Source of the DNA: an uncultured delta proteobacterium
Lineage (GTDB): Bacteria; Desulfobacterota; Syntrophia; Syntrophales; Smithellaceae
Assembly (NCBI GenBank): GCA_963753975.1
Contig: CAVWEH010000004.1
Span: forward strand, 192,001-256,000
Length of the DNA: 64,000 nucleotides
Reading direction: 5' to 3'
Shown here: positions 1 through 64,000 of the stretch, piece by piece
Numbering within the stretch: position 1 is the stretch's first letter
Layout: every line of letters begins with the position of its first letter
Translations under genes and position numbers: made by a program
Notes under the pieces: generated by a model
Database searches by the model: none
What the model saw: the letters and a program-made list of their open reading frames with translations, nothing else
Told to the model about the DNA's origin: nothing

Positions 1-938
1 GCAGATCCGCCGTGCGCAATGAAATCGTTATAGGACATGACTTCGGCTTTAATAAAACCTCTCTCAAAATCATTATGAATTGTTCCCGCGGCTTGGGGAG
101 CTTTCGTGTCTGTAGGAATCACCCAGGCCTTGACTTCGTCATCACCGACAGTAAAAAAAGAAATTCGTCCCAACAAAGAAAAAGCAGCGCGGATGATCCG
201 GCCAAAAGCGGGCTCGGCAATGCCCAGCGAGGCCAGAAACTCTTTTTGATCGGCGGCCTCCAGTCCGGCCAGCTCCGCCTCGGTTTTACAGCAGATGCCC
301 ATGACCGGCTCTGATATCTTTGCCGCTTTCGAAAAGATATCGGCAAAAGTAAGATTATTTTCCGCCACGTTGATTACGATCAGTTCGGGCTTAATTGTCC
401 AGAAAGAAAAACTCCTGAGAGAAAAAACTTCCGCCGGCATTAGTCCGGCAGACCTCAGCGGTTTTCCCCCTTCCAGGCATTCCTCTAATTTGGGTAAAAG
501 TTCCGCCTGAGTTATATCCTGTTGCGTCAGCACCTTTTTGGACATTTTGGTGAGGCGTTCCAGCTTCTTTTCGATTATCAAGAGGTCGGCAAGAATTAAC
601 TCATCTTCCAGCTTGCGGTAGGCTTCCATGCTCAGTTGCACATCGGGCAGGGAAAATCCGTCAACCACGTGCAAAATGCCGTCGGTGCCGCTTAAATTCT
701 GCCGGATGGCTTCCCAGGGATGTTCGCCTACGGCATGGACATCAACAAAAGGAATTTTGGCTGGAGATACTTTTGCCGGTTTATATGTTTCCACCAGCTT
801 ATCAAAACGAACATCCGGCACTGCTGCCAGACCACGCACGACGGTTTCATTGTGCAGAGTGCCGCTTTTGACGCCGGTCATAATTTCAAATAATGTGCTC
901 TTCCCGCTCTGGGGAAGACCAAGAATACCCATTTCCAT
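1..938 (-). CDS. ychF: YchF/Obg-family ATPase (DUF933-type), runs off the left edge
   Basis: Manual minus-strand translation from ATG at 938 gives MEMGILGLPQSGKSTLFEIM (P-loop) and later AAVPDVRFDKL, typical of YchF. Not in the ORF track because the stop lies outside the window. Confidence 0.8.
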   Translation of the reverse strand, partial: MEMGILGLPQSGKSTLFEIMTGVKSGTLHNETVVRGLAAVPDVRFDKLVETYKPAKVSPAKIPFVDVHAVGEHPWEAIRQNLSGTDGILHVVDGFSLPDVQLSMEAYRKLEDELILADLLIIEKKLERLTKMSKKVLTQQDITQAELLPKLEECLEGGKPLRSAGLMPAEVFSLRSFSFWTIKPELIVINVAENNLTFADIFSKAAKISEPVMGICCKTEAELAGLEAADQKEFLASLGIAEPAFGRIIRAAFSLLGRISFFTVGDDEVKAWVIPTDTKAPQAAGTIHNDFERGFIKAEVMSYNDFIAHGGS

Positions 939-1097
939 AATTAACTATCTTTCTCTAATAGTTTCTGTAATCAAAGTAGAACAAAGCGGCAGCCAGAAGA
1001 AGATGAATCGCAATCCGGGACGTGTGACCTTCAGATTATGCACCGGATAAACTCGGCATACACACGGTCCGGCGAATGCAGGCGACCTTGTACGGTG

Positions 1098-2267
1098 TTA
1101 TTTTGTAAACTCCTTTTCAATTCGTTTCATCGCTTCTTTCAGGCGATTATCGGGAATGGTCAGAGATATGCGAACAAATCCTTCACCGTATTTGCCGTAA
1201 GCGGTCCCGGCAGCGACCACAACGGCGGTCCTGTCAAACAAGCGATTAGTAAAATCCAGCGATGTCATGCCTTTGGGTACCGGCACCCAAAGATAAAATG
1301 TGCCGCGCGGCGGATTAAAATTTATGCCGATTTTTTTCAGTGTCGTAAGCACTAGCTCGCGTCTCACTCCATACAAGTTTAACATTTTCCCGATAAATAC
1401 TTCTTCATTGCGTAGGGCCTGAATGCCGGCGAATTGAATAGGATTAAATATTCCGGAATCCGTATTTTCTTTGACTTTGCTTATGGCGGCAATAAGCTCC
1501 GGATTTCCGCAAACCATCCCCAGCCGCCAGCCGCACATATTAAACGGTTTGGAAAGGGAGTTAAGCTCAATGCCCACATCTTTGGCTCCTTTGGCCGCAA
1601 GAAAACTGATACGGGGCTGTCCGGCAAAGACTATTTCGCTATAGGGATTATCGTAACAAATGGCAATATCGAAGCTGCGGGCAAAGGCAACAAGCTTATT
1701 TAAAAATTCCGGAGTGGCACAAGCGCCCGTGGGATTATTCGGATAATTGAGAAACATAGCGCTGGCTTTTTTAGCAATATCCGTGGGGATGTCTTCCAAT
1801 ACCGGTAAGTAATTATTTTGCGGCAGAATGGGTACATTGTAAGGAACACCCCCGCCCATCAGAATACTGGAACGATAGGCCGGGTAACCGGGGTCGGTCA
1901 TCAAAACGGTGTCGCCGGGATTGACGCGCGCCAGCACAAAGTGATGGCAGCCTTCTTTCGAGCCAATCAAGCCGAGAATTTCATTTTCGGGATTCAAACT
2001 GACGCTATACCGTTTCTGATACCAGCGGGCGACCTCCTTACGAAAAGCGAGCATCCCTTTTTCTTCATCCGTGGGGTAGCGATGATTTAAAGGATCACGT
2101 GCAGTAGAGCAGAGTTCATCAATAATCGAATCCGGCGTGGCTTCTACAGGATCACCAATGGCCAGAGAAATGACATCCACGCCTTCGGTCTTGGCCTTAT
2201 TGATTTTTTTTCTCAACTCCATGAATAAATAGGGTGGTATTTCCCCCAAGCGATCGGCTATCTGCAA
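1098..2267 (-). CDS. dapL: LL-diaminopimelate aminotransferase
   Basis: PLP class I/II motifs NYPNNPTG and SLSKPFNMCGWRLG; N-terminal PPYLF; adjacent to dapF; TTG start with AGGAGG RBS. Confidence 0.85.
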   Translation of the reverse strand: MQIADRLGEIPPYLFMELRKKINKAKTEGVDVISLAIGDPVEATPDSIIDELCSTARDPLNHRYPTDEEKGMLAFRKEVARWYQKRYSVSLNPENEILGLIGSKEGCHHFVLARVNPGDTVLMTDPGYPAYRSSILMGGGVPYNVPILPQNNYLPVLEDIPTDIAKKASAMFLNYPNNPTGACATPEFLNKLVAFARSFDIAICYDNPYSEIVFAGQPRISFLAAKGAKDVGIELNSLSKPFNMCGWRLGMVCGNPELIAAISKVKENTDSGIFNPIQFAGIQALRNEEVFIGKMLNLYGVRRELVLTTLKKIGINFNPPRGTFYLWVPVPKGMTSLDFTNRLFDRTAVVVAAGTAYGKYGEGFVRISLTIPDNRLKEAMKRIEKEFTK

Positions 2268-2303
2268 ATTTAACCTCCTGAGATGAAAATTAAGAAACGA
2301 TAT

Positions 2304-3143
2304 TTATTGATACGCTTCTTCACAAAGCATTCCCTGGTAAATTATTTTCACTTTACCTTCAAGATAAATTTCGCCAAAGCGGCCATTTTTCTTTGTAAAG
2401 TAGATTCTCAGGGTTTCGCCGCTCTGGACGATGACATCCACAGGCGAATCCACCAACCCCCGTGAAGCTGCGGCCAAAACTGAAGCGACAGCACCGGTGC
2501 CGCAGGCGAGCGTCTCATCTTCGACGCCTCGTTCGTAAGTGCGCACTCTGATTTTATGCCGGTCAATTACCGTGGCGAAATTGGCATTTGTGCCTTCGGG
2601 CTGAAAATGTTCATGATTGCGAATTTTACATCCCCAATCAAAAACAGCAGAAGATTCCGGACTATCCACAAAGGTTACGGCATGAGGAACTCCCGTATTG
2701 ACGCTATCTAAAATAAATTCGCGGTCATCAAGAACAATTATTTCTTTCGGCTTTACCGGCGATGGATCAGTAAGTCTGACTTTAACTACGTCATCATTGA
2801 CTTCGGCGGAAATGATACCTGCGATCGTTTCGAAGGACATCTTCTTAGGGGCAATGCCTTTCAGATAAGCATAGCGAGCCACACAGCGACTGGCATTCCC
2901 ACACATTTCGGCTATGGAACCATCTGAGTTAAAAAACTGCCACTTAAAATTAACTGTTTTCGATGGCTCAATTAAGAGCAGACCATCGGCGCCCACGGAA
3001 ATTTTGCGCTGACAAATTTCATGGGCAAACGCGGACAAATCGTCCACATTCAAGGATAAATCACGGTTATCTATAATGATGAAATCATTACCGCTACCGC
3101 TCATTTTATAAAATTCAATCATTTTTGACTTAGTTTTCTTCAT
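2304..3143 (-). CDS. dapF: Diaminopimelate epimerase
   Basis: KMSGSGNDF, EMCGNASRC and ERGVEDETLACGTG motifs. Confidence 0.95.
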   Translation of the reverse strand: MKKTKSKMIEFYKMSGSGNDFIIIDNRDLSLNVDDLSAFAHEICQRKISVGADGLLLIEPSKTVNFKWQFFNSDGSIAEMCGNASRCVARYAYLKGIAPKKMSFETIAGIISAEVNDDVVKVRLTDPSPVKPKEIIVLDDREFILDSVNTGVPHAVTFVDSPESSAVFDWGCKIRNHEHFQPEGTNANFATVIDRHKIRVRTYERGVEDETLACGTGAVASVLAAASRGLVDSPVDVIVQSGETLRIYFTKKNGRFGEIYLEGKVKIIYQGMLCEEAYQ

Positions 3144-3389
3144 TTTTCATATTTCACAATTCGTTAACCCTTGCTCAATCGCCTAAAAAATAATAATTTT
3201 ATTGCAAGTGTCTACCATGATTTCAAATTTGATTCAATGAGTTATCATGCCTTTATACAGGCATTTAATTTGAGAAATGTTCTAATAGAAAAATGCCAGA
3301 AATTATAAGGAAACTTCACACAGAACTTAATATTGTTGACACATTAGATCGCTTGCGTTTATATCACTAGTCGCCGAGGGGGAGGAAAT

Positions 3390-3809
3390 ATGGAACTCAA
3401 GACTCATAGTATTTGCAGGCTTGTCAAGAACGAAGACCTGAATCACCATGGGACTCTATTTGCGGGTAAAACGGCCATGTGGTTCGTGGAAGCGGGATTC
3501 ATTGCTGCGGCAAGTCTTACGCATCCCGAGAACATCGTTTGCGTGAACATACACGGCATGCTTTTTAAGAAACCTGTTAAAAATGGCCATATTATTCGCT
3601 TCGAAAGCAAGGTTGTTCTGGCCGGGAAAACACGCCTTGTCTCATATGTAAGAGTCGTGGATAACAGCAGTGACGACTTTTATCTTGACGGTTTTATCAG
3701 CTTTGTGCATGTGGATTTGCAAGGCAAGTCACTGCCGCATGGAATCGAAATTAATCCTACAGCCCCGGAAGATATTGCTCTACAGGAAAAAGCAAAAAAG
3801 TTAAGATAA
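3390..3809 (+). CDS. Acyl-CoA thioesterase (hotdog fold)
   Basis: DLNHHGTLFAG motif; GGAGG RBS. Confidence 0.8.
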   Translation: MELKTHSICRLVKNEDLNHHGTLFAGKTAMWFVEAGFIAAASLTHPENIVCVNIHGMLFKKPVKNGHIIRFESKVVLAGKTRLVSYVRVVDNSSDDFYLDGFISFVHVDLQGKSLPHGIEINPTAPEDIALQEKAKKLR

Positions 3810-3839
3810 AGAGTTTGTTTTTTGCTAATGCCCGAAGTA

Positions 3840-4574
3840 TTACTGCATTTTGCGAATGCGCACTTCTATCCCTGTCGTATCTTTGAGCAGATCAACGAGC
3901 TTTGCCGTGTCCGTATTTCCGTAGTGGTAGGGGTAAAGTATCTGGGGACGGAAAGCCTTTGCCGCGTCAGCTGCCATTTCCGGAGTCATCGTATAGGGAA
4001 GGTTCATGGGTAAAAAAGCAATATCGATTCCTTTTAAGTTTTTCATTTCCGGAGTGTTTTCCGTATCCCCGGCAATATATACACGCTTGTTGCCGAAGGT
4101 AATTACATAGCCGTTGCCCGTGCCCCGGGGATGGAAAGGAACTCCGGGAGCGCGCATATGAACAAGATTGTATGCTGGAACTGCTTCAATGTTAAGGCCG
4201 TCAATAGTACGGATATCGCCATTTTTCATGATGATTGCGTCGGATATTTGCCTGGCGACTGTTTGAGTGGCTACTATTTTTGTTTTAGTGGTTTTAATCA
4301 GGTTGATCGCCTGGAGATCAAAATGATCCGCATGCTCATGAGTTATGAGAATCAAATCGGCTTGGGGCATTTTCGAATAATCGGCCATCTGTGACACGGG
4401 ATCAACGTGAATGACCTTGCCGTTTAGGGACATCATTATTGTTCCATGGCCAACGAATGTTAAAACAAGGTCTCCTCTCGAAGTCTTTATCGTGTCGGAT
4501 TCAAACTTTTGTTCCGCTGCAACCGCCGTCGTCGCGCAGAGGAAAAATAAACTCGTAAAAATCAATTTTCCCAT
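3840..4574 (-). CDS. Secreted MBL-fold metallo-hydrolase
   Basis: Signal peptide; THEHADH, IAGDT and PYHY motifs. Confidence 0.85.
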   Translation of the reverse strand: MGKLIFTSLFFLCATTAVAAEQKFESDTIKTSRGDLVLTFVGHGTIMMSLNGKVIHVDPVSQMADYSKMPQADLILITHEHADHFDLQAINLIKTTKTKIVATQTVARQISDAIIMKNGDIRTIDGLNIEAVPAYNLVHMRAPGVPFHPRGTGNGYVITFGNKRVYIAGDTENTPEMKNLKGIDIAFLPMNLPYTMTPEMAADAAKAFRPQILYPYHYGNTDTAKLVDLLKDTTGIEVRIRKMQ

Positions 4575-4676
4575 AATTGCTTTCCTAATTTTCGATTAAT
4601 CAACGCGGCTCGTTTTGCTTACCCCATTTAACGGTTGTCTATAATCCACCAGGAAATTTAAATAAATCTACAAAAC

Positions 4677-5339
4677 CTAACTGTCTTTTCCAATACGAGC
4701 CAAACCGTCCATATAACGGACACAAATATCGTCTAACGGTTCAATGCAGAGACACTTTAAATAAGATTTGATGAAACCTTTGAGAAAAGCTGCTGCGGGA
4801 AGCCGCTTAACTTTATCTTCCTCAATACTGATTAAATAATCCATGCGTATTTTTGTTTCTCCGGCAATCTTTTCGATAGCCACACCCAGTTCATTTCTAA
4901 TTACCTTAAGATCAGCGCCCTTAATTTCCTGCTTGGATAAAATTTCATTAATGCGCTTATTTTGAGCGACTTTTTCCTTTAAAGTAGATTTATTATCTTT
5001 AAGCACAACCGCCTTACCCCATTGCCTGCTGGCGTCATAAATACCAGTCGATCTTTTAGCTCCTGCTTTGCCTCCCACATTGTCGATAATTCCCGCCTGA
5101 ATAAGTTCTTTATCATAGTTTTTTCTTTCTTTTCCATTGATGAGGGTTAGGTAAGCTTTTTCCAGAAGGTTAATGATCTCTTGTCTTTCTTCCAGAGAAA
5201 AAAAGGAATAACTAACCAGAGAGTCTGCCCGATACATTTGCATAGCGGTATTATAGGCACGGCGAATTTCAAAAAATGCCGCATCAGGAGTAATATCCAA
5301 AATTTCATAATAATTCAGGGTGGTAAAATTTTTTTTCAT
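4677..5339 (-). CDS. Degenerate J-domain plus XRE/RodZ-like HTH protein
   Basis: N-terminal NYYEILDI...EIRRAY (DnaJ-like, no HPD); C-terminal HTH ending LPAAAFLKGFIKSY. Confidence 0.7.
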   Translation of the reverse strand: MKKNFTTLNYYEILDITPDAAFFEIRRAYNTAMQMYRADSLVSYSFFSLEERQEIINLLEKAYLTLINGKERKNYDKELIQAGIIDNVGGKAGAKRSTGIYDASRQWGKAVVLKDNKSTLKEKVAQNKRINEILSKQEIKGADLKVIRNELGVAIEKIAGETKIRMDYLISIEEDKVKRLPAAAFLKGFIKSYLKCLCIEPLDDICVRYMDGLARIGKDS

Positions 5340-5417
5340 AATAATAAAGACCTCAAGCGTAATATTATTATAAATATTTTATGAATTTTATGAATTTTAT
5401 TCATAAAATTCATATTT

Positions 5418-6338
5418 TTAAGAATAGCGCATCAATAATTGTTCGCTCGTAGAATTAACAATTCGTTTGCTTAGCTCTCGCAGATCGTAAGCCGTACGAG
5501 TGTAAGGGTATCGATCCAAAAACGATACCCGTTGACAAACAGCATCGTGAACGCGGTCATCGAAAGCGATGTTACCGGCAAAATCAACCTGAAAGCCAAG
5601 GTGTTTTTCAATAATTTTACATATTTGTGCGCCTAGCGCGATATTATCCTGCTTACGCAATTGATTGAGAACAAGCTTAAATCTAAAGGAGTTAAAATCA
5701 TTTTCCAACTGTAAACTCTTTTCCGAGTCTGCTCCTTTAATCACCTGCATAATGGAATCCGGTTTATTAAAAGAGCCTTCACCAAATTGTCGTATAACTT
5801 CTTCCTCCAGCGCCTTAAAATCAGCCGCATTAAAATACTGACGAATTCGCCGGAAATAAATAGCGCGAACCAGCCGGTAAACATTTTCAATAGAAGTAGG
5901 TTCCGGAGTTGTAATAAATATACTGTTTTGCGAAATCAGAAAAAAATCAAGGGTATTAAAAGAAGTGCCGGCGCCCAAATCCAGCAAAATCCACTCGTAA
6001 TTCAGCTTGGATATGGCTTTAAGGGTTTTTACTTTTTGTTCGTATGGAAGATTAGCGATATCCAGATTATCGTGAGCGCCGCTGATTAAATAAAGATTAG
6101 GTATCGGGGTTTCCAAAACGGTGTTTTCTAAAAGTGGTATTTTCTTGCAGATGAAATCGGAGAGGCACTTTATCGGATAAGGCACATCTACCAAGGTGTG
6201 CAGATTGGCTGCGCCTAGATCAAGGTCAATCAGGAGAGTTTTTTTCCCTAAGCCAGCTAAAACGCGGCCTAAGGAACTGGTCAGGAAACTCTTTCCCGAT
6301 CCGCCTTTACCCCCTCCAATTGGCCAGATATGCACCAT
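5418..6338 (-). CDS. MinD/FlhG/ParA-family ATPase
   Basis: Deviant Walker A GGGKGGSGKS, DLDLGAANLH and DLGAG. Start placed at ATG 6338 (MVHIWPIGG). Confidence 0.85.
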   Translation of the reverse strand: MVHIWPIGGGKGGSGKSFLTSSLGRVLAGLGKKTLLIDLDLGAANLHTLVDVPYPIKCLSDFICKKIPLLENTVLETPIPNLYLISGAHDNLDIANLPYEQKVKTLKAISKLNYEWILLDLGAGTSFNTLDFFLISQNSIFITTPEPTSIENVYRLVRAIYFRRIRQYFNAADFKALEEEVIRQFGEGSFNKPDSIMQVIKGADSEKSLQLENDFNSFRFKLVLNQLRKQDNIALGAQICKIIEKHLGFQVDFAGNIAFDDRVHDAVCQRVSFLDRYPYTRTAYDLRELSKRIVNSTSEQLLMRYS

Positions 6339-6505
6339 AAGCATCCGCCGTTTAATTTTTTTAAATTTGAAATATATATGATAAATTAGCAATATTCAAG
6401 TATTAAGTTGATTTCTTAAAGAATATCTTCCCGGCTGATAACTTTCTTGACTTCTGAGTCTTTTACTCATAAAAAATGACTTATTTCATTTGAGAACGGC
6501 CTTAA

Positions 6506-7840
6506 ATGTCTATGATCAATAGCGAACCCGAAATAAAAGTTGCCTTACTGCAAAGTTATAAAGAAGCGCAAATAAATTTAAATGGCCCCTTTCATCTGCC
6601 CGATAGTCGTAAAATCACCGGCCGTTTAGAAATCCGGGCCGAAAAAGCGCAAATTCTCGTTATTCAATCTTCGGGCGCGCAAATCACTGCGCAGAAGGAA
6701 ATTTTGCTTTCTGCCGACGATGGGGGAACGTTCACCGTATTTGATATGAAAATCGGCACTGGCTTTCACTGGGAAAGAAGCCAGGAGCAGTCGTTTCGCG
6801 GCAATCTGCTTTTATCGGCTAATTCGGCTTCTTCCTTTGATCTCATTAATGAAATCCCTTTGGAGGATTATATCGAAAGCGTAATTTCATCGGAAATGTC
6901 CGCGCAGGCTCCATTGGAATTTTTAAAGGCGCAGGCTATCGTCGCCCGGAGCTGGCTTGTCGCCATGCGGGAAAGAAAACAAAAATCTGGCGGCAATTCC
7001 AATTTTGAAAAAATAAGTACTGCGGAAACAATCAGATGGCGTGACATTAATGATCATCGTGATTTCGACGTCTGTGCCGATGATCATTGTCAACGCTATC
7101 AGGGCATAACTAAAATAACCTCCGCAAATGTAGGCGAGGCAATTACGTCGACGCGAGGAATGTTTTTGGTTTACAAAAATGAAATATGCGATGCCCGTTA
7201 CCACAAGGCCTGCGGCGGCCGAACGGAAATATTTGCGAGCGCATGGGAGGATAAATTTTATCCTTATCTGCAAAGCGTAACCTGCGGTGCAGATACTCAC
7301 GCACTGATTGTAACGGAAAAAGATGCCCAAAATTGGTTTAGCAGGAAGCCGCCTGCTTACTGTGACACGGCCGACGAGAAGATATTAAGCCAAATTCTGC
7401 CATCGTTTGATCGGGAAACTCTTGATTTTTTTCGCTGGCAGGTCATATATGCAAGGGAAGATTTGGAGGATATTATCCGTGAAAAATCGGGCGTTGACAT
7501 GGGGCAGTTGAAAAATCTAATCCCGCTTACGCGCGGTCCTTCCGGCAGAATCAGCAGGCTGAAAATAGAAGGCTCCGAGCAGACTATTGTCGTCGGGAAA
7601 GAGTTGGAAATTCGGCGCTGGCTTTCGGAAAGTCACCTTTTAAGCAGTGCCTTTATTGTTTCGACGCAAAGCACGGCGAGGGGAAAGGTTGCCCGATTTA
7701 TTTTATCCGGCGGAGGCTGGGGACACGGCGTAGGCCTATGCCAAATCGGCGCGGCAGTCATGGCGTATAAAGGATTTAAAGCACCGGAAATTTTGGCTCA
7801 ATACTTTACCGGCGCAAGCCTCCGAAAACTCTATAAATGA
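6506..7840 (+). CDS. SpoIID/LytB-domain protein (putative lytic transglycosylase)
   Basis: LEDYIESVISSEM, LKAQAIVARS, CADDHCQRY and GWGHGVGLCQIGA. Confidence 0.9.
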   Translation: MSMINSEPEIKVALLQSYKEAQINLNGPFHLPDSRKITGRLEIRAEKAQILVIQSSGAQITAQKEILLSADDGGTFTVFDMKIGTGFHWERSQEQSFRGNLLLSANSASSFDLINEIPLEDYIESVISSEMSAQAPLEFLKAQAIVARSWLVAMRERKQKSGGNSNFEKISTAETIRWRDINDHRDFDVCADDHCQRYQGITKITSANVGEAITSTRGMFLVYKNEICDARYHKACGGRTEIFASAWEDKFYPYLQSVTCGADTHALIVTEKDAQNWFSRKPPAYCDTADEKILSQILPSFDRETLDFFRWQVIYAREDLEDIIREKSGVDMGQLKNLIPLTRGPSGRISRLKIEGSEQTIVVGKELEIRRWLSESHLLSSAFIVSTQSTARGKVARFILSGGGWGHGVGLCQIGAAVMAYKGFKAPEILAQYFTGASLRKLYK

Positions 7841-7918
7841 GAATCACATTTCAGGAATGAAGTGAACTGAAATGTGTAAGCCGAATTTATCCCGCGAGCG
7901 CTAGGTAGGCGGGATTAA
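7838..7918. repeat. Palindromic repeat family B, copy 1
   Basis: CACATTTCAG-GAATGAAGTGAA-CTGAAATGTG hairpin followed by ATCCCGC...GCGGGAT; homologous to 19122-19192 and 35455-35520. Confidence 0.75.
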
Positions 7919-7979
7919 TGACACCATATTTTCAGGGCAGCGGTCTAATAGCGGCATAATCGGTGAGGATTGAGGATTA

Positions 7980-9275
7980 ATGTCATTGGCAAAACGCACA
8001 TCGGCGCGGAAAGAGCGCGACCCCTGGTTCTGGGTGCCGTCACTCTATCTGGCGGAAGGAATCCCCTATATCATTGCGATGACAGTGAGCGTCATCTTAT
8101 ACAAAAGGCTGGGGCTTTCCAATACCGATATCGCACTCTATACAAGCTGGTTTTATCTTCCCTGGGTGATTAAACCTTTCTGGAGTCCGTTTGTCGATTT
8201 CTTCCGCACCAAGCGCTTCTGGATTTTGGTGATGCAGATCGCTATCGGCGGCTCACTCGCCTCAGTTGCGTTGACGATTCCCGCGGATAACTTCATCCGC
8301 TACACTTTAGCTATGTTTTGGATTATGGCATTTAGTTCCGCCACCCATGATATTGCCGCGGACGGCTTTTACATGCTCGGTCTCGATACGCCCCAGCAAG
8401 CGGCCTTCATCGGCGTGCGCACTGTCTTTTACCGCGTGGCCACAATTGCCGCTAAGGGGGGCCTCGTCATAATGGCCGGCGTGATGGAAAATCACGGCTA
8501 CCCTGTAACAAAGGCTTGGTCGATTACTTTTATCGCTGTGGCCGCCTTTTTTTTGGCTCTGTTCATTTATCATTTTTTTGTTCTGCCCTATCCTACCGCC
8601 GACCGGAAAGCGCCGCGCGATAAAACTAAAAAATTTTTAGCGGAATATTTTCGCGTACTGATTTTATTTTTCCGCCAAAAAGATATTGTCATTATTATCA
8701 GTTTCTTTTTATTTTACCGTTTTGCCGAGGCGCAACTGGTCAAGATGGTCGCGCCTTTTTTACTTGATGCCCGTACAAAAGGCGGCTTGGGTTTGACTAC
8801 CGCCGAAGTCGGCGTGATATACGGCACGGTCGGAGTCATTGCGCTTATGCTCGGCGGCCTTTTAGGCGGATATCTGGTTTACAAAAATGGCCTGAAGTTC
8901 TGGCTGTGGCCGATGGTGTTGATCATGCACCTGCCAGATGTGATTTTCATCTATCTTTCCCAGACGCTGCCGCAAAGCCTGCTGGTGGTGGGCTCGGGAG
9001 TTGCTCTCGAACAATTCGGTTATGGTTTCGGCTTTACGGCATACACTATGTATATGATTATGGTCTCTCAGGGAGAATACAAAACCGTTTTTTATGCTAT
9101 CGGCACCGGCATTATGGCGCTGGGCATGATGCTGCCGGCGATGGCCAGCGGCTGGATTCAGGAAATGCTCGGCTATAAGAATTTCTTTATCTGGATTACT
9201 TTAACGACCATTCCCGGTTTCATTGTGGCGGCCCTGGTTAAAATTAATCCCGGCTACGGGAAGAAAATAAATTGA
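7980..9275 (+). CDS. ampG: AmpG-like MFS muropeptide permease
   Basis: PSLYLAEGIP, LPWVIKPFWSPFVD and SATHDIAADG motifs; about 12 TM segments. Confidence 0.8.
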   Translation: MSLAKRTSARKERDPWFWVPSLYLAEGIPYIIAMTVSVILYKRLGLSNTDIALYTSWFYLPWVIKPFWSPFVDFFRTKRFWILVMQIAIGGSLASVALTIPADNFIRYTLAMFWIMAFSSATHDIAADGFYMLGLDTPQQAAFIGVRTVFYRVATIAAKGGLVIMAGVMENHGYPVTKAWSITFIAVAAFFLALFIYHFFVLPYPTADRKAPRDKTKKFLAEYFRVLILFFRQKDIVIIISFFLFYRFAEAQLVKMVAPFLLDARTKGGLGLTTAEVGVIYGTVGVIALMLGGLLGGYLVYKNGLKFWLWPMVLIMHLPDVIFIYLSQTLPQSLLVVGSGVALEQFGYGFGFTAYTMYMIMVSQGEYKTVFYAIGTGIMALGMMLPAMASGWIQEMLGYKNFFIWITLTTIPGFIVAALVKINPGYGKKIN

Positions 9276-10000
9276 ACATGCGAACGGAACTTATAACAAC
9301 AGCCTTTATTCTGGGCGCAGGGTTGGGCACAAGATTGAGGCCGCTCACTGATAGTGTGCCCAAACCGCTACTGACGATTGGCGGAAGGCCGATCATTACA
9401 TATGCGATGGAGCATTTGCGCACAATCGGTACAAAAAGATTCATTGTCAATACTCATCATTGCGCGGCAAAATATAAAGAAGCTTTCCCAAAAAATAATT
9501 GGCAAGGCATCCCTATTACTTTCCGTCATGAGCCAATTTTGCTGGATACGTCAGGCGGTATTAAAAATATTGAAGACCTGATTGCCGAAGACGAAAGAAT
9601 TATCGTTTACAACGGCGACATCATTACCAACATACCGATTGAACTGCTTATTAGAAAACATTTTGAATTCAAAACATCAGTTACGCTGGCTCTGCGAAGT
9701 CGCGGCCAGTTGCTAAACGTTAATGTTGATAAAGGCGGTTTTGTCTGTGACATGCGGCATATTTTAAAAAATCAGGGTATCAAGAACTGCCTTTTCGCCG
9801 GAATATATATTGTAGAAAAGACTTTTTTGAGACGATTGCAGGCGGGCAAAATCGAATCGATAGTTTTACCGCTCGTAGAGATGATTAAAGAAAATCCCCG
9901 TTCCGTCGGTGGCATCGCAATTGACGATGGTTACTGGTATGATCTTGGTACTCTCGAAGAATATGAAAAACTAAACAAACTATTCCAGGATAATTCTTAA
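9272..10000 (+). CDS. Nucleotidyltransferase, MurU-like
   Basis: ILGAGLGTRLRPLT...PKPL; paired with an AmgK-like kinase and AmpG. Confidence 0.75.
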   Translation: MNMRTELITTAFILGAGLGTRLRPLTDSVPKPLLTIGGRPIITYAMEHLRTIGTKRFIVNTHHCAAKYKEAFPKNNWQGIPITFRHEPILLDTSGGIKNIEDLIAEDERIIVYNGDIITNIPIELLIRKHFEFKTSVTLALRSRGQLLNVNVDKGGFVCDMRHILKNQGIKNCLFAGIYIVEKTFLRRLQAGKIESIVLPLVEMIKENPRSVGGIAIDDGYWYDLGTLEEYEKLNKLFQDNS

Positions 10001-10002
10001 TT

Positions 10003-11004
10003 ATGAAATCTGGAACAGATGAAGCAAAGAAATTCTTAACAGCTAATCTGAAAGCAACCTCCTGGGAGATGCTCCCCATTAAAAAAGGTGGCTCCGACCG
10101 CGGATTTTTTCGGGTTTGCCTGCCAGATAAAACCAGTTTCATTTTTATGTGCTACGGCACGGAAGTGAAAGAAAATGCTCACTGGGCGGGTATCAACAAG
10201 TTTCTGTCCGGTCTTAAAATTTCCGTACCGCAAATTGTTGCGCAAGATATAAAACGACATTTTATTTTGATGGAAGATTTAGGTGATATTGATTTATGGT
10301 CGCAAAGGACTCTTCCCTGGAACAGAAGACGCAATTATTATTATCAGGTGCTCACACAAATTCGTCGTCTGCATTCCTTTAAACTTAAAAAAATCCCGGC
10401 GGATTTGAAATTGTCGCCAGGATACGGCCCAAAACTTTACCGCTGGGAGCATAATTATTTTCTGGAAAATCTCGTTGGGGAAGTTTGTAAGATAAAGCCT
10501 CCTTCATCTTTGCTTAAAGAATTAAAAAAAGAATTGGAATCATTCAGCACACGCCTGCAAAAAATAAAACCTTGTCTTATTCATCGCGATTTTCAATCGC
10601 AAAATATCATGATCAAAAATGATCTGCCGGTGCTGATTGATTTTCAGGGAATGCGTTTAGGAAATCTTTTTTACGATCTGGGATCGCTCATCTGCGACCC
10701 TTACGTTTCCTTTACAACTGAAGAAAGAATCGAGTTGATAAACTTTTATTATGAACTCATGAATTCCGCTTACAGTCGTGATGAATTTATTCAAAATTTC
10801 TGGATAGGCTCGGTGCAACGACTTTTGCAGGCGCTAGGAGCATATGGTTTTCTGGGGCTTAAAAAAAATAAACCGGATTTTCTGAAGCATGCTTACAACG
10901 GCATAAGAAATCTAATTCTCGCCACATCCAATACCGGAAACTTGCCTATTCTGCACGGACTATCGCAACGATGCGAGAGTATTTTGGCTGATCGGCAAAT
11001 ATAA
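10003..11004 (+). CDS. APH-fold phosphotransferase, AmgK-like anomeric MurNAc/GlcNAc kinase
   Basis: GGSDRGFFR, EDLGD, HRDFQSQNIM, IDFQG and YDLGSL. Confidence 0.8.
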   Translation: MKSGTDEAKKFLTANLKATSWEMLPIKKGGSDRGFFRVCLPDKTSFIFMCYGTEVKENAHWAGINKFLSGLKISVPQIVAQDIKRHFILMEDLGDIDLWSQRTLPWNRRRNYYYQVLTQIRRLHSFKLKKIPADLKLSPGYGPKLYRWEHNYFLENLVGEVCKIKPPSSLLKELKKELESFSTRLQKIKPCLIHRDFQSQNIMIKNDLPVLIDFQGMRLGNLFYDLGSLICDPYVSFTTEERIELINFYYELMNSAYSRDEFIQNFWIGSVQRLLQALGAYGFLGLKKNKPDFLKHAYNGIRNLILATSNTGNLPILHGLSQRCESILADRQI

Positions 11005-11015
11005 ATCCCCCTTTC

Positions 11016-11042
11016 CCGATTTATACAGTCTGTATAAATCGG
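11016..11042. repeat. Perfect 13+1+13 bp palindrome upstream of the cassette array
   Basis: CCGATTTATACAG T CTGTATAAATCGG; its core recurs at 11157-11173. Confidence 0.85.
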
Positions 11043-11074
11043 AAACGAAAAAACATAAATTAAGCTTTATAATA

Positions 11075-11103
11075 TTGATTTTATTTAATAATATTGGTAA
11101 TAT
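11075..11103 (+). promoter_or_regulatory. Candidate cassette promoter (Pc-like, sigma70)
   Basis: TTGATT-N17-TAATAT with a TG extended -10, upstream of the first cassette. Confidence 0.45.
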
Positions 11104-11156
11104 TTTAAGTATAAGAAAACGCTTTATACAGGAAGCAGTAGTCTGTGTTTGCAGAA

Positions 11157-11185
11157 TTATACAGACTGTATAAACATTGTTGGCC
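11157..11185 (+). other. attI-like integron recombination site
   Basis: TAAACATTG/TTGGCC resembles attI1 TAAAACAAAG/TTRRRY. The core GTTGGCC (11179-11185) nearly complements the GGGCAAC that ends cassette 1. Confidence 0.6.
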
Positions 11186-11192
11186 TTAAATT

Positions 11193-12110
11193 ATGAAATT
11201 TCCACAAAGACCTTCTACACATATTAAAGAAACTGATTCGTGGAAAATTCTACAGAATTCAGTTCCTTCTGAATGGCTGCTTAGAGGAGTCACCGAACGA
11301 GATTATGGTGTTGACTGCTATCTTGAAATTGTAGGCCGCGATGGTTCTGTCAGAGGTGATCTAATATCAATCCAACTGAAAGGTACAGAAAGTCTCGATT
11401 GGAAGCAAAATGAAAAACAAAACAGACAAGAAGCAAAATTTCCTGGAATAAAAATTGAAACAATTAACTATTGGATGAATCTTGCAGTTCCGGTTTTTTT
11501 ATGCGTTGCTGAAACATCGACAAAGAAACTGTATTTTGCCCCAATAAAAAACCAAGTGAGAAATCAATATAAAAAATATAAGCTCCAGCAAAGTTTAAGT
11601 TTTGCATTAAGCACCAAACATATTCTTGATCACAACCAAGGATTATTAAATTTCATAATCTGCTACATTCAAGAAAAAAATTTCAAAGAGCTAACTGAAT
11701 TATCAAGGCTTCTCTTAATTCACTTACCTCAATATTATGAGTTCATAATAGGAAACCAGAAGTTAGATCCATTTTTAGGAGTAGAGCCAAATGATGAATT
11801 AATGTTTACCCATATTTACATGACATTGCATAGCCTTTGCAATGTGTTGGCAATAGACTGGAACATCAAATGGCTATCAGACATTTATGATGAAGACAAT
11901 AAAACGTGGAAAGATTCTTATAATAATCTACATAATTTAACTTTTACCCAAATTATACCTCAGCTTAACAAGAAACTCGTAGTAGTTCTGGAAAGTATAA
12001 AGAAAATTATCACTGAGTTTCAAAAGGAATTCTGGGAAACAAAAGAATATATTATTTATCGGAAAGCAAAAGAGATGGACGTATCAAACCTTGACTCATT
12101 GATATATTGA
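11193..12110 (+). CDS. Cassette 1: DUF4365-like PD-(D/E)XK nuclease-domain protein
   Basis: N-terminal DYGVDCYLEI...IQLKGT motif. Confidence 0.65.
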   Translation: MKFPQRPSTHIKETDSWKILQNSVPSEWLLRGVTERDYGVDCYLEIVGRDGSVRGDLISIQLKGTESLDWKQNEKQNRQEAKFPGIKIETINYWMNLAVPVFLCVAETSTKKLYFAPIKNQVRNQYKKYKLQQSLSFALSTKHILDHNQGLLNFIICYIQEKNFKELTELSRLLLIHLPQYYEFIIGNQKLDPFLGVEPNDELMFTHIYMTLHSLCNVLAIDWNIKWLSDIYDEDNKTWKDSYNNLHNLTFTQIIPQLNKKLVVVLESIKKIITEFQKEFWETKEYIIYRKAKEMDVSNLDSLIY

Positions 12111-12116
12111 ACAAAG

Positions 12117-12179
12117 GGGCAACCATCCGCTGGTGTGTGATACGCAAAAAGCCGCGCACCCCACAGCGGCATTTTGGCT
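12117..12179 (+). mobile_element. attC site 1 (degenerate R')
   Basis: GGGCAAC...CCGCTG/CAGCGG stem...TTTGGCT; the G of the GTT core reads T. Confidence 0.7.
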
Positions 12180-12193
12180 TAAGGAATTAATCA

Positions 12194-13144
12194 ATGAACG
12201 GACATCATGTAATTGAAGATCTGATTATTTTAAAGAATAACCATATTGTTAAAGATCCTAATTTTACCAAAGGCATTGACGTATTAATTAATTTAATCAA
12301 AAATGCTCAACATTTTTTCTTAGGTTGTTTTCAAGAGTTCTTCCCGCTTTTAGAAAATGTATTTGATAATAAATCTAGGGTATTTTTTGGCCCCTGCGCT
12401 GAACACGTTCGTCTACCATATAATATTTGCTGGTTTGAGTTTCAAAATATTGTCCAAGACATACCCATTACTGAGGATGTTCCCAAACGGGGAATTCTAG
12501 TAAAAGAGATGGACAAAGATCTAATATGGGTGTGGACTGTGAATTGCCCAAAATTCTATAAGAAGTGGATAGTAAGTCCGCAGCAGTATTTTATTACTAT
12601 AGGCAAAACTATTTCTGAACACGAAATGATGCGAGATATGGTAACTTCTTCACTTAAAAAGAGCGGTGCATCAGATTCCGTTATTCAATCATATTACGAA
12701 TCGAATATTTGGCCACTACCCATGATCAACGGTATGGATGTAAAGATGTCGCAGGGATTGATGAAAGATGATTATAGGGATTTAGTTGCTTTGAATGCAG
12801 CTTTGATGTTGTTAAATTGTAAAAATATTGTATCTGAAGATAATCTCCCAGCTGAAAAGCTTAATAGGAAAAGACATAAGAATGGCAAACAAGAATTATT
12901 TACATATAAAACTTTGAAATTAGTACTTCCTACGGAATTAAAAAATATTGGCAAGGAATATCTCCCCTCTGGAGCGAAAGTAAGAATTCACTTATGCCGC
13001 GGTCATTTTAAGAACTATACAAAAGAATCACCACTTTTTGGCAGATATACCGGTTTATATTGGTGGGAACCTCATATTAGAGGAGATAAAAACGAGGGGA
13101 TAGTGATTAAAGACTATAAAATTACAACCACATCAGCAAATTAA
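12194..13144 (+). CDS. Cassette 2: hypothetical protein with C-terminal HLCRGHF...WWEPHIRG motif
   Basis: 316-aa ORF with AAGGA RBS, flanked by attC sites. Confidence 0.7.
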   Translation: MNGHHVIEDLIILKNNHIVKDPNFTKGIDVLINLIKNAQHFFLGCFQEFFPLLENVFDNKSRVFFGPCAEHVRLPYNICWFEFQNIVQDIPITEDVPKRGILVKEMDKDLIWVWTVNCPKFYKKWIVSPQQYFITIGKTISEHEMMRDMVTSSLKKSGASDSVIQSYYESNIWPLPMINGMDVKMSQGLMKDDYRDLVALNAALMLLNCKNIVSEDNLPAEKLNRKRHKNGKQELFTYKTLKLVLPTELKNIGKEYLPSGAKVRIHLCRGHFKNYTKESPLFGRYTGLYWWEPHIRGDKNEGIVIKDYKITTTSAN

Positions 13145-13199
13145 AGCCAACCCGTCGCTACAGCCAATCGCTACGCTCCGGCTGATTTTTTCGTTATGT
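13145..13199 (+). mobile_element. attC site 2
   Basis: AGCCAAC...CAGCC/GGCTG stem...GTTATGT; AAGCCAA complements the TTGGCTT at the cassette start. Confidence 0.85.
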
Positions 13200-13213
13200 T
13201 TGGAAATATCAAA

Positions 13214-13852
13214 ATGAAAGCATTCATAAGCCCAAATTACACTCAAGAAAAATTTGATAAACCAACAATCGACGATCTTATAGATGTTTTTAAGGATCGA
13301 ATATTAAATTGGCTATTTGAACCTGTTAAAAAGTTAATAATTGAGAAAGATGGATACTTTGGCGCTGTTTGTCTTCTTTTAACTTATTTTGAAGGAATCT
13401 GGTCGTACATCAGCGGTATCGATAGTGAAGGAAAATCGAAGAAATATTTTATTAAAGCTTTTATAGACGTATTTAGTTCATCTGGCCATAATCCCGTCCT
13501 GTTAGAACGGGTTGCGTTAATACTATATGAAGATGGCCGCTGTGGGTTCTTCCACGATGGCATGTCAAGAGCACGTATCTTTTTGGCGGAGCTTAACAAG
13601 ATAGATATGTTAATTACACTTCCCAAAACACCTGACGGAAAGGTCGACGTTGATGGGCAAATTAAATCCATTATGATAGATCCACGATATTTCATGGCAG
13701 CAATCGAAAGGCATTTTATTGATTATTTGCTTTGTCTTAGCAAGCCAAATGAAAAAGTAAAACGTGATAACTTTTTAAAAATCGCCAAGGAAAAATGGAT
13801 TTATGAATATGAAGGTGTTGTTATCGGTCTTAATAAAGATGGTTCAATGTAG
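13214..13852 (+). CDS. Cassette 3: putative HEPN-like protein
   Basis: Helical-looking protein with an Rx4H motif (RCGFFH). Start may instead be 13196, inside the attC core. Confidence 0.5.
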   Translation: MKAFISPNYTQEKFDKPTIDDLIDVFKDRILNWLFEPVKKLIIEKDGYFGAVCLLLTYFEGIWSYISGIDSEGKSKKYFIKAFIDVFSSSGHNPVLLERVALILYEDGRCGFFHDGMSRARIFLAELNKIDMLITLPKTPDGKVDVDGQIKSIMIDPRYFMAAIERHFIDYLLCLSKPNEKVKRDNFLKIAKEKWIYEYEGVVIGLNKDGSM

Positions 13853-13885
13853 AAATAACAAGATTAATACAGTCGATCGTTATGC
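13853..13885 (+). mobile_element. attC site 3, internally deleted
   Basis: AAATAAC-AAGATTAATACAGTCGATC-GTTATGC. The left half matches attC4/5 and the right arm is missing. Confidence 0.7.
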
Positions 13886-13967
13886 AATAAATATATACCA
13901 ATGATAACCATATATATACCCATATTAATATATTGCAATATTTACATGATTTTGGCATAGTAAGCCC

Positions 13968-14255
13968 ATGAAAAAAGTGATCTTCGAATGGGATGAGGAA
14001 AAGAATAAAGAAAATCAATCAAAGCATGGCGTTTCTTTTATAACTGCACAGCAGGCTTTTCTTGATCCCCACCGCGTCATCGCGGAAGACATTACCCATG
14101 GCACTGAAGAAAATCGGTATTATTGTATGGGTCATGTAGGCGAAGGTATTTTAACGGTTAGGTTTACGTATCGTGGTAACGTAATTCGTATCTATGGCGC
14201 AGGCTATTGGAGAAAAGGAAGGAAAATCTATGAAGACCAAAATAAAATATACTGA
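13968..14255 (+). CDS. Cassette 4: BrnT-family toxin
   Basis: FEWDEEKNKENQSKHGVSF...EENRY...LTVRFTYR...IRI. Confidence 0.9.
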   Translation: MKKVIFEWDEEKNKENQSKHGVSFITAQQAFLDPHRVIAEDITHGTEENRYYCMGHVGEGILTVRFTYRGNVIRIYGAGYWRKGRKIYEDQNKIY

Positions 14256-14470
14256 AGAACCTATGGGCAATTTGAGAGTTGTAAAAGACTTTCTCCCACC
14301 CCCTGATCAAGTTGGTGCTGAAGGAAGACAATGTGAAAGTTACATTATCTTTAAAGAAATCCAGCATCACCTTTTTCAAAAAAGAAGCAAAGACGCAGAA
14401 GACTTCATATCAGAAAATGATAAGAGAAGTAGTAGATTGGTACGCTTCACATTATCAGAAGAGCGCGTAA
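14230..14470 (+). pseudogene. BrnA/CopG-like antitoxin with +1 frameshift near 14310
   Basis: MKTKIKYTEEP...DFLPPPDQ continues in another frame as LVLKEDNVKVTLSLKKSSITFFK...YQKMIREVVDWYASHYQKSA*. Confidence 0.8.
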
Positions 14471-14520
14471 CAAAATCAATACAGTCGATTGCCGCGCTCC
14501 TGCTGCTTTTTTCGTTATAC
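14465..14520 (+). mobile_element. attC site 4
   Basis: GCGTAAC...CAGTCGAT...GCTG...GTTATAC; the AAC box overlaps the antitoxin stop codon. Confidence 0.8.
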
Positions 14521-14543
14521 AACGAGAAATCGGAGGCATTAAT

Positions 14544-15488
14544 ATGCAATTTGGAAAAATAAAGAAACTATATCCAAGGGAGATTTGGCCAAATGAGGCG
14601 AAGAATTTTACACCATGGCTTGCTGATAACATCACTGCTCTTGGTGAGGCCCTTGGAATGGATTTAGAACGGACAGATACTGAAGCAGACGTTGGTGATT
14701 TCGCATTGGATTTGTTAGCGAAGGATTTAGGCACCGGACACACTGTAATAATTGAAAATCAACTGACACAAACGGATCACGACCATCTTGGTAAATTGTT
14801 GACATATGCCGCAGGATTCAATGCTTCGACGGTGGTATGGGTTTCTGAGGTGATACGTGATGAGCACAGGCAAGCGCTTGAATGGCTAAATCAGAGGACA
14901 GACGAAGAAACTCAATTTTTTGGCGTCATCATTGAAGTCATACAAATAGATGATTCAAAACCCGCCTATAGTTTTAAGCCAGTCGTTGTACCAAACGAAT
15001 GGCGGAAATCGAAAAAAAGGCAAGCTAACAATACTGTTTCTGAGAAAGGTGAATTGTATCGTAATTACTTCCAGTCACTCATTGATGAACTGAGAGAAAA
15101 ATATAAGTTTACAAATGCAAGAATCGGCCAACCGCAAAACTGGTATTCCTTTTCCTCTGGCGTCTCAGGTATTTCTTTTGGTGCTGTTTTTGTACAAGGT
15201 AGCAAGACACGCACGGAACTCTATATAGATGTTGGTGAAGTTGAAAAGAACAAAGCATTATTTGATTGGCTATACGAGCAAAGAGAAGAAATAAACTCCA
15301 AATTTGGTAAAGAAATTGAGTGGGAACGTCTAGATGATAAAAGGGCTTCGCGCATTGCGATCTACAGAGACGGGACAATTCAAAGCAATGAAGAGGAACT
15401 AGTACAAATTAAAACTTGGCATATTGAAAATCTTATCATCTTCAAGAAAATTTTTACGCCTTTGATCAAGAAATATGGCTGGAAATGA
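14544..15488 (+). CDS. Cassette 5: DUF4268-domain protein with N-terminal endonuclease-like domain
   Basis: EAKNFTPWL, DLLAKD...IIENQL, DHDHLGKLLTYAAG; C-terminal WERLDDKRASRI. Confidence 0.8.
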   Translation: MQFGKIKKLYPREIWPNEAKNFTPWLADNITALGEALGMDLERTDTEADVGDFALDLLAKDLGTGHTVIIENQLTQTDHDHLGKLLTYAAGFNASTVVWVSEVIRDEHRQALEWLNQRTDEETQFFGVIIEVIQIDDSKPAYSFKPVVVPNEWRKSKKRQANNTVSEKGELYRNYFQSLIDELREKYKFTNARIGQPQNWYSFSSGVSGISFGAVFVQGSKTRTELYIDVGEVEKNKALFDWLYEQREEINSKFGKEIEWERLDDKRASRIAIYRDGTIQSNEEELVQIKTWHIENLIIFKKIFTPLIKKYGWK

Positions 15489-15498
15489 AAGGATAACC

Positions 15499-15554
15499 GT
15501 GTAACAAGATGAATCCAGCCGATCGTTTACTCCGGCTGATTTTTTCGGTTAGGG
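15499..15554 (+). mobile_element. attC site 5
   Basis: GTGTAAC...AATCCAGCCG/CGGCTGATT with an extrahelical base...GTTAGGG. Confidence 0.9.
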
Positions 15555-15564
15555 CCAAAGAATA

Positions 15565-16266
15565 ATGGGAAAACACCGAATTTATTGCAACTCGTGCAAA
15601 AATAATACATGGCACGAGGTAGCAGCAAATCACGACCAAAAAAGGGAAGATAATCTTTGGGGCTACCAGCAGAATTTTGAGGCCGAGATATTACGTTGTT
15701 GCGGGTGCGATCAAATCTCATTTAGGTTGGTCAAGCATCCGTTTGAATTCCAAGACAAAAATGACAAACCAGAGGAAGAAATATATCCGGAACGCGGATT
15801 TAAGCAACGAGAGCAGAGATATTTTCTCCATCTTCCAACAGAAGTCCGTAATTTATACAATGAAACATTATCAGCACACGATAGAAATTTGATTCTACTG
15901 TCTACTGTAGGCCTTCGGGCGCTTATCGAGGCAATTGTGGCCAATAAACTGAGCAAAAAAGACTACGGAGAAACACTCGAATCAAAAATAAATGCATTAG
16001 CAAAATATTTCAATGAATCTACAATCAATACGTTACATGAGTTTCGCACAATGGGGAATAAAGCAATCCATGCCCAGCTTGCGCCTGACCCACTTGATAT
16101 ACATAGAGCGTTATATGTTGTGGAGGGTATTATGGAGTTCTTCTATGGCATAGATGAACATGTATATACTTATAAAACCTTCAAAAATAAAAAAAAGAAT
16201 AAAAAAAGCCCTAACAAAAAAATCCGGCGGACGGGCAATAAGCATGCTACGATTTCAAAATCGTAG
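15565..16266 (+). CDS. Cassette 6: DUF4145 (HEPN) protein with N-terminal zinc ribbon
   Basis: CNSC...CCGC; LRALIEAI; RTMGNKAIH HEPN motif. The C-terminus reads through into the attC. Confidence 0.75.
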   Translation: MGKHRIYCNSCKNNTWHEVAANHDQKREDNLWGYQQNFEAEILRCCGCDQISFRLVKHPFEFQDKNDKPEEEIYPERGFKQREQRYFLHLPTEVRNLYNETLSAHDRNLILLSTVGLRALIEAIVANKLSKKDYGETLESKINALAKYFNESTINTLHEFRTMGNKAIHAQLAPDPLDIHRALYVVEGIMEFFYGIDEHVYTYKTFKNKKKNKKSPNKKIRRTGNKHATISKS

Positions 16267-16298
16267 GTTGTCCTCGCTGCTGATTTATATTGTTCCCC
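16209..16298 (+). mobile_element. attC site 6 (last)
   Basis: GCCCTAAC is the exact complement of the cassette-opening GTTAGGGC; inner CTACGATTT/AAATCGTAG stem; ends GTTCCCC. Confidence 0.8.
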
Positions 16299-16463
16299 CG
16301 CCGCATACGGGTTCCATTACACCACTCGCGTTTCCGCGGTTACATACTTTTTCAGCATATCAAATAGATTATCTGTTTGAAAAACTGCCTCTACGATAAA
16401 GGCATTGCAAGCACTTAAGCGATATGTTAGACAAATCACCGATTATTAACTCCGGAGTCCGCT

Positions 16464-19049
16464 ATGAACATTAAGTACGATCCCCATCAGATTGAAGAAA
16501 AATGGCAGAAGAAGTGGGGCAAAGAAAAAACCTTTAAAGTCACGGAAGATGCACAGAAAGAAAAATATTATCTGCTGGAAATGTTCCCCTATCCTTCCGG
16601 TAAAATTCATATAGGGCACGTGCGTAATTATACCATCGGTGATGTCGTCGCCCGCTACAAACGCATGAAAGGTTATAATGTTTTACATCCGATGGGGTGG
16701 GATGCCTTCGGTCTGCCCGCGGAAAACGCTGCTATTGAACATAAAATTCACCCTTCCCAGTGGACAAATGACAATATCGCTCACATGAAGAAGCAGCTCA
16801 AAAGAATGGGCTTCAGCTACGACTGGGATAGGGAAATATCGACTTGCGAACCGCAGTATTATCGCTGGGAACAGTTATATTTTCTGTGGATGTATGAAAA
16901 AGGCCTGGCCTACAAGAAACGTTCCACTGTCAATTATTGCAGCAAGTGTGAAACAGTTCTGGCGAACGAGCAGGTCGAAGGCGGCTTATGCTGGCGCTGC
17001 GGCACGGAAGTAAATGAAAAAACATTGGATCAATGGTTTTTCCAGATTACCGCCTACATCGAGGAGCTCTTGGACTACTGTGATAAGCTTCCCGGCTGGC
17101 CGGAAAAAGTTCTTACCATGCAGAAAAACTGGATCGGAAAAAGTTACGGCTGCGAAGTGGATTTCCCGCTTATCGGTTCCAATAAAGTTATCAAAATATT
17201 CACCACGCGCCAGGACACTCTTTTCGGCGCAACCTTTATGCTCATTGCCGCGGAACTGCCGCTGGTTTCCGAATTATCCAAGGGTAAAGCCATCGAAAAA
17301 GACGTCCAGCAATTTGTGGAAAAAGTAAAAAAGCAAGACCGGCTGATGCGCACTTCCGAGTATTATGAAAAGGAAGGAATTTTTCTCGAGGCCTATTGCG
17401 AGAATCCTTTGACCGGAAAAAAGATGCCCATCTACGCCACTAATTTTGTATTAGCCGATTATGGCACCGGCTGTGTTATGGCCGTTCCCACTCACGATCA
17501 GCGCGACTTTGAATTCGCGAAGAAATTCAATCTGCCCCTGATTGTCGTTATTCAGCCGAAAGGCAAGAAACTTGACGCGGAAAAAATGACCGAAGCTTAC
17601 ACGGAAGAAGGAATTTTAGTCAATTCCGGCAAATTCAACGGCCTAGAAAATCTTAAAGCTTTAGAATCCATTGCCGATTATTTAGAGTCGATCGGCCGCG
17701 GCAAACGAATGATCCAGTACCGCCTGCGTGATTGGGGAATTTCGCGTCAGCGCTACTGGGGCGCGCCCATTCCCATGGTTAACTGTAAAAAATGCGGCAT
17801 CGTTCCGGTTCGCGAATCTGATTTGCCCATCGTGCTGCCGGGTGATGTTGTATTAAGTGGTGAAGGCGGATCACCGCTCGCGGCCCTAAAAGAGTTTGTT
17901 CAAACAACTTGCCCCCAATGCGGCGGTGCGGCCGAAAGAGAAACGGATACGATGGATACCTTTGTGGAATCCTCCTGGTATTTCGATCGCTTTTGCAGCC
18001 CAGATGCTGATAAGAAACCAGGCCTGGACCGCAAAAAACTGGATTACTGGATGCCGGTTGATCAGTACATCGGCGGCGTGGAACACGCCATCATGCATTT
18101 GCTCTACGCCCGTTTTTATACTAAGATGCTGCGCGATTTTGGTGTTATCGGTGTGGACGAACCTTTCTTAAACTTACTCACTCAGGGAATGGTTTGCAAA
18201 GAAACGACGAAGTGCCCGGAGCATGGATACCTTTTCCCCGAGCAGGCGGCGGAAGGAAAATGCCACATCTGCCAAAAAGAAGTAATTATCGGCAAGACGG
18301 AAAAGATGTCCAAATCGCTGAAGAATGTTATCGATCCGGACTATCTTATCGAAACTTACGGCGCCGATACCGCCCGCATTTTTTGCCTTTTTGCAGCTCC
18401 TCCGGAAAAGGATTTGGAATGGAGCGATCAGGGAGTGGAAGGGTCATTCCGTTTCTTGAACCGCCTGTGGCGCATATTTGCTGAATATTTAGACGATATC
18501 AAGAAGGTAAAGCCGCTTTTCGGAAACCATGATTTAGAAGGTGAACTGAAGAATCTGCGGCGCAAAACTCATCAAACCATCCACAAAGTAACCATTGACA
18601 TCGAAGACCGTTTCCATTTCAATACAGCTATCAGCGCGGTTATGGAATTGGTTAATGCCATCTATCAGATAAAACGTCCCGGCAAAGATGATAAAATTGC
18701 CCTGGCTGTCGTCCGGGAAGCACTGGAATCAGCCGTCATCCTGCTTGCTCCAATTGTACCGCACATCGCCGAAGAACTCTGGCAAAAGCTCGGCTATAAA
18801 AGAGATGTTTCCAATGTTTCGTGGCCGGAATATGATAAGACCATCGCGAGCGAAGAAGAAATAACGGTTGTCATTCAGATTAACGGCAAACTGCGCAGCC
18901 GGATGACCGTGCCTGTCGATCACGATGCGGAAAAAATAAAGGCGGCCGCACTAGCGGATGAAAAAATCAAGGACATGATTAAAGAAGCAAAAGTCTTGAA
19001 AGTTATTTACGTAACTAATAAACTGGTCAATATTGTAATTGCCCAATAA
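16464..19049 (+). CDS. leuS: Leucine--tRNA ligase
   Basis: MFPYPSG..HIGH and KMSKS motifs; 861 aa. Confidence 0.98.
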
Positions 19050-19091
19050 CGGCAATTAACTACTTTGACTTCCACTAATAAAGGTGTTCTC

Positions 19092-19766
19092 ATGAAAAAA
19101 CAAAACTGGCTTCTATTTATTGTGAAACTCAAATTTCAAAAACGAAGTGCATTGAAATTTGTCAGTCGAACAATCCCGCCGCAAGCGGAGGATATGATAC
19201 CACGCCTTTTAGGACGGAATTCGGGCATCGGGCTTGCCCCAGGATTCATATCCGTGATTAAAATCGGATTAATTTGTCTTTTTATTTTTTCCTTGCTCAA
19301 CTGCGGCTATTCTTTCGCTCCGCACGGCGAATACATCAACAAGCGCATCCAGAAAGTTTATGTCGAATCCTTCGGCAATAAAACAGCGCAGGCTGAAATT
19401 GAAAATTACGTCCGGACAGCCTTCATCAATCAGTTTATTCAATTCAGCCGTTTGAAAGTCGTGGAAAGCGCGGAATCGGCTGACGCGATAATTAAGGGAA
19501 CCATCCTTAATCTCAATACTACCCCTCTTTCTTATCGCGCCAATACTCTGGTGGCGGAAGAGCGGGCAACAATGACTTTAGAACTGACTTTCCAGGAAAA
19601 AGAAAGCGGTAAAACCATCTGGAACTCGAAAAGCATATCCCAAACGGTTGACTACACCCTGGAAGACAATATTAACCTGCTTCCCGCGGATAGAAAAAAC
19701 GCTTTTATAAAACTTTCCAATGATCTGGCGGAAAGAGCATTTAACCTGATGATGGCGGGATTTTAG
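19092..19766 (+). CDS. lptE: LPS assembly lipoprotein LptE with repeat insertion in the N-terminus
   Basis: Follows leuS; lipobox LLNC-GY; LptE-like body (ADAIIKGTI...). Confidence 0.75.
   Translation: MKKQNWLLFIVKLKFQKRSALKFVSRTIPPQAEDMIPRLLGRNSGIGLAPGFISVIKIGLICLFIFSLLNCGYSFAPHGEYINKRIQKVYVESFGNKTAQAEIENYVRTAFINQFIQFSRLKVVESAESADAIIKGTILNLNTTPLSYRANTLVAEERATMTLELTFQEKESGKTIWNSKSISQTVDYTLEDNINLLPADRKNAFIKLSNDLAERAFNLMMAGF
19122..19258. repeat. Palindromic repeat family B copy plus an extra module, inside the lptE reading frame
   Basis: GTGAAACTCAAATTTCAAAAACGAAGTGCATTGAAATTTG...TCCCGC aligns with 35455-35520 and 7838-7918. The right boundary is approximate. Confidence 0.75.
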
Positions 19767-19790
19767 CAAAATTCAGTTCAAGTAAGCATT

Positions 19791-22181
19791 ATGCATTCAA
19801 CCGTAAAATTTAGCCGCTTTCTTTTTTTGGCCGTCAATAACGAAAAAGAGGCGATTAGCGTTTGGCCTGCGCCACTTACTGCGGCAAAAGAAATTCGCCA
19901 TCTTTCTCCCTTCTTGAAAAAATTATCTGCACGCTTTTTATTTGTGGTTGATTCCCAAAAAGAAATCAAATTAAGCGCAAATTCCATTAACCATCTGCTC
20001 ACTGCCGCTGAAGAGAAACGCGCCGGCATTATTTATTCAGACTTTATTGAGAAAAAGGGAAATAATCTCGTTCCTCATCCGCTTATAGATTATCAACCGG
20101 GCAGTATCCGTGACAATTTTAATTTCGGCCATCTTTTTCTTTTTTCCGGCAATGCCATAACAGCCGCCTTGCAAAAATATGGCACTCTGCCATCCGCTGC
20201 CAATATCGCGCTATACGATTTGCGCCTGAAAGTTTCCATTGATTATCCCATCTTTCATGTTCCCGAATCTCTTTATACGGTTATCGATAAAAAGGTAAAA
20301 TCACCTAAGGGTAAAAGCGATAGAGTGGAAAACCATTTCGCTTATGCTACAGCTAAAAATATCATTCAACAAAAAAAACTGGAAAAGGCAGCCACGAATT
20401 ATCTAAAACTGACCGGAGCTTATTTAGAGGCACGCACCCAAAAAGCTCCCCGCACAAATGATTCCTTTCCCGTGGAAGCAAGCATTATCATCCCGGTGCT
20501 TAACCGCAAAAGAACGATCAAAGAATCAATTCAGAGCGCACTTGCACAAAAAACAAATTTCGCTTTTAATATCATTGTCGTGGATAATCATTCCACAGAT
20601 GGTACTACCGGCATAATTGAAAAGTTAACGGAAAAGGATAAAAAGATTAAACATATTATCCCTGATCGTCACGATTTAGGCATCGGCGGCTGCTGGAATG
20701 AAGCTATTTATTCCTCGCACTGCGGCCGCTACGCTATCCAGCTTGATTCCGACGATCTTTGCAGTTCAGCGCGAACGCTGCAAAAAATAGTTGATGCCTT
20801 ACACAAAGGAAATTACGCGTTGGTAGTCGGTGCTTATACCACAGTTGATCAACACCTGAAAAAAATCCCGCCGGGACTCATCGACCACAAAGAATGGACA
20901 AAAACCAACGGCCACAATAACCTTCTGCGTGTCAACGGATTAGGCGCCCCTCGCGCCTTCGATACTACCGTCATACGCAACATCGGCTTCCCCAATGTCA
21001 GCTATGGTGAAGATTACGCCGTTGCCCTGCGAATATCCCGCGAATACCAAATCGGACGAATTTATAAAAGCATTTATCTTTGCCGACGCTGGCGGAAAAA
21101 CACTGATGCCGCTCTCTCCATCGAAAAACAAAACCGTAATGATTTTTATAAAGACGAGCTGCGGACAATGGAAATAAAAGCACGACAGATACTAAATAAA
21201 AATAAAAAAGAATTGGCAGATAGAACTTTTGCTAAATATCCCCGGGGAAAACAAAATTCTCTGACCGCCCTATGCCTCAATCTTTTAGAGGAACAAAAGA
21301 AAAGCTGGCCTGGGTTTGCTCATTCTCATCAAGAGTTAGTCAATATTCGCACGCGTTCAATTTCCTGCGGCAGCTACATTGTTGATTTGCAATTCAATCC
21401 TCAGCGCGCTCGCAGTAGTGGCGCTGCCATTGATCGGAAATCAATCGAAAACAGGCCCTGCTTTTTGTGCACCGATAATCTTCCGACACAACAGCGGGGA
21501 ATACTATACAGGAAAAATTATCTCATCCTTTGCAATCCGGCGCCTATTTTCGATAAACACTTTACTGTCGCTTTTTTGCGGCACCGACCGCAAACAATCG
21601 CCGCTTCTTTAATTTGGCTCATGAGTTTAGCTAAAGATTTAACTCCCGAGTATGCTGTTTTTTATAACGGACCAGCCTGCGGAGCTTCGGCTCCCGATCA
21701 TTTGCACTTGCAGGCCATCCCTAAAAAAGCACTGCCTTTTATAGAAGCATTCGAGACAAAATCTCCGATTAAAGAAATATCCGGCGTAAATTTTTACACC
21801 GGAGAAAAACTCGACCGTTCAGTAGTTATTATGAGCGGAAAAGACAAGAAATCCGTGCAGGAACAATTCCACCGTTTGATCAAAGCCACACAAAAAATCA
21901 CTCTCGCGAACAGGGAACCGATGATTAATGTTGTTTGCACCTATGAAACCAACACCTGGCGTTTGATAATATTTCTGCGGCAAAAACACCGTCCGGACGC
22001 CTTCTTTCTTGAAGGCGAAAAAAGAATTTTTGTCTCCTTAGGTGCAATCGATATGGCGGGGGTAATCATCACACCTCTACTTCACGATTTCCATCGTCTG
22101 GACGCCTCCCAGATCAGCAGTATCTACCGGGAAGTGTCACTGGCAGAAGATGTAACCAATAAAATAATCCGGGAATTGTAA
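19791..22181 (+). CDS. GT2 glycosyltransferase fused to DUF4922 (HIT-like phosphorylase)
   Basis: [21 protein letters not shown] and YGEDY; C-terminal RPCFLC and [12 protein letters not shown]. Confidence 0.8.
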
Positions 22182-22194
22182 CGAATAATTAATT

Positions 22195-22749
22195 ATGAAC
22201 GGCAGCGATAATACAATTGTGGATAGCGACTTTAGTTTTTCCGATGCTATTGCAGGAACAAACGCACCCCTGAAAATAGTCGACGACTTATCACTGGTAG
22301 ATGTCTGCTACTATTCTTTTGACGGCAGGCGTCATCTGGGACAGATTATCATCAACAAGGAATTGGAGGATGATGTCTGCGAAATTTTCTTTTTAATCGA
22401 AAAAATAAAGTTTCCCGTAGGCTCTGTTATTCCCATTGCCGCCTATAGCTGGCAAGACAATGAATCTATGGCCGACAATAACACCTCCAGCTTTAATTTT
22501 CGCATAATCGAAGGAACGACAAAATTATCACTCCACTCCTTCGGACGCGCCTTAGATATCAATCCGGTGCAAAATCCCGTAATTTATCCTCACGGCCTTA
22601 TAGCTCCTGCGGGCGCAGTTTACGATCCCCAACGGAAGGGAACTTTTGCGCTGACAAATCCTATCGTCCAGAAATTTTTAAAACGCGGCTGGCACTGGGG
22701 CGGCAATTTCGATCAGCCGAAAGACTATCACCATTTTGAAAAGCCCTGA
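22195..22749 (+). CDS. M15-family metallopeptidase
   Basis: SLHSFGRALDINP, WGG and DYHHFE. Confidence 0.85.
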   Translation: MNGSDNTIVDSDFSFSDAIAGTNAPLKIVDDLSLVDVCYYSFDGRRHLGQIIINKELEDDVCEIFFLIEKIKFPVGSVIPIAAYSWQDNESMADNNTSSFNFRIIEGTTKLSLHSFGRALDINPVQNPVIYPHGLIAPAGAVYDPQRKGTFALTNPIVQKFLKRGWHWGGNFDQPKDYHHFEKP

Positions 22750-22751
22750 TA

Positions 22752-22870
22752 CCAATTCCAAATCAAAGCGCTATCTGTGTTGGCAGCGTCGTCGGCTTCC
22801 TCAACGTATGTACAATACGCTTCGTCGCCTCCTCCTTGCCGCCTTGATATCATCTTAGATTTGAAATCGG
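22752..22870. repeat. MITE-like element family A, copy 1 (119 bp)
   Basis: Inverted homologue of 38069-38187 with degenerate 17-bp TIRs. Confidence 0.85.
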
Positions 22871-23629
22871 CCGAGCGACAATAATGCCGGTAAATTTTTT
22901 ATTTTGTTTTAAATAAGTGGCAAGAGTTTTTTTCGATATTACTACACCGCCTTCCTTGCTGGAGGCATGTAAAAGATGCAAATTTTTCCCTTGCCAGAGG
23001 GCAAAGCCAACATGAGCGATATCCAATCCTTCTTTTTCAGTTACAAAGGCAATGATGTCACCATTTTTAATTTTTTCTTTCCGTCGGCTTATTTCCATTC
23101 CAATCACACAGAAAATTCTGCGGGAAATATTTTTCTCCAGAATCAACATTTTATTAAATTCATTTTCGCTTTTTAATGCCGGATAAGACTCACGGTGAGT
23201 CGTCATATAATTTATTTTTTTACGCTTAGGTTTACCGCCCAAACCCTTCGAGATGTCTGCGACAATTCTTTTCTTTTCGTTGTCCCATAGCCAATCGGTG
23301 AAGTAATGCAGACGAGAGGAATAACCGGCAATAACACCATGCCTGTACCTAATAGACTTTAATTTGCGCCGAAATTCCCGTGGTAAAATTTTTCCTACGG
23401 CGAAGCAATGAGAGAGCGCCAGGACGGTTTCCAAAAAAGTAAAACAATCAAATTGAGTGAAGTTGACGATTAGCTTTTCTTTGCCTCTTGTCTCCAAGGT
23501 TCCCACTTTGTAAGAAGCATCTAGAAACTCCCGGCCAATTTCTATTAGCAAATCGCCAAAGGACAAATCTTTCCCTTCCAGCCGCCGTTTAAGGCTATTA
23601 AAATTAAATTGCTTCATTAAAATATTCAT
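22850..23629 (-). CDS. DUF1460 NlpC/P60-superfamily amidase-like protein
   Basis: FDCFTFLE, RLHYFTDW, GLDIAHVG and LLHASS. Confidence 0.8.
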   Translation of the reverse strand: MNILMKQFNFNSLKRRLEGKDLSFGDLLIEIGREFLDASYKVGTLETRGKEKLIVNFTQFDCFTFLETVLALSHCFAVGKILPREFRRKLKSIRYRHGVIAGYSSRLHYFTDWLWDNEKKRIVADISKGLGGKPKRKKINYMTTHRESYPALKSENEFNKMLILEKNISRRIFCVIGMEISRRKEKIKNGDIIAFVTEKEGLDIAHVGFALWQGKNLHLLHASSKEGGVVISKKTLATYLKQNKKFTGIIVARPISNLR

Positions 23630-23748
23630 AAGCGTCTTTGTAAATTATTCTTCGCCACAAAGCAAATCGAAAAATATACCCCAAATATTGACAATATTTT
23701 AAAAAATGCCATAGTGAGACTATGCATTTAAAACAAGGAGAATAAACT

Positions 23749-24606
23749 ATGGCACTTGTCCAAGCAGGAAATATCAAACTGAATTATGTCGAACACGGCA
23801 CAGGAAATAATATTGTTGTTTTCATTCACGGCTATTTGGGCTGCGTCCAGTGGATGGATTTAATCTGGCCTAGGCTACCCGAGGATATTCATGTATTTGC
23901 AATAGATTGGCGCGGGTGCGGTGAATCCGAAAAACCGATTCCAACAAGGAATTTTGAAAATTACTCACTCCGGCAGCACGCGGAAGATATGATTGCCGCC
24001 ATCAAGGCGCTGGGCGTTAGAAAATGCTCGCTCGCCACGCACTCCACAGGCGGCATTATCAGTGTTTATATGCTGCTTGATGAGCCGGATATGTTTGATA
24101 AGGTATTAGCCCTTGATCCGGTAAGCCCCACGGGATTACTTGTTCCGGAAAATTATCGCCTTGCTTTTCAAACCATAAAAGAAAACAGAAATTATGCTTT
24201 CAAATTTCTCACTTTCGCCGCTCCGACACTTTTCGTCAAAGAATCGTTAAGAACAGGCGTGAAAAGTCAATTTAAACCCCAAACATCGGCTGAGCAAAAG
24301 GACCTTTTTAACATGATTGTGGACAAGGCAAGAATTTTGAGCGACGGCGCCGGAGTTGGCACCCTGTATCATCTGCGTGATGAACGCGCGACCGGCACAT
24401 TAGCCAAGAAAACTCACCGCATCAAACAACCAATTCTGGTTTTATGGGGCGAAGAGGATGTGGTTATCCCACGTCAGGATACAGACGAAACCGTCAAGCT
24501 CTTGCCCAACTGCAAGCTCATGACAATTAAAGACATAGGCCACTCTTTAACTCTTGAAAATCCTGATTTATACGCAAAGTATTTTACAGATTATTTTAAA
24601 GAATAA
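23749..24606 (+). CDS. Alpha/beta hydrolase
   Basis: FIHG, DWRGCGES, THSTGG nucleophile elbow, GEEDVV and GH. Confidence 0.9.
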   Translation: MALVQAGNIKLNYVEHGTGNNIVVFIHGYLGCVQWMDLIWPRLPEDIHVFAIDWRGCGESEKPIPTRNFENYSLRQHAEDMIAAIKALGVRKCSLATHSTGGIISVYMLLDEPDMFDKVLALDPVSPTGLLVPENYRLAFQTIKENRNYAFKFLTFAAPTLFVKESLRTGVKSQFKPQTSAEQKDLFNMIVDKARILSDGAGVGTLYHLRDERATGTLAKKTHRIKQPILVLWGEEDVVIPRQDTDETVKLLPNCKLMTIKDIGHSLTLENPDLYAKYFTDYFKE

Positions 24607-24716
24607 ATAAAAGCGGCGCGTCTTTCACGGACAAGCCGCGGTCGGATTATGTGCTTTATCCCGATAGCCGTGGATACGGGATAAATTCCACTTTCGCTTC
24701 CTATAGTCAGCGAGTG

Positions 24717-24980
24717 TCATTTAAGTGCGTTTACTTTCTTGGTGAGGCGGGAAATTTTGCGGGAAGCATTTTTCTTGTGAATTACGCCTTTAACCGCCGC
24801 TTTATTCAGCGCGGGAATAACGGTTATGAGCGCGCTTACGGAATCTTTTTTCTTTTTACCTTCCACAGCCGTAATTACTGCTTTAACCTTGGTCTTGAGC
24901 GCAGACTTAACGGCGATATTGCGCTCGCGGTGTTTTTTACTCTGACGATCGCGTTTTTCTGCTGATTTATGTGTTGCCAA
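24717..24980 (-). CDS. rpsT: 30S ribosomal protein S20
   Basis: MATHKSAEKR...KGVIHKKNASRKISRL. Confidence 0.97.
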   Translation of the reverse strand: MATHKSAEKRDRQSKKHRERNIAVKSALKTKVKAVITAVEGKKKKDSVSALITVIPALNKAAVKGVIHKKNASRKISRLTKKVNALK

Positions 24981-25069
24981 AAGTATCCTCCTAAACTTAA
25001 TTTTCTATTAAGGTAACGTTGTTTAGCCCAATTATTTCAGGCTGTCAAGTGCAAACTCTGCGGCCTACC

Positions 25070-27145
25070 TTAAAATTCTTTGTTCACCCTTCTGTTTTTA
25101 AGTTCCGCCAATTTTCCTTTGTTCCAGCCGGAAATTTTGCTGAAATATTTGGTAAGCCGCGCGATGCCTTCGACCTCGTTCGAACCGCAGTAAATGCATG
25201 CTTCATTCAAGCCGGAAGCCGTTTTACCGCAGGAAAGGCAGAAAGTAAATTCAGGAGAAAAATCAATCTGACGATTGGCAGAATTATCAAACACTTCTCG
25301 AATGAACTTACTTAATTCTTTCTTGCCCGGATTTGAGCCACCTAGCTGTAAATGCGTGATATGCTCGCCTTCCAAATATTTATGAAAAAGACCCTCTTGA
25401 ATGACCCTTTGCAGAGGCGGCACATTGGCGGCAACATTCAAGTGCGTCGAGTTTGTATAATAAATCGCGCCTTCGGCAATATCGCCTTTCACATAGCGTC
25501 CCGCCGCCGGAGAAAAATATTTTAAATCGAGTCTCGCAAACCGGTAAGCAGTGGTTTCCGCCGGTGACTGCTCCAACACAAATTTTATTCCGAATTTTTC
25601 ACTCAGAAAATCGGCCTCACGCCTCAGGTAGCCTACCACTTTCAAACCAAATTCCAGAGCTTCCCGTGATTCGTGCAGCTGACTCCCCGTATGGATTTGC
25701 ACAAGTTCATTTATTCCGACGAGGCCGATAATGTAATAAGCCCGGGACATTCTTAAAAACGGAAACCCATCATGGTTCATGGCCAGCACGGCCAAAGGAC
25801 CTTTATCGGCGTAAGAAAGAAGTTTCTCCAGAAAATCTTTTTTCTGGATGTGCGCCTTTACTGCTGTTGCCGTAAATTCAGTAAGGAAGGCAAATAATCT
25901 TTCTTTGTCGCCGGCGGCTTTATAGGCGAGCCGCGGCAAATTCAAAGTCACGCTTTGAATGGCGGCAGAGCGCATGAGCCACGGTTTCTTCATTTCTTCC
26001 TTGTAATCGCCATCACCTCTATAACCGGCCTTACAGCAGGCGAAAGATAACGCATTTTCAGCTCTATCGAAAATAAAGCAAGTATTGCCTTTGAGGCCGG
26101 CCACTTCACAGGCCTGTTCGAGATAATGCTCAGCACCTTTAGTTTTCCAAAAAGCTTCAGTTATATGCAGGAGCGGCCGGGGCAGGATGAACGGCTTTCC
26201 TGTGGCATCACCTTTTTTAAATACTTCCAATATGGCCAAAGCCAGGCGTTGAGCATCTCCTACGTATTCACCATAAGTTTTACCGGTAGGTTTTCCTTCC
26301 GGCCCGATGGCAGGGAGCTTCGCCCAATGCGGTGGTATTTCGTAATAGATGTGCATATCGGTATATAAAGCCTGCCCGCCGCGCGTGGCGGAAAGCTGGG
26401 AGAATTCATAAATAAGCATTTGTGCAAACTGTTTCACATCTTTCTCGGACATAGCGCCCAGATAAGGCGCGAAAGAAATGTTGAGCCCATCCCAGCCGAT
26501 TGTACCGGTAAAATGTCCTTGCAGAATGGCGCTAAAACGCACCATGTGCAACAAAAGCACCTCGGCATATTTTGCGGGCCTGGCAGAGTTCACTGCCTGA
26601 GGCAAATTCAAGCCGTTAATTTTAAGATATTCCAAAGATTGACAGCAGTTGTAAGGACGGTCAACGTACCCCAGAGAGTGAATGTGAATGTCACCCGCGG
26701 CATGCGCGTCCCCGATGTCGGCGGAAAAAACATCATAAAGGGAAAATTCTCTTTTAATTCCTTCGGCAAAAATCAGGTTTGTGCCTTCCGGAGAATGAGG
26801 AGTGTTGGCGCTTTCCTTATTCTGGTGTAAAATCAATTGCCGGACGTCATAAAGAGGAAATCCTAAACGGCCGTGCAGTCTCCGTTCTTTCTCCAGCCCC
26901 CTTTCAATGAGCCGGGCATTAACCATCTCGCGGATAAGAGCTGTCGTAAGCACGCCGATCCCGGAAGAAACAATCTGTCTTTCCACTTCTTTCGATATTT
27001 CTGCCGCGAGACCATAATCTATATTGGCTTCGCGCACCAACGCATCGACAATGCGCTGGCGGTTCCAGGGAGCTATTTCCTCTCCGGAAGTGCGGACAAA
27101 AAGAGTTATATCTGTGGTTTCGGAATTTTCCAGCATATCAAACAT
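25070..27145 (-). CDS. nrdD: Class III anaerobic ribonucleoside-triphosphate reductase homologue (ATP cone; glycyl-radical Gly replaced by Lys)
   Basis: ATP cone, GDIHIH, EQSPAETTAYRFA, YYTNS, C-terminal CxxC/CxxC followed by RLTKYFS. Start placed at ATG 27145, overlapping the upstream stop. Confidence 0.85.
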   Translation of the reverse strand: MFDMLENSETTDITLFVRTSGEEIAPWNRQRIVDALVREANIDYGLAAEISKEVERQIVSSGIGVLTTALIREMVNARLIERGLEKERRLHGRLGFPLYDVRQLILHQNKESANTPHSPEGTNLIFAEGIKREFSLYDVFSADIGDAHAAGDIHIHSLGYVDRPYNCCQSLEYLKINGLNLPQAVNSARPAKYAEVLLLHMVRFSAILQGHFTGTIGWDGLNISFAPYLGAMSEKDVKQFAQMLIYEFSQLSATRGGQALYTDMHIYYEIPPHWAKLPAIGPEGKPTGKTYGEYVGDAQRLALAILEVFKKGDATGKPFILPRPLLHITEAFWKTKGAEHYLEQACEVAGLKGNTCFIFDRAENALSFACCKAGYRGDGDYKEEMKKPWLMRSAAIQSVTLNLPRLAYKAAGDKERLFAFLTEFTATAVKAHIQKKDFLEKLLSYADKGPLAVLAMNHDGFPFLRMSRAYYIIGLVGINELVQIHTGSQLHESREALEFGLKVVGYLRREADFLSEKFGIKFVLEQSPAETTAYRFARLDLKYFSPAAGRYVKGDIAEGAIYYTNSTHLNVAANVPPLQRVIQEGLFHKYLEGEHITHLQLGGSNPGKKELSKFIREVFDNSANRQIDFSPEFTFCLSCGKTASGLNEACIYCGSNEVEGIARLTKYFSKISGWNKGKLAELKNRRVNKEF

Positions 27146-28562
27146 TAGTAGGCACTGATGATGATTCGACAGCATTCAAAACATTTTCCGTGGCTCTGGA
27201 TAGTTCTTCATCATAATCGTGACTCAGTGAAAACACCCGGAAGTGCATAACGCGCGCCGGTATAAAACGGTATATTTCCAAAAGCGGTTCCGGCGATGTC
27301 ATTTCCGTAACCGGATTAAAAATATTGATTCTTTTTCCGGGTTCGGCCATAGGATTGAGCGGACGAGGATCCTGCGTGGCTAAATCCACTTTAAAATAAA
27401 TTTCTTTTAACTTTTTGGGAAGACGTTCTCTTATTTTTGCTTCATAATCCCCAGCACGAACAAATCCGGTGCCGCGGTGAATTTGAGCAATGGAAATTTC
27501 CGTGGAAAAGGACATCTTCCACTTAACTTCTCTGGCGTGTAGTTTTCTCCATTCATCGGCCAGTTTTCTTTTCTTTTGGTCATTATGTGTGAGCCAGCTT
27601 TGCACTTCATTGAATAAAAACCATTCATCACAATGCAGATAAGCGTCTAATTTTTTCAACGGATTATAAGGGAAAATTATTTCCATGGTATCGTGAAATA
27701 TTTCCTGCAAATGCAAATCTAAGGCGCGCGTGGTGCGGTGAAAGTAAACGTTAGTGTATAAATTCAGACGGGCGTTGAGAAAGCGCCCCAAAGCGGAAAT
27801 GCCCGATTGATGCAAGGTAAGGCCGTCTTTGGTAAAAAAAGTGTAGTAGCGCAGACGGGGAATATCCACCATATCCAGCGAAAAGCCGGTCATGTATGCA
27901 TCGCGTTGAACATAATCGAGGTTATCCACCGTATAAATACCCGAAAACAACTGGCGCAAGAACTGCAACCAGCGCGGCTGCCGGGTATTTTCTCTGGCTT
28001 CGGGCATCTTGATTAAATAGGCTACATGAAGGGGATTCAAAGCTTCGCCGCGCGCAAATAAGCCGGAAGGACTGCGTTTGATCCGGGAAATATCCGCTCC
28101 GAGCTTTTCGACGATAATACTCTGTCCGATTATTTCATGCGTTAAGCCCCAGTCACTCAAAAAATTATCGTCAAAAAAATGACCGTAGGGACCGTGCCCC
28201 ACGTCATGAAAAAGACCGGCGAGACGCAGTAGCTCTTCCACGTAATTGCAGGAGGGTACATCTTTACAAACATCGGACAAACTCGAATAAATGCTTTTGG
28301 CGAATTCTCCGGCAACGTGCATTGTGCCCAGAGAATGTTGAAATCGGGAATGTTCCGCAGCCGGATAAACCCAGCGCGCACTTTGCAACTGGTAAATCCT
28401 TCTTAATCTCTGCATCCAGGGGGAATCAATCAGGTCTTTTTCCGTGGTTTCGTCAGGAGCAATATCTTCCGGCACTGTAAAAAGCGCATATTGATGTATA
28501 GGGTCAGCGATCAAAGCCATACCTTGATAAATATTGTGCCCGGCGGAAGTGGTCTTTTTCAT
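27138..28562 (-). CDS. HD-domain phosphohydrolase, SAMHD1/dNTP triphosphohydrolase-like
   Basis: QRLRRIYQL, HSRFQHSLG, HDVGHGPYGH, DNLDYVQRD and VYFH. Confidence 0.85.
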   Translation of the reverse strand: MKKTTSAGHNIYQGMALIADPIHQYALFTVPEDIAPDETTEKDLIDSPWMQRLRRIYQLQSARWVYPAAEHSRFQHSLGTMHVAGEFAKSIYSSLSDVCKDVPSCNYVEELLRLAGLFHDVGHGPYGHFFDDNFLSDWGLTHEIIGQSIIVEKLGADISRIKRSPSGLFARGEALNPLHVAYLIKMPEARENTRQPRWLQFLRQLFSGIYTVDNLDYVQRDAYMTGFSLDMVDIPRLRYYTFFTKDGLTLHQSGISALGRFLNARLNLYTNVYFHRTTRALDLHLQEIFHDTMEIIFPYNPLKKLDAYLHCDEWFLFNEVQSWLTHNDQKKRKLADEWRKLHAREVKWKMSFSTEISIAQIHRGTGFVRAGDYEAKIRERLPKKLKEIYFKVDLATQDPRPLNPMAEPGKRINIFNPVTEMTSPEPLLEIYRFIPARVMHFRVFSLSHDYDEELSRATENVLNAVESSSVPTNV

Positions 28563-29237
28563 GACGGATTGTGTACAATATTCCGCCCAAAAGATCAATT
28601 TCAATCATTGCTTTTATGCTTGACTATTAATTGGTTCATACAAAACCAGATTTCGGCATGGACAGAACTGCACTTAATTTCGGAACACAACTGTAATGTC
28701 GTCTGTGTAGCATCTAAAAAGGTAATGAAAACTTCGTTGCCGACAAAAAGTGGTACATCTTTAATGCTTCATCGGGTTGATGCATTCTTCTTGTAATGTT
28801 GTTTTTCTTATTTGCCCAATTTATACAACATTTCAATTGGAAATTATCAAAAAGTAACCAAAGTACAACTTAACCCATCTGGTGCAACCAGAGGGCGGCG
28901 GATCAAAGGTCCTAGCCATTATTCCGAAATTTAATCTTTTGGCTTTCTTCACCATAGAAGGTGTTCGGTCCCTCCATGAAGGAGTTTTTTGCAAACAAGA
29001 AAGAGAAGCAATTTACTGTTTTGATATGTCCATCTCCACTATATATTATTACCATTTTTTAGTTTGATAAGAACTTCCTTCGCGGGAAGGGTGAAAACTA
29101 ACCAGAGGTCCAAGCTGCACTATCTGATAAAAGGATACTTGAAGAGGTTATCTTCCATTATGGTGCATGCCGGACTTCTGTATCGGGATTGATACTGATA
29201 ATATTGTTATAGTCTTTGCAATTTAAGTGAAATTAAT

Positions 29238-29939
29238 TTATTGCGTGATAGTTTCTTTTATCTTTTGCGCTACAGCTTTATCCTCAAATACTTTTTTAAT
29301 GGCATCGCCTAGAGCAGTACTTAACTGCCCCCCGATTTCTTTTTCAGAAAAGGAAACATCATCCCTGGAAAACGAACTTTCCACTTCACTTGTATATAAT
29401 ATCTTGCGTTTGGCCAAATCCGCAATAACAATGGTCAGCTTCAAATTGGCCTTATAAGAATTACTAAAAGCTCCTGTCCAACAGGTCATTTTCAGCTCCT
29501 CTATGCTGCCACCGATAATAACCTTGCCGTTTCCCTTCGGCATGGTTTTTTCTTTCAAATTCCATTGTACAAGTTTATCGGCAACTTTATAACCGGCTTT
29601 TTGCAAATACTCCTTAACGCCATCGGCGACGGCCTTTGTAGGCATAACATCCTTCAGGAATATGGGAACTCTCGTATCGTCTCTTTCCCGCACTCGACCA
29701 ATTATTTTTTTATCATTCACCTGGCGTGCATCGGTAAATTCCGCTACAGAAATAACAGCGCCACGTGTTTTTTCTTCGGCTTGTAAATATGTCGGGATAA
29801 TGGCCTGCGCCGAGTCATACCGCATACCGACGCTGTAAAGGCTGGGGTTGGTAGTAGCACACCCTGATATGCCCAAACTAAAAGCTATCAAAACATGCAC
29901 CGCAATTCTCTTCAGGGCAAACAAACAATTATTTTTCAT
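29238..29939 (-). CDS. Lipoprotein (YajG-like)
   Basis: Lipobox ISGC; FTDAR motif; AGGAG RBS. Confidence 0.65.
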   Translation of the reverse strand: MKNNCLFALKRIAVHVLIAFSLGISGCATTNPSLYSVGMRYDSAQAIIPTYLQAEEKTRGAVISVAEFTDARQVNDKKIIGRVRERDDTRVPIFLKDVMPTKAVADGVKEYLQKAGYKVADKLVQWNLKEKTMPKGNGKVIIGGSIEELKMTCWTGAFSNSYKANLKLTIVIADLAKRKILYTSEVESSFSRDDVSFSEKEIGGQLSTALGDAIKKVFEDKAVAQKIKETITQ

Positions 29940-30014
29940 ATTTTTCTCCTTTCTTTAAATTTGTAAATTGTGTACTCTTATTAAGGGTCTCCTCTTGTCA
30001 AGACCCGTTAAGAT

Positions 30015-30150
30015 TTACGACACCTTGATCGAAACATAGAAGGCCTGATCGCCCCGATTAAGCAAGAAGAGAACAGCCTTATCAGGCCCCGCTTTTTCTA
30101 TTTCTTTCTGATAGTCAATTAAATTTTTACAGGATTTTTTACTCACTAAT
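30015..30150 (-). pseudogene. C-terminal remnant of a DegP/HtrA PDZ domain
   Basis: Minus strand reads KNPVKNLIDYQKEIEKAGPDKAVLFLLNRGDQAFYVSIKVS*, with no upstream gene body. Confidence 0.6.
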
Positions 30151-30343
30151 ATAGAAGTAATTTCATGGCCCCGGTCACCACTCCGGGGCATGAAATCTGT
30201 TATGGCTTCGTAGTCACCTGAAACGACCGAGAAGGAGGATGTAAGATTCTTCTTAGTAACTTATTGAGTATTATGTTTAAAAACAATGCACTCATTTTTA
30301 TTTTTTTACTAATAGTTGATTAATGGTGATTTCAACACATCTA

Positions 30344-30784
30344 TCATTTAACAACAAAATGATCTCTTCTGTTTTTTGCCCAAGCATCTTCATCATGTCC
30401 GGGATCTAAGGGACGCTCTTTGCCATAACTAATTGTTTTTATCCTCTTTGAGGCTACACCGGCATTAACCAGATATTTCTTTGCTGCTTTTGCTCTTCGT
30501 TCTCCCAGTGCTAAATTATATTTCGCAGTTCCTCTCTCGTCGCAATTTCCTTCGATGACGATTTTGACTTCCTTGTTTTTCAAAAGGAAAGCGGCGTGAC
30601 CTGAGAGAATTTGCCCGTCTCCCGGACGGATGTTATATTTGTCGAAATCAAAATTGATATCCTTCAGGTCAGTGGTAACCTCTGTAGAAGCAGTCCCCTC
30701 ACTTTTTGTTATTTGTTTTTCCGCACATCCCGCATAAGCCAAGATAAAAACACTCAGACACATAAAAATAATCGCTTTTCTCAT
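30344..30784 (-). CDS. pal: Peptidoglycan-associated lipoprotein
   Basis: Lipobox YAGC; FDFDK, IEGNCDERGT, YNLALGERRA, SYGKERP and KNRR. Confidence 0.92.
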   Translation of the reverse strand: MRKAIIFMCLSVFILAYAGCAEKQITKSEGTASTEVTTDLKDINFDFDKYNIRPGDGQILSGHAAFLLKNKEVKIVIEGNCDERGTAKYNLALGERRAKAAKKYLVNAGVASKRIKTISYGKERPLDPGHDEDAWAKNRRDHFVVK

Positions 30785-31030
30785 TTTCGCAACTTACCTC
30801 CTTTTATATTTGTTATATTTATTATTTGCAGAGATAATGAGTATCTCTGTTTTACATTCATCATCTTTTTTCACCGCTTGCGCCGGAAAAGAGAGTAAGA
30901 AAACCATTAAGGAAATCGATAGATACAATCAAAATATGCTTTTGGGTAAATTTCATTAAATAACTTCTGACCAATATTATGGTTTACTTTCAATTCTTAT
31001 CGTGCTAACAATCCCATATAACAACATATA

Positions 31031-31065
31031 ATAGTATGTATGCATATGATATGTATACATACTAT
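31031..31065. promoter_or_regulatory. Inverted repeat, probable MarR operator
   Basis: ATAGTATGTAT-N13-ATACATACTAT between divergent pal and marR. Confidence 0.55.
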
Positions 31066-31110
31066 ATTGGCAATTACGAAATTGCAAGAACTTTTTACTT
31101 TGGGATGTGT

Positions 31111-31629
31111 ATGCGCGATAAAAAACCAATTATCTCAAATATTATCGACAATTTGCGGCGAGTATTCCAAATTTTAAATGAACAATCCAAGAAAGTTGAA
31201 AGAGAGACCGGATTAACTAGTCCTCAGCTCTGGACAATAAAAACAATTAATGAAAGTTCACCGATTAATGTCTCAGATCTTGCCGACAATCTATATCTTC
31301 ACCCCACCACTGTTATTGGCATTATTGATCGTTTAGAAAAACAAAATTTAGTTAAAAGACGCAGGTCTAAAGACGATCGCCGCGTTGTTTGGATTGAATT
31401 GACAGCTAAAGGGAACGATCTGGTAAAATCCGCCCCGGAAGTCGCTCAGGGATTACTGGTCTCAGGATTAGAGGATATTTCGGCAAATAATCTAATAGAA
31501 ATTGATAGATCAATGAAATGCTTGGTCAAAATATTCGGCGCTCAAAAAATACCGCCTAAACTTATCCTGTCGGCTGAAATTAATGTACCGCGCGGTGCTA
31601 ATATTAAAAAACCTAATAAGCATAAATGA
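31111..31629 (+). CDS. MarR-family regulator
   Basis: GLTSPQLW...IIDRLEKQNLV...DDRRVVWIELT. Start is likely 31105 or 31111. Confidence 0.9.
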   Translation: MRDKKPIISNIIDNLRRVFQILNEQSKKVERETGLTSPQLWTIKTINESSPINVSDLADNLYLHPTTVIGIIDRLEKQNLVKRRRSKDDRRVVWIELTAKGNDLVKSAPEVAQGLLVSGLEDISANNLIEIDRSMKCLVKIFGAQKIPPKLILSAEINVPRGANIKKPNKHK

Positions 31630-31689
31630 CAGAAAAAGATTGAACAGGCGGCCATACCAAGAGGACACCAAATAGAGAGGAGAGTTTAT

Positions 31690-32208
31690 ATGAAAAGGAA
31701 TATTTGCCTGCTGGGAGGAATTATCTTGCTGCTTTTTGTCTGGAGCACTAATTCCTGGGCTGCATACAAAATCGGTATTATCAACATGAGGGAAATAATA
31801 CAAAGTTCGGCCGAAGGAAAAAAAGCGGGAGAGGACTTAAGAGAAGTGGCGGAAAAGAAGCAATCTGCAATTTCTTCGGCGGAAAAAGAACTTAAGGAAA
31901 TGAAGGACGAATTGGATAAACAAGGTTCCATTCTAACGGCTAACGCGCGCGTAGATAAAGAAGCTGCTTACCAGAAGAAGCTGCGCGACTATCAATTGCT
32001 GGTTAATGACGCCAATGAAGAACTCAAAAGGCGCGATCTGGAACTTTCTCAGAAGCTGTTTCCGGAAATAGTGAAAATCGTACGCGCTATCGCGGAAAAA
32101 GAGAATTATACTTTGGTTATAGACATAGCCAGCACGCCGGTACCTTATTATGCTAAAGAAAATGATTTTAGCAAGAAGGTTATCGAAGAGTATAATAAAT
32201 CAAAATAG
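31690..32208 (+). CDS. OmpH/Skp outer-membrane chaperone
   Basis: Signal peptide; KIGIINM; coiled coil; IAEKENYTLVID. Confidence 0.88.
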   Translation: MKRNICLLGGIILLLFVWSTNSWAAYKIGIINMREIIQSSAEGKKAGEDLREVAEKKQSAISSAEKELKEMKDELDKQGSILTANARVDKEAAYQKKLRDYQLLVNDANEELKRRDLELSQKLFPEIVKIVRAIAEKENYTLVIDIASTPVPYYAKENDFSKKVIEEYNKSK

Positions 32209-32396
32209 CAGGGTAAATATAATTGTTTGCAGACCACTGATAAGAATACCGCTTCAAAAATAAATCAATGGGCTAAAAAAACAGGATTTAGCAAACTGGC
32301 GTATTTAAGACCTGCGGACTGCATTGAATCCTTTACACGGTTCACGCTAAAAACCGGCATGGGGAACTTTTAAATTTAATGTAGTAACACATTAAT

Positions 32397-34133
32397 ATGC
32401 TTAAAATTCGCGCAAAAGAAAAAACAAAAAAACTTATCTTTTATCTTCAGAATTCTGAAACTGCTTTCTTATTGCTCTTCTCCATCGTGGTGGGATTAGG
32501 CACAGGTTTCGGCGCCGTAGCCTTCCGTTGGCTTATAAACAGCATAAAAAGCATTTTTTTTGAGAATGGCCGCACTCTTTTGCATTTTATGGGGAGCTAT
32601 TATGTGATAATTATTCCCGCCGCAGGCGGTTTAATGGTTGGGCTGTTAATTTATTATTTTGCAAAAGAAGCGAAGGGCCACGGTGTTCCTGAAGTTATGC
32701 TCGCTGTAGCCAAAATGGGAGGCAGGATAAGGCCAAGAGTAGTTCTTGTCAAAGCATTGGCTTCCGCAGTATGTATCGGTTCGGGAGGGTCTGCAGGCAG
32801 GGAGGGGCCGATTGTCCAAATTGGTTCTGCTTTTGGCTCGACGATAGGACAATTATTCAATCTCAGCGAAGAGAAAAAAAAGATTATGATTGCCTGCGGA
32901 GCCGCCGGTGGAATTGCCGCAACTTTCAACGCTCCCATGGCAGGCATGTTTTTTGCCCTTGAAGTTATCCTGATGGCATACGGACCGAAACATATATCTT
33001 CCGTGGTTTTATCGGCGGTAACTGCAACCGTAGTTTCGAGACATTTCCTAGGAAATTATCCTGCTTTCGCCATCCCGGCTTATGAAATGTCCAGTATAGG
33101 GGAAATGCCGCTATATTTTGTCTTCGGGTTTATAGCCGCTATTGCAGCCCTTGTATTCATTAAAGTGCTGTATAAAACCGAGGATGCGTTTGATCTGATT
33201 AAAATACCCGAATATATAAAGCCTGTTTTAGGAGGGCTGATTATTGGTTCTATAGGCCTTTTCTTCCCGCAGATATTCGGAGTGGGGTATGAATCCATAG
33301 AAAAAGCGCTTCATGTAAAAATCATAGCACAGACAGCGGTTATTCTTGTGTTTTTAAAGATTATAGCCACTTCCATAACTCTTGGGTCTGGAGGTTCCGG
33401 CGGGGTTTTTGCGCCTTCACTGTTCATAGGAGCCATGCTTGGGAGTGCCTACGGCCTCTTAACGCAGTTTTTTCTGCCGGGTATTGCGATCCACCCGGGC
33501 GCCTGTGCCCTGGTCGGAATGGGTGCGGTCTTTGCCGGCGCAGCCCAGGCGCCTCTTTCAGCCATAATGATTTTATTTGAGATGACAAATGATTATAGAA
33601 TCATACTCCCTTTGATGATTACCTGCATTATTTCAACGGTAGTGGTCAGGCGGCTAAGCAGGGATTCTATATATACTCTGAAATTGCGAAGAAGAGGGAT
33701 AGACATCCAGAGATCCAAAGGGCAGGATTTAATGGAGACAATAAGGATTTCTGATGCCATGCGGACCGATGTGGTCACAGTCAATGAAACGGATACCACG
33801 AGAAGTGCCGGACTGAAGATAAAGACAACCCACCACAGGGGTTTCCCGGTCATTGATTCCGAGGGCAATCTGGTGGGAATAGTTACCCGCCAGGATATAA
33901 ACAAGGCAATGGCTGAGGGAAAACCAGAAAATCCGGTGAGGGAAATTATGACCAGAGATGTAATTGTATGTTATCCGGAGGAAGTATTAAAATCCGCCCT
34001 GGAAAAACTAGGGGAAAAAGATATCGGACGGCTCCCTATAGTCGAACGGGAAAACTGCAGGCATTTAATAGGACTGATAGATAGAAAAAGTATTATTTCT
34101 TCCTACAATAAAGCTTTAGCAAGGAAGCCCTAA
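32397..34133 (+). CDS. ClC chloride channel/antiporter with two CBS domains
   Basis: GHGVPE, GREGP and GGVFAP signatures; C-terminal CBS pair. Confidence 0.92.
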   Translation: MLKIRAKEKTKKLIFYLQNSETAFLLLFSIVVGLGTGFGAVAFRWLINSIKSIFFENGRTLLHFMGSYYVIIIPAAGGLMVGLLIYYFAKEAKGHGVPEVMLAVAKMGGRIRPRVVLVKALASAVCIGSGGSAGREGPIVQIGSAFGSTIGQLFNLSEEKKKIMIACGAAGGIAATFNAPMAGMFFALEVILMAYGPKHISSVVLSAVTATVVSRHFLGNYPAFAIPAYEMSSIGEMPLYFVFGFIAAIAALVFIKVLYKTEDAFDLIKIPEYIKPVLGGLIIGSIGLFFPQIFGVGYESIEKALHVKIIAQTAVILVFLKIIATSITLGSGGSGGVFAPSLFIGAMLGSAYGLLTQFFLPGIAIHPGACALVGMGAVFAGAAQAPLSAIMILFEMTNDYRIILPLMITCIISTVVVRRLSRDSIYTLKLRRRGIDIQRSKGQDLMETIRISDAMRTDVVTVNETDTTRSAGLKIKTTHHRGFPVIDSEGNLVGIVTRQDINKAMAEGKPENPVREIMTRDVIVCYPEEVLKSALEKLGEKDIGRLPIVERENCRHLIGLIDRKSIISSYNKALARKP

Positions 34134-34712
34134 ATTTAGTCGAATGCCTTAAAGCGGGGTAAAAGCTTTAGATAGATTTCGTAAATATCCCCGTCATCTG
34201 CTCTAACTTCGGAAAGGTGATATTCAAGAACTGCAAAAAGAGGAGAAGTATAGACTCAGATGGAAAAAATATCGGGAACTTTTTAGGAATTGGCTTAACA
34301 TACAAGTCCTTTACATATGCCTGAGTACGTCATGCTTTTAACATGCTCTTTTAGGCAGATTATTCTTTACTAACATTAATTTATTTTATAAAAAACCCTA
34401 CCAGTAACATTATGTTTTAAAATGTGGACTAATTAATTGAGTGTTATAGACAACAAATTAAGTAAGCTGTAAGCACGCTCCATTGTTTCCAAATTCTTTC
34501 ACGTAAAACGACCTCAGGTTAGCTCTTAAAATTTCATTTTAGGTGTTTAGGCGGCAATCTAGGACTTTAGAAATCTTGATCCGAATAATCTGAAAAGGGA
34601 TTTGTAGATTGAGAGGTAAGGTGTTAAGGTAAAAAAATGAGGAGAATGAGAAAATATTAAAAAGGTCAACTATTTTTGGTAAAATAAAAACATAATTATT
34701 TAATTAAATCCC

Positions 34713-35012
34713 ATGAAATACATAAAAATATTTCTTTGCGTTATATTTGTAATAATAGTTTTGTATTTCTGTATATCTTATATTCCCTCACTTTTTAAAA
34801 CTAAACAAGGGACTAATTGCAGCACAGATGTATTTCCATTAGCTAAAGGAAAGGATATATTATGCAATTGTGGAAATGGATACTCTTTATGGTGCAGAGG
34901 TGGGGATCTTCACTGCGTGAAAGATGGTAATCAGGTATTTGGAAGATACTGTGAAGCAGCAGGCATTTTATTCCCCGAAAGTAACTGGGAAAATCCGAAT
35001 TGTTGCAAATAA
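34713..35012 (+). CDS. Small cysteine-rich membrane-anchored protein
   Basis: N-terminal hydrophobic helix, then 8 Cys in about 65 aa; AT-rich context. Confidence 0.5.
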   Translation: MKYIKIFLCVIFVIIVLYFCISYIPSLFKTKQGTNCSTDVFPLAKGKDILCNCGNGYSLWCRGGDLHCVKDGNQVFGRYCEAAGILFPESNWENPNCCK

Positions 35013-35394
35013 TATTTTTATGAGAATGATTCACGCTCGTTAGCTAATCCTCATCATTTCTGACATTCCGGTGATTGATTTTTTTTCCTTGATCGCCTTT
35101 TTTGTTTTGAGCAATTTGGTCCGACTGAACCATATGTTGTTCGGGTTTACGCATCCGCAATTCCGTGCCCATGGCATAGGGCATCTTTGAAGATTTGAAG
35201 TGGTAATCCTCAATTCAATAGCAAACAGAAAATCATTGATAAGTAGGTGTAATCGATTCGAGGAAGCCAATGAAACCCCATGCACGTGTGACCTCGCACT
35301 GCCTTCAGAATTTTCCATAATAAACAGCGGTGGAATTTATACCCTTTCGCTTGGAAGCTGCCGCCTATACGGTGTCACTTCCAAGTACGGTAAA

Positions 35395-35677
35395 AAATTA
35401 TTCTTATTGCGCGCCCTTTGATTGCGCACACGGTCAAAGGATAACGAGGCGGCAGTGAAACTCGAATTTCAGGAACGCAGTGAACTGGAATTCGTTAGCT
35501 GAACTGTCCCGCATCAGCGGCGGCACGGACGAAGCTCCCCGGCATGCGCCGGGCAGGCATCCGGCGTATTACTAACGTGTGACCTTCAGGTTATACGTTG
35601 AAAAAGCTGACGACGACGCCAACAAAGTTAGCCAAAGACCGGGGGCGCGTCCCGCAGGGGAGCGCATAGCAAATTTA
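35395..35677. repeat. Composite MITE-like element (family A shell with nested family B module)
   Basis: Long imperfect terminal inverted repeats; shares GAGGCGGC and TACGTTGA...CGACGCCAACAAAG with 38069-38187. Confidence 0.65.
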
Positions 35678-35735
35678 AAATTTACCTCACCGGTAATTAC
35701 CGCCTGCAAGACGGTAACTTACAAGCTAATTGGTA

Positions 35736-36506
35736 TCATTTAGGCGGCATACGCAAAGCACCGTCCAGCCTGATACAGCAGCCGTTGAGCATTGTATTTT
35801 CGATGATATGAATAGCCAGCTTGGCATATTCAATTGGTTTCCCCAGCCGCCGCGGAAAAGGAACGGTCTTGGCCAAATCTTCCTTAACCGCTGCCGGCAG
35901 GCCAGCCATCATCGGCGTATCGAAAAGCCCCGGAGCAATCGCGGCCACCCTTATTCCGTAATCGGCGCATTCGCGGGCAATAGGCAGGGTCATTCCCGCT
36001 ATGCCTGCTTTAGAGCCGCTATATGCGGCCTGTCCTATCTGTCCGTCAAACGCGGCAACCGAAGCCGTATTAACGATAACACCCTTTTCACCTTCTTCAT
36101 TAGGTGTGTTATTGATCATTTGTTCCACCGCCAGCCTGAGAACATTGAGCGTTCCCACAAGATTTATTTGCACTACTTTATTGAAAGCCTCCAGTGGCAA
36201 AGGCCCTTTCTTGCTCATAATCTTTCCCGGATTGGCCACTCCCGCGCAATTGACGGCAACATTTATTTTCCCGAAAGTTTCTATCGTCTTACCAATTGCC
36301 TGCCGGATTTCGGCTTCGTTGGTTACGTCGGCTTTTATAAATATCGCACTTTCCCCCAAGCCCGCCGCAAGCTTCCCGCCTCTTACCGAATCAATATCGA
36401 CTATGGCCGCCCTGGCTCCATTTTTAATCAATTCGATGACCGTGGCTTCCCCTAACCCCGATACTCCGCCTGTTACTAACCCGACCACTTCTTTGATATT
36501 CATCAT
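35736..36506 (-). CDS. SDR 3-hydroxyacyl-CoA dehydrogenase type 2 (HSD10-like)
   Basis: TGGVSGLG, NCAG, NTASVAAFDGQIGQAAYSGSK. Confidence 0.9.
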   Translation of the reverse strand: MMNIKEVVGLVTGGVSGLGEATVIELIKNGARAAIVDIDSVRGGKLAAGLGESAIFIKADVTNEAEIRQAIGKTIETFGKINVAVNCAGVANPGKIMSKKGPLPLEAFNKVVQINLVGTLNVLRLAVEQMINNTPNEEGEKGVIVNTASVAAFDGQIGQAAYSGSKAGIAGMTLPIARECADYGIRVAAIAPGLFDTPMMAGLPAAVKEDLAKTVPFPRRLGKPIEYAKLAIHIIENTMLNGCCIRLDGALRMPPK

Positions 36507-36598
36507 CTCCTCCTTTTTCCATCGAAATATATCAACCACCAATTTTTGTCTGTTTGACTATGCGGCGGGTATAATGCTCCTGCAACTATGAATGGGAG

Positions 36599-37978
36599 TT
36601 ATACCTGGTTTTTTAAAACATTAGTGAAAGGTCTGATCATTTCCACTTTCATTCTTTTCATGAACTCGCGGCGGAAAAACGGAATCTTTGTAAGCAGAAC
36701 TATACTGCTGTTAATTAGCCGCCATTTGTAATTCTTTTGGGGAAAATTGTAAAATCCATGTTTTTTGTAATATTTATGGTCAGCCTGGAAAACTACGCGC
36801 AGTTTGCTCCAAACGGCATCCCGAAATAGCTTTGTGCCCGCAACCTGATAAAATGTTCTTGGTTTTATGTAAGCAAGTTTACTGTACATAACCGCGTTGG
36901 AAGCTACGATTTGCAGAGCGGTATTTATTGCCGCCGAGCTATCCATATCATCACTGACAAATCCAACAAGATTGGAGTCCTGCATCCCGACATAAGCTTC
37001 CAAAATTTCCCGCAGATTATAAATTTGACTAAATGGCCCCGAAATCACAAATCCGATTTGCTTCTCCCGTAGAGCTGGTATGTGACCATTGAAGAAGCTG
37101 CGGTCAAAAAAGCATTTCCATAATGACGAAAGATAGCGGTCGTGAATGGAGCCGGCAAAAAATAAAATATCCGCCGTTTTTATTTTCCGGTTGAAAAAAT
37201 CAATGAATCCATCCTTGCCTTCGTAAACGCAGACATTATCTATGCCGCACTGCATACATCCCAGACAACCGCCTTTGATATCGACAGCTTTAAGTTGCAC
37301 TAATTCAGCGGCTGGAGAAAAAGTTTTTTGTAAATTCTCCAGCATCTTACGGAGATTAGGACTTTTGCTCAGATCATCAACAACAATTAACACCTTTTTG
37401 CCGCTCACCTCCACAGGCATCAGCTTGGCCGGTTCATATGCAGTTTCCTGTGCCGTGAGCGGTTTATAATTTTTTGTCGACGGACCGCCGTTTTTAATCG
37501 CTTTGATAAATAACTCGCCGAAAGTCGCGAGCCTCTGCCTTTCCCTGGATTTATGCAAATCATTCATTTCCGCCGAGTAGGAACCGAAAAACTTCATTTC
37601 CAAATCATCGCTGATGGCGTTGATATAATTGTGGGCGGTATGGTCAAAAAAGTTGATCGACGTGGAAAGGCTTGCCGCCGGCTTTCCGCGGAAAACCGAA
37701 GTTTCTTTTCTTTCGAAAATCAGTTCGATAAATCTTTTGTACTGTGAACAAACAAGAAAAAAATAGAGAGGAAATGCCCAGAGGATGGCATCGGCGGCGG
37801 ATACCTCTGCGATAATTTCCTGAAAATCATTTTTCTCTTTTTCCAGTTTCTTAATTTTCAGAGCTATATCGAAAATCCTGAATTCGATGTCTGGAAATTT
37901 TTGCTGCAGAAAATGAACATATTGCAGGGTAACGCTGATTTGTCCTTTGGGTGAACCATTTAATACCGCGATCTTCAT
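36599..37978 (-). CDS. Tandem flavodoxin-fold / iron-sulfur flavoprotein
   Basis: NGSPK FMN loop; second domain with CLGCMQC...C. Confidence 0.75.
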   Translation of the reverse strand: MKIAVLNGSPKGQISVTLQYVHFLQQKFPDIEFRIFDIALKIKKLEKEKNDFQEIIAEVSAADAILWAFPLYFFLVCSQYKRFIELIFERKETSVFRGKPAASLSTSINFFDHTAHNYINAISDDLEMKFFGSYSAEMNDLHKSRERQRLATFGELFIKAIKNGGPSTKNYKPLTAQETAYEPAKLMPVEVSGKKVLIVVDDLSKSPNLRKMLENLQKTFSPAAELVQLKAVDIKGGCLGCMQCGIDNVCVYEGKDGFIDFFNRKIKTADILFFAGSIHDRYLSSLWKCFFDRSFFNGHIPALREKQIGFVISGPFSQIYNLREILEAYVGMQDSNLVGFVSDDMDSSAAINTALQIVASNAVMYSKLAYIKPRTFYQVAGTKLFRDAVWSKLRVVFQADHKYYKKHGFYNFPQKNYKWRLINSSIVLLTKIPFFRREFMKRMKVEMIRPFTNVLKNQV

Positions 37979-38068
37979 AATAAAATCCTTTATTGAGCAA
38001 AATCAAAACTACAGAAATTCTTATCATAAGAAAAAAAACATGACAAGAAGATATCCAGAGGACTAATA

Positions 38069-38187
38069 CCAATTCTAAATCAAAGATGATATCGAGGCGG
38101 CTAGGAGGAGGCGACGAGACGTATTGTACATACGTTGAGGAAACCGACAACGACGCCAACAAAGATAGCGCTTTGATTTAGAATTGG
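38069..38187. repeat. MITE-like element family A, copy 2 (119 bp)
   Basis: Perfect 17-bp TIR CCAATTCTAAATCAAAG / CTTTGATTTAGAATTGG. Confidence 0.88.
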
Positions 38188-38189
38188 AA

Positions 38190-38816
38190 TCAGGATAAAA
38201 AGGCATAAGCAACGAATTGACCATCGTGGCTTAAGCTGATGTCCATATCTGTTTTTTTGCCGTCAATATAAACATGCGGCGGTTGAAGCTCACTTTTATC
38301 TTGTTCTCTGTTGATTTTGATGTCACTGAAATTTAGACGGAAAAAATCGGCGAGATGTAGGGCAAGACATTTTCGTAAAAACAAAGAAGGATCTGCTTTC
38401 CCGTCATTTCCTTCCTCAGGTAAAATTTCGACGTTGCAGATTAAATTATCTAATGCGGCAAGACAATCAGAGCCCACACAATGAACGTAACGGAAATCGG
38501 AAAAAAGGCGAACATAAACCGCTTCCGCGTCCGGAATCTTAACCTCACCGTCTAAACACGCCGATTCGGATTGCTGGAGATTTACCGTCCACCGGCACGG
38601 CAAAAAAGCAGCATCAGCACACTTTTTTTTTATGATCTTATAGGCTGTTTCTTTACAAGACCAAAAGGACCACAGCGCCTTATCGGAATTTTCCGCGTTT
38701 CGTACAAAATCAATTTCAGCAGCGGTGAGGATTTTCTTTAGAAAGCGCGAATCCCTGCTTTTCCCTGCGTTCACCGGCTCTTTCAAATCCACGATATCGT
38801 TCCCTACGTAGGGCAA
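38190..38816 (-). CDS. 4'-phosphopantetheinyl transferase
   Basis: GNDIVD, WSCKETAYK and SLSHDG. Confidence 0.85.
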   Translation of the reverse strand: MPYVGNDIVDLKEPVNAGKSRDSRFLKKILTAAEIDFVRNAENSDKALWSFWSCKETAYKIIKKKCADAAFLPCRWTVNLQQSESACLDGEVKIPDAEAVYVRLFSDFRYVHCVGSDCLAALDNLICNVEILPEEGNDGKADPSLFLRKCLALHLADFFRLNFSDIKINREQDKSELQPPHVYIDGKKTDMDISLSHDGQFVAYAFLS

Positions 38817-39540
38817 AATACTTCTCCTCCATTTGTGCCAGACGGTTAATTATTTGCGTAGCATATTCTCGTTGTATTCGCAGTCCGCTTCCCTCGATAC
38901 GTTCCGGCGAAAACACTTCCATCTGCACCGAAAATTTATCTCCCCAGGCGGGAATAGCGCTATAATTATCCTGCTTATTCCCCCGCAGATAAATACACAT
39001 CACTTTGCAATCCTTCACATCTTTGATAAAACGCCCCACACCGTAAGAAAAACCTTCTTTATTAATTCTCCCGGTGCGGGAACGCCCACCTTCAGGAAAA
39101 ATCATAATACTATGACCATTACGCAACAGGTAAACACACCTATCCATGGTCTTTTTTATCTTTTCCCTGGATCCGCCGCGATCGATGGGAATGCATTTGG
39201 CCAGATAGCACAATACCGCCAGAAAAATATTGCCTTGAAAATTACTTCTTTCCGGTAAATTCCAGGGCAGCTTCTTGTAACCGGTTATATGCTGGCCTAA
39301 GCTGAAAGTGGCGTAGCCTAAAACAAAAGAGTCGATCATCGTCAAATGATTGGCGCAAATAATCCAGGATCCCTTGTGCCGGGCAAATTCACTCGCGCAC
39401 TGCCGACGAATTTCTTTCAAATCCATCACTCGATAAAATAAAATTTTAGCAATAAAGAAATATAAAGGCGCGATGATCAGTACCGCAATTCTGCCTAAAA
39501 AATTCTGTACCTGAATAAATATTTCGGATTTTTTATCCAT
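38716..39540 (-). CDS. PlsC-like acyltransferase
   Basis: NHLTMID (Hx4D) and FPEGGRSR. Start placed at ATG 39540. Confidence 0.85.
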   Translation of the reverse strand: MDKKSEIFIQVQNFLGRIAVLIIAPLYFFIAKILFYRVMDLKEIRRQCASEFARHKGSWIICANHLTMIDSFVLGYATFSLGQHITGYKKLPWNLPERSNFQGNIFLAVLCYLAKCIPIDRGGSREKIKKTMDRCVYLLRNGHSIMIFPEGGRSRTGRINKEGFSYGVGRFIKDVKDCKVMCIYLRGNKQDNYSAIPAWGDKFSVQMEVFSPERIEGSGLRIQREYATQIINRLAQMEEKYFALRRERYRGFERAGERREKQGFALSKENPHRC

Positions 39541-39544
39541 TTTT

Positions 39545-39793
39545 TTACCCGAGTTTTTGTTTGATAATTCTGACAGCATCGCCGATGGTGCGAATCTTAT
39601 CCGCCTCATCGTCATCAACGCTGATACCGTAAACATCCTCACACTTGATGATCACATCCACCAGACGGGCGGAATTTACTTTCAAATCATTTAAGATGTG
39701 CGTGTCCATTGTCGCCTTTTCTAAAAGAGTCTGGTCTTTGGTATAGACTTTTAAAATATTCTTCATCTCTTCAAAAATTTTTTTCTCATCCAT
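39545..39793 (-). CDS. Acyl carrier protein
   Basis: 82 aa, acidic; DLKVNSARLVD attachment Ser. Confidence 0.9.
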   Translation of the reverse strand: MDEKKIFEEMKNILKVYTKDQTLLEKATMDTHILNDLKVNSARLVDVIIKCEDVYGISVDDDEADKIRTIGDAVRIIKQKLG

Positions 39794-39816
39794 AAAACTA
39801 TTCTCCTTATTAAAAA

Positions 39817-41097
39817 TTAATTTTTATCCCACTTTTTAAATATGATACAGCTGTTAACATCGCCAAAACCAAAACCGGCTTTGGCAACAATTCGTAATCG
39901 CGGAAATTCCAAGCATTTTTGCGGAATCTTCGGAGCATATGCCGCAATTTCCGGGTGTACGTCTTCACAATTAATAGAAGGATGTAGGAAACCTTTATAT
40001 ATTTGCAAAACAGAAGCCACGCATTCTATGGCGCCGGCAGCACCCAAACAATGACCAATCAAAGATTTTGTCGCTTGAATGTACGGAAAATTATCAGGAG
40101 TCCTCTCCAATGCTTCCGCCCAGCTTTTCACTTCATGAGGATCGGCATAAGTTGCCGTCAGATGGCCGTTAACGACATCAACTTCAGCCGGATTAATACC
40201 GGCATCGGCCACTGCACCGCGAATACACCTCTTCACCCCTTCAGGATTAGGTGCAGTCATCGAACCTCCCATCCGCTGGCCGCCGCAATTAACATAGCCG
40301 CCGATTATTTCCGCGTAAATTCTGGCGCCCCTGGCCATAGCCGTTTCCAATTCTTCCAAAACCAGCATGGCACCGCCGGAACCGGGAACGAAGCCGCAAG
40401 CAGTAGCGCTCATCGGGCGGGAGCCGGCTTGCGGATTATCATTAAATTTACGGCAAAGTACACGCATGGCATCAAAGCCTCCCCAGATGAAAGGCGTGGC
40501 ACCTTCGGAACCGCCGGCTATCATGCGTTTGGCTAATCCCATCCTTATTCTCCAGAGAGCATCGATTACAGCCTCATTACCGGTGCTGCACGCTGAAGAA
40601 TTCGACGTCACTTTATTGCCGGCGCCGATCAAACCGGAAATACGGGCGCTGGTGCCGCTACCCATTACCTGTTCTACAATACGGCTACCCAATCGTCGAA
40701 CCCTTCCCTCGTTAATCATAGGAACGACACTATTGGCAATCGTATCCATGCCGCCGATTCCTGAACCGGCAATAACTCCTGTGTCCCAATCTATCGTATC
40801 GTCATCGCTATCCGGAATATTAAATCCCGCATCCCTCCAGGCATCCACCGCCGAGACCGAAGCGAAGCCGATATTATCATTAAAGGATAAGAGTTTTTCA
40901 CGGTCGAAATAACTCTTGCGGATAACGTCAAAATTTTCCGGCACGCCCGCAATCTGACACCCAAATTTTAATTCCGCGAGAAGTGGAATAAAACGAATGC
41001 CGGAAACACCATCTCTGAGCGCCTGTTCAAAATCATCCAATCCATGCGCGTTGGGCGCCGCTACACCCATTCCCGTTATGACTACCCTTTTTCTCAT
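39817..41097 (-). CDS. fabF: Beta-ketoacyl-ACP synthase II-like
   Basis: RVVITGMG, SACSTG, NGHLTAT, KSLIGHCLGAAG and FGFG. Confidence 0.88.
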   Translation of the reverse strand: MRKRVVITGMGVAAPNAHGLDDFEQALRDGVSGIRFIPLLAELKFGCQIAGVPENFDVIRKSYFDREKLLSFNDNIGFASVSAVDAWRDAGFNIPDSDDDTIDWDTGVIAGSGIGGMDTIANSVVPMINEGRVRRLGSRIVEQVMGSGTSARISGLIGAGNKVTSNSSACSTGNEAVIDALWRIRMGLAKRMIAGGSEGATPFIWGGFDAMRVLCRKFNDNPQAGSRPMSATACGFVPGSGGAMLVLEELETAMARGARIYAEIIGGYVNCGGQRMGGSMTAPNPEGVKRCIRGAVADAGINPAEVDVVNGHLTATYADPHEVKSWAEALERTPDNFPYIQATKSLIGHCLGAAGAIECVASVLQIYKGFLHPSINCEDVHPEIAAYAPKIPQKCLEFPRLRIVAKAGFGFGDVNSCIIFKKWDKN

Positions 41098-41564
41098 TTC
41101 TCCACCATCACTCCGGTTAGCGTTCCGAGGCAAACTATTTCGCCGTTTTCTCTTTCCAAAGTCGTATCCACTTTAAGAATTCCCTTACGAAAATAATTTT
41201 TTTTGCCCTTCACGATCACCCTTTCGCCCGGCATTACCATTCCGTTAAACTCAACGCCATCAACCGAAGAAAACAAGCTAAGCGGCATATCCATTGCTGC
41301 AGGCCGCATTTTTTTCTGACACGCAAGAAGGTAAATTCCAAAAGCAGTAGCTCCAATTTGCGCCATCGTTTCAATTAGAATCACGCCCGGCGTAATAGGC
41401 CTACCCGGAAAATGACCGCGATAAAAAAATTCATCTTCACGAAAGCGATAAGCACCGGTTATTTCTGCCTCATCAAGACTGATAATTTCATCAATGAAGC
41501 GAAAAGGCTCCTGTTGCGGCACAAGCGCTAAGACTTCCTTGATGACGCCGGCGTCAACCACCAT
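41094..41564 (-). CDS. FabZ/FabA-like dehydratase
   Basis: PQQEPFRFID and GHFPGRPITPGVILIETMAQ. Confidence 0.85.
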   Translation of the reverse strand: MVVDAGVIKEVLALVPQQEPFRFIDEIISLDEAEITGAYRFREDEFFYRGHFPGRPITPGVILIETMAQIGATAFGIYLLACQKKMRPAAMDMPLSLFSSVDGVEFNGMVMPGERVIVKGKKNYFRKGILKVDTTLERENGEIVCLGTLTGVMVEK

Positions 41565-42285
41565 AAAGCCCCCCATTAACATGAATGACCGTTCCTGTAA
41601 TATAATTGGCCCTTGTTGCTAAAAACGCCACCACATCAGCTATTTCCTCGGCCTTGCCCAACCTGGCCAATGGAATGCTGGACATGATCCTCTCCTTGAC
41701 ATGATCGGGAAGTTCCTTTGTCATGGTCGTGTCTATAAAGCCCGGAGCAACGGAATTGACCAGGATATTTCTTCCCCATAACTCCTTCGCCAGCGACTTC
41801 GTAAAGGCATCCAGGGCCGCCTTCTCCATGGTGTAGGGAATCTGTCCTGAATTACCCGTATGCCCAACAACGCTGGAGATATTGATAATTCGCCCCGTAT
41901 TCTGCCGGAGCATAAACTGCCGGAGGATTTTCTTGGTCAGATACCAGGCACCCCGTACAAGTTCACGCTGGCGGTCGAATTCTTCGATTTTCATCGAGTT
42001 GATATCATTGTTGACCGAAATGCCTGCGCTGTTGACAAGGACATCCACACGACCTGCCACTTCCTTGATCTGGCTTACCATCCTGTCTATCTGATCCGGG
42101 TCCGTCAGATCAGCTTCCACCAGGAAGCCTTCCTTGATCTCGGCAAGAACCGCTTTCGACGGTTCTTCCATAACGGGTATGTAGTTGATGCCCACACGGA
42201 AACCTTCGGACGCCAGGGCGCGGGTACAAGCCGCCCCTATGCCCGTTCCTCCACCTGTAACAATTGCCACCGGTTTCTCCATCAT
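41554..42285 (-). CDS. fabG: 3-oxoacyl-ACP reductase
   Basis: TGGGTGIG, NISSVVG, YTMEK and APGFIDT. Confidence 0.85.
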   Translation of the reverse strand: MMEKPVAIVTGGGTGIGAACTRALASEGFRVGINYIPVMEEPSKAVLAEIKEGFLVEADLTDPDQIDRMVSQIKEVAGRVDVLVNSAGISVNNDINSMKIEEFDRQRELVRGAWYLTKKILRQFMLRQNTGRIINISSVVGHTGNSGQIPYTMEKAALDAFTKSLAKELWGRNILVNSVAPGFIDTTMTKELPDHVKERIMSSIPLARLGKAEEIADVVAFLATRANYITGTVIHVNGGLYGG

Positions 42286-43274
42286 TTGCCCTCCTCCACT
42301 TTCAACACCATGTGCGTCCAGGATAGCCCGGCGCCTACTATAGCCATGGCAATGCGATCGCCGGCTTTAATTTCATCCCAATGCATACTTAAGGTAGCGG
42401 GCGCGCTGCAACAGCCTGTATTGCCGAACTGATCAACATTATACCAATGGTGCTCAGGATTTATTCCTCTTCTCTCGCTGACACCTTTAAGCATTAATAA
42501 GTTAGCTTGATGACCTATAAATATAAAGCGTTTAGCCTCTGCCGCGAAGGCCTCCTGCAAAATTTTTACGGATTCCGTCGTCTGCCGAATGGCAAAACCC
42601 TGCACAGCATTACCCTCCTGGTGAAAATTCCAATTCCACGTGATTCCTACTTTTTCCCACGCGGAAGGACGGGAATCAAAAATACAATTCATAAAAGCGG
42701 CACGCGAAGGAATTTTCGTAGAAACTATCGCGGCAGCACTGCCATCCCCGAAAAGAACCGCTACACTACGGTCAGTATAGTCGACAGCTTTCGTCAGCGT
42801 TTCCGAGTCCACCAGCAATATATAAGGCGGAAGGCTATCCGGTTGCATTCGGGATAGAAAATTGATTTGCATCCCAAAAGTAGAGCAGGCTGAATTCATA
42901 TCGAGAGAAGGCACTTCAATGCCCAGTTCTGTAGCAATTGCTGAAGCTTCAGCCGGCGAGATGTTATCCGGCGATGAAGACCCGGCAATAACCATTCCGA
43001 TATCTTCAGGCTTTAGTGAAGCTCTTTTAAGCGCGAGTCTCGCGGCTTCCGCTCCCATTTGCGCATTTTTATAAAGTCTGGCTTCAAAGGCTGCGCGCGG
43101 GTCCCTGTTTTTAGTTTTTTTAATATAGTCCAGAGGTAATACTGTCCGGCGATTTTCGATACCCACACGCTCCAAAATCCATTCGTTATTTGTGCCGATA
43201 TCCAAATCTTCCAAAAATTTGTTCGTAATAATATTTTCCGGATTAAAATGTCCCATGGAGTGAAGATAAAGCAT
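42282..43274 (-). CDS. fabH: Ketoacyl-ACP synthase III-like
   Basis: Cys-His-Asn triad: SACS, HQAN, GNTG. Confidence 0.8.
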   Translation of the reverse strand: MLYLHSMGHFNPENIITNKFLEDLDIGTNNEWILERVGIENRRTVLPLDYIKKTKNRDPRAAFEARLYKNAQMGAEAARLALKRASLKPEDIGMVIAGSSSPDNISPAEASAIATELGIEVPSLDMNSACSTFGMQINFLSRMQPDSLPPYILLVDSETLTKAVDYTDRSVAVLFGDGSAAAIVSTKIPSRAAFMNCIFDSRPSAWEKVGITWNWNFHQEGNAVQGFAIRQTTESVKILQEAFAAEAKRFIFIGHQANLLMLKGVSERRGINPEHHWYNVDQFGNTGCCSAPATLSMHWDEIKAGDRIAMAIVGAGLSWTHMVLKVEEGK

Positions 43275-43276
43275 TT

Positions 43277-44476
43277 CTAAACAATCTCCCGTCCGATAAT
43301 CATATTTTGCACTTCGCGCACACCCTCGTAAATATCAATGATATGCGCGTCGCGTGCGAGCTTGGAAATTTCGTACTCGGCGGTAAAACCATAACCGCCA
43401 TGTAAATGAAGCCCTTCCGCTGTACAAAAGAGGGCGGCTTCTGCGGCTGCGTTTTTGGCTAAAGAAGCATAAATACCGGCGTCCGCGGCTTTTTCCTTAA
43501 TTTTACAGACCGCCTTCAAAAGAGCGAGTTCCGCCAGTTCCACTTTTTTCCACATGGTTGTGATCATGTCTCTGGCCACGGGAAGATCGCAAATTCTCTG
43601 ACCAAATTGCTTGCGTTCCCTCGTATAATCCAAAGTAACCGCCAAGGCCCTTTTGGCCAATCCTAAACCGATCGCGGCCACCATGGGCCGGGCGTAATCC
43701 AAAACATCGATAATATATTTAAAACCGAAACGCCGGTCTCCGATAATCTGCTGCGGCTGGATAATTACATCTTCAAAAGTGACACTGGCCGTGTTGGAAA
43801 GACGTTGTCCTAATTTATCTTCCGGCTTGCCGATAATTATTTTACCGCCTGTCGGCAGCGTAATTTCCCTTGTTGCCTGCCCGATATCGGGAATTTCTTT
43901 TGCCGTTACAGGCTCTACCGGAATAACAACACAGGCCATAAAATTGCTCGTCGATTTTCCTACTTTGCAGATAACGGTATATTGGGAAGCATAGGAAGCA
44001 TTGGTTATAAAGCACTTGGAACCGTTCAAAACATAGGAGCCGTCATCCTTTTTGACGATAAAGCTCGTCATCATCGAATTATCCGAACCCGCGTTAGGTT
44101 CCGTTAAACAAAAAGAAGCCAAAAGAGGCTTTTCTACAAAAGGTTTAAGAAATAATTCTTTTTGCTCATCTGTGCCATGCTGGCCGATTACAACATTAGC
44201 CAAATCATTACACATCGCGGAAGTGGAGATGCCTGTGTCGCCGTAAGAGAGCTCTTCGATAATCAGAGCCGATGAAATAACGTCAACCTCAAATCCCTTG
44301 ATGGCTTCCGGGATGCACAAATTAATGATCCCCATTTCCCAGGCTTTGTTAATAATCGCCCAGGGGAATTTATGAGCCTTTTCCATCTCCAAAATGTAAG
44401 GTGTTATTCCATTTTTTACCAATTTCCTCACAGTATCTAAATACGCGAGTTGATTCTCATTAAGACTAAAATCCAT
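43277..44476 (-). CDS. Acyl-CoA/acyl-ACP dehydrogenase
   Basis: FCLTEPNAGSD, LNGSKCFITN, RKQFG, HGGYG and IYEG. Confidence 0.9.
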   Translation of the reverse strand: MDFSLNENQLAYLDTVRKLVKNGITPYILEMEKAHKFPWAIINKAWEMGIINLCIPEAIKGFEVDVISSALIIEELSYGDTGISTSAMCNDLANVVIGQHGTDEQKELFLKPFVEKPLLASFCLTEPNAGSDNSMMTSFIVKKDDGSYVLNGSKCFITNASYASQYTVICKVGKSTSNFMACVVIPVEPVTAKEIPDIGQATREITLPTGGKIIIGKPEDKLGQRLSNTASVTFEDVIIQPQQIIGDRRFGFKYIIDVLDYARPMVAAIGLGLAKRALAVTLDYTRERKQFGQRICDLPVARDMITTMWKKVELAELALLKAVCKIKEKAADAGIYASLAKNAAAEAALFCTAEGLHLHGGYGFTAEYEISKLARDAHIIDIYEGVREVQNMIIGREIV

Positions 44477-44573
44477 AAACCAAACCTTTCATTTCGCTTT
44501 CTAGATATAAATTTACAGGACAATGCCTTTGAGGCAGTCTTTTTTCAAAAAAAGAACCTTAATTATTGCCCCT

Positions 44574-46025
44574 TCATGCAGCAACTTTTTTTCCGGGGAA
44601 TTTTTCAACTCCCGCACTTGCCGGCGAATTGATTCCATATTTCGTCTGCAGAAATTTTTCCATAGTTGCGGGATATAAGATATATGCAAGCACGTCTTCA
44701 TCGCTACGGGCAAGGCCGCCAATGCGTTTTTTTGCCGCTTCGATTTCCGGTTCCAGATAATCAGCAGGTCTTCCGGAAACCGGCTCCTGTCCATGCTTGT
44801 AATTCTTTAGTATCTTTTTGGTCAATTCCGGATCAATGGACACCGGAGTTTTTCCGTATAGTCCCAAAACCAGATCTTTAAGCTGGTTAGATACCCGAAC
44901 ATAACGGCCAAAAAGTACATTTAACACGGCTTGTGCTCCGATAATTTGCGATACTGGAGTAACCAAGGGTGGATAACCCATGTCTTTGCGCGTTTGAACT
45001 ACTTCTATGTAAATTTCTCCCAATCGGTCAAGGGCGTTCATTTCTTTTAGTTGGCCGGTTAAATTGGAAATCATTCCGCCGGGAATTTGATGGGCAAGAA
45101 CTCCGTTATCGATAATCGAGAGTTTATGATTCGCCAGATGATGATTATATTTCGGAGCAATATTTTCCAGGTGTTCACCCAGCACCAGCAGTTTGTGTAA
45201 ATCCATTCCGGTCGCACGCTCAGTTCCCTGAAGGGCCGCAACCAGCGGCTCAATGGCCGGCATCGATGTTCTCAGCGCAAAAGGCGCGAGACATGTATCG
45301 ACAACATCAACTCCGGCTTCTATTGCTTTTAAATATGTCATGGAGGCCATGCCGCTGGTGTAATGGGTATGCAAATGCAGGGGCACATTGATTTCTTTTT
45401 TTAAAGCGAAAATCAGATCATAGGCGTCAAAAGGGGAAAGCAGCCCTGCCATATCTTTAATGCAGACAGCGTCCGCGCCCATTTTCTCCAGTTCTTTAGC
45501 TTTCGCCACGTAATAATCAAGGTTATAAACTTCACCACCCAGACGAACATCCGTCAATGAATAACAAACAGCTCCATGAAACTGTTTACCGTTGGTTTTG
45601 ATTCTTTCCGCGCAAGTCTCCATGTTGCGGAAATCATTTAAAGCGTCAAAACAACGGAAAATATCTATGCCGATTTCACAGGCTTTATCAACAAAAGCGC
45701 GGACAACATCATCGGCGTAATGACGGTAACCGACAAGATTTTGTCCGCGTATAAGCATGGCAAAGGGGGTTTTGGTGATATACTTTTTTAAAATCCTTGG
45801 TCTCATCCAGGGGTCCTCGCCCAAGAACCTATGCATTGTATCAAAGGTGGCGCCGCCCCATACTTCCATCGCATGAAAACCGCAATGGTCCATTTCTTCG
45901 GCTATGGGAAGCATATCTTCCGTTTTCATTCGCGTGGCATATATGGATTGATGGCCATCGCGAAAGGTATTATCCTGAATTTTTAGGGGATTCGTGGGAA
46001 CCTTTTTAAAACTGTTCAAAGTCAT
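44574..46025 (-). CDS. Pyruvate/oxaloacetate carboxyltransferase (PycB/OadA/transcarboxylase 5S type), no biotinyl domain
   Basis: RDGHQS, EVWGGATFD, IKDMAG, HTH, IPGGMISN and PPLVTP. Confidence 0.88.
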   Translation of the reverse strand: MTLNSFKKVPTNPLKIQDNTFRDGHQSIYATRMKTEDMLPIAEEMDHCGFHAMEVWGGATFDTMHRFLGEDPWMRPRILKKYITKTPFAMLIRGQNLVGYRHYADDVVRAFVDKACEIGIDIFRCFDALNDFRNMETCAERIKTNGKQFHGAVCYSLTDVRLGGEVYNLDYYVAKAKELEKMGADAVCIKDMAGLLSPFDAYDLIFALKKEINVPLHLHTHYTSGMASMTYLKAIEAGVDVVDTCLAPFALRTSMPAIEPLVAALQGTERATGMDLHKLLVLGEHLENIAPKYNHHLANHKLSIIDNGVLAHQIPGGMISNLTGQLKEMNALDRLGEIYIEVVQTRKDMGYPPLVTPVSQIIGAQAVLNVLFGRYVRVSNQLKDLVLGLYGKTPVSIDPELTKKILKNYKHGQEPVSGRPADYLEPEIEAAKKRIGGLARSDEDVLAYILYPATMEKFLQTKYGINSPASAGVEKFPGKKVAA

Positions 46026-46073
46026 TCCTCCCTGTCAACGTTAGCGGGCATCTTCATATAAGCTGCACGCTTT

Positions 46074-47024
46074 TTAGTTTGTCGGGTTAAAATTCTTTTC
46101 AGCTGCTGCGAGCCCGGTAATCGCTTGGCAGGTTACGCCTATTGTTTTGAAAAAATCACGCAGCGGCCGGCCCGGACCAACTTCATAAACTTCCGTGGCC
46201 TTGGCGGCTAAACTTTGCATGTTTTCCCGCCAGCGTACGGTATTACTAATTTGATTCACCAGATTCTCTCTTATTTTTTCAACATCGGCCGAATGAAATC
46301 CGCCGGTAAAATTTGATGTTACTTGAGAGGCATTGTGCGGTTTTATATTCTTGCCGACTTCTTTCAATGTATCGGAAAAAGCATTTTCTATTTTCTTCAT
46401 GAAGCGGCTATGGAACGGAGCACTCACATTCAGATGAACACAGCGAAAAGGTTTTGGAGAAGCCAGCATTTGCTCCAATCTTTTTTCCACTTCTTTTACG
46501 GCGGAAGTTCTGCCGCTTATTACAACCTGATGGGCGGAATTAACATTCGCCATATCTACCGGCATGTCTTCCATTAACTTCTTCAACGTATCAATATCTA
46601 TATCTTCGGAAATAACCGCGGCCATGGCCCCTGCGCCAACCGGTACAGCTTCCTGCATCAATTTTCCGCGGGTTTGAACTATTTTTAGAGTTTCATCCAT
46701 AGGCATCACCCCGGCGGCAACAAGTGCGGTAAATTCTCCTAAAGAATGGCCGCCAAAAAATTTAGGCGTAAAGCCATATCGATGGGCTAATCCCCTCAGC
46801 ATGGCTATTTCCGTTGTTACGATGCAAGGCTGAGTATATTCCGTTAGATTTAATCTTTCATCTTCATCAAAACACAGGGAAGATACATCCCAACCCAGGG
46901 TATCGGAAGCCTCTTCATATGTCTGGCGGCAGACAGAAATTTGTTCATAAAAGTCTTTCCCCATACCCGGCCTCTGCGAACCCTGCCCGGGAAAAACAAC
47001 CGCTATATCTTCAAAATCTTTCAT
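46074..47024 (-). CDS. fabD: Malonyl-CoA:ACP transacylase
   Basis: FPGQGSQ, GHSLGE and VSAPFHS. Confidence 0.95.
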   Translation of the reverse strand: MKDFEDIAVVFPGQGSQRPGMGKDFYEQISVCRQTYEEASDTLGWDVSSLCFDEDERLNLTEYTQPCIVTTEIAMLRGLAHRYGFTPKFFGGHSLGEFTALVAAGVMPMDETLKIVQTRGKLMQEAVPVGAGAMAAVISEDIDIDTLKKLMEDMPVDMANVNSAHQVVISGRTSAVKEVEKRLEQMLASPKPFRCVHLNVSAPFHSRFMKKIENAFSDTLKEVGKNIKPHNASQVTSNFTGGFHSADVEKIRENLVNQISNTVRWRENMQSLAAKATEVYEVGPGRPLRDFFKTIGVTCQAITGLAAAEKNFNPTN

Positions 47025-47107
47025 TTATCAACTTTTCCCCTTTAAAAAGCACTAAGCAAACTTATCTTAAAATACATTTAATGACAAGAATAAGATACTA
47101 AGTAAAC

Positions 47108-47124
47108 AGCACAATTTATGCCAC
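47108..47124 (-). promoter_or_regulatory. sigma54 -24/-12 promoter for the fab cluster
   Basis: Minus strand reads TGGCATAAATTGTGCT (GG-N10-GC), about 85 bp upstream of fabD. Confidence 0.65.
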
Positions 47125-47217
47125 AGACCAGGAAAATATTATAAAATTGAAGGAATTGGGATTTATTGTGTTTTTGATAAATATCCCGGGGGATAGAAAT
47201 AAAAACGCCATTTAATG

Positions 47218-47253
47218 TGCGTAAAATAGTTCACACTGCGAACAGGACTTCAC
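47218..47253. promoter_or_regulatory. Tandem 17-bp sites, candidate enhancer (UAS) for a sigma54 activator
   Basis: TGCGTAAAATAGTTCAC and TGCGAACAGGACTTCAC, about 95-130 bp upstream of the -24 box. Confidence 0.5.
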
Positions 47254-47497
47254 CTGCAAAAATTGATGTTAAATAATTTATCCAACGGCCAAAAAGGAAT
47301 AATTGTTCCATTAAATTATTGTTATCAATGATAATTTAAGATGGAGACGCTCTGAGAGTACCCCAATATTGTTGTAGAATTTGGTCAAAAATATTGATAA
47401 GCATTATTTCAGATCATTGGGTATTTACGGGAACATCACATTTTTCTGTTATTGTTTGTTTTAAAAAAACCGGCGTGATGAAGAAGAGGAGCAAATT

Positions 47498-47908
47498 ATG
47501 AAAATAACACTAATACTGACAGTAGCTCTCTTTCTAATCGGATGCGCGGCACGGTCGCAAAGTCCCGTCCTCTATCCTAATAATCATTTAAAAAACGTCG
47601 GAGGACCTCAAGCGCAAAAAGATATCGAGGAATGTTCACATATGGCCGAATTCTATGTCAAAGCTAATCCGGGAGCCAAGGTAGTAGGGGACACAATCGT
47701 CGGCGGCGCCGGCGGTGCAGTTGTGGGAGGAGCGGTGGTAGCCGTGACCGGAGATCTCGCCAGAGGCGTGTCAATAGGCGCGGCGGCTGGAGCGGCAAGC
47801 GGCCTTGTCCGTGGCATTTACAGAACTTCCAAACCCAGTCCTGTCTACAAAGCATTCGTGAATCACTGCCTTAGAGAAAAAGGTTATGACCCTATAGGAT
47901 GGGAATAA
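47498..47908 (+). CDS. Glycine-zipper lipoprotein
   Basis: Lipobox LIGC; GxxxG-rich segment; CLREKGY end. Confidence 0.8.
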   Translation: MKITLILTVALFLIGCAARSQSPVLYPNNHLKNVGGPQAQKDIEECSHMAEFYVKANPGAKVVGDTIVGGAGGAVVGGAVVAVTGDLARGVSIGAAAGAASGLVRGIYRTSKPSPVYKAFVNHCLREKGYDPIGWE

Positions 47909-47986
47909 AATTTCATTGGTCAATCAGGATACGGATTAATATCGGATTAAACCGACATTGTTAATATCATCTTTACGAAAGCGGAT

Positions 47987-49507
47987 ATGGATACATTTAC
48001 TCTTGCGGCAACCAGCTTTATCATTGCTTTTTCACTCATGCTTACCAGTAAAAAAGATAAGCTGCATGGGTCTTTTGCCGCTCTTTGCACCACTATTTTT
48101 ATTTTGCAAATCGCCGCTTTCCTCCGCCCTATCTTCGCTTCCGAATTTTGGATAAACGTTGAATATATGGGAAGCTTGGTCATCGCGCCTTTTGCTCTTC
48201 GCTTTTTCCGCCATCTGACCCGCAACAGATCTTTTATTTCCCGGGGAATGGTTTTTATTTTCACTTTAATAAGTTTATCGGGTCTTTTTTCCCTCGTTAC
48301 AAAGTTATCTGAATCGCCGCATTTTAAAACCATCATTTTATCTTACACATTCGGCACTCTGGCACTCTGCTATATCGCCCTCTGGCGTCATGTAAGCAAA
48401 CTGCCTCCCAGCACCGAAAAAAAACGCTTGGGGTACCTGGTCGTTGCTTGTCCCCTCGCGGTAATAGTAAGCACTATTGATCTATTCGTTTATTTAGGAT
48501 TCAACTTTCCCCCGATAACCGGTCTGGTTCTATCAGCCTTACTTTATCTGATTTTATTAATCATTGCTTATCCGCAGCTGCATGAATTGCATGATTTTTT
48601 CGCCCGGGCACTCGTAATTTTTATCAGCACGCTTGCCGGCACGATTATATTTTATTTTGTTGCCTTATTTTTCAGCTCCAACATACCTTCTGTTACCAGC
48701 GCGCTTATGGCTTCTTTTTTAATCGTTATTTCCCTTTCACCGATAAAAATGATTTTGAAAAAAAGTTTTAGCTACTTTTATCCCGACAGCAAAGATGTTT
48801 TTACTTCTCTTTATGAATTCGACGAAAAGCTGGAAAGGGAAAAAGCCTTGATGTTAGCGGAAATGGCACCGGTTTTCGCTCATGAAATTCGCAATCCGCT
48901 GGGTTCGATAAAAGGCGCTGCCCAATACTTAAAATCGGAAACACCATCTCCCGAGCAACAAAACCTTCTGGATGTCATTATTGAAGAAGTAAACAGGCTC
49001 AATGCCGTAGTCAATCAATTTCTTGATTACGCCCGGCCCTACAAGCTCGCTCTTAAAGCTCAAAGCATCAGCGTGATTATTCAAAAGGCTATCTCCATCA
49101 TCGCGGTCAATCGGCTGGCGGAAAATATTGCAATTGTCCGGGAGTTGAATCACAACTTACCCGAAGTGGCAGTAGACGAACAACAATTTATGCAGGTCAT
49201 CTTAAATATAGCCTTAAACGCGATCGAATCCATGCCGCAGGGCGGCACTTTAACTTTTCGCACGTCTAACATCGAATCCGGAGCGGAAGGAGCAATAAGC
49301 ATAACAATTCGCGATACCGGAAGCGGAATAAGCAAAGAGGAAATAAAGAATATTTTCAAGCCATTTTTCACAACCAAGAAAAGAGGTGTTGGTCTTGGTC
49401 TGGCTATTTGCCAAAGAATCATTAAAGAGCACGGCGGCATCATCCGCGTAAAATCAATTCCTGCGCAAGGAACTGTATTCTTCATCAAGCTCAATGCAGC
49501 CGGCTGA
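47987..49507 (+). CDS. Multi-TM sensor histidine kinase
   Basis: Hydrophobic N-terminus; AHEIRNPL, NAIESM, DTGSG, PFFTTK and GLGL. Confidence 0.92.
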   Translation: MDTFTLAATSFIIAFSLMLTSKKDKLHGSFAALCTTIFILQIAAFLRPIFASEFWINVEYMGSLVIAPFALRFFRHLTRNRSFISRGMVFIFTLISLSGLFSLVTKLSESPHFKTIILSYTFGTLALCYIALWRHVSKLPPSTEKKRLGYLVVACPLAVIVSTIDLFVYLGFNFPPITGLVLSALLYLILLIIAYPQLHELHDFFARALVIFISTLAGTIIFYFVALFFSSNIPSVTSALMASFLIVISLSPIKMILKKSFSYFYPDSKDVFTSLYEFDEKLEREKALMLAEMAPVFAHEIRNPLGSIKGAAQYLKSETPSPEQQNLLDVIIEEVNRLNAVVNQFLDYARPYKLALKAQSISVIIQKAISIIAVNRLAENIAIVRELNHNLPEVAVDEQQFMQVILNIALNAIESMPQGGTLTFRTSNIESGAEGAISITIRDTGSGISKEEIKNIFKPFFTTKKRGVGLGLAICQRIIKEHGGIIRVKSIPAQGTVFFIKLNAAG

Positions 49508-49561
49508 ATTTTAAATACAATCCAACTTGATTTAAATGCTAAAGCATAATAATTATAAACT

Positions 49562-50935
49562 ATGAATAAAATTTTAATCGTTGACGATGAATTAAATATG
49601 CGGTTGGTGTTGTCCGCCATGCTCAAAAAAGAAGGCTATGAAGTTGCTTCCGCCTCCGATGGGCGCGAAGCTCTGCAAATTTTAAAATCCGGTAAAATAG
49701 CTGCGGTAGTATCCGACTTGAAAATGCCGGACATTGACGGCATGGAACTGCTCAACCGTATTTCTGAAAAGTATCCGGAAGTACCTGTGATTATGATTAC
49801 CGCTCACGGCACTGTCGCCACTGCCGTCGAAGCTCTGAAGAAAGGCGCTTTGGATTACATTACCAAACCGTTTGATATAGATGAGTTAAAAAACGTTATC
49901 TCCAAAGCAATAAAAACACGCACTCTAAAAGAAAATGAATTGTTTTTGCCGCCGGAAGAAATAGAAAGAACGGGAATTATCGGCAAGAGCAAAAGTACTC
50001 TGGAGATATTCGAATCTATAAAGAGGGTGGCTCCGACGACGACGACCATCATGATCACCGGGGAGACCGGCACCGGAAAAGAGTTGGTGGCCGACGCCAT
50101 TCATTACAACTCTCCGCGCAAAAAAAATCCGCTCATCAAAATCAACTGCGCCGCCATTTCTGAAACTCTGATGGAAAGCGAATTATTTGGTTATGAAAAA
50201 GGGGCTTACACCGGCGCCGCCATTACCAAGCCGGGGAAATTCGAATTGGCCCATAAAGGGACTTTATTTCTTGACGAGGTGGGAGAAATTCCGCGCGATA
50301 TGCAGGTAAAACTCTTACGCGTTATTCAGGAGCAGGAATTTGAGCGGGTCGGCGGGCTAAAAACAATAAAAGTGGATGTGCGCATTATTGCCGCCACCAA
50401 TCAAAACCTTCTGCAGCAGGTGCAGGCGGGAAATTTTCGTGAAGATTTGTACTACCGCCTCAATGTTTTTCCTATTGACGTCCCACCCCTCAGGGAAAGA
50501 AAAGAAGACATCCTACCTCTCGTTGATTATTTCGTGGATAAATTTAATAAAAAGCTGGGGCTCTCTGTAGCTGTTGACGGCGAAGTAACGGAAATGCTTT
50601 TGCGTTATGAATGGCCGGGCAATATCCGCGAATTGGAAAACCTCATCGAAAGAATGATGCTTCTGGCAAAGAATAATCTGATTACGTCCCAGGAAGTTCC
50701 CGGCGAATTCAAGGCCGCTTTGGATAAAATAGTGACGGCACCGGCAGATGACAGCAAAAAACCGTTTAAAGACTATATGCGCGATCACGTGGAAAATGTA
50801 GAGAAACAAATGATTATTAAGTGCCTCGAGGAAGCCGGCGGCAATGTCACCAACGCAGCCAAACAACTGGGCCTTAGCCGCAAGGGATTGCAGTTAAAGA
50901 TGATTAAATACAACCTGCGCAAGGAATCAAAGTAA
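49562..50935 (+). CDS. NtrC/AtoC-family sigma54-dependent response regulator
   Basis: Receiver domain, [30 protein letters not shown] and Fis-type HTH. Confidence 0.95.
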
Positions 50936-50990
50936 AGCATAAGATGTGGCCCTTGGCAGTACGGCCTTTGATACACTTATCAATAGCCTG

Positions 50991-51830
50991 CTAACTTTTT
51001 CGTTCCTGCTCGATGAACTTAGTCGTATTGCGAAAACTGAATATGCCCGGTATAGTGAAATAATCCTTATACTTCTGTTTCAGCTCCGCTTGTTTTTCCG
51101 GCTTTCCGATAGCGTCGCCGATAGAAACAAAGTAATCCTTCATTGCGGCAAGAGCGTCCTGATCCGAAATTTTGCCATGCCCCGGAATTAAGGTTTTTAT
51201 TTTATAGCGGCTGGCGAGCGCATCAAGAACTCTTATCCAGGATGCTACGTTAGCGCCACTCTCGGCATGCAGGGCCGCGTGCATATCAACAAATACCAAA
51301 TCGCCGGTAACGAGGAGTTGGCGTTTTTCACAATAGACAACCACATCGTTCCACGTATGCGCCCTTCCCATATTGCGAATGCGTACAGTCTCCCTCCCCA
51401 TCTTAATTACTCTTTCCTCACCAGGTTTTAAAACCAGATCTGGATACCTGCTGGTTTTTCTGGAATCATTGTCCCACTCTTCCTTGGTGTACGCGCCGGA
51501 AATGATTTTTGCCGCTGGATAAAGCGCGTTCCCACCGGTATGATCGTAATGTGCGTGGGTATTGACAATTGTTATCTGCGCGGCTTTGACTTCATCTCTT
51601 AGTTCTTTTGCCGCCCTTCTCATCTTTGTATCAACAACAAGAGCTTTGGAGCCATCCTCGGAAGTCAAAACAATCGAGTTTCCTCCCCCGCCAAGATATA
51701 CCGTCAATTGCGGATCAAGCTGGATGGTCTCCACCTTTCCGAATTGCTGGTATATTTTCCAGAAATAGAAACCGCCTACAGCAATAATAATTGCTATTAA
51801 CAAACTGACGATAAGCAGAACCTTTTTCAT
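50991..51830 (-). CDS. MBL-fold metallo-hydrolase (cyclase-like)
   Basis: THAHYDHTGGN, AHT, TGDL and PGHG. Confidence 0.85.
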   Translation of the reverse strand: MKKVLLIVSLLIAIIIAVGGFYFWKIYQQFGKVETIQLDPQLTVYLGGGGNSIVLTSEDGSKALVVDTKMRRAAKELRDEVKAAQITIVNTHAHYDHTGGNALYPAAKIISGAYTKEEWDNDSRKTSRYPDLVLKPGEERVIKMGRETVRIRNMGRAHTWNDVVVYCEKRQLLVTGDLVFVDMHAALHAESGANVASWIRVLDALASRYKIKTLIPGHGKISDQDALAAMKDYFVSIGDAIGKPEKQAELKQKYKDYFTIPGIFSFRNTTKFIEQERKS

Positions 51831-51999
51831 AATACCTCCTTAGAAAGTCAATAACGTGGTTATATAACTCCCCCACAATATTGTTGATTAATTTACTCTT
51901 TTGCTAACTCAGGCGAATACTAAAGATTACATGCCGTTATGTCAAGACAAAACCGCCCGGATAAGAACAGCAAAAGCTTTTCGGGTTAAGCGGCGGCCA

Positions 52000-52355
52000 A
52001 GGCCGCAAATTTCGATCTCGCCTGCCTCCTGCATATGGATAAGCCCTACTTCGAGCAGAAGATATGGCCACACATGTTCTATATGTCCGCCGATGCTCTC
52101 TGGCACTGGAAGATGAATGCGGCTCGCGCCATGGGCAATAGTCTCAAGCCTGTTTACGTTACCGACCTCATCCGGGCATTTAAAGAAATTCCCGATGACC
52201 GTGTAAAAAGTATGGTTGTGTGGGCATTGGGCCGCATCGGCGGAAGCAAAGCCAAAGCCGCACTGAAAAAGTTTCTCCCAGAAAGTGCGGGAGCAGTTAG
52301 GGAAGAAATTCAAGAAGCTATAGAAGCGTCAAAAAATAACATCCTGAACCGTTAA
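52000..52355 (+). pseudogene. 5'-truncated remnant, likely the HEAT-repeat C-terminus of a QueG-like protein
   Basis: NFDLACLLHMDKPYF...WKMNAARAMGN...MVVWALGRIGG; no upstream Fe-S body in frame. Confidence 0.5.
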
Positions 52356-52479
52356 ATCTTTCATTAATGCCGGCAATATATCTTGTTTTAATTTTCTTGA
52401 CACACGAGTGCCCCCTTCATATACTCGGTAGACAAAATGCAGGGTCTTATCAAAAAATATGGAAAGGAGTTTTGAATCT

Positions 52480-53652
52480 ATGAAAGCAGGAGAAATCAAA
52501 ACAATCGCAATCATTGGCGCGGGCGATATGGGTCATGGCATTGCCGAAGTTTGCGCCCTGGCGGGGTTAAAGGTAAATCTTTATGATATCAAACAGGAAT
52601 TTGTGGACAAGGGCAAAGGCAAAATAAAAGAAAGCCTGGGAAAACAGGTTGCCAAACAAAAGATGACGGCGGATGACTCCAATAAGATAATAAATAATAT
52701 CCATGGATTCACGGTCTTAAAAGAGGCGGTGAAAGATATTGATTACGCGATTGAAGCCGCTCCGGAAATACTCGAGCTGAAAGTAAAGATATTCAAAGAA
52801 ATTGACGAAAACGCTCCCAAACACGCTATACTCGCTTCCAATACATCCAATATGAGTATTACTCAAATGGCCGCGGCGACAAAAAGACCCGATAAAGTAC
52901 TGGGAATTCATTTTTTTAATCCGCCGGTCATGATGGCCCTTGTTGAAGTTATCCGCGGCCAGAAAACATCCGCCGAGACTATGAATGTCAGTTATGATTT
53001 TATTTTGAGATTAAAAAACTTCAGAGGCGCTATGGTTCCGGTTCGTGTAGAAAAAGATTCACCAGGATTTATGTTTAACAGAATTAATGCGCCGGTTGGA
53101 TTATATCTGGCCGAAATATATGAAAAAGGGCTTATAAATCCTGAGGCCGTTGATGCCAAAATCAGATCAATCGGCGCTCCGATGGGTCCATATGAAACCA
53201 TGGATTTCGCCGGACTGGACATTTACGCCCATGGTTCGGAATATTTTGCCAAAACATTATCTCCAGAATTTAAACCCAGTAACTGGCTTGTAAAAATGGT
53301 CGCAGCCGGCACGCTGGGCAAAAAGACCGGCAAAGGCATTTTCAACTGGCCCGGTGGCACCAGGCCTACGATAGATATGAGTAAAGCCGATCCCAACTTC
53401 GATCCCATGGATATTGTCTGCCTTCAGGTAAATGAGGGTACCAAACTTCTGCAGGAAGGTGTTACAAATAGTGCTGCCGAGATAGATAAAGCTATGGTCA
53501 ACGGAGGCGGTTCGCCCTTTGGTCCATTTGCTCTGGCCAAAGGAATGGGCTGGGCAAAAGTAGCCGAACGATGTGAGGCTATCTCGAAAAAACTAGGTAT
53601 TAAATGGTTTATGCCCACTGAAACGCTGAGAAAAGGGAATATCCAAATTTAG
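52480..53652 (+). CDS. 3-hydroxyacyl-CoA dehydrogenase
   Basis: GAGDMGHGIA, IEAAPE, SNTS, GIHFFNP and PMGP; AAGGAG RBS. Confidence 0.92.
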   Translation: MKAGEIKTIAIIGAGDMGHGIAEVCALAGLKVNLYDIKQEFVDKGKGKIKESLGKQVAKQKMTADDSNKIINNIHGFTVLKEAVKDIDYAIEAAPEILELKVKIFKEIDENAPKHAILASNTSNMSITQMAAATKRPDKVLGIHFFNPPVMMALVEVIRGQKTSAETMNVSYDFILRLKNFRGAMVPVRVEKDSPGFMFNRINAPVGLYLAEIYEKGLINPEAVDAKIRSIGAPMGPYETMDFAGLDIYAHGSEYFAKTLSPEFKPSNWLVKMVAAGTLGKKTGKGIFNWPGGTRPTIDMSKADPNFDPMDIVCLQVNEGTKLLQEGVTNSAAEIDKAMVNGGGSPFGPFALAKGMGWAKVAERCEAISKKLGIKWFMPTETLRKGNIQI

Positions 53653-53678
53653 TCATAGCCATTGGAGAATAAGATAAG

Positions 53679-53716
53679 AAAAGGGAGCTCATTTTTTTAA
53701 ATGAGCTCCCTTTTTT
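53679..53716. terminator. Bidirectional rho-independent terminator
   Basis: AAAAGGGAGCTCATTT...AAATGAGCTCCCTTTTTT between convergent genes. Confidence 0.85.
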
Positions 53717-53780
53717 AAAATTACTCTTCCCCGCAGTAATGAGCCGGGCATCCGATCGATGTCATCCAGAATCGCTGCGC

Positions 53781-54260
53781 TTAATGCGCTGTTGTTCCCA
53801 TATCCTCAATCACCAGGTCATCTTTTATTTCTATACAACCCATGATGCTTTGGGCGGCGGGACAAAATTTCAAATAAGAAGAAAAAGCATCCCGCGCTTC
53901 TGCTACTTTCTCCGGCCGTGTCTTCAAATGATATTTAACGCGGATCTGAGTGATTTTGAGCACATCATTGATATTTTCTATATCCCCTTCCACATCAGCC
54001 CGGTAACGTTCTTCCGAAGTGGCTATTTTCTTTCCGGCCAGCAACGCGGCCAGTGTTCCCATCATTCAGGCGGCAGTCGCTGCCACTATATGATCAAGTG
54101 TAGCGGCATGTTCTTTTTCCGGTTCTACTTTATAAAATTTCTTTATTCCGCCATGTACTCCATAATAAACCGGCTCATTAAATCCCTCAATAATAGTCTT
54201 TCTTGTCGGGCCATTTTCCCGCACGATTTTAATACGCGATGTATGAACAATTTCTCCCAT
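53781..54260 (-). CDS. OsmC-like peroxiredoxin, probable selenoprotein (TGA at 54066-54068)
   Basis: Two track ORFs join in frame across one TGA in ATAA-U-MMGT, the OsmC catalytic Cys position; second Cys in FCPAAQS; GGAGG RBS. Confidence 0.82.
54034..54053 (-). other. Candidate bacterial SECIS hairpin
   Basis: CUGGCC-GCGUUGCU-GGCCGG begins 12 nt after the UGA, with G leading the loop. Confidence 0.55.
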
Positions 54261-54277
54261 CGGACACCTCCCCTTTC

Positions 54278-54306
54278 TATAATCCGGATGATTCATCCGG
54301 ATTATA
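54278..54306. promoter_or_regulatory. Perfect 29-bp palindrome next to the osmC-like RBS
   Basis: TATAATCCGGATGA T TCATCCGGATTATA. Confidence 0.6.
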
Positions 54307-54427
54307 ATCAACTTTAGTGGAGCCCCTTCCGGCAGGAACCGGAGGCTCCCTAAAACAACGCGACCTCCCGCGGGTCACGGCGCTTTCCTCCCTCGGCTGG
54401 AACCGGGGGGGATTCCAAGTCGCGGGA

Positions 54428-55024
54428 TTAAAATTGAACACCCTGGGCAATAAATATAGCAATGCCCCGGCGAATAATCATTACGGCAATTGCCGCCAAA
54501 AGCAGGCTGCTGATTTTCGATAGTGTCTTCGAACCTGTTTTACCAAGAATGCGATTGATCAGCGGAGCGGAAAGGAAAATACCACCGGCGATCAAAATAT
54601 TGATAATAATCGCGAGAGATGTAATGACCAAAGTGTGCTCATTAATTAGAAGCATTGACGTGGTCAACACTGCCGGCCCTGTTATCAGCGGCACACCGAT
54701 GGGCACGGCGCCCATGCTATCCAGATCAATAGGATATGGACTTTTATCGGTGGAAATAATTTCCCTGATCGAGATAATGAAAAGGAGCGTTCCGCCGGCG
54801 ATCATAAAATCGGCAACCGTGATACCGAGTAAATTCAGTATTATCGTGCCCAGGGCAATAAACGCTAAAGCAACAATTAACGCCGTAATCATCGATTGAA
54901 AAACAACACGCCTGATTTTGTGCGGCTCAATCCCCTCGGTGAGATTTATAAATAGCGGCAGAACGCCAAAAGCATTTACGGCTACAAAAAGAGGCACAAA
55001 GCACAACCAAAATGATTTCATCAT
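54428..55024 (-). CDS. MarC-family membrane protein
   Basis: FMIAGG and VPIGVPLITGPA; about 6 TM segments. Confidence 0.9.
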   Translation of the reverse strand: MMKSFWLCFVPLFVAVNAFGVLPLFINLTEGIEPHKIRRVVFQSMITALIVALAFIALGTIILNLLGITVADFMIAGGTLLFIISIREIISTDKSPYPIDLDSMGAVPIGVPLITGPAVLTTSMLLINEHTLVITSLAIIINILIAGGIFLSAPLINRILGKTGSKTLSKISSLLLAAIAVMIIRRGIAIFIAQGVQF

Positions 55025-55189
55025 ATCCAGAACTCCAATAGTTGATCAGTTTTTCTGCATTATACCAAATTGGCGTCAAAATGTTACCGAATAAAAGAGC
55101 TATTGATGGAAATGTTCGCCATATCTATCCGGCTTTATGATAGATATTCTTGTAATCATCCCTGCATTGTTATATAAGTTCCATAATTT

Positions 55190-55924
55190 ATGGAGACGGC
55201 AATGCATTTAAAGAGCGTAACCATTCATCCGGAAAAATATCCGACTCAAGAGTGTTATCCTTTTTATTTGCCGATTTTTCAAAAAGCAAAGCAAATTCTC
55301 TTCGATTCACCGGTTACATTATTTGTGGGCGAAAACGGAACAGGCAAATCTACTTTGCTGGAAGCTATAGCCATCGCCTGCGGCATTCATATCTGGCGCA
55401 ATTCCGAAAGATGCCGCCCTGAATACAATCCCTATGAGGATAAACTTCATCAATACATTTCCCTGCAATGGGAAAATGGCCGTGTTCCCGGATCTTTTTT
55501 CGGCTCAAAGATATTTCAGCACTTCGCTGAATTATTAGATGAGTGGGCGGTAGCCGATCGGGGCCAATTAAATTATTTCGGCGGAAAATCTTTAACCACC
55601 CAATCTCACGGACAATCGCTGATGTCTTTTTTCCGCAGCCGCTATCAGATCAAAGGCCTTTATCTCCTGGACGAGCCCGAAACCGCTCTTTCTCCGAAAA
55701 GCCAAATCGAACTGCTTGCCCTCCTCGATAAAATGAGTGTCGATGGCCACGCTCAGTTTATTGTCGCGACCCATTCGCCAATTTTGCTGGCCTGTCCTTG
55801 TGCAAAAATTTATTCATTTGATCATTCCGATGTTCAGCCAATCCGCTATGAAGAAACCGATCACTACCGCCTTTACAAAAAATTCATGGAGGACAGAAAT
55901 ACATTCCTCAATCATGATAAATGA
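55190..55924 (+). CDS. ABC/AAA-type ATPase (COG3910-like)
   Basis: GENGTGKST, QSHGQ, LLDEPETALSP and ATHSP. Confidence 0.85.
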   Translation: METAMHLKSVTIHPEKYPTQECYPFYLPIFQKAKQILFDSPVTLFVGENGTGKSTLLEAIAIACGIHIWRNSERCRPEYNPYEDKLHQYISLQWENGRVPGSFFGSKIFQHFAELLDEWAVADRGQLNYFGGKSLTTQSHGQSLMSFFRSRYQIKGLYLLDEPETALSPKSQIELLALLDKMSVDGHAQFIVATHSPILLACPCAKIYSFDHSDVQPIRYEETDHYRLYKKFMEDRNTFLNHDK

Positions 55925-55954
55925 TTAAGAAGATATAATGATCAGCAGCTTCAT

Positions 55955-56659
55955 ATGAATATAATTAAAATAATTAAAGATATTCTGCCCGGAGAAAATG
56001 ATTACCTTGTAGGTTATGCCAATCTTGACAGTCTGCTGCCGGCGAAATATAAATCTTACGGCTATGCAATTGTTTTAGCCCGCAGGCTTGACGACCGGAT
56101 TATTGACAGCATTGCGGAAGGGCCAAACATCGAATATTACAACCATTATCACGAAGTTAATCGGGAGTTAACAAAAGTCGCACACAATATAGCTGAGAAG
56201 ATACAGCTTCAAGGCAGTAAATCATTGGTTATTGAACCGACAATTCATGACCGGGACGTCGATAAATTTTTTTTCAAGACCTTGCGTTTTGACTTTTCCC
56301 ATAAAATGGCGGCGACACGCGCCGGCTTGGGTTGGATCGGTAAAACAGCTCTTTTTATCTCCGGGAAATACGGCCCTCGCATGCGCTTAGTTACGGTGCT
56401 TACCGATTACCCCTTACCCTATTGCACAGAACCAATTAACGAAAGCCACTGCGGCTTATGTGATCTTTGCATCCGGCACTGCCCGGCTCAGGCGGCCAAT
56501 GGCAAACTATGGAATATCCACATTGACCGCAATGAATTCTTCGATCCCTTCGCCTGCCGAAAAAAAGCACGTGAACTTTCTTATCAGAATTTTAGCAAAA
56601 AAATCACTTTATGCGGCAAATGCGTAGCCGTATGCCCGATAGGGAAAATCCAGAGATAA
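55955..56659 (+). CDS. QueG/reductive-dehalogenase-like 4Fe-4S protein
   Basis: SHKMAATRAGLGWIGK, GPRMRL, CxxCxxCxxxCP and CGKCVAVCP. Confidence 0.8.
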   Translation: MNIIKIIKDILPGENDYLVGYANLDSLLPAKYKSYGYAIVLARRLDDRIIDSIAEGPNIEYYNHYHEVNRELTKVAHNIAEKIQLQGSKSLVIEPTIHDRDVDKFFFKTLRFDFSHKMAATRAGLGWIGKTALFISGKYGPRMRLVTVLTDYPLPYCTEPINESHCGLCDLCIRHCPAQAANGKLWNIHIDRNEFFDPFACRKKARELSYQNFSKKITLCGKCVAVCPIGKIQR

Positions 56660-56757
56660 TAAAGGTTAAGCAGTGACAACACATTATCAATAAAAATAAT
56701 TATTGACATCCATGGCTATTTGGCTATATTACCATCTAGATTACCAAGAGAAGCAAA

Positions 56758-57090
56758 ATGAAAAAATCAGTAAAAACTCAGCATGAAGCGCGGGCAAAAA
56801 TCATTAAAGCTATGGCGCATCCCAGCAGACTCTTTATTATTGAGGAGATCAACAAAAAAGAACGTTGTGTTAATGAACTCACCGATATGATCGGCGCGGA
56901 TGCTTCAACGGTTTCCAAACACTTGAGTGTTTTGAAAAATGCGGGGCTAGTTGCCGACGAAAAAAGAGGCAACTCGATTTTTTACAGTCTGCGTGTCCCC
57001 TGCATTATGCAGTTTATGGGATGTCTGGAGGATGTTCTTTCTTCCAACGCCAAACAGCACATAGCGATTTTAAAATGCTGTAAAAAATAA
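56758..57090 (+). CDS. arsR: ArsR/SmtB-family repressor
   Basis: KAMAHPSRL, ERCV, STVSKHLSVLK; C-terminal CC. Confidence 0.85.
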   Translation: MKKSVKTQHEARAKIIKAMAHPSRLFIIEEINKKERCVNELTDMIGADASTVSKHLSVLKNAGLVADEKRGNSIFYSLRVPCIMQFMGCLEDVLSSNAKQHIAILKCCKK

Positions 57091-57148
57091 TTTTTTCTCA
57101 TCTACTGAACCAATTAGTAATTCAGAAAGTGACAGAGGAGACAAATTA

Positions 57149-57385
57149 ATGAAGATAGAAATATTAGGTACTGGCTGTGCCAAATGTCATAAACTCGACG
57201 AGCTTGTCCGGACAACTGTCCACGAAATGGGTGTGAATGCCGACATCATCAAGGTTGAAGACATCAAAAAGATCATGGCCTACGGCGTAATGACAACTCC
57301 CGCCCTCGTCATTGACGGAGAAATAAAAATTGCCGGTCGAATACCATCGGCAAATGAACTCAAGGGCTTAATCGGGAGAAAATGA
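57149..57385 (+). CDS. Small redox-active disulfide protein (thioredoxin-like)
   Basis: ILGTGCAKC and GVMTTPALVIDG. Confidence 0.9.
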   Translation: MKIEILGTGCAKCHKLDELVRTTVHEMGVNADIIKVEDIKKIMAYGVMTTPALVIDGEIKIAGRIPSANELKGLIGRK

Positions 57386-58434
57386 TGAACAACTGCTGTA
57401 CAGACAAAGAGGGGAACTCTTCTAAATTCAAAAGCTATATCCTCATTGTGCTTTTGCTGGCCGGAATTATTTTTTATTTCTATCTGGAAGACATCGTCAA
57501 TTTCCTGGTCTATTCCTTAATGCATTTGGAGCATGGGTCTCATTTGACGGAGTCGATAAGGTTTTTCCTCTATGATACTCCGAAAGTACTCATGCTTCTT
57601 ATATCCATTGTATTTATCGTGGGGATCATTCGTTCCTATTTTTCACCGGAAAAGACCAGAAAAGCGCTGGAGGGAAAGCCGCTGTTTATCGGTAATATCA
57701 TGGCCAGTACTCTGGGTATCGTAACGCCCTTTTGCAGCTGTTCGGCAATTCCCCTTTTCATCGGATTTGTGGAAAGCGGCATTCCGCTCGGTGTCACCTT
57801 CTCTTTTCTGATTGCCGCGCCGATGATTAATGAAGTTGCGCTGGTTTTACTCTTTGGCCTTTTCGGCTGGAAGACGGCTCTGCTTTATGTATCCACCGGT
57901 TTGCTCATCGCCATAACATCCGGCTGGGTAATAGGCAGACTGAAATTGGAACGGTTCGTGGAAGAATGGGTATATGAAATAAAGTCCGGCGATCTCCGGA
58001 TGGAAGAAGGTAATATCACTTTTAGGGATAGGATCCAGGCGGGTTATACGGCAGTCCATGATATTGTTTCCAAGGTCTGGATTTACATTGTGGCGGGAAT
58101 TGCCGTCGGTGCCGCTGTGCACGGCTACGTACCGGAAAATTTCATGGCATCGATCATGGGCAAAACAGTGTGGTGGTCGGTTCCTTTGGCTGTGGCAATC
58201 GGTGTTCCTCTTTATTCCAATGCGGCGGGCATCATCCCTATTCTTCAGGCTCTCCTGGAAAAGGGCGCAGCGCTGGGCACGGCACTGGCCTTTATGATGT
58301 CGGTAATCGGTCTTTCGCTTCCGGAAATGATCATCCTGAAAAAAGTAATCAAGCTACCGCTGATCGTTATTTTTATCAGTGTCGTCGCCACCGGTATTAT
58401 GATTGTAGGATTCCTCTTCAATTTGGTCTATTAA
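57382..58434 (+). CDS. ArsP/DUF318 permease
   Basis: TPFCSCSAIP and LSLPE motifs. Confidence 0.88.
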   Translation: MMNNCCTDKEGNSSKFKSYILIVLLLAGIIFYFYLEDIVNFLVYSLMHLEHGSHLTESIRFFLYDTPKVLMLLISIVFIVGIIRSYFSPEKTRKALEGKPLFIGNIMASTLGIVTPFCSCSAIPLFIGFVESGIPLGVTFSFLIAAPMINEVALVLLFGLFGWKTALLYVSTGLLIAITSGWVIGRLKLERFVEEWVYEIKSGDLRMEEGNITFRDRIQAGYTAVHDIVSKVWIYIVAGIAVGAAVHGYVPENFMASIMGKTVWWSVPLAVAIGVPLYSNAAGIIPILQALLEKGAALGTALAFMMSVIGLSLPEMIILKKVIKLPLIVIFISVVATGIMIVGFLFNLVY

Positions 58435-58506
58435 AATAATCATTGAAAAAGGAATTAAGTATTATGTCGGAGGATCTTTGAAGTTGACAATGAGGTTATT
58501 TTCCTT

Positions 58507-59262
58507 ATGTCTTTAGAAATCTACTTGATCAGCGCAGTATCCGTATTTTTCTTTTCGGGACTTCTCGCCATGGCCGGGCTGGGCGCTGCCTTTATTTTTG
58601 TGCCTCTTTTCTACTATCTGGGGGTCCCTCTGGCTGAGGCAGTACCGGCGGCACTTTTGCTCAACGTTGTGAGCCTCATGTTTGCGACAGTAAATTATTA
58701 TCGCGGCGGTCTCATCAATTGGCGTATCGGCCTGCCGATCATGATCACGGCAGTCTTGCTCGCTCCCCTGGGCGCTCGCACAACGCCCTTTGTGGACAAA
58801 CGTCTTTTTCTTGGCATGTTTTCAGCGTTCCTGGTTTTCGCCGGCTTCATGATGCTCTTCTACAAGCCGGCACCACGGACGAAGGAATTGAGTCGTACCG
58901 GCGAATCCGGCGCCGGTGCTGCCGTTGGATGCGTGGCCGGATTTCTCGGGGGGCTCTTGGGTGTGGGCGGCGGTAATTTCATTGTGCCCGTTCTGAACTG
59001 GCTGGGCATTGATGCCAAGATTGCCGCCGGAACCACAGCGATGGTAGTTGTCTTCGCCTCTTTATCAGGGTTCCTCGGCCACGTCACCCTGGGAGGCCTG
59101 AGCCCTGTATTTCTCGGAGTCATGGCCGTCATGAGCGCTCTGGGCTCCATTGTAGGTTCACAAATGATGAAGACAAGGATTTCCAGTTCCCAACTGAAGA
59201 GAATCATCGGCGTGCTGTTGTGGTTGATCGCCGCCAAGATGATCTTTGACTTGATCAAGTAA
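58507..59262 (+). CDS. TauE/SafE-family exporter
   Basis: GLGAAFIFVP and GLLGVGGG motifs. Confidence 0.85.
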   Translation: MSLEIYLISAVSVFFFSGLLAMAGLGAAFIFVPLFYYLGVPLAEAVPAALLLNVVSLMFATVNYYRGGLINWRIGLPIMITAVLLAPLGARTTPFVDKRLFLGMFSAFLVFAGFMMLFYKPAPRTKELSRTGESGAGAAVGCVAGFLGGLLGVGGGNFIVPVLNWLGIDAKIAAGTTAMVVVFASLSGFLGHVTLGGLSPVFLGVMAVMSALGSIVGSQMMKTRISSSQLKRIIGVLLWLIAAKMIFDLIK

Positions 59263-59384
59263 ACAAAAATGGGGGTTCTTACGACGAAGAAATAAGTTCC
59301 GCCGGAATGTGACACAGGTTTTGCGTCGTGTATGGATTTAAATAAAATTATTTTTTGAAGGATAAGAAAGGAGATACATTATGA

Positions 59385-59981
59385 ATGAACGTGAAAGAAC
59401 TCTATGAACTCGGATTGAAGTTCCACGGGCACAAGTGCCCAGCCATGCCCATGGGGATCAGGGCCGGTCTTGCCGCAATGAAGGCCCTCGGCGTAAAACG
59501 GTCACAGGACAAGGAGTTGGTCGTAGAAGCCGAAACGGGCGAAGGTCATGCAGCGGGCTGCTTTGTGGACGGCATCATGGTTGCTACAGGCGCCACCTAC
59601 GGCAAGTCGAATATAAAGAAATTGAATTACAGCAAGATGGCCTTCACTCTCATCGATACGGCCACGGATCGAGCCGTCCGAGTCTCACTTAAGCCGGAGT
59701 TCTTCGAAAAGGCCCTGGCATCGCCCTTTGTGCAGAAGAGGAAAGAGGGCGTGCTGCCCCAGGATATTCCGGCGGAAATCACCAATCCCCAGATCGACAG
59801 GATACTCGCTCTGCCCGATGCCGATTTCCTGAACGTGAGCGAGGTGTTCAGCAGGAAGTTAACCAAAGGCAAAGGTAACTTTGAGACAAAAAGATGCGCG
59901 AAATGCGGCGAGGCTGTCTTTACTGATAAATTGAAAGAGGGAACCGACGGGAAGTTGCTTTGCATCCCCTGCAGCGTGTAG
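59385..59981 (+). CDS. FmdE-family protein with C-terminal zinc finger
   Basis: FHGHKCP, CFVDG and CAKC...CIPC. Confidence 0.85.
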
Positions 59982-60053
59982 AAACAACAAAACGATTACC
60001 GCACTGAATTACGAGTGGGCTACCATTTTCAGTTAAAAAGTAGATCATTACAC

Positions 60054-60450
60054 ATGAAACGATGTTTAAAACTATTTATTGTATCAGTTGGGTTCTTTGC
60101 CACGTTTACTTTTATCTTACTTTCCGTTGATTTTTGCAATGCCGCTGCTCAAACATCACCCGATGGAGTTAAAGTTACTTTCGTGGAAATAGGCTCAGTC
60201 AACTGCATCCCCTGTAAGGTGATGCAGCCCATTATCAAAGCGGTGGAAGAAGAATATAAGGGGCAAGTTAAAATTGTTTTTCCCGATGTCTGGACGCCAA
60301 AAGGGAAGGAAGACGCCGCGAAATACAATATTTGGGGTAATTCCCGCACAGGTATTCTTGGATAAAGATGGTAAAGAATACTATCGCCATGAAGGATACT
60401 TTCCGAAGGATAATGTTGTCAAGGTAATCAAAATGCAGGGTGTTAAATAA
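60054..60450 (+). pseudogene. Exported thioredoxin with +1 frameshift near 60335
   Basis: CIPC active site; the alternative frame continues VIPAQVFLDKDGKEYYRHEGYFPK...GVK* and ends at the next ATG. Confidence 0.8.
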
Positions 60451-61050
60451 TGATCGTTGACCTATTTACCTGGCTTTCGCAGGCACTTACTCAATCTCTC
60501 GAAATCGCTATTTTGGCAGCATTCATCTGGGGCGTGCTTTCGGTTATTCTTTCGCCCTGCCATATTGCGTGCATTCCCCTCATAGTCGGTTTCATTGACG
60601 GCCAGGGAAACATTAGTACAAAGCGGGCATTTGGTCTTTCGTTGCTCTTCGGATTGGGTATTTTGATCACAATTGGGATTATCGGGCTCATCACCGGACT
60701 ATTGGGAAGAATGATTGGCGATATCGGCGGTTACGGCAACTACTTTGTGGCTCTTATTTTCTTTGCTGTGGGTCTTAATTTGCTGGGGTTGCTGCCGCTT
60801 CCTTTTATGGAAGGCGGCGCGAATCCTAACTATAAAAGAAAAGGATTTCTGGCTGCTTTTATTCTGGGACTCCCGTTCGGCATTGCCCTGGGACCCTGCA
60901 CCTTTGCCTGCATGGCCAACATGCTCGGAAGTCATGCAACACTACCTTCATTGGAGTGAAAAATCGAAGGGTGCCGTAATGCTGAAAAAGCTATGCGGTG
61001 TGCTGGTTTTTATGGGTGGCATCTATCTGATCGCCTTAAACTGGATTTAA
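60450..61050 (+). pseudogene. CcdA/DsbD-beta protein with internal deletion and frameshift near 60925
   Basis: LSPCH and GPCTF motifs; the C-terminus EVMQHYLHWSEKSKGAVMLKKLCGVL is in another frame. Confidence 0.75.
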
Positions 61051-61069
61051 AAGCATTGCCGGAGAAAAA

Positions 61070-61495
61070 ATGAAAAAAAGAGTTTTGTTTTTATGTACAG
61101 CCAATTCCAGCCGTTCGCAAATGGCGGAAGGTCTTATCAATCATTTTCTGGGGGATAAGATTGCGGCATTTTCTGCCGGGACTGAGGCAACCTATGTCAA
61201 TCCCGCTGCTATCGAGGCGATGAAAGAAATCGATATTGATATTTCCGGGCATCAATCCAAAAATTTAGCGGTATTTGACGGGCAGAACTTTGATTATGTC
61301 ATCACACTTTGCGGCAGTGCCAACGAGACCTGCCCGTTGTATATCGGAGGCACAAAGAAAATCCACATCGGTTTTGACGATCCGGCGAAGGCACAGGGAA
61401 CGGAAGAAGAAATTCTATATGAATTTCGTCGTGTGCGCGATGACCTTAAAGAAAAACTGACTGCTCTTTTTCAGGCAGAGAAAATAATTAATTGA
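61070..61495 (+). CDS. arsC: Thioredoxin-coupled arsenate reductase
   Basis: [23 protein letters not shown] and FDDP. Confidence 0.9.
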
Positions 61496-61505
61496 GGGGG
61501 AATTT

Positions 61506-62561
61506 ATGTCGGAACATGTCGTTGGTAAATTGTCGTTTCTGGATCGATTTTTAACTTTATGGATTTTTATAGCCATCGGTATCGGTATCGCGCTCGGCTA
61601 TTTTCTTCCCGCGGCGGCTAATTTCATTACCGGCCTGCAAGTCGGAACAACTTCGATTCCTATTGCCGTCGGCCTTATTCTCATGATGTATCCGCCCCTG
61701 GCAAGAGTCAAGTATGAAGAGATGGGCAGGGTTTTTCAAAACAAAAAGCTTTTGACTATATCACTTCTGCAAAACTGGGTGATCGGCCCGCTGGTCATGT
61801 TTGTGCTGGCGGTAATTTTTCTGCATAACTATCCCGAATATATGATCGGCGTTATCCTGGTCGGATTGGCGCGCTGCATTGCTATGGTTATCGTCTGGAA
61901 TGAGCTTGCGTGCGGAGACCGGGAACTGGCCGTAGGCCTTGTGGCCTTTAACGCCATCGCGCAGGTTCTTTTTTACGCCTTCTATATTTACGTGTTCATT
62001 ACTCTGTTTCTCAACTGGTTCGGCCTGGGCCAGGGAGTGAATATCAATGTCTCCATGGCCGAATCGGCAAAAACAGTTTTTATCTATCTCGGTATTCCAT
62101 TTCTTGCTGGCTTGATTACCCGTTATTCGATTATCTGGTGGCGCGGCGAAGAATGGTTTAACAATATCTTTATGCCCAAACTCTCGCCATTGACGCTGAT
62201 CGCGTTACTCTTTACCATTGTCGTAATGTTCTCTACACAGGGCAATAAAATTATCGAGTCGCCTTTGGACGTGTTCATTGTCGCCATTCCGCTGACCATC
62301 TATTTCGTTATCATGTGGTTTGTTACTTTTTTTATCATCAGGAAAATAAGCGGCAATTATGCTCAAACCTGCGCCGTTTCTTTTACTGCCGGAAGCAACG
62401 ATTTCGAGTTAGCCATTGCCGTAGCCATTGCCATCTGGGGAATCGGCTCCGGACAGGCTTTCGCCACCGTCATCGGCCCCCTTATCGAAGTACCGGTGCT
62501 GATTATTCTGGTGAACGTGGCATTGAAGTTCAAAAGGAAAATTTTCCCGGCGCACAGCTAA
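61506..62561 (+). CDS. acr3: Acr3 arsenite efflux pump
   Basis: [32 protein letters not shown] and GPLIEVP. Confidence 0.95.
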
Positions 62562-62894
62562 TGAAATAAAAAGTAAGCAAAACAAAAAGAGCAAAGAGCG
62601 AATCCCGGCGTATGCCTGGACAGACTGGGCCCTTCGCTTTTCTTCGGGTCTTCTGTGCAGCTGGAAGCGGCGCACTTTGAATTGAAATTCACCGATTAAT
62701 GGATGAATTAAATGTTATCTCCCCGAATTAAACCAAATGAATTTATAGTAATCAATTGACAAAGCATATTTGAATATTAAGTTAACTCAAAATACCTAAT
62801 GTAAAAAAAGTAGTTTAGGTTGGAAACGGCGGTCGTCCCTCATCAATTTAACTTTTTCGCTGGCGAGAAAAACTAATCGATAAAGGAGGACATT

Positions 62895-63803
62895 ATGAAA
62901 AAAGTAATTTTCATCGCATCGTTGATACTGGCTGTGGCATTTACTGTATATCCTATTACGGCCCGGAGCCAGCCTAGAGGCTATGGCTATGGTATGATGG
63001 GTGGATATGATTCCGGCTATGACATGGGACCGGGCATGATGGGTGGCTATGGCTATGGTATGAGACAGGGCATAAGGGGAGGATGGAATATTCCGGCTAA
63101 ACTGCCCGCACCAAAAAACACGGAATGGGTACAAAAACTCAGGGAGGTCTTTACGTTGGAAAAAGAATCTCTGGCCCAATATCAAGCTGATCAGGAAAAA
63201 TTCAACGCTTATATGCCGTACATGGTGGTCATTCCCCAGGAGTATAACCATATAGACTGGATCGAGCAGCTTTTTGCCGCCTATGATCTGCCTGCCGATG
63301 GGAAGGTGCCCCCGGTCGTGGCGAATAAGTCATTGACGGAGGCCTATGAACTCAGCGTAAAATTGGAAAGCGATTTATTACCTCGTTATGAATGGCTCGT
63401 AAAAAAGGCCGAGGATCGGGATACGGCTCAGGTGTTGAATACCATCCTCATTCAGAGCCGCTGGCATCTGGTGATGTTCGATCATGCTTTGAGGATGGGC
63501 GGCTATGGTTATGGCATGATGGGTGGATATGGTATGGGACATGGCATGATGGGCGGTTATTATGGTACTGGCCCCGGCTATGGACGGCAATACCCGTCGT
63601 CAAACGGCAAGGCCATCGGTGCGAAGGAAGCCGAGACCATGATGAAAGATTATTTGAAGTCCACGAGAAACCCGAACCTGAAGCTGGGCAAAATAAAAGA
63701 CGCGGGAAAGGCCTTTGAAGCAGAGATATTGACCAAGGAGAACGACATTGTCGACAGGGTTCTCATTGACAAATACACTGGCGAGATGCGGTCCGCTTAT
63801 TGA
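62895..63803 (+). CDS. Periplasmic protein: GMMGG-rich repeats flanking a ferritin-like domain, PepSY-like tail
   Basis: Signal peptide; two Gly/Met/Tyr tracts; ExxH-like helices. Confidence 0.6.
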   Translation: MKKVIFIASLILAVAFTVYPITARSQPRGYGYGMMGGYDSGYDMGPGMMGGYGYGMRQGIRGGWNIPAKLPAPKNTEWVQKLREVFTLEKESLAQYQADQEKFNAYMPYMVVIPQEYNHIDWIEQLFAAYDLPADGKVPPVVANKSLTEAYELSVKLESDLLPRYEWLVKKAEDRDTAQVLNTILIQSRWHLVMFDHALRMGGYGYGMMGGYGMGHGMMGGYYGTGPGYGRQYPSSNGKAIGAKEAETMMKDYLKSTRNPNLKLGKIKDAGKAFEAEILTKENDIVDRVLIDKYTGEMRSAY

Positions 63804-63899
63804 AAACCGGCCATTGGGCGGAGATAGTCCCGAAAGCGAAATGGCCGTTAAACTGGATTCATCTCCCCAACTTTTTTTTGCACGGAAAAGGAGTAGACG

Positions 63900-64000
63900 A
63901 TGATACCGTATGGATTTTCCAAGGTACTGGCTATGCCCTTCGAAACAGTGAGGGACATGGTCATAGAGGCATTGAAAAAAGAAGGTTTTGGGATTCTGAC
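63900..64000 (+). CDS. DUF302-domain protein, truncated at the window edge
   Basis: MIPYGFSKVLAMPFE...EALKKEGFGIL; AAGGAG RBS. Confidence 0.7.
   Translation, partial: MIPYGFSKVLAMPFETVRDMVIEALKKEGFGIL

Follow-up and report, generated by a model that had tools for sequence, protein, structure and literature searches.

Between an amgK-like kinase gene and leuS, the 64-kb window (the whole stretch of DNA analysed) carries six integron cassettes on the forward strand, spanning positions 11180-16292 behind an integron platform that lacks an integrase gene (Table 1). The best NCBIfam match of the left-flank kinase is AmgK (E 2e-21, below the cut-off). The GC content of the cassettes is 0.34-0.40, compared with approximately 0.40-0.50 in the flanking 1-kb bins.

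Table 1 Features of the amgK-leuS locus, in window coordinates.
Feature	Position	Strand	Description
amgK-like kinase gene	10003-11004	+	Left chromosomal flank, after a murU-like gene; Pfam APH
Integrase-less integron platform	11016-11185	+	Distal palindrome, probable Pc, accessory box, attI
Palindrome	11016-11042		Perfect, 27 nt, two inverted TTTATAC boxes; fold z -5.6
Candidate Pc promoter	11075-11103	+	TTGATT, 17 nt, extended TAATAT; putative, read by eye
attI core	11157-11185	+	Crossover between G11179 and T11180
Cassette 1	11180-12173	+	DUF4365 nuclease-like ORF 11193-12110; attC1 12117-12179
Cassette 2	12174-13193	+	AcrVA2/FinQ-like ORF 12194-13144; attC2 13145-13199
Cassette 3	13194-13879	+	Helical ORF 13196(13214)-13852; attC3 13853-13885, truncated
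Cassette 4	13880-14514	+	brnT 13968-14255, brnA from 14230; attC4 14465-14520
Cassette 5	14515-15548	+	Nuclease-like N-terminus and DUF4268, ORF 14544-15488; attC5 15499-15554
Cassette 6	15549-16292	+	Cys-rich N-terminus and DUF4145, ORF 15565-16266; attC6 16209-16298, by eye
Platform 3′ terminal element	16293-16372	+	Common to five congeners; related to DNA after the unloaded attI or last attC in complete integrons
leuS	16464-19049	+	Right chromosomal flank; Pfam

In a relative, G021, the DNA beginning immediately 3′ of the stop codon of a co-oriented intI aligns with the platform over 169 nt at 82.8% identity. A homologous platform also adjoins intI in G063, and the likeness among platforms stops at the GTT of attI. 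By this homology the array's attI and probable Pc are inherited from a co-oriented integron, and recombination of the candidate attI by IntI is predicted from its likeness to platforms beside intI. The attI motif occurs in 48 of 116 family genomes, and a reversed control pattern in 3. In complete integrons the 27-nt palindrome lies directly 3′ of the intI stop, with a compensatory change in G063, and it is probably an IntI-binding site. Lacking a T tract, the palindrome is unlike a terminator, and it does not resemble the canonical SOS box consensus. The TTGA of the candidate Pc is invariant in six aligned platforms; a promoter scanner called no site, the candidate falling below its threshold. 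The first cassettes are probably driven by Pc. At the other end, the array's right flank corresponds to the terminal element found in complete integrons. The left end of the platform was searched for a GWT junction, as expected from insertion of a composite cassette, and none was found. The amgK gene ends 11 nt before the platform with no intI remnant between them, and the locus thus falls outside the complete (inverted-integrase) integrons.

The crossover points fall at G11179 (attI), 12173, G13193, G13879, G14514, G15548 and G16292, the crossover G of attC1 at 12173 being mutated to T. The six pairs of core sequences quoted in the preliminary description are all present, and its statement that the 3′ box of each cassette complements the 5′ core of the same cassette is borne out: R″ and the core of its own cassette are complementary at 22 of 30 variable positions, the highest value among all 720 assignments (mean 10), versus 10 of 30 for pairing with the downstream R′. 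A covariance model trained solely on 32 attC sites from other genomes matched attC2 (E 1.7e-13), attC4 (E 1.6e-8) and attC5 (E 1.9e-10) in the 64 kb, plus one weak match (E 0.12). The model missed attC1 (63 nt) and attC6 (90 nt), which were assigned by eye, and attC3 is a truncated half site of 33 nt. That each cassette ends in an attC-like palindrome accordingly stands for three sites by the model and for six by core complementarity, with the reservation that the attC1 crossover is mutated and attC3 truncated. Free-energy folding of the six bottom strands was not better than that of shuffles (z -1.2 to +1.0). A bottom-strand L stem with an extrahelical base in the attC2/4/5 family, tested on a structure named by the analyst, shows two-sided changes at 6 of 8 pairs among the 32 outside sites, a result reached by 0 of 500 shuffles; attC1 and attC6 were judged by eye only, and attC3 is truncated. 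A structural attC scanner recovered 1 of the 6 sites, and an Rfam search of 10900-16600 gave no match.

The locus therefore combines at least two clustered attC sites with no intI within 4-10 kb, and its earlier designation as a CALIN holds. Because the segment 11016-11185 is an attI platform homologous to the DNA after a relative's intI stop codon, the array is an attI-bearing CALIN, that is, a genuine row of six mobile cassettes behind an integron docking site without its own recombinase gene.

The preliminary description regarded the cargo as a compact defence library of two nuclease-like proteins, two HEPN-like proteins, a BrnT/A pair and one unknown. The protein of cassette 1 is nuclease-like through DUF4365 (Pfam, E 5e-18). 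That of cassette 5 has a Pfam DUF4268 match and a nuclease motif recognized by eye; it matches the PADLOC model PDC-S11 over its full length (residues 2-310, E 1.4e-116), which gives a predicted activity only. The PDC entries of PADLOC are candidate systems. Cassette 6 encodes a DUF4145 protein by Pfam (28.4 bits, cut-off 23.1), also matched by phrog_1305 (E 4e-17). Cassette 3, with no Pfam or NCBIfam match and nothing significant by Foldseek against the PDB, has HEPN chains as its best fold matches at a Z of 5.3, within the range for common helical bundles. A motif, R115-x4-H120, is conserved in 80 homologs, and the protein is possibly a HEPN. Cassette 4 carries a BrnT toxin gene (PF04365, E 2e-21, 76.8 bits, cut-off 34.5), whereas its antitoxin partner brnA carries a frameshift, an additional base near 14308 that is absent from 15 of 15 homologs and may be an assembly error. 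A defence role of the cassettes may be proposed from their sequences.

The cassette described as unknown probably belongs to the AcrVA2/FinQ family of proteins in conflicts with mobile genetic elements (MGE), in which a target mRNA decays in a translation-dependent manner. The protein of cassette 2 scores 0.98 in the atlas against clusters with PF26125 in 13-29% of their members, and its top match in a wide fold search is AcrVA2 (7ci1) with a moderate Z of 6.3, an rmsd of 5.5 and 199 aligned residues, the next match having a Z of 3.6. Identity in the structural alignment is approximately 10%, and neither Foldseek nor profile searches of the PDB returned a significant match. The motif H266-L-C268-R269-G-H271 is conserved in 106 homologs; the HxR..H motif of AcrVA2 (H286, R288, H291) was equated with these residues by spacing only. 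Matches in phage records span only the C-terminal third. PDB sequence searches with cassettes 2, 3 and 5 found nothing.

Insertion of the cassettes one at a time, as first proposed, is supported by the own-end pairing and by single recurrence elsewhere with matching ends. Cassettes 2, 3 and 4 recur singly in other arrays with boundaries between G and TT: cassette 2 follows different attC sites in two further genomes, the cassette 3 homolog in G076 closes with a full attC, and the cassette 4 unit is present in many genomes. Cassette 5 has a homolog that does not share its boundaries, and no recurrence of cassette 6 in other arrays was found. Copies of cassettes 1 and 2 that are ~99% identical exist elsewhere, and for cassette 1 these lie in metagenome contigs with different neighbours at both crossover points. 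One contig joins cassette 1 exactly at G11179 (1 difference in 387, preceded by 27 unlike letters) and another stops at 12175 (7 differences in 534, followed by 99 unlike letters). Among the matches listed, 32 of ~1,190 metagenome pieces, those with amgK or leuS differ by ~5-14%; with this share viewed, a conspecific strain with near-identical flanks is possible. Each metagenome run covered a small share of the locus and none spanned it.

The reported lack of a tyrosine recombinase in the 64 kb is confirmed, with a best tblastn E of 0.65 and all five PF00589 matches of the genome lying outside the window. Furthermore, a search of the whole assembly (95% complete, 6 contigs) found no intact IntI. 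Among the five genomes of the clade the intI remnants reach at most 44-45 codons, in G000 and G011. The suggestion of an IntI acting in trans thus survives as the best reading of how the array was loaded, while the genome-wide search requires any such enzyme to be intermittent or unassembled.

The gene content of the locus is not fixed across relatives, which was the point of the comparison first suggested. Five congeners with attI between amgK and leuS form a clade (support 96/98) and share no cassette ORF, and no cassette DNA beyond attC repeats; 7 of 20 relatives examined have an empty gap of 69-157 bp. The present genome has seven attI sites. A motif match, hence not a random sample, gathered 96 attI-like sites in 43 genomes, 84 of them without an adjacent intI. 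A co-oriented family attC occurs within 2.5 kb at 28 of these 84 and an inverted one at none; within the 1.2-2.5 kb covered, 56 are without a family attC, and the GTT is missing at 9. In 11 groups with homologous upstream genes the first cassette is shared in 0 of 63 cross-genome pairs, by a test that was positive for 7 pairs elsewhere. Few upstream non-coding modules are shared between non-orthologous satellites. Of the 12 genomes in which a cognate intI adjoins a site, eight have 1-4 spare sites besides. Intact co-oriented IntI enzymes occur in G009 and G063 (73-76% apart). The comparison used one genome per species, so the turnover covers long times, during which intI could have been present and then lost separately.

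These results lead us to lean slightly towards loading in trans of an old satellite docking site. A co-oriented integron, with intI, Pc, attI and cassettes on one strand, would have entered the space between amgK and leuS, by copying or by relocation, in the ancestor of the five-species clade. Its intI would then have been lost from the 5′ side, everything from the intI stop codon onward being kept, and the surviving attI filled cassette by cassette by IntI in trans, rather than through RecA. The enzyme could be the cognate IntI encoded at the main locus of the family, next to a LexA-like gene, or, alternatively, one whose presence varies with strains or mobile DNA. Spare docking sites in this bacterium and its relatives appear to keep gaining genes from a recombinase encoded elsewhere. 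The broader proposal, on which we are evenly divided, is a lineage with a distributed integron: up to seven intI-less Pc-attI sites per genome, some at orthologous positions across species and genera, would capture cassettes via one cognate co-oriented IntI present in some strains or at some times, and their cargo would include an AcrVA2/FinQ-like gene serving the host against mobile elements.

A different history, which we consider unlikely, is that each lineage inherited a complete integron that filled and then lost intI, separately or early, so that the present differences reflect differential loss from one long ancestral array with no later entry. The mutated attC1, truncated attC3 and frameshifted brnA are signs of decay in keeping with such a relic, as are the shrunken platforms of G010 and C4:123k and the graded series of intI remnants across the family; in Xanthomonas, intI inactivation accompanies stable arrays (10.1101/2025.06.18.660453). 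However, G000, G005 and G010 have one and the same amgK-palindrome junction, which makes the loss of intI ancestral, and yet no cassette is common to them. The near-identical copies of cassettes 1 and 2 elsewhere, with cassette 1 among other neighbours, also argue against a frozen array. Exchange of cargo by homologous recombination or gene conversion from the arrays of a complete integron, with no IntI acting at the amgK-leuS site, appears rather improbable. The homology proposed for it would come from the platform (~170 bp), the attC repeats (~56 bp) or the flanking amgK and leuS. Platforms and attC repeats are indeed 75-97% alike between loci, and the platform at the same amgK site is of type A in three genomes and of type B in two, so the platform itself must have been replaced. 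Against exchange, the last attC of G010 is joined at a second GTT, ~25 nt into the common right flank, which we infer to be a typical signature of an IntI secondary site. In addition, no array is duplicated between the G000 loci, and the cargo proteins of the other G000 arrays have no match in the amgK arrays.

An ordinary split integron, with an intact IntI in an assembly gap or on an unbinned contig, would be in keeping with the incompleteness of the assembly and with the intI genes of relatives, often found on short contigs or at contig ends. We regard it as very unlikely, given that the usual intI locus is assembled in this genome and decayed to ~10 codons and that four further clade members (66-98% complete) likewise yielded no intact IntI. 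Birth of the array de novo at a chance attG site is conceivable inasmuch as GWT sites throughout the genome receive cassettes through IntI (10.1101/2022.09.11.507474), but is largely refuted by homology to real integron platforms on both sides, in the upstream 170 bp and in the downstream terminal element. Loading of the satellite site in trans remains our preferred reading, and with IntI, attI and attC all in hand it is directly testable in a standard conjugation assay.

CALINs, their mobilisation in trans and defence cassettes are already published, and as a CALIN with defence-like cargo the array is ordinary. The likeness to BRiCs, integron cassettes for defence against phages (10.1101/2024.07.02.601719), lies in cassettes resembling nucleases, HEPN proteins and TA pairs, here predicted from sequence; the portion of that text available does not mention DUF4145, DUF4365, DUF4268 or HEPN. 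The product of cassette 2 resembles the AcrVA2/FinQ family (10.1101/2022.11.29.518452; 7ci1) in size, top structural match, Trp 80 (W79 in AcrVA2) and a C-terminal H-x4-H. It differs in its location in a chromosomal integron cassette and in having, by spacing, Cys at the position of R288, which is required in AcrVA2, with Arg one position later. A literature search on integrons in Syntrophales returned nothing relevant, and one on multiple attI in integrons, a weak test of absence, found none. As in the inverted-integrase integrons of the Treponema type (PMC3607928), intI in the relatives is transcribed toward attI, sharing the cassettes' direction; that paper gives one attI per integron, whereas here up to seven intI-less copies occur per genome and intI is absent. 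The Xanthomonas CALINs away from ilvD (10.1101/2025.06.18.660453) likewise occupy conserved secondary loci, and the main intI locus is often inactivated. In that genus, stable arrays accompany intI loss, and the accessible text does not mention attI at secondary loci, whereas here attI is present and cargo is unshared between species. CALINs are defined by several attC-ended cassettes with no intI nearby; approximately half lie in genomes without IntI, and they are described as mobilisable in trans (PMC4889954; PMC11389934). The definition, as given in the available parts of these sources, ignores attI, whereas the amgK-leuS array retains attI along with a probable Pc and the 3′ terminal element, in a genome with seven attI sites including this one, which suggests that attI-blind tools miss many live insertion sites. 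CALINs outnumber complete integrons, and 95% have no recognisable intI pseudogene nearby (PMC4889954). Here the origin is readable from the sequence, the platform corresponding exactly to the DNA 3′ of a co-oriented intI, with graded intI remnants in relatives. If the distributed integron is real, its sites would be natural evidence of in-trans cassette capture, not just excision, at CALINs.

The six cassette units of the preliminary description were found where it placed them, and its proposal that the 3' box of each complements its own 5' core was upheld: pairing of each R'' with its own core matches 22 of 30 variable positions, the top score among 720 assignments. A covariance model trained on 32 attC sites from other genomes, in which the L stem shows two-sided changes at 6 of 8 pairs, recovered attC2, attC4 and attC5 (each E ≤ 1e-8) and no further significant match in the window. 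The attC-like nature of the boundaries is thereby supported by the model at these three sites; attC1 and attC6, members of other attC families, were identified by inspection only, and free folding reached significance for none of the six. When 301 genomes of the order were searched at the DNA level, two candidates being scored in each, the matches spanned single cassettes. Copies of cassette 2 in two genomes start exactly at 12174 and are preceded by different attC sites, and the BrnTA cassette begins at its own G|TT in many genomes. The array is a real feature and a CALIN, a group of clustered attC sites that has no integrase.

Cassettes of the array and further features (G, genome, G000 being the one studied; C, contig; L, fetched locus)
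Feature	Position	Content
Cassette 1	crossovers 11179, 12173	DUF4365
Cassette 2	crossovers 12173, 13193	
Cassette 3	crossovers 13193, 13879	
Cassette 4	crossovers 13879, 14514	BrnT
Cassette 5	crossovers 14514, 15548	DUF4268; PADLOC PDC-S11, E 1e-116
Cassette 6	crossovers 15548, 16292	DUF4145
Weak attC-model match	window 23237-23285	E 0.12, within a gene; probably chance
MITE-like repeat, ~130 bp, terminal inverted repeats	window ~22746-22866, 35593-35632, 38066-38206	scattered over G000; also in array right flank of G005, G011, G013
Xer-like recombinase gene	G000:C2:602494-603313	broken across two frames (real or an assembly error); 179-aa open frame also in G013
L105, main-locus array	G000:C4, 157301-159421	downstream of LexA-like S24 gene; array, then 61% GC methyltransferase-like ORF and DinB-like ORF (by eye)
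L106, type-B attI leader	G000:C5, ~410800-410880	broken by REP/MITE-like insertion
L075, attC left half fused straight onto attI core	G080:C5, 788033-788053, minus strand	inside an array whose start is another attI
L014, amgK site in another genus	G021:C18, 21373-21685	duplicated amgK 3' piece, then type-A attI, one ORF, leuS

Parts of the array are damaged. The attC1 crossover base is T, and G precedes the copies of cassette 2 elsewhere. attC3 is a 33-nt half site, and the cassette 3 homolog in a relative (G076) closes with a full site; this would reflect either loss of the sequence between two TCGTT repeats or recombination at an internal GTT. The brnA gene carries a single extra base near 14308 relative to 15 of 15 homologs, which may be an assembly error.

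The interval between amgK and cassette 1 is a 170-bp block comprising a 27-nt palindrome, a probable promoter and an attI site. This block shares 82.8% identity with the stretch directly 3' of the intI stop codon in G021 and can also be aligned with its G063 counterpart; similarity ends at GTT. The sequence 3' of the last attC resembles the DNA after the unloaded attI of three relatives (G012, G058 and G065), as well as that after the last attC of the complete G009 integron. Thus, the locus has the two ends of an integron platform.

The relatives' intI genes follow a LexA-like S24 gene in at least 11 genomes and lie elsewhere in G021 and G083; the G009 IntI reaches 464 bits, where the TIGR02249 cut-off is 265. 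The IntI that had been suggested to serve the array in trans did not emerge from the genome studied, as no match above the IntI cut-off was found in its assembly (2.43 Mb, 6 contigs, 95% complete). Its five tyrosine-recombinase matches are two Xer-like, two phage-like and one 44-codon intI tail (C4:123k) that runs into another attI. About 10 intI codons are left at its LexA-like locus, followed by attI and three model-detected attC sites. Altogether, this genome holds 7 attI-like sites and 16 family attC matches at 8 loci, with both kinds at 5 loci.

The amgK regions of 20 relatives show attI and an array before leuS in 4, a 69-157-bp gap in 7 and other insertions in 5 (that of G021 includes attI); leuS was not seen in 4. 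The four array carriers and the genome studied form one clade (96/98) with amgK identities of 76-84%. As the preliminary description would have it, array content is not fixed, the five congeners having no amgK-site cassette in common. The platform is of type A in three of them and of type B in two. Compared with window 11005-11185, G011 and G013 (L010, L011) have a type-B attI leader yet the same right flank, which indicates a past replacement of the platform as such. The G005 array (L012) is filled by one unusually large unit of ~4.9 kb, whose three ORFs look by eye like glycosyltransferases and a carbamoyltransferase. L014 is possibly the same site, arisen independently or ancestral.

Across the family, 48 of 116 genomes have the attI motif and 3 of 116 a reversed control pattern; a few of the matches are unrelated. 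Loci fetched for motif matches yielded 96 scored sites in 43 genomes, a motif-selected set in which related genomes are not independent; an intI stretch of 400 nt or more adjoins 12 of the sites, and the other 84 have no such neighbour. The latter keep GTT in 75 cases and have an attC within 2.5 kb that is co-oriented in 28 and inverted in 0. Within 11 groups defined by homologous upstream genes, 0 of 63 pairs have the first 500 nt of cargo in common (0 of 42 once a group in which the main locus is merged with a second one is set aside). Eight of 12 genomes with an adjacent intI additionally hold 1-4 spare attI sites, and intI remnants form a series: full length with a stop, 128 nt, 105 nt, 45 nt and complete absence. 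Two more orthologous intI-less attI loci, in 6 genomes (L108, L053, L057, L058, L153, L154) and in 5 genomes of two genera (L054, L055, L129, L146, L152), have a different first gene in every genome. G055:C1 bears two attI 1.2 kb apart, and attC lies immediately upstream in 4 of 75 satellites (attI sites without adjacent intI). Array-internal attI sites could seed new platforms.

The reading that is somewhat favored is that an ancestral satellite platform at the amgK-leuS site would have been loaded with cassettes in trans. The array might instead be a frozen relic, which is rather unlikely. Contigs from four public metagenome runs bear on its age (32 of about 1,190 pieces listed). Among the pieces listed, one aligns with cassette 1 beginning at 11179 (1 difference in 387; the letters upstream are unlike), and another stops at 12175 with 7 differences in 534, then 99 unlike letters; cassette 2 pieces differ by 0-4 letters, amgK and leuS pieces by ~5-14%. 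A further piece, 90% identical, extends from amgK across attI and is divergent beyond. These sequence comparisons suggest recent movement of the two newest cassettes, long after intI left the site. Exchange of whole arrays by homologous recombination is judged slightly less probable still than a relic. An intI that is present but unassembled is improbable, and no intact IntI was found in the other clade genomes (66-98% complete). Growth at a chance attG site is very improbable, since both platform ends are present.

A defence role for the cargo is plausible by analogy to the BRiCs, phage-defence integron cassettes (available text of 10.1101/2024.07.02.601719). Cassette 5 matches PDC-S11, a PADLOC candidate model. 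The cassette 3 protein conserves an R-x4-H motif, and its similarity to the HEPN fold is weak. By language-model features, AcrVA2-like clusters are the closest to the cassette 2 protein, and AcrVA2 is the top fold match of its structure model (pLDDT 86.6) out of 48,161 chains compared, with Z 6.3 and rmsd 5.5 against Z 3.6 for the runner-up; the closest protein relative of cassette 2, 93% identical, has the source label Anaerolineaceae. AcrVA2 and FinQ are described in the accessible part of 10.1101/2022.11.29.518452 as having roles in conflicts between mobile elements.

A limited literature search found no print description of several satellites bearing attI whose cargo has turned over in full. 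Mobilization in trans is stated in the available portions of PMC9668308, PMC11389934 and 10.1101/2025.06.18.660453, the last of which further describes Xanthomonas CALINs at secondary loci that are conserved. The relatives' intI genes are oriented toward attI, as in the Treponema-type layout outlined in the accessible text of PMC3607928.
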